Source of the DNA: Chlamydiia bacterium
Lineage (GTDB): Bacteria > Chlamydiota > Chlamydiia > Chlamydiales > Parachlamydiaceae
Assembly (NCBI GenBank): GCA_038257035.1
Contig: JBBSJT010000056.1
Span: 1-14,871 of the forward strand
Reading direction: 5' to 3'
DNA length: 14,871 nt
The notes beneath the pieces are model-generated. The model saw nothing but the letters and a program-made list of their open reading frames with translations, made no database searches and was not told the DNA's origin. A program made the position numbers and the translations under genes. Of this stretch, positions 1 through 14,871 are shown piece by piece. Each line of letters begins with the position of its first letter. The stretch's first letter is position 1.

Positions 1-124
1 ATGCGTATGCGCGGCAGCGGTCAAAAACAAGTTAACCATTTTTTGGCAAAATTTAAAAAATGCATTTTAAAATTTGGTTTATTTCGAGTATACAATACCG
101 TAACGTATATCACAGGAGTAAAAT

Positions 125-496
125 ATGTCTATAACACTTGATCAATTATCACCACTTTTAATTCAGCATTATGAAGAGCTTCCAAAGACAAGAGAAAGTC
201 ATCAATTAATTAAAAACTATCAGATAGAAGTAGATAATGAGACTATTGCTGTTCAGGTAAGAATGGACAAATTACAAGTCTCTATGCCAAAGACAGAGCT
301 GGTCTGTCCGGATCCCCTTAAATTTATAGCTTCTGTAGAAATGAAACCTTTAAATGGAAAAGTTTGGGCAGCAGTTGTTACTCATTTTAAAAATCAAACT
401 AGACCGAATTTTCATTTTAGAGATCGAACTGTAGCAACTTTTGAATCCTTTTTTGTTAGGTATGATGATAAACTTGAACCCTATTATCTAGGTTAG
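125..496 (+). CDS. Hypothetical protein (123 aa), no recognisable family
   Basis: ATG ORF preceded by an AGGAG Shine-Dalgarno at 114-118 and followed immediately by a hairpin at 503-529. No motif recognised. Confidence 0.7.
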   Translation: MSITLDQLSPLLIQHYEELPKTRESHQLIKNYQIEVDNETIAVQVRMDKLQVSMPKTELVCPDPLKFIASVEMKPLNGKVWAAVVTHFKNQTRPNFHFRDRTVATFESFFVRYDDKLEPYYLG

Positions 497-502
497 AATT
501 TC

Positions 503-529
503 CCCCTTAAAATTAAAAGTTTTAAGGGG
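503..529. terminator. Hairpin between convergent genes, probable (bidirectional) intrinsic terminator
   Basis: CCCCTTAAAA (503-512) and TTTTAAGGGG (520-529) form a perfect 10-bp stem with a 7-nt loop, between the stops of ORF 125-496 and topA. The U-tails are weak. Confidence 0.6.
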
Positions 530-536
530 CTTGATG

Positions 537-3164
537 TTACTTCAAGAAATGCTTGTTCAAGATGCCCGCAAGTTTGAACATATCAACGGGTTCACTGGAT
601 CCGAAAACCTTGGCGAGGGCATCATCCGGACGAATTAACCGTTTGTTACTTGGGTCTTGAAGGTCGTTCTTCTTAATATATTCCCAAAGTTTCTTTGTAG
701 TTTCAGGTCGCGACATTTCATCGCTTCCAATAATAGATTTTAATTCAGGTGAAAGTTTATTCAAAGGTGAATTTCTTGGCTTTTTGACTTTCTCTTCGCC
801 ATCTGCTTTGGCAGCTTTTTTAGTTGTCTTGGCCTTAGTCGTTTTGGCTTTTGTAGTTTTAGCAGTTGTCTTGGTCGCTGTTCTTGCTGTCTTACCTTTT
901 GCAAACTTCCCTTTTTTTTCTACCTTAACATAAGCTGTACGCGGATGATCAGGATATTTGGATTGTAAGTCACCTAAATCATTAACAATTACATTGCATT
1001 CAGGAAATGTTGAGCAAGAATAAAAGATTTTTCCATAACGTGATTTTTTAGATGTCATATGACCCGGACAATCAAGAGCTGGACAGGCCGGCATATCAGC
1101 GTCAGGAATAATCACTTCGCCCTTTTTCGGAATGTTCACAATGCCTTTGCAATCAGGGTAGCCTGTGCAGCCAAGGAAAGATCCGAATCTGCCATGACGC
1201 ACTTTCATATCTTTGCCATCTTTGGGACATTTTTGATCCCAATCAAAATCATCGGCATATTCATCTTTATTAAAAGCAACTTCTTCTAAAGGAGCTGAAT
1301 AATCGCATTCAGGGTATTTTGAGCATCCATAAAAATATTTCGATTTATACCAAATTTTTTGAAGTTTTGAGCCGCATTTTGGACAATCGATTTCTGTTAA
1401 TACTTTTGGAACGAAGGCTTCTTTTTCAGCAATTTCCAATGTCGGGAAAAATTCAACCCAAAACTCGCGTAAAAGCTCTTTCCAATCTTTTTGATTTTCA
1501 GCAACCAATTCCAGATTGTCTTCCATTTGGGCTGTAAACTTAACATTCATAATTTGCTGAAAAGAAGTTTCCAACATTTGTGCAATGACAATCCCAATTT
1601 CTGTTGGTTTTAAACGTCCACTTTCTTTGACTGTGTATTCGCGACTTTGAATTTTATTCATAATGGAAGCGTAAGTCGACGGTCTTCCAATGCCAAGACG
1701 CTCAAGTTCTTTAACTAACGAAGCTTCACTAAAACGAGGAGGTGGTCTTGTAAAAGCTTGTTCTGAAATTAGCTCAAGAAGTTTTAATGTTTGTCCTTCA
1801 TTCAAATTCGGCAATGTTTTAGTTTCATTGTCTTTATCTTCTTCATCGGTTTTTTCTTCATAAACGGCAAGAAATCCGGCAAATTTGATAATGGACCCCG
1901 TTGCTCGAAGAACTACTTGATCGCCAGCAGAAATGTCAGCTGAAACAGTGTCGTAGATAGCCGGCATCATTTGAGATGAAATAAAACGTCTCCAAATTAA
2001 TTGGTAAAGGTTAAATTGCTCTCTTGTCAAATAATCTTTTATTTTTTCAGGAGTATGTGCCAAATTGGTTGGTCTAATGGCTTCATGGGCATCTTGCGCT
2101 TGTTTTTGTGTGGCATAAACTTTTGCATCATCAGGAAGGTACTCTTTACCGTATGTTTCTAATATGTATTGACGCGCTTCTATAATGCCTTCCGGGGCTG
2201 TTCTAACAGAGTCAGTACGCATGTAGGTGATCAAACCTTCCGCTCCCTCATTTCCAAGATCAATACCTTCATATAGGCCTTGTGCGATTCCCATTGTTTT
2301 TGCAGAAGAAAAGCCATGGTGACGACTTGCTTCCTGCTGAAGTGTCGAAGTAATAAAAGGAGGAACAGGATTCCGTTTTTTCTCTTTTCTTTCAACGCTT
2401 GTTACAATAAAGGGTTTGCCTTTCATTTTTGCCAAAATAGCATCGGCTGATTCTTTAGTGTTGATGATAGTAAATTCTTTTCCTTCAACAGCTTCTTTCT
2501 CAACTCGTTTGCTATCAACAGAATAAAGATTGGCGCGGAATTGTCTTTCTTCTTCGTTGGTTTTAAGTAGTGCTGCTAAATTCCAATATTCCACAGGTTT
2601 AAAGGCTTCAATTTCTCTTTCTCTGTCGACGACAAGTTTAAGAGCGACTGACTGAACTCTTCCGGCAGACACAAAAGAGTCTCTCCCACGTTGAATGCGG
2701 CGATTAAGAATTGGTGAAATTTTGTAGCCAACCATACGATCAAGAAGGCGTCGTGCTTGCTGGGCATTTACAAGAGCAATATCAATTTCACGAGGTTGGG
2801 CTAATGCTTTTAAAACGGCATCTTTTGTGATGGCGTTAAAAGAGACGCGTTTAAAATTTGATTTTGTCGGTAAGCTTTCTTTAATGTGCCAGGCAATAGC
2901 TTCTCCTTCTCTATCAGGATCGGGTGCAAGGTAGATGGTATCACAAAGTTTGGCAGCTTTTTGTAATTTGGCAATCACTTCCTTTTTATCGGTCATGATC
3001 ACATATTTTGGTTCAAAATCATTTTCCAGATCGATACCGAATTCTTTTTCCGGAAGATCGCGAATATGGCCAATTGAGGATTCAATAATATAATCAGAGT
3101 TAAGAAATTTCTTTAGAGTCTTAATTTTGGCAGGAGACTCTACGATAATTAATTTTTTTGCCAT
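537..3164 (-). CDS. topA: DNA topoisomerase I (type IA) with C4 zinc ribbons, Lys/Thr/Ala-rich linker and C-terminal SWIB/MDM2 domain
   Basis: TOPRIM motifs (LIIVESPAK, DPDREGE), SAGRVQS, active-site GLITYMRTDS, GIGRPSTY, three Zn-ribbon repeats, and a C-terminal SWIB-like segment (LSPEL...SRPETTKKLWEYIKKNDLQDP...DMFKL). Confidence 0.98.
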   Translation of the reverse strand: MAKKLIIVESPAKIKTLKKFLNSDYIIESSIGHIRDLPEKEFGIDLENDFEPKYVIMTDKKEVIAKLQKAAKLCDTIYLAPDPDREGEAIAWHIKESLPTKSNFKRVSFNAITKDAVLKALAQPREIDIALVNAQQARRLLDRMVGYKISPILNRRIQRGRDSFVSAGRVQSVALKLVVDREREIEAFKPVEYWNLAALLKTNEEERQFRANLYSVDSKRVEKEAVEGKEFTIINTKESADAILAKMKGKPFIVTSVERKEKKRNPVPPFITSTLQQEASRHHGFSSAKTMGIAQGLYEGIDLGNEGAEGLITYMRTDSVRTAPEGIIEARQYILETYGKEYLPDDAKVYATQKQAQDAHEAIRPTNLAHTPEKIKDYLTREQFNLYQLIWRRFISSQMMPAIYDTVSADISAGDQVVLRATGSIIKFAGFLAVYEEKTDEEDKDNETKTLPNLNEGQTLKLLELISEQAFTRPPPRFSEASLVKELERLGIGRPSTYASIMNKIQSREYTVKESGRLKPTEIGIVIAQMLETSFQQIMNVKFTAQMEDNLELVAENQKDWKELLREFWVEFFPTLEIAEKEAFVPKVLTEIDCPKCGSKLQKIWYKSKYFYGCSKYPECDYSAPLEEVAFNKDEYADDFDWDQKCPKDGKDMKVRHGRFGSFLGCTGYPDCKGIVNIPKKGEVIIPDADMPACPALDCPGHMTSKKSRYGKIFYSCSTFPECNVIVNDLGDLQSKYPDHPRTAYVKVEKKGKFAKGKTARTATKTTAKTTKAKTTKAKTTKKAAKADGEEKVKKPRNSPLNKLSPELKSIIGSDEMSRPETTKKLWEYIKKNDLQDPSNKRLIRPDDALAKVFGSSEPVDMFKLAGILNKHFLK

Positions 3165-3167
3165 TTT

Positions 3168-4271
3168 TTACACTTTTCCCATCTTTTTATATATTTTTCC
3201 CGGATATTCCTTTACGGCTTTTTTTAACATTAAACCCATTAATAAAACATTTAATTTCGTTACAGCTATTTTAGTATGAACGACTAATTCATCAATTGAA
3301 AATTCTTCATTTGGCATTTGATCAAATAAATTTTGTTCATCCAAAGAAAGAAGAGGCTTTTTTATATTCGTTTGTTCAAAAGGTTTTCTAAAATTAAAAG
3401 TTTCAAATTCAGCTAAAATGTCATCCGCATTTTCAACAAGTTTGGCCCTATTTTTTTTGATTAAAAAGTGGTTACCTTTGAAATTTTCATTGTCCGCTCT
3501 TCCGGGAATGGCAAACAATTTCTTCTTTTGCGATAATGCTTTTTCCATCGTGATCATCGCCCCACTTTTAATAGGGGCTTCAATCAATAATGTTCCAAGG
3601 CTCATTCCGCTAACAATTCTATTTCGTCTTGGAAAATTTTGACGCTCAGGGGGAGTGTTCATCGGAAATTCACTAATAACAGCCCCGGCTCCTTGAGTTA
3701 CAATCGAATCTACAAGTTTACTGTTTTCTGATGGATAAATATGCCGAAATCCTGACCCAATTACTGCAATCGTGCGTCCTTTTTGTAACGCTGCAAGGTG
3801 GGCTGCCGTATCAATTCCCCTTGCAAGACCGCTTATAATCGTAAAACCTTTTTCGGCAAGACTTGACGAAATGTGTTCTGCCATTTCAAGACCGTAGATG
3901 CTGGCTTGTCTTGTTCCAATAACAGCTATACTCATTTGATCATCAATTTTCAATTCACCTAAAGTATAGAGTAATAAGGGATAATCGTCAATTTCTAATA
4001 AATCTTTTGGATAATCCGGACTTGTATAAGGGATTATTTTTACGCCTAATTTTTTTGCAAAGTCTAAATTACTTTGCCAACTTTTATCATCTTGCCAAGC
4101 ATGAAAACCTTGACTCATTCGTTTTCCAAATCCCGGCATTTCTTCAATGATTTTCGGGTCTACATCTAATGCTTTTAAAGCTGAGCCAAAAGTATTAATT
4201 AATAATTTAATTTTTACAGGTCCAAGATAGGGGATACTTGAAAGAATGACTAGTGCTTCAAGTTCGCTCAA
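3168..4271 (-). CDS. dprA: DNA-processing protein DprA/Smf
   Basis: Motifs IAVIGTR, IISGLARGIDTAAH, FPRRNRIVSG and EAPIKSGAMIT, plus a C-terminal winged-helix-like tail. TTG start with GGGAGG upstream. Stop is 3 nt from the topA start, the classic dprA-topA operon. Confidence 0.97.
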   Translation of the reverse strand: MSELEALVILSSIPYLGPVKIKLLINTFGSALKALDVDPKIIEEMPGFGKRMSQGFHAWQDDKSWQSNLDFAKKLGVKIIPYTSPDYPKDLLEIDDYPLLLYTLGELKIDDQMSIAVIGTRQASIYGLEMAEHISSSLAEKGFTIISGLARGIDTAAHLAALQKGRTIAVIGSGFRHIYPSENSKLVDSIVTQGAGAVISEFPMNTPPERQNFPRRNRIVSGMSLGTLLIEAPIKSGAMITMEKALSQKKKLFAIPGRADNENFKGNHFLIKKNRAKLVENADDILAEFETFNFRKPFEQTNIKKPLLSLDEQNLFDQMPNEEFSIDELVVHTKIAVTKLNVLLMGLMLKKAVKEYPGKIYKKMGKV

Positions 4272-4380
4272 TTTTCCCTCCCCTTCGTCTAATTTTTTGT
4301 GCAGTCTAAGACGTTACACAATTCAAATAATAAATTCAACAATAAACATAGAGCGGCAAATGTTATAGCGTTTGTTTAGC

Positions 4381-4704
4381 TTTTTTTACCGCGAAGAGCC
4401 GTAGATTCCACCGTCTCGAATGCTCTTTTTACCGCGAAGACCGCGAAGAAAGACGCGAAGACCGCGAAGAAAGACGCGAAGGCACGCGAAGAAGCGCGCT
4501 AAAGCGCGGAGAAGAAGGCTATGCTAAAGCTATTAATAAAAGCCTCTTACTTAAAATTGTTTTTGACAAAACAATTTTACAAATCATCCTCTTTGCAAAT
4601 TGCAAAGAGGAATTTTTAAATCTTTCTTGCTGTTGTCTTCTCGCGCGCAAGCGCGCTTCTTCGCGTTTCTTCGCGTCTTTCTTCGCGCTCTTCGCGGTAA
4701 AAAA
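4381..4704. repeat. Long palindromic element A (CGCGAAG-type arms) with two internal hairpins; REPIN/MITE-like
   Basis: Left arm about 4426-4515 is an imperfect reverse complement of right arm about 4636-4704. An extra arm-end copy lies at 4382-4399. Internal perfect 12-bp hairpins at 4552-4579 and 4587-4611. Confidence 0.9.
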
Positions 4705-4742
4705 TGCAAAAAAAGACTATTGGCACTGTGAGAAAAATGGGG

Positions 4743-4776
4743 AAAAAAAAGACGGGGAACGAAAATGATCCCCGCC
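4743..4776 (-). terminator. Rho-independent terminator on the minus strand
   Basis: Minus strand reads GGCGGGGA-TCATTTTCGT-TCCCCGTC-TTTTTTTT: an 8-bp GC-rich stem (one G-U pair) plus a U8 tail, 23 nt after the stop at 4800. Confidence 0.8.
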
Positions 4777-4799
4777 TTCAATATTAATTCTTTCTTAAT

Positions 4800-5061
4800 T
4801 TAGAAAGAAACTGTGATTGTTCCTCGTATTTCTACAACGTCTTTATTTGTTGAGAAATTTAGAGAGAAAGAATCTCTAGTAAAATTTTTCGCTTTAACGA
4901 ACGCATTGTCAGCTGAAAAATTAACTTCTACAATAGAAGATAATGACTGACTTTTTAATTCGTCATAAGCTACCGAGCTGTAAATTGTGCTCAAGGTGTT
5001 GTCTCCATCCACCTTATTAAAAGGCGGCTAAAGAAAAAAACACTTACATGTTTTTTTTCAT
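4800..5061 (-). pseudogene. Probable degraded gene for a small secreted/outer-membrane protein
   Basis: ORF 4800-5012 ends in alternating hydrophobic residues and a terminal Phe (VVEIRGTITVSF) and has its own terminator. Upstream, ATG at 5061 reads MKKNM*VFFSLAAF**, signal-peptide-like but interrupted and in another frame. Confidence 0.4.
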
Positions 5062-5365
5062 TCTAATATTTAATCTCAAGGGCCAAAAAAAAATTCAACC
5101 GTTTGAGTTTCATTTCAACTTTAACTTTAATTATCCCAAAAAATGTTGTGGCTTCGAGCTTTAAAGTTTCTAAATTGCTTTAGAACCTTCTTTTATTGCC
5201 TTATGTCACCTCCCTATTGGCTCTGGCGTTCCACTGTTATTGGGTTTGCTTAACAAAAAGTTTAAAATATTTACTAAACTTTGAAATTTAAGCATAGTCT
5301 AGATCACAAGATATATTATGTAATATAGACTTATTTTGAATGTGTAGCATTTAAAAAAAATAACA

Positions 5366-6100
5366 TCAAGATTTTCTTAAGTTCTCTTTTCTTGTTTCAA
5401 TATAATTAGTTAACGAAATCTGTCCAATGTTAGAATAATCTACTAATTTTTGAAATGCTTCATTGTTTCTATTCGCAATTTTGTTTCCCCACTCATTCCA
5501 AGTTGCAAGCTCATCCTTTTCAAGTTTTAACTGTTGCTGTAACATTCCAATGCGTAAAAGATTCAGGGCAAACAATAATTCATCACTCTCTTTTGCAATG
5601 AGAGATTCTTTTAATTTCAAAGAATTTTGTAAAGCTTGTTCAAGTTTTGATTCTGCAATCAGTAAACTTGTTTTGGAGTAGTCGCTATATAGGGGTGCAT
5701 TTTCAGATTCTGTTCTTGAGATGGCATTCAAAGCAAAGGGAACAGCTTCTTGGATGTTACCTGTTGCAATTAAACGTCTTGCAATAAGAGCGTCATATTT
5801 TGCATGTAATTCAGGGTGTGCTTTTAAGCTTGTCTCAAGCTTTTGAAGTGTTTCTTGGATGGCACCTTGATTTTTTTCCGTCAGAAGTCGTTGATAATCA
5901 TTTTCAGCAGTGATAAAATCATGTTCAGATTTTACAATAGTGCCAAAGAGTACGCGGTAAACTATAAAAAAAAGAGCAACTAAACCAAAAAAGGCTATCA
6001 GAAGATTTTTTCCATTTGTTAAGATCCAATGAATAAAACGATTGTCTTCAAAATTTTCTTCAAATGATGATTCTACTCTAGCTTGGGGAATATTTTTCAT
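5366..6100 (-). CDS. Membrane-anchored alpha-helical (TPR/YfgM-like) hypothetical protein
   Basis: 244-aa ORF with one hydrophobic segment (LLIAFFGLVALFFIVY) near the N-terminus followed by amphipathic helical repeats. The family assignment is inference only. Confidence 0.75.
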   Translation of the reverse strand: MKNIPQARVESSFEENFEDNRFIHWILTNGKNLLIAFFGLVALFFIVYRVLFGTIVKSEHDFITAENDYQRLLTEKNQGAIQETLQKLETSLKAHPELHAKYDALIARRLIATGNIQEAVPFALNAISRTESENAPLYSDYSKTSLLIAESKLEQALQNSLKLKESLIAKESDELLFALNLLRIGMLQQQLKLEKDELATWNEWGNKIANRNNEAFQKLVDYSNIGQISLTNYIETRKENLRKS

Positions 6101-6191
6101 GGGATTACCAAATGTTAATTGTCAGGAATAAGCTATTATACTTAAGTAAAATTTAATGTCAGCTACAAAATGATTATTTTAAGGAAAAAAA

Positions 6192-7031
6192 ATGCACACG
6201 ACAAAAGAGCCAAATCAAGATCAAATTTTGAGCGTGAATAACGGTGTAGAAATCAAAGAAATTGAAATTATAAAAATTCAAGTTAACCCATTTCAGCCAA
6301 GAAAAACGTTTTCAACCCTAGAGCTCGAAGAATTGGCAGAGTCGATCCTTAGTGTCGGACTTATTCATCCGCCTGCTGTAAGGTGTTTAGGTAATGGGTT
6401 TTATGAAATTATTTCTGGTGAAAGGCGGTTTCGTGCATCAAAACTTGCCAATCTTACAAAAATTCCTGTAATTGTTCATTCAAGCTCAGATAAACTTTCC
6501 ATGGAAGCTGCCCTCATTGAAAATATTCAAAGGGTTGATTTAAACCCATTGGAAATCTCAAAAGCATTAAAAAGTTTGAGTATGGAATTTGGAATTGGTC
6601 AAGAAGAGCTCGGTAAACGCGTTGGAAAAAAACGTTCAACTGTGACTAATTATCTTCGGTTGCTAACATTACCAAAAAATATTCAAGACAGTGTGATGAC
6701 AGAAGCAATTTCTATGGGTCATGCAAAAGCGATTTTATCTTTGGAAAATTTCGATAAACAAAATCTTTTGCATGAATTAATTTTAAGAGATGATTTAAGC
6801 GTTCGGGAAGCAGAAGCTGCAGCTGTTCGTATTTCAGAAAAATCAAAAACAAAAAAGCTTGTTTATGTTTGCCGTGATTTTTTCTTAGAACAATTAGCAG
6901 AAAAAATTCAAAAGAAATTAGGAACTAAGGTTTTTATTCAAGGTAAGGGTAAAAAGGGGAGGATTATGATTGATTATTATAATCTGGATGATCTGGATCG
7001 GCTCCTCGCCCACTTCGGCGTGGACTCTTAG
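6192..7031 (+). CDS. parB: ParB/Spo0J chromosome partitioning protein
   Basis: NPFQPRK, Box II ISGERRFRA, ALIENIQRVDLNPLE, HTH (QEELGKRVGKKRSTVTNYLRLL), ISMGHAKAIL, and a C-terminal dimerisation segment KGRIMIDY. Confidence 0.97.
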   Translation: MHTTKEPNQDQILSVNNGVEIKEIEIIKIQVNPFQPRKTFSTLELEELAESILSVGLIHPPAVRCLGNGFYEIISGERRFRASKLANLTKIPVIVHSSSDKLSMEAALIENIQRVDLNPLEISKALKSLSMEFGIGQEELGKRVGKKRSTVTNYLRLLTLPKNIQDSVMTEAISMGHAKAILSLENFDKQNLLHELILRDDLSVREAEAAAVRISEKSKTKKLVYVCRDFFLEQLAEKIQKKLGTKVFIQGKGKKGRIMIDYYNLDDLDRLLAHFGVDS

Positions 7032-7040
7032 CGTCTACGT

Positions 7041-7467
7041 TTTTTTTTAACACAGAGAACACGAGAGGAGCAAATGAGAGAAGGAGATAGGTGAATGTGA
7101 GCAGAGCCTTTTGCATTATATCGCGTGGGATTTTTTTAACGCAAAGAAGCAACAAGAAGACGCAAAGGCGCAAAGAAAGCGCGCTTAAAGCGCGAGGAAG
7201 AGGAAGAAAAAGATTATCCACAAGCGCTCTCATCCATCTTTGCTAGAAGCAAAGATGGTCAGTTCAAAAATTATTTTTTAAATAATTTTAAATTGGTGAT
7301 GCCCTATTCACAGTTTTTTACTTTATTTTCGCGCACTTGAGCGCGCTTTCTTTGCGTCTTTGCGCCTTATGTTGCTTCTTTGCGTTGAAAAAATCACAAA
7401 TTTTTATAATAGATAAGTCTTTCTCCCTACCCTCATTTGCTACTCTGTGGTCTCGGTGTTAAAAAAC
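7041..7467. repeat. Outer palindromic element C (CACAGAG-type arms) enclosing element B
   Basis: 7043-7090 (TTTTTTAACACAGAGAACACGAGAGGAGCAAATGAGAGAAGGAGATAG) aligns with the reverse complement of 7419-7466 (TTTTTTAACACCGAGACCACAGAGTAGCAAATGAGGGTAGGGAGAAAG). Confidence 0.85.
7129..7395. repeat. Long palindromic element B (CGCAAAG-type arms) with two internal hairpins; homologous to element A
   Basis: Arms 7129-7195 and 7329-7395 are about 67-bp near-perfect inverted repeats. Internal hairpins at 7234-7258 (11 bp) and 7267-7289 (10 bp). Confidence 0.9.
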
Positions 7468-7481
7468 ATATTTTTAGGGAA

Positions 7482-7519
7482 AATAAAAGGCGTTCACTTT
7501 TTGGAGAACGCCTTTTATT
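7482..7519. terminator. Bidirectional intrinsic terminator between convergent parB and nrdJ
   Basis: AATAAAAGGCGTTC (7482-7495), 10-nt loop, GAACGCCTTTTATT (7506-7519): a perfect 14-bp inverted repeat with A/T tails on both sides, 20 nt from the nrdJ stop. Confidence 0.85.
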
Positions 7520-7539
7520 ATTTGTTGAATAACTATTGA

Positions 7540-9552
7540 TTAGCGGACAGGGCAGGCGCCGGTTGCGCAGGAGTCAGCCAATTCATCATCTCTCATTTCA
7601 ATGCCGCTATAGTCGATCTCTTTTAAGCGTGCCACATATTCATCATAAGCTGTTTTTGTAACAACTTCCTGAGGAAGATAAGCATAACCTAAATCTTCAG
7701 CATTTTTTGTCGGATCATTGCGATAGAGGAATGAAACGCCCACATAAGTTTCCCAATTTTCTTGCAACCAATCAATGATGGCAGGAATTTCAGAAGGATC
7801 GTACGAAATTGTGTTAGACACATTCTGCTCGCACCATGTTTCTTGTAAAAGACGATACCATTCAAGCTGATGAATTGCAGAATCTGTATTAACTTCAACT
7901 TCCTCTACTACACCATTTTTTCTTGTGACATTCATTCTTGTAAATGGAACATTGTCATATTTCACAGGAAAACAGACAAGTACAGATTCCGGCTCAAACG
8001 GTTTTTCAATTACAGAGTAACCTGCCACTTTAAATCTCTCGACTAATGGATCATGTTTTGAAAATGTCACATTGTTAAAAATGTATTTGCCAAGCGGTGC
8101 ATGAACGCCTTCCGGTACTTCACCCCATTTTTCCGTTCCCATGATTTTACTAAGTGTGCCGCTTGGTTTTACGCAAGTGACATTCTTTGGCAACGGAGAA
8201 TTTAATTCGTTTGCAATGCTGTAAGCTGCACTTACCGTGATATTGCGCATGCGTTTATAATCGTAGGCTGTAAGATCGGGTCTTGCACGTATACCGGTTA
8301 GGCCTACTCCGCAAAGGTGTAAGAAGCTATTGTTTAAGTGCCAAGCTTCCTGTAAAATTTCATCTCGTAAATTAACCATTGTTTGTCTGTAGTTCATTCT
8401 TCCTGCAAGGTAGAGTGCACGCTCAAGTCCTACTCGATCCCCTTTAAAGGCAAGAAGATTTACTTCTGTCAGATTACAAAAACTTTTATTTCCAAGAAGA
8501 ATTTCAACGCAAGGGTTACAACCCTTAAACCAAGGAGCACGTCTTTCAGCTTCTGCTGCATTGATCATTCCAGGTTCAGATCCGCCGGCATCAACCATAA
8601 TTTGAAAGAGGTTTTCAAGTTCTTCTTTGGATGGTTTTTTACGAAAGAGCAAACTATTATTCGATTGTTGGCGATGTGCATTGCCCTTTGTCCACCATTC
8701 TTTTTTAGCAGTTCCAAATTCTTCCCATTCAGGATCGCCATATTCAAATAATGCAATTTGAGCAGATCTTCTGCTGGATAAAATAGTTCCAAGCCAATTG
8801 ACGATGTCCAAAATGTCCATACGTGTTAAAAGCTGATCTGCTCTGTCAGATAAAATTTTAGCAATCGATTTAAAAGCTTTTGCAATTTGCTCATCCCCTG
8901 AAGAAATCCATCCGTAACCTTTGAGTCTTGTTCCTGCCGGTCTGATTTCTGAAAAATCGAGTTGAAGAGTTCTTGCCGGAAATTTTCCTGCCACTAACTT
9001 ACCAACAGCTTTTGCCCAGGCAATTGCGGAATCGCCCACTTTAATTGTCCAAACTTGAGTTTCCGGGCAATAAGTTTCAATATTTTGTTGAATTCCGCCT
9101 TTTTCTGTTCTGTTGGATCTGATAACACGAATTTCTTGAAGCGGACGACGAAAGCCGTTAAGTGTTCCTGTGATCGGTTTAAAACCAACACCACAGCCTT
9201 GAAGAAGCAGCCATAGAATATCAACAACATCATAAACTGTTTCAACATGAGTGTAGGAACAGTTAAACATGCTAGATTCTCTTGTGCGGCTAAGTTCTGT
9301 TCCGCCAAGCCATAAAGTTCTTCCTGCTGGTGCAACATAGCGACCAAGAATCAAAACCTTTAATTCCTCAAGTTCATGCTCTTCTCTATCATTTAATAAA
9401 CGGCCTAAAGCACGCTCCCAGAGCCAGCGTTGATGGAAAATAACACGTTCAACCACTTGGTCCCAAGATTCAAGTAGAGTATCCCCTTCTCTTACGGGGC
9501 GATGGTATGTGCGTAAGGATGTTGCCATAGCTCGAGATGTAGGTTTATTCAT
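7540..9552 (-). CDS. nrdJ: Class II (adenosylcobalamin-dependent) ribonucleotide reductase, monomeric RTPR/NrdJm type
   Basis: RTYHRP N-terminus, PAGRTLW, MFNCSY, finger-loop NPCVEI, FCNLTE, VKPSGTLS, and a C-terminal redox Cys pair CATGACPVR. No ATP-cone. GGAG RBS upstream. Confidence 0.93.
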   Translation of the reverse strand: MNKPTSRAMATSLRTYHRPVREGDTLLESWDQVVERVIFHQRWLWERALGRLLNDREEHELEELKVLILGRYVAPAGRTLWLGGTELSRTRESSMFNCSYTHVETVYDVVDILWLLLQGCGVGFKPITGTLNGFRRPLQEIRVIRSNRTEKGGIQQNIETYCPETQVWTIKVGDSAIAWAKAVGKLVAGKFPARTLQLDFSEIRPAGTRLKGYGWISSGDEQIAKAFKSIAKILSDRADQLLTRMDILDIVNWLGTILSSRRSAQIALFEYGDPEWEEFGTAKKEWWTKGNAHRQQSNNSLLFRKKPSKEELENLFQIMVDAGGSEPGMINAAEAERRAPWFKGCNPCVEILLGNKSFCNLTEVNLLAFKGDRVGLERALYLAGRMNYRQTMVNLRDEILQEAWHLNNSFLHLCGVGLTGIRARPDLTAYDYKRMRNITVSAAYSIANELNSPLPKNVTCVKPSGTLSKIMGTEKWGEVPEGVHAPLGKYIFNNVTFSKHDPLVERFKVAGYSVIEKPFEPESVLVCFPVKYDNVPFTRMNVTRKNGVVEEVEVNTDSAIHQLEWYRLLQETWCEQNVSNTISYDPSEIPAIIDWLQENWETYVGVSFLYRNDPTKNAEDLGYAYLPQEVVTKTAYDEYVARLKEIDYSGIEMRDDELADSCATGACPVR

Positions 9553-9576
9553 GATTAGATCTCCGTTGAATGAGGT

Positions 9577-10560
9577 TTAAAGGTGTTCGCAAATTTTTAT
9601 AAATTCAGCTACTTGAGAGTCAGTTTTAAATTTAGCTTCAGGATGAATCTTGGAGCGGCTATTTAAAAGAGTTTCCAATTGCTGTTTTTTCATATCAAGA
9701 TCAAGTCTTTCAAAGTATTCTATACTTAAGGTAACTAAATCAAAAAAATCATCCTCGATTTCAAGTAAGGGGATCGATTTTTTCAAAAGATTGATAAAAA
9801 TGTCATATTCCCCACTTTTTGCGATAAAGCTAAGGATTTCTAGGTTAAATTCAAGATCTTCATCTTTTGAATACTCATGAATAAGTTTGCGAATGGCTTG
9901 ATTGGCACCGATCGTGTCATGGACAGCCTGTATGCGGATTCTTAAAAATTCAAACCATTTAGCCTCAGGGACATAGTCACTAAAGTTGTCAAGCAACTCC
10001 GAGGAGTAAATGTAATTTTCATTTTCAATTTGCTCGGATGTATAATCATAGAGGAAACTTTCAAGATCATTAGCACAAGATGCAGACATTGTTTCAAAGA
10101 TCGATACAGGATCAACTCCGCTATCGATATTTTCATCAAGGATAATGGCCAATTCTTCTAAGGCATCTTGAACGGCTTCAGAACTTTTACTTTGGCCGGT
10201 ATCGTATAAATAAATTTGATGATCAAGTTCATCAAGAAAAATCGAGAGAGATTTTTTATCGGTAACCAAGCGACGCCATAATTCGAACACTAAAAGATAA
10301 ACTTCATCTTGGTTTTCATTTTCTAAATAAGTGTCTAAAAGAAGTTCATCTGTCAGATCTTCAGGGCTGTCCACATTTTCGGCATAGAGTTGAAATGTCT
10401 GTTTATCTAAATGGATTTGAAATTTTTCCAGTCTTTCGAATAAAATTTCAAAATTTAAATTACGGTAATCCTCAACTTGCCAAGACTCTACTTTTAGGGT
10501 AGGGTCTGAAAGCCAATTAAGCCTAAGCGAGTTGTAAAGGGCGCGACGTTCTAATTGCAT
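9577..10560 (-). CDS. Conserved acidic hypothetical protein (Chlamydiae-type)
   Basis: Long ORF (track gives 9577-10623). The ATG at 10560 (MQLERRALYNSLRLNW) is the more plausible start than the upstream TTG. D/E/L-rich helical composition; I recall similar N-termini in chlamydial hypothetical proteins. Confidence 0.8.
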   Translation of the reverse strand: MQLERRALYNSLRLNWLSDPTLKVESWQVEDYRNLNFEILFERLEKFQIHLDKQTFQLYAENVDSPEDLTDELLLDTYLENENQDEVYLLVFELWRRLVTDKKSLSIFLDELDHQIYLYDTGQSKSSEAVQDALEELAIILDENIDSGVDPVSIFETMSASCANDLESFLYDYTSEQIENENYIYSSELLDNFSDYVPEAKWFEFLRIRIQAVHDTIGANQAIRKLIHEYSKDEDLEFNLEILSFIAKSGEYDIFINLLKKSIPLLEIEDDFFDLVTLSIEYFERLDLDMKKQQLETLLNSRSKIHPEAKFKTDSQVAEFIKICEHL

Positions 10561-10687
10561 GATAAAAATATAGGTTAAGCTTAAGAATAATATCTTAAGG
10601 TAAACCTCAACTTTTTTGTCCAAAATAATAAAACTACTTTATGGATTACTGTCAGCCAGAAAGTAGCGTTTATTCTTTGTGGATTCT

Positions 10688-10743
10688 TGTTATTTTCATC
10701 ATCATTTTTAAAGAGACTTCTTTTAACGATGACAAAAATAACA
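10688..10743 (-). promoter_or_regulatory. Intergenic RNA stem-loop just downstream of the ptr stop
   Basis: 19-bp arms 10688-10706 and 10725-10743. All three mismatches become G-U pairs on the minus (mRNA) strand. Confidence 0.55.
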
Positions 10744-10760
10744 TGAGTCGAGGTGAAACA

Positions 10761-13715
10761 TCATTTTACTTTATTTGGATAAAAATCACAACAATTACCA
10801 ATTGAATATTGGCTCAATTTGCGAAGTTGCTTGACGGTCTGGAGTTTAATGTATTGAAATTTTGTGTCTTCGGAAATGACTCCATCGATTAAGATGCCGA
10901 AGCGTTGTTTGTTTGATTTATCCAACAAGGCATGGCTCAATTCTACGAATTCTTCGTAGGTTAGCTCGTCAAAGGCTTGTATGAGTTTATTTGTCCAATT
11001 AAAATCAGCATGATATTGAAAGGCTAATTTTTTAAGCATTTCACCCATTAACTTTGTATTATTATAAGAATTGAGTAAGTTTTCAATAAGAGATCTTTTA
11101 ATGGTTTCAAAGTTTTCTTTCTTTAAGGCTACTTCTCCGATTTCCTGATTAAATTCTTCTATGAATAGCTCAATTCTGGCAAGCAGTGCGTAAGGATCAT
11201 GCGTATTGGATTGGATGATAAATAAATTGAATAATTTTTCTTCAATTTCCTCACTTTTACTGCCTACGATGTAACCTGTTTGCTGTTTGGTTCTTAGCGT
11301 TGAAAAGAAAGGTCCTTCGATTGCCTGCATTAAAATTTCTTGAGCAGCTTTTTTCTGAAATGAGAAACCGCTATTTTGCAAGAATAAAATAATGGCGTTT
11401 CCTTGAACATCCACATTTTTTTCAACATAATAAGGGCCTTTATTTTCAGGTAAATCAATCACAAGTTTTTGAAGGTGATCACTTTTTAAGTAAGGATTTA
11501 GTTCAAGAGAATTTAAGAGAATTTCCTTTGTTTCTAGGGCAGATTCTTCTGTAGCATTGCCATAAATGAGTCCTTCAACATAAATCTGATTAAAAAGTTG
11601 AGTTAAAAAATCGTTAAATGTTTGAAAATCAATGTTTTTGATCGCTAAAGCTTTTTTTGGCTCTGTTGTGTAATTTTTATAAAGAGCAAATCTCATCTGA
11701 TCAATAGCCACTTTTAAAGGGGAACTCTTGTAAGCATTTTCATATTCGCGAAGAAGCGACTCTTTTAAAATTAAAAATGTATCTTCGCTGACCTTCAAAT
11801 GATTAAGAGTTTTTGAAATTTCCTTCAAAAGAAGATTCGCATTTCCACTAAAACCACTAATGGTGACATTGATTCCATTATCTGATCTCTTGATATCAAA
11901 ATTAATTCCGGCAACAGTTGCAGGGTAGCTCAATTTATTTAAAGCATCTTTTAACGCTTTAACATAAAGATCTGCCAATACAACACTTTTCGATATTCCC
12001 GATTTGATCTCGGGTGTTTTAATATCAAAATTAAAGTAGATTTCGGGCACGCCAAACAAAGTGTCTTTTGCAAAATAAATTAACCCAAAAGGCTCATCTA
12101 AAATTACTTCGGGTTTTGGAATCGGGATAATGTCTTGGGCTTCAATTTTATTTAATATTGAAAGATCTTTTGGAATAAAACTGTTTGCTGCAGGGAGTGT
12201 GATTTCAGGTATGGTTGTAGCCTCTTGCCATTGCTTCATTTGATTGCTATCAATTTCTTTAACTGCATACTTTGCTCCTAGCCATTGCTCCTTTTTGTCT
12301 GTAGCAACACCTGTCAGCGTTGAGGGTGCTAATAAGAAAAATTGTGCATTGTTTGGGTTCAAGTACTGAATATAATCCTTGATGAGGTCAGGATCAAAGT
12401 TTTGAACGATATAGGATTGAACGGGGAATGTTTGAATGCTTTCATAAGGCAGCTTCATTGCATCTTTCATGAAGGATTCGAAAATGTCTTCTCTGTTCTT
12501 ATAACGGTATTTGATTTTTTGAACCTGTGTCAATTCATCAAAAATATATTTTGGCAGCTCTTCTTTTTTTAAGGCTGCAATTGCTTGGAAAACTCTTTTG
12601 ATTACAAGATTTACATCCTTAACACCATTTTCTGTTAAATCTATATCGATATAAAAAATTTGATTTACAGAATCAATTTTATAACTTGCACAGCCCAAAG
12701 ATTCCGCAAGATGTTCTTTTTTCAATTCTTCAAGCAAGCTGCCTTCACTTTCATCTCCAAGAACATAACAAACATAGCTTTCCGGTTGGCGGTCTAAAAC
12801 ATTGGCAAATTTTGAGGGTAAACTCCAAACGATTGATAAGCTCATTAGGTTTTTAATAGGTTCAATATAAACCATTTTAGCTCGATTTCCATCGATGTTA
12901 AAAGGGATTGCAGAAGATTTATGAGGAGGAACATTTTTGTTAATAATTCCTTGGAAATCTTTGACAACATTGTTTTTTAATTCATCCAATGGAAGTTTGG
13001 AATACACCATTAATCGCATAAGATTTGCGCTGTAATTTTTTTTATACCAATCAATTAAGGTACTTTGAGAAACTTTTGAAAGAGCTTTACTATTTCCCAT
13101 ACCAAAATGATGAAAAGGATGGGAGGGGGTTGTCAATTCCTTCATCACATATAGACTGCGGATGTTATCGTTCTGTACATTTTTAGCATATTCCTGATCG
13201 ATTGCTTGAAGTTCCCTTGAAACACCGGACGGGTTAAAAAGAGGTTCCTTAAAAAATTCAGCAAAACGGTCGAGAGCCTCCGGAAAAGCCTGATTATTTA
13301 CGGAGAAAATATAACCTGTAAAATCGTTTGTGGTAAAAGCATTTGTTGTGCCACCATTTTCTGCAATAAAATGTTGGTAGCCGGATTCTTCAGGATATTT
13401 TTTTGTACCAAGAAATAGCATGTGTTCAAGGAAGTGGGCAATACCGGGGTAGTCGACAGGATCTTCAAAGCTGCCTGTACTAACCGTTAAAATGGCAGCT
13501 GATTTATCGGCGAGAGGATCGGAAATTAAAATCGCTTCAAGTCCATTTTCCAACTTTATTTTTAAAACTTCTCTTTTTGCAAGTGATGGAGTTAAAATAG
13601 GCTCTTTGGCTAAATCCTCAATGATGGTATAACCCTCAGGAGTGTCGGCTGAAATTGCAGTAAAAGATAAGTTAAGGATAACAAGAAATGAAAAGAATTT
13701 AAAATGGTTGGTCAT
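10761..13715 (-). CDS. ptr: Insulinase-family (M16A) zinc metalloprotease, protease III/Ptr
   Basis: N-terminal signal peptide, inverted zinc motif HFLEH in GIAHFLEHMLFLGTKKYP, NAFT, and C-terminal FFSTLRTKQQTGYIV; 984 aa. Confidence 0.95.
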   Translation of the reverse strand: MTNHFKFFSFLVILNLSFTAISADTPEGYTIIEDLAKEPILTPSLAKREVLKIKLENGLEAILISDPLADKSAAILTVSTGSFEDPVDYPGIAHFLEHMLFLGTKKYPEESGYQHFIAENGGTTNAFTTNDFTGYIFSVNNQAFPEALDRFAEFFKEPLFNPSGVSRELQAIDQEYAKNVQNDNIRSLYVMKELTTPSHPFHHFGMGNSKALSKVSQSTLIDWYKKNYSANLMRLMVYSKLPLDELKNNVVKDFQGIINKNVPPHKSSAIPFNIDGNRAKMVYIEPIKNLMSLSIVWSLPSKFANVLDRQPESYVCYVLGDESEGSLLEELKKEHLAESLGCASYKIDSVNQIFYIDIDLTENGVKDVNLVIKRVFQAIAALKKEELPKYIFDELTQVQKIKYRYKNREDIFESFMKDAMKLPYESIQTFPVQSYIVQNFDPDLIKDYIQYLNPNNAQFFLLAPSTLTGVATDKKEQWLGAKYAVKEIDSNQMKQWQEATTIPEITLPAANSFIPKDLSILNKIEAQDIIPIPKPEVILDEPFGLIYFAKDTLFGVPEIYFNFDIKTPEIKSGISKSVVLADLYVKALKDALNKLSYPATVAGINFDIKRSDNGINVTISGFSGNANLLLKEISKTLNHLKVSEDTFLILKESLLREYENAYKSSPLKVAIDQMRFALYKNYTTEPKKALAIKNIDFQTFNDFLTQLFNQIYVEGLIYGNATEESALETKEILLNSLELNPYLKSDHLQKLVIDLPENKGPYYVEKNVDVQGNAIILFLQNSGFSFQKKAAQEILMQAIEGPFFSTLRTKQQTGYIVGSKSEEIEEKLFNLFIIQSNTHDPYALLARIELFIEEFNQEIGEVALKKENFETIKRSLIENLLNSYNNTKLMGEMLKKLAFQYHADFNWTNKLIQAFDELTYEEFVELSHALLDKSNKQRFGILIDGVISEDTKFQYIKLQTVKQLRKLSQYSIGNCCDFYPNKVK

Positions 13716-13859
13716 ATAACTTCCAAGCTTTAATCATGGTTTAACCTTTCAATGTAAGCAAACAGGGCAATAATTGCATCAAAATAATTTGATTTTAATT
13801 AAAATAGGGTCAGAAGGGGTACAAGGGAAAGGCTGTTGTTCTAAGTGTATAATTTCTTG

Positions 13860-13888
13860 TTGACAATACTACAGGGAAAGGGTAAAAA
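13860..13888 (+). promoter_or_regulatory. Putative sigma70/sigma66 promoter for the F-box gene
   Basis: TTGACA (13860-13865), 17-nt spacer, TAAAAA (13883-13888), 36 nt upstream of the ORF. Confidence 0.5.
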
Positions 13889-13924
13889 AGTGTCCCTAAA
13901 GGACTTTTAAAAACAATACTTCAG

Positions 13925-14746
13925 GTGTTTATAGTGAATCTCATTGGTCAAAGTATTTATTATGAACCTGTAATCCAAACAAAAAGCCCATGTCTTCTTA
14001 TTTTAGATTCCACCATACCCTATGAAATAGCATTGTGCATTTTTAAGCATTTGAACCATGCGGATTTAGCTTCTTCAACACTTGTAAGCAAAGATTGGAG
14101 TTTTGCAGCTTGCAGTCCCATGCTTTGGCAGGCGTTTGATTTACGTAAAATTTTTCCCTCGAGCATTTATCTTAATGAAGATTGGAAATCAGATTTTAAT
14201 TTCGAAGTAGAAACTAAACCTCTTAACAAGCGCTACGTCATTTCAATATTAAAGGCCCGCTGCCCATTTTCGACAAAAAAGCAAAAAGTTTTTCAAACAC
14301 ACACATTCCTGGAGGTACCAAAAGGAATGACTTTAGAGTATTTTGCAAATCCTGAATTTTTTATTTCGCATTTTCATTCCGATATTTTTCAAAAATATGG
14401 AAAAAATCAAATATCCAACACTCATTGCTTACTAATCACGAATAAAATCCTACCGACAACCCTTTCAAAAAAATTTACCGAACAAAAAAAAATAATTTCT
14501 AACTACCCGCTTTATAAAATACCAAGCTTTATTACAGCAATAGCTTTGAATATGGCAAGATTGATGAACACTAAGCATTATTATGCTTTTGTTGTATTAC
14601 ATCAGTCCCCAAGTTTTGCCGTCTTTTTAGATGCAAGATGGTGTCAAATTGAGGTAAACATCGGAAGAATTGCCCCTCCCATAGAGTTTGGTCTTAATAC
14701 AACGCATAAGGGCCGAGGCATCATCGCCGCCCGCGAATTCCACTAA
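13925..14746 (+). CDS. F-box domain protein (eukaryotic-like, candidate host-interaction effector)
   Basis: IPYEIALCIFKHLNHADLASSTLVSKDWSFAACSPMLW matches the F-box pattern (LPxEIxxxIFxxLxxxDLxxxxxVxKxW). The C-terminal domain is not assigned. The exact start (GTG 13925 or 13934) is uncertain. Confidence 0.8.
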   Translation: MFIVNLIGQSIYYEPVIQTKSPCLLILDSTIPYEIALCIFKHLNHADLASSTLVSKDWSFAACSPMLWQAFDLRKIFPSSIYLNEDWKSDFNFEVETKPLNKRYVISILKARCPFSTKKQKVFQTHTFLEVPKGMTLEYFANPEFFISHFHSDIFQKYGKNQISNTHCLLITNKILPTTLSKKFTEQKKIISNYPLYKIPSFITAIALNMARLMNTKHYYAFVVLHQSPSFAVFLDARWCQIEVNIGRIAPPIEFGLNTTHKGRGIIAAREFH

Positions 14747-14871
14747 CACATACACGATCACTCAAATCTGAAAATCTTATGCCATACGCACTTAAAACAT
14801 ATCAATAATATTTTTTACAGGATATGCACGATCGCTGCGCGGCATGATAAGCAGGATAATATCAACCTTAA

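Follow-up and report, generated by a model that had tools for sequence, protein, structure and literature searches.

Correia and RUP are MITEs of the IS630/Tc1-mariner type, non-coding elements of 100-400 bp with inverted ends and a possible TA junction. In REP/REPIN systems, as far as the accounts we draw on go, many gene-less intergenic copies of two inverted arms are served by an HUH Y1 tyrosine transposase, RAYT; the same repeats surround one or a few helper genes, a genome can hold several repeat/enzyme pairs, and enzyme and repeat co-vary (10.1101/2022.05.22.493013; PMC8266576; PMC3733652). TIRtrons have long inverted repeats around a small gene, TIRYT, which encodes a tyrosine transposase, and gene-less TIR families exist; for the CGTC REPs the same source, in the part relevant here, gives no known enzyme (PMC3733652). 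A small ORF, for a four-helix-bundle protein, also lies inside a long stem in intervening sequences (IVS) of 23S rRNA, as outlined in PMC4990558. The GxxExxY (PDDEXK_3) protein family is listed with unknown function in the relevant part of PMC3424549.

The window, a 14,871-nucleotide stretch of a chlamydia-like genome, contains two long palindromes, A (4426-4704, 279 bp) and B (7129-7395, 267 bp), with the coordinates and motifs given by an earlier sequence-only reading. A lies upstream of dprA (3168-4271, minus strand; PF02481). Its left arm (4426-4508, plus strand) opens with T5-AC, continues with six CGCGAAG heptamers spaced at 9-12 nt and ends in AAGCGCGCTAAAGCGCG, and its right arm (4642-4704, minus strand) comprises four minus-strand CGCGAAG units with an A-run at the end. 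The arms (I1/I2) are inverted and 89-93% complementary. The proposed arm length of about 65-70 bp describes the right arm (about 63 nt) but not the left, which a 21-nt tandem duplication extends to about 83 nt. The core between them consists of an AT-rich hairpin 1 (4552-4579, plus strand), recognized by folding and core search, and hairpin 2 (4587-4611, plus strand), in which TCCTCTTTGC and GCAAAGAGGA enclose a loop and compensatory changes occur over the genomic copies. Folded as single-stranded DNA, the region 4420-4710 scores z = -13.0, and none of 200 shuffles is as good.

Outside A, repeat and end-motif searches reveal an additional partial end, T7-AC-CGCGAAG (4381-4396, plus strand), which forms an extra layer similar to one present at locus C57. 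Further out, the sequence and position table place TATAGCGTT (4364-4372, plus strand), the local copy of a degenerate motif (~TATACCGYT) that lies about 10-20 nt beyond the T-run at most CGCGAAG ends.

B and a third arm type occupy the gap between the convergent genes parB (6192-7031, plus strand; PF02195, PF17762) and RTPR, a B12-dependent ribonucleoside-triphosphate reductase (7540-9552, minus strand; TIGR02505). The B left arm (7131-7195, plus strand) has T7-AA-CGCAAAG, three units, followed by AAGCGCGCTTAAAGCGCG; with the right arm (7329-7395, minus strand) it forms the inverted pair I3/I4, 91-93% complementary. Heptamers are spaced at 8 and 20-21 nt here, so that the suggested spacing of mostly 9-12 nt holds in A but not in B. 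The B core (7232-7292, minus strand) is the twin-hairpin core of A in reverse orientation (nhmmer E 9.6e-07, alignment). The third type, C, is present as proposed, but it is a shell around B (7040-7467) and not a separate element. Its left arm (7040-7121, plus strand), T9-AA-CACAGAG with a purine-rich tail, begins 8 nt past the parB stop, and its right arm (7432-7467, minus strand) carries CACCGAG and CACAGAG. CACCGAG falls outside the proposed consensus CRCRRAG, which is therefore widened to CRCNRAG. B and C together (7030-7480) fold as single-stranded DNA at z = -16.0, with 0 of 100 shuffles as good. A, B and C all sit between protein genes and not in an rRNA gene, and Pfam finds no transposase among the 10 main ORFs of the window, in line with the earlier reading.

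A and B are among more than 100 hairpin repeats in this genome. Ends of the form T-run-A[AC]-CRCNRAG, with neither a GTAG nor a CGTC tag, occur 351 times against 8 in the reversed control and form 122 pairs, mostly of 65-340 bp; the RAREFAN seed distance of 130 bp accommodates the shorter copies and is exceeded by A and B. The twin-hairpin core has 34 genomic copies and is common to the three arm classes. The two arms of an element were thought to have changed together. In heptamer class they agree for 109 of 122 naively paired ends, but in sequence detail the agreement is loose: arms are mosaic, and in 9 of 71 elements an arm finds its best match in its own partner. Heptamers stay constant while linkers and interiors decay. 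A nesting order with C outermost is seen 4 vs 0 times, short of significance (p 0.125). Non-core interiors show no self-complementarity beyond chance, and a fold-back origin of the unique interiors is not supported: with rough anchoring the own partner is best in 3 of 42 and 3091 of 10000 permutations score as high. Only two elements lie near tRNA genes, so a tRNA-linked insertion is not indicated.

Presence and content of the elements vary between relatives. Sites without the element, which the sequence-only reading had anticipated, are found in congeners at both loci: the dprA-upstream element is absent in G002 and G001, and the parB-RTPR gap, 508 nt long in this genome, measures about 15 nt in G001. 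In a population about 94% identical (runs X2 and X4), contigs align up to 4350 and resume at 4741, which defines A with its outer layers as a variable block (4351-4740). The same population keeps the C shell with a different block in place of B; both runs retain the left arm, and X4 keeps 7432-7466 but not 7122-7431. At one site in genus g71, G098 and G191 carry different CACAGAG elements and G129 none; these relatives are only about 70% identical, so precise empty-site boundaries are unreadable.

A copy that encloses a GxxExxY ORF, predicted by the same reading, is present on contig C7, where CGCGAAG arms (933-1581) surround an intact gene. On C17, a second GxxExxY gene is preceded by a decayed CGCAAAG end and followed by a B-type (CGCAAAG) hairpin. 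Both proteins are members of the family (TIGR04256, PF13366; 138 and 141 bits against a curated cut-off of 35) and are 46% identical to each other. GxxExxY proteins of this kind are 125-135 aa long and share the invariant residues D76, E86-x-K88 and Q100xxxY104. We used an alignment-based structure model (pLDDT 92) instead of a single-sequence model (pLDDT 46). Structurally it comes nearest to lambda exonuclease, AdnAB, Cas4 and restriction enzymes, all as weak matches (best Foldseek E 3.7e-3; best Z 7.7, a value that common folds also reach). The PD-(D/E)XK-type active site is intact, and fold and residues together suggest nuclease activity. A PDB sequence search gave 0 matches, and ESM Atlas returned no usable match for a 70-aa ORF. 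Relatives of the C7 protein number one in genome_contigs and 0 in viral_contigs; viral CGCGAAG ends occur at 4 loci, where GxxExxY cargo was not seen. Among the long paired copies, translation reveals GxxExxY at C7 and, by eye, no transposase-like ORF in the others.

Arm class follows protein clade across genomes. At GxxExxY loci located by the protein alone, 82 of the 120 with full flanks have at least two inward-facing heptamers per side, compared with 18 for outward-facing ones; 19 of 146 loci are without CRCNRAG arms. The nearest protein neighbour shares the arm class in 115 of 127 cases, and in 83 of 127 with neighbours of at least 62% identity barred (chance 61 for both), in counts where kin genomes are not independent and the CGCGAAG clade has three members. 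These three loci make up one side of a branch with support 92 on a quick tree, and 16 of 20 rows of the C17 clade carry CGCAAAG, a class that requires 16 changes on this partly unresolved tree. As had been supposed, arm subtype matches protein clade, A with the C7 clade and B with the C17 clade. Arms and gene are linked in one cassette, and co-descent alone therefore makes arms track the protein tree.

Gene and repeats also co-occur at the genome level. At least four ends are found in 28 of 65 genomes with PF13366, the other 37 having fewer, and in 3 of 134 without it; all 12 genomes with at least 11 ends have PF13366. G406 combines a C7-clade gene with 14 CGCGAAG ends, and G145 has 183 ends, none of them CGCGAAG. 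The genome studied here holds about 70 CACAGAG/CACCGAG ends, and no gene of that clade was found in its assembly, which is 95.8% complete and has 2 PF13366 matches. Five other repeat-rich genomes contain 1-11 matches each to the core hairpin 2 pattern and thus no sign of an expanded core.

On our best reading, which we hold to be slightly more likely than not, A, B and C are copies without a gene in a selfish, REPIN-like family of repeats; its helpers are the cognate GxxExxY nucleases, which make the cuts while host recombination copies arms and cores. Each nuclease clade would bind the heptamer array of its own class (CGCGAAG for the C7 clade, CGCAAAG for the C17 clade, CACAGAG/CACCGAG for a third) and would cut hydrolytically near the T-run. 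Since the PD-(D/E)XK fold has no strand-transfer nucleophile, the break would be repaired by host recombination from another copy. Such repair may copy arms, cores and variable lengths of flank, which would yield mosaic arms, ragged layered ends, nesting in older shells and no target duplication. New sites are probably gained by cutting of degenerate end-like sequence just downstream of genes. Binding and cutting by the nucleases and movement of the repeats are inferred here, and the mosaicism could alternatively come from old age and ordinary RecA exchange among repeats.

The likeness to REPIN/RAYT systems, as far as these are described in the cited work, lies in the many gene-less intergenic copies of two inverted arms, the few helper genes flanked by the same repeats, the several repeat/enzyme pairs per genome and their co-variation. 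Unlike there, each arm is an array of heptamers that follows a T-run and lacks a GTAG tag, the arms flank the gene for a 125-135 aa PD-(D/E)XK-fold protein and not an HUH/Y1 gene, and the ends are layered and mosaic with exchangeable cores. On the same partial basis, the elements resemble TIRtrons and CGTC REPs in their long inverted repeats around a small gene and their gene-less copies; the helper differs from the tyrosine transposase TIRYT, and the ends differ from the CGTC tag. In the literature searched, we found no link of GxxExxY to heptamer arms or gene-less hairpins, and this repeat-and-nuclease selfish DNA system is apparently undescribed there.

An alternative that we regard as unlikely is that these are ordinary MITEs or REPINs which have picked up GxxExxY as cargo and are mobilized by a known transposase, of Y1/RAYT or DDE type, whose gene lies elsewhere. 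Candidate enzymes exist: PF01797 has 9 matches at 7 loci in this genome, and the REP next to the Y1 gene on C29 has T-run-ACCGCGGAG as its end, which differs from the A end by one base. None of the 7 loci has heptamer arrays beside the gene, with no more than one inward heptamer on either side, and RAYT/Y1 genes were set aside as partners on this ground; several of these loci carry their own palindromes. All 72 A pairs begin TTTACC, and in this possible TA junction, as in size, inverted ends and lack of coding capacity, the elements resemble IS630/Tc1-mariner MITEs. In contrast to MITEs, their arms are internally repetitive and mosaic, no DDE transposase was found between them in the translated long paired copies, and the sole long A-armed copy holds GxxExxY. 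The fixed ends that a MITE-like origin implied are not borne out either: sharing beyond element ends varies in extent, and direct repeats between flanks show no excess in 70 elements (147 of 300 re-pairings as high), in a test that a 2-bp TA duplication could escape. A DDE transposase adjoins the amplified, multicopy GxxExxY gene in G267 and likewise in G391, so these genes can also hitch-hike. Cargo capture does not, however, predict that gene-less copies match the clade of the resident gene, nor that ends co-occur with PF13366.

It is less likely again that the elements are domesticated host sites, protein-binding or mRNA-stabilising and placed after genes, which GxxExxY binds or processes for the host and passive recombination spreads. 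On crude ORF calls, elements favour gaps between convergent genes (31 of 89 vs 169 of 867 gaps, chi-square p 0.0004) and lie nearer to 3' ends (median 56 nt vs 118.5 nt), and the fixed heptamers amid decaying linkers would fit such a role. Selection against insertion into promoters and genes also yields this position bias, though, and congeners do not share the sites. Copy number varies between 0 and 252 in the phylum sample, and G002, of the same genus, has no match.

The idea of structured RNAs or hairpins cut from transcripts, as in 23S rRNA IVS, is the least probable: the stems are long and stable, core hairpin 2 pairs compensate (123 of 132 cells Watson-Crick vs 97.8 shuffled) and G-U exceeds A-C when oriented by the core (53:34, p 0.053), but Watson-Crick covariation fits DNA equally, G-U is not in excess along transcription (78 vs 90, p 0.40), cores point either way relative to the neighbouring genes, a T-run comes before the stem on each strand, so that these runs are not intrinsic terminators, no covariance model matches the elements (Rfam gives two weak matches in the window, E 0.087 and 0.98, neither on A, B or C), and copies are intergenic, unlike the IVS as described in the source above. 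The single PF05635 four-helix-bundle gene of this genome has no such arms and was rejected as a partner.

Beyond the favoured repeat-and-nuclease reading, we put forward more tentatively, as a possibility that falls short of even, a new class of mobile DNA: small sequence-specific PD-(D/E)XK nucleases, each with its own heptamer, would spread gene-less hairpins through cut-and-repair copying instead of transposition, and several enzyme/arm pairs would compete for shared intergenic sites and displace one another there. The present genome is a good test case: two divergent enzymes occur in it together with about 100 copies of their two arm classes, so that specificity is testable by one swap. 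A set of such small nucleases, differing in their 7-base specificity, would have practical interest as well. If true, the finding would supply a widespread protein family, for which no function is listed, with a function and a DNA substrate, and repeat systems of the REPIN/RAYT kind would gain a second class of enzyme.

Both palindromes lie where the sequence-only reading had placed them, element A at 4426-4704 on the dprA side and element B at 7129-7395 in the parB-RTPR gap, with arm complementarity of 89-93%. An extra outer end at 4381-4396 belongs to A, a C-type shell (7040-7467) encloses B, and a twin-hairpin core is common to both, with its orientation reversed in B. A folds with a z-score of -13.0, and B together with its shell with one of -16.0. 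Core hairpin 2 (4587-4611) resembles two outward-facing CGCAAAG-type half sites, speculatively like a joined-end junction. The window belongs to an assembly of 2.37 Mb (210 contigs, 95.8% complete) and encodes topA with a SWIB domain, dprA, parB, a B12-dependent RTPR, an M16 peptidase and an F-box protein (13925-14746, +) typical for environmental chlamydiae; this gene content and a relative labelled Chlamydiota indicate an environmental chlamydia. The 10 main ORFs scanned gave no match to transposase families. A 70-aa ORF with a GTG start (4800-5012, -) matched nothing in Pfam, NCBIfam or the ESM Atlas and is probably a real small gene, since about 55% identity is kept in the congeners G001 and G002.

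The repeat family is real, abundant and polymorphic. The end motif T4+[AT]?A[AC]CRC[ACG]RAG occurs 351 times in the genome versus 8 times in a reversed control, bearing out the expectation of further copies. Naive pairing gave 122 pairs and left 107 ends unpaired, many of them outer layers. In 109 pairs the two ends share one heptamer (79 CGCGAAG, or A-type; 20 CGCAAAG, or B-type). The 107 same-heptamer pairs shorter than 400 bp span 20.4 kb, and seven overlap crude ORF calls. The core occurs in 34 copies (26 in CGCGAAG, five in CGCAGAG and three in CGCAAAG arms). At C60:4194-4806 and C34:9353-10526, C-type ends (CACAGAG/CACCGAG) surround larger blocks in which a B-type hairpin is accompanied by further DNA (in the former a gene fragment; in the latter a 160-aa ORF and additional repeats), possibly through cargo capture or chance pairing.

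The predicted empty sites were found in the congeners: the parB-RTPR gap measures about 15 nt in G001 versus 508 nt in the window, and the element upstream of dprA is absent from both. Neither genome contains CGCGAAG ends. Runs X2 and X4, from two studies, yielded long contigs with 4-8% mismatches to the window; a further run, X1, is possibly the source sample and not independent. Among the matches listed, the X2/X4 alignment ends at 4350 and restarts at 4741, and an 11-kb X4 contig aligns at 4866-7121, 7432-7466 and 7481-8997, with 375 letters between the points matching 7121 and 7481. The C shell arms are thus retained in X4, while the B block (7122-7431) is unaligned at 85% among the matches listed. 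Core hairpin 2 lies, among the matches listed, on an X2 contig equal in depth to the dprA contig, which suggests that site A may carry the element in a different version there.

The arms are mosaic. An element's own partner arm is more alike than a random arm (0 of 10,000 permutations as high), yet it is the best-matching arm in only 9 of 71 elements. The two arms have an identical 3-nt linker in 32 of 72 elements, against 16 expected, and the same arm subtype in 40 of 72, against 33 expected. Family likeness extends beyond the ends, with a degenerate ACCG motif 11-14 nt outside the T-run; 100 of 143 outer sequences match another locus at 14-17 of 18 nt (control T-runs reach no more than 13), and the length shared outward ranges from <5 to ~48 nt (mode 15-19). 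The MITE-like part of the sequence-only reading gained no support, as this sharing is variable and direct repeats between flanks show no excess (147 of 300 re-pairings as high). Inverted repeats between flanks exceed chance (0 of 300). Most A-type interiors are unique outside the core family (31 members), and their self-complementarity is not above chance.

The suggested search for copies enclosing an ORF led to a single long CGCGAAG pair (C7:933-1581) holding an intact GxxExxY ORF. A second GxxExxY gene lies on contig C17, preceded by a decayed CGCAAAG end and followed immediately by a B-type hairpin. These two genes, 46% identical in protein, are the only PF13366 matches in the genome, and both pass TIGR04256; no C-class gene was found in this 95.8% complete assembly. 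A protein search found 141 loci, a set biased by the 80 drawn by the C17 query; 126 remained once only distinct sequences of 95 aa or longer were kept. At least two inward heptamers per side flank 82 of 120 loci with full flanks (outward, 18). On a quick tree, three CGCGAAG loci cluster (support 92), CGCAAAG marks 16 of the 20 rows that form the C17 clade, and arm labels change 37 times versus 64.7 when shuffled. With 20 loci added (146 distinct; 19 without arms omitted), the nearest protein neighbour has the same arm class at 115 of 127 loci (chance 61), at 102 when neighbours are restricted to identities below 70% and at 83 when restricted to below 62%.

At L013, L014, L035 and L041 an arm is tandemly duplicated beside a full GxxExxY cassette, sometimes with the gene's first part, which looks like abortive or repeated self-insertion. 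A divergent GxxExxY group with a G[ASPTIC]G[FY]LE motif (L036, L039, L215, L216, L223, L225, L228, L229, L231) lacks CRCNRAG arms; two loci inspected have other short repeats (AAGAACGAT, CAGGATA). G267 and G391 (L132 427-1863; L133) each hold at least 10 near-identical GxxExxY copies; in both genomes the one copy inspected has no upstream arm and is oriented head to head with a DDE transposase, which suggests capture by an IS.

Among 199 other phylum genomes, where kin are not independent and G045 was left out, at least four ends occur in 28 of 65 with PF13366 versus 3 of 134 without. G406 combines a C7-clade gene with 14 CGCGAAG ends, an in-trans match; G145 has 183 ends, none CGCGAAG and mostly CACAGAG/CACCGAG among the matches listed. 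Counting against cognate pairing, no C-class gene was found in the present assembly, 37 of the 65 PF13366-bearing genomes have fewer than four ends, and gene-arm linkage alone would make arms follow genes.

Invariant columns in 41 GxxExxY sequences include G32, G34, E37, Y40, D76, E86, K88, Q100 and Y104. The structure model (pLDDT 92) weakly matches lambda exonuclease, AdnAB, Cas4 and restriction enzymes (Foldseek best E 3.7e-3; best structural match Z 7.7, rmsd 2.9, 94 aligned). Nucleases of this fold hydrolyse DNA; since no intermediate is covalently linked to the enzyme, any movement would depend on repair by the host. We somewhat favour, as the most likely reading, a GxxExxY nuclease that would bind and cut at cognate heptamer arrays, host recombination then repairing the cut by copying another element copy. 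Such cut-and-copy would explain why arms are mosaic and cores shared, why ends are ragged and layered, why content can be replaced within a retained shell, and why no duplication is seen.

That a known transposase moves the repeats, with GxxExxY as cargo, is unlikely: heptamer arrays are absent at all seven Y1/RAYT-like loci of the genome (C29:8845-9749, C119, C105, C7:10608, C25, C48, C68). Several have their own distinct palindromic repeats, and the one beside the C29 locus ends T-run-ACCGCGGAG, one base off the A-type end. The single PF05635 four-helix-bundle gene (C166:521-802), on a short contig beside rimM-like and methyltransferase-like genes (judged by eye), has no heptamer arms. Domesticated host sites are slightly less probable still; in their favour, by crude ORF calls, the 89 elements flanked by called genes on either side occupy 31 convergent, 46 tandem and 12 divergent gaps against a background of 169/482/216 (p 0.0004). 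An RNA-level element is the least probable. In its favour, core hairpin 2 covaries, with 123 of 132 cells at pairs 6-9 Watson-Crick versus 97.8 after shuffling (a value reached in 0 of 10,000 shuffles; 33 of the 34 copies could be parsed), a signal inflated by relatedness among copies. Among mismatched arm positions, G-U is not in excess when read in the direction of transcription (78 vs 90), and its excess is borderline when elements are oriented by their core (53 vs 34, p 0.053). The two weak Rfam matches in the window fall outside A, B and C, as the presumed novelty required, one being a probably chance L20_leader at 4738-4849 (-; 27 bits vs gathering 58.7).

The layout is like that of REPIN/RAYT systems, as defined in PMC3733652, 10.1101/2022.05.22.493013 and PMC8266576; this family differs in its enzyme and end tag. 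PF13366 is listed as of unknown function with multiple transfers in PMC3424549, and GxxExxY appears as mere annotation in the literature consulted. We found no description of GxxExxY paired with such repeats in the literature searched; one could exist, because supplements and most subscription journals fell outside its coverage. Cognate cutting followed by recombinational copying may, though we hold this only tentatively, represent a new class of system by mechanism.
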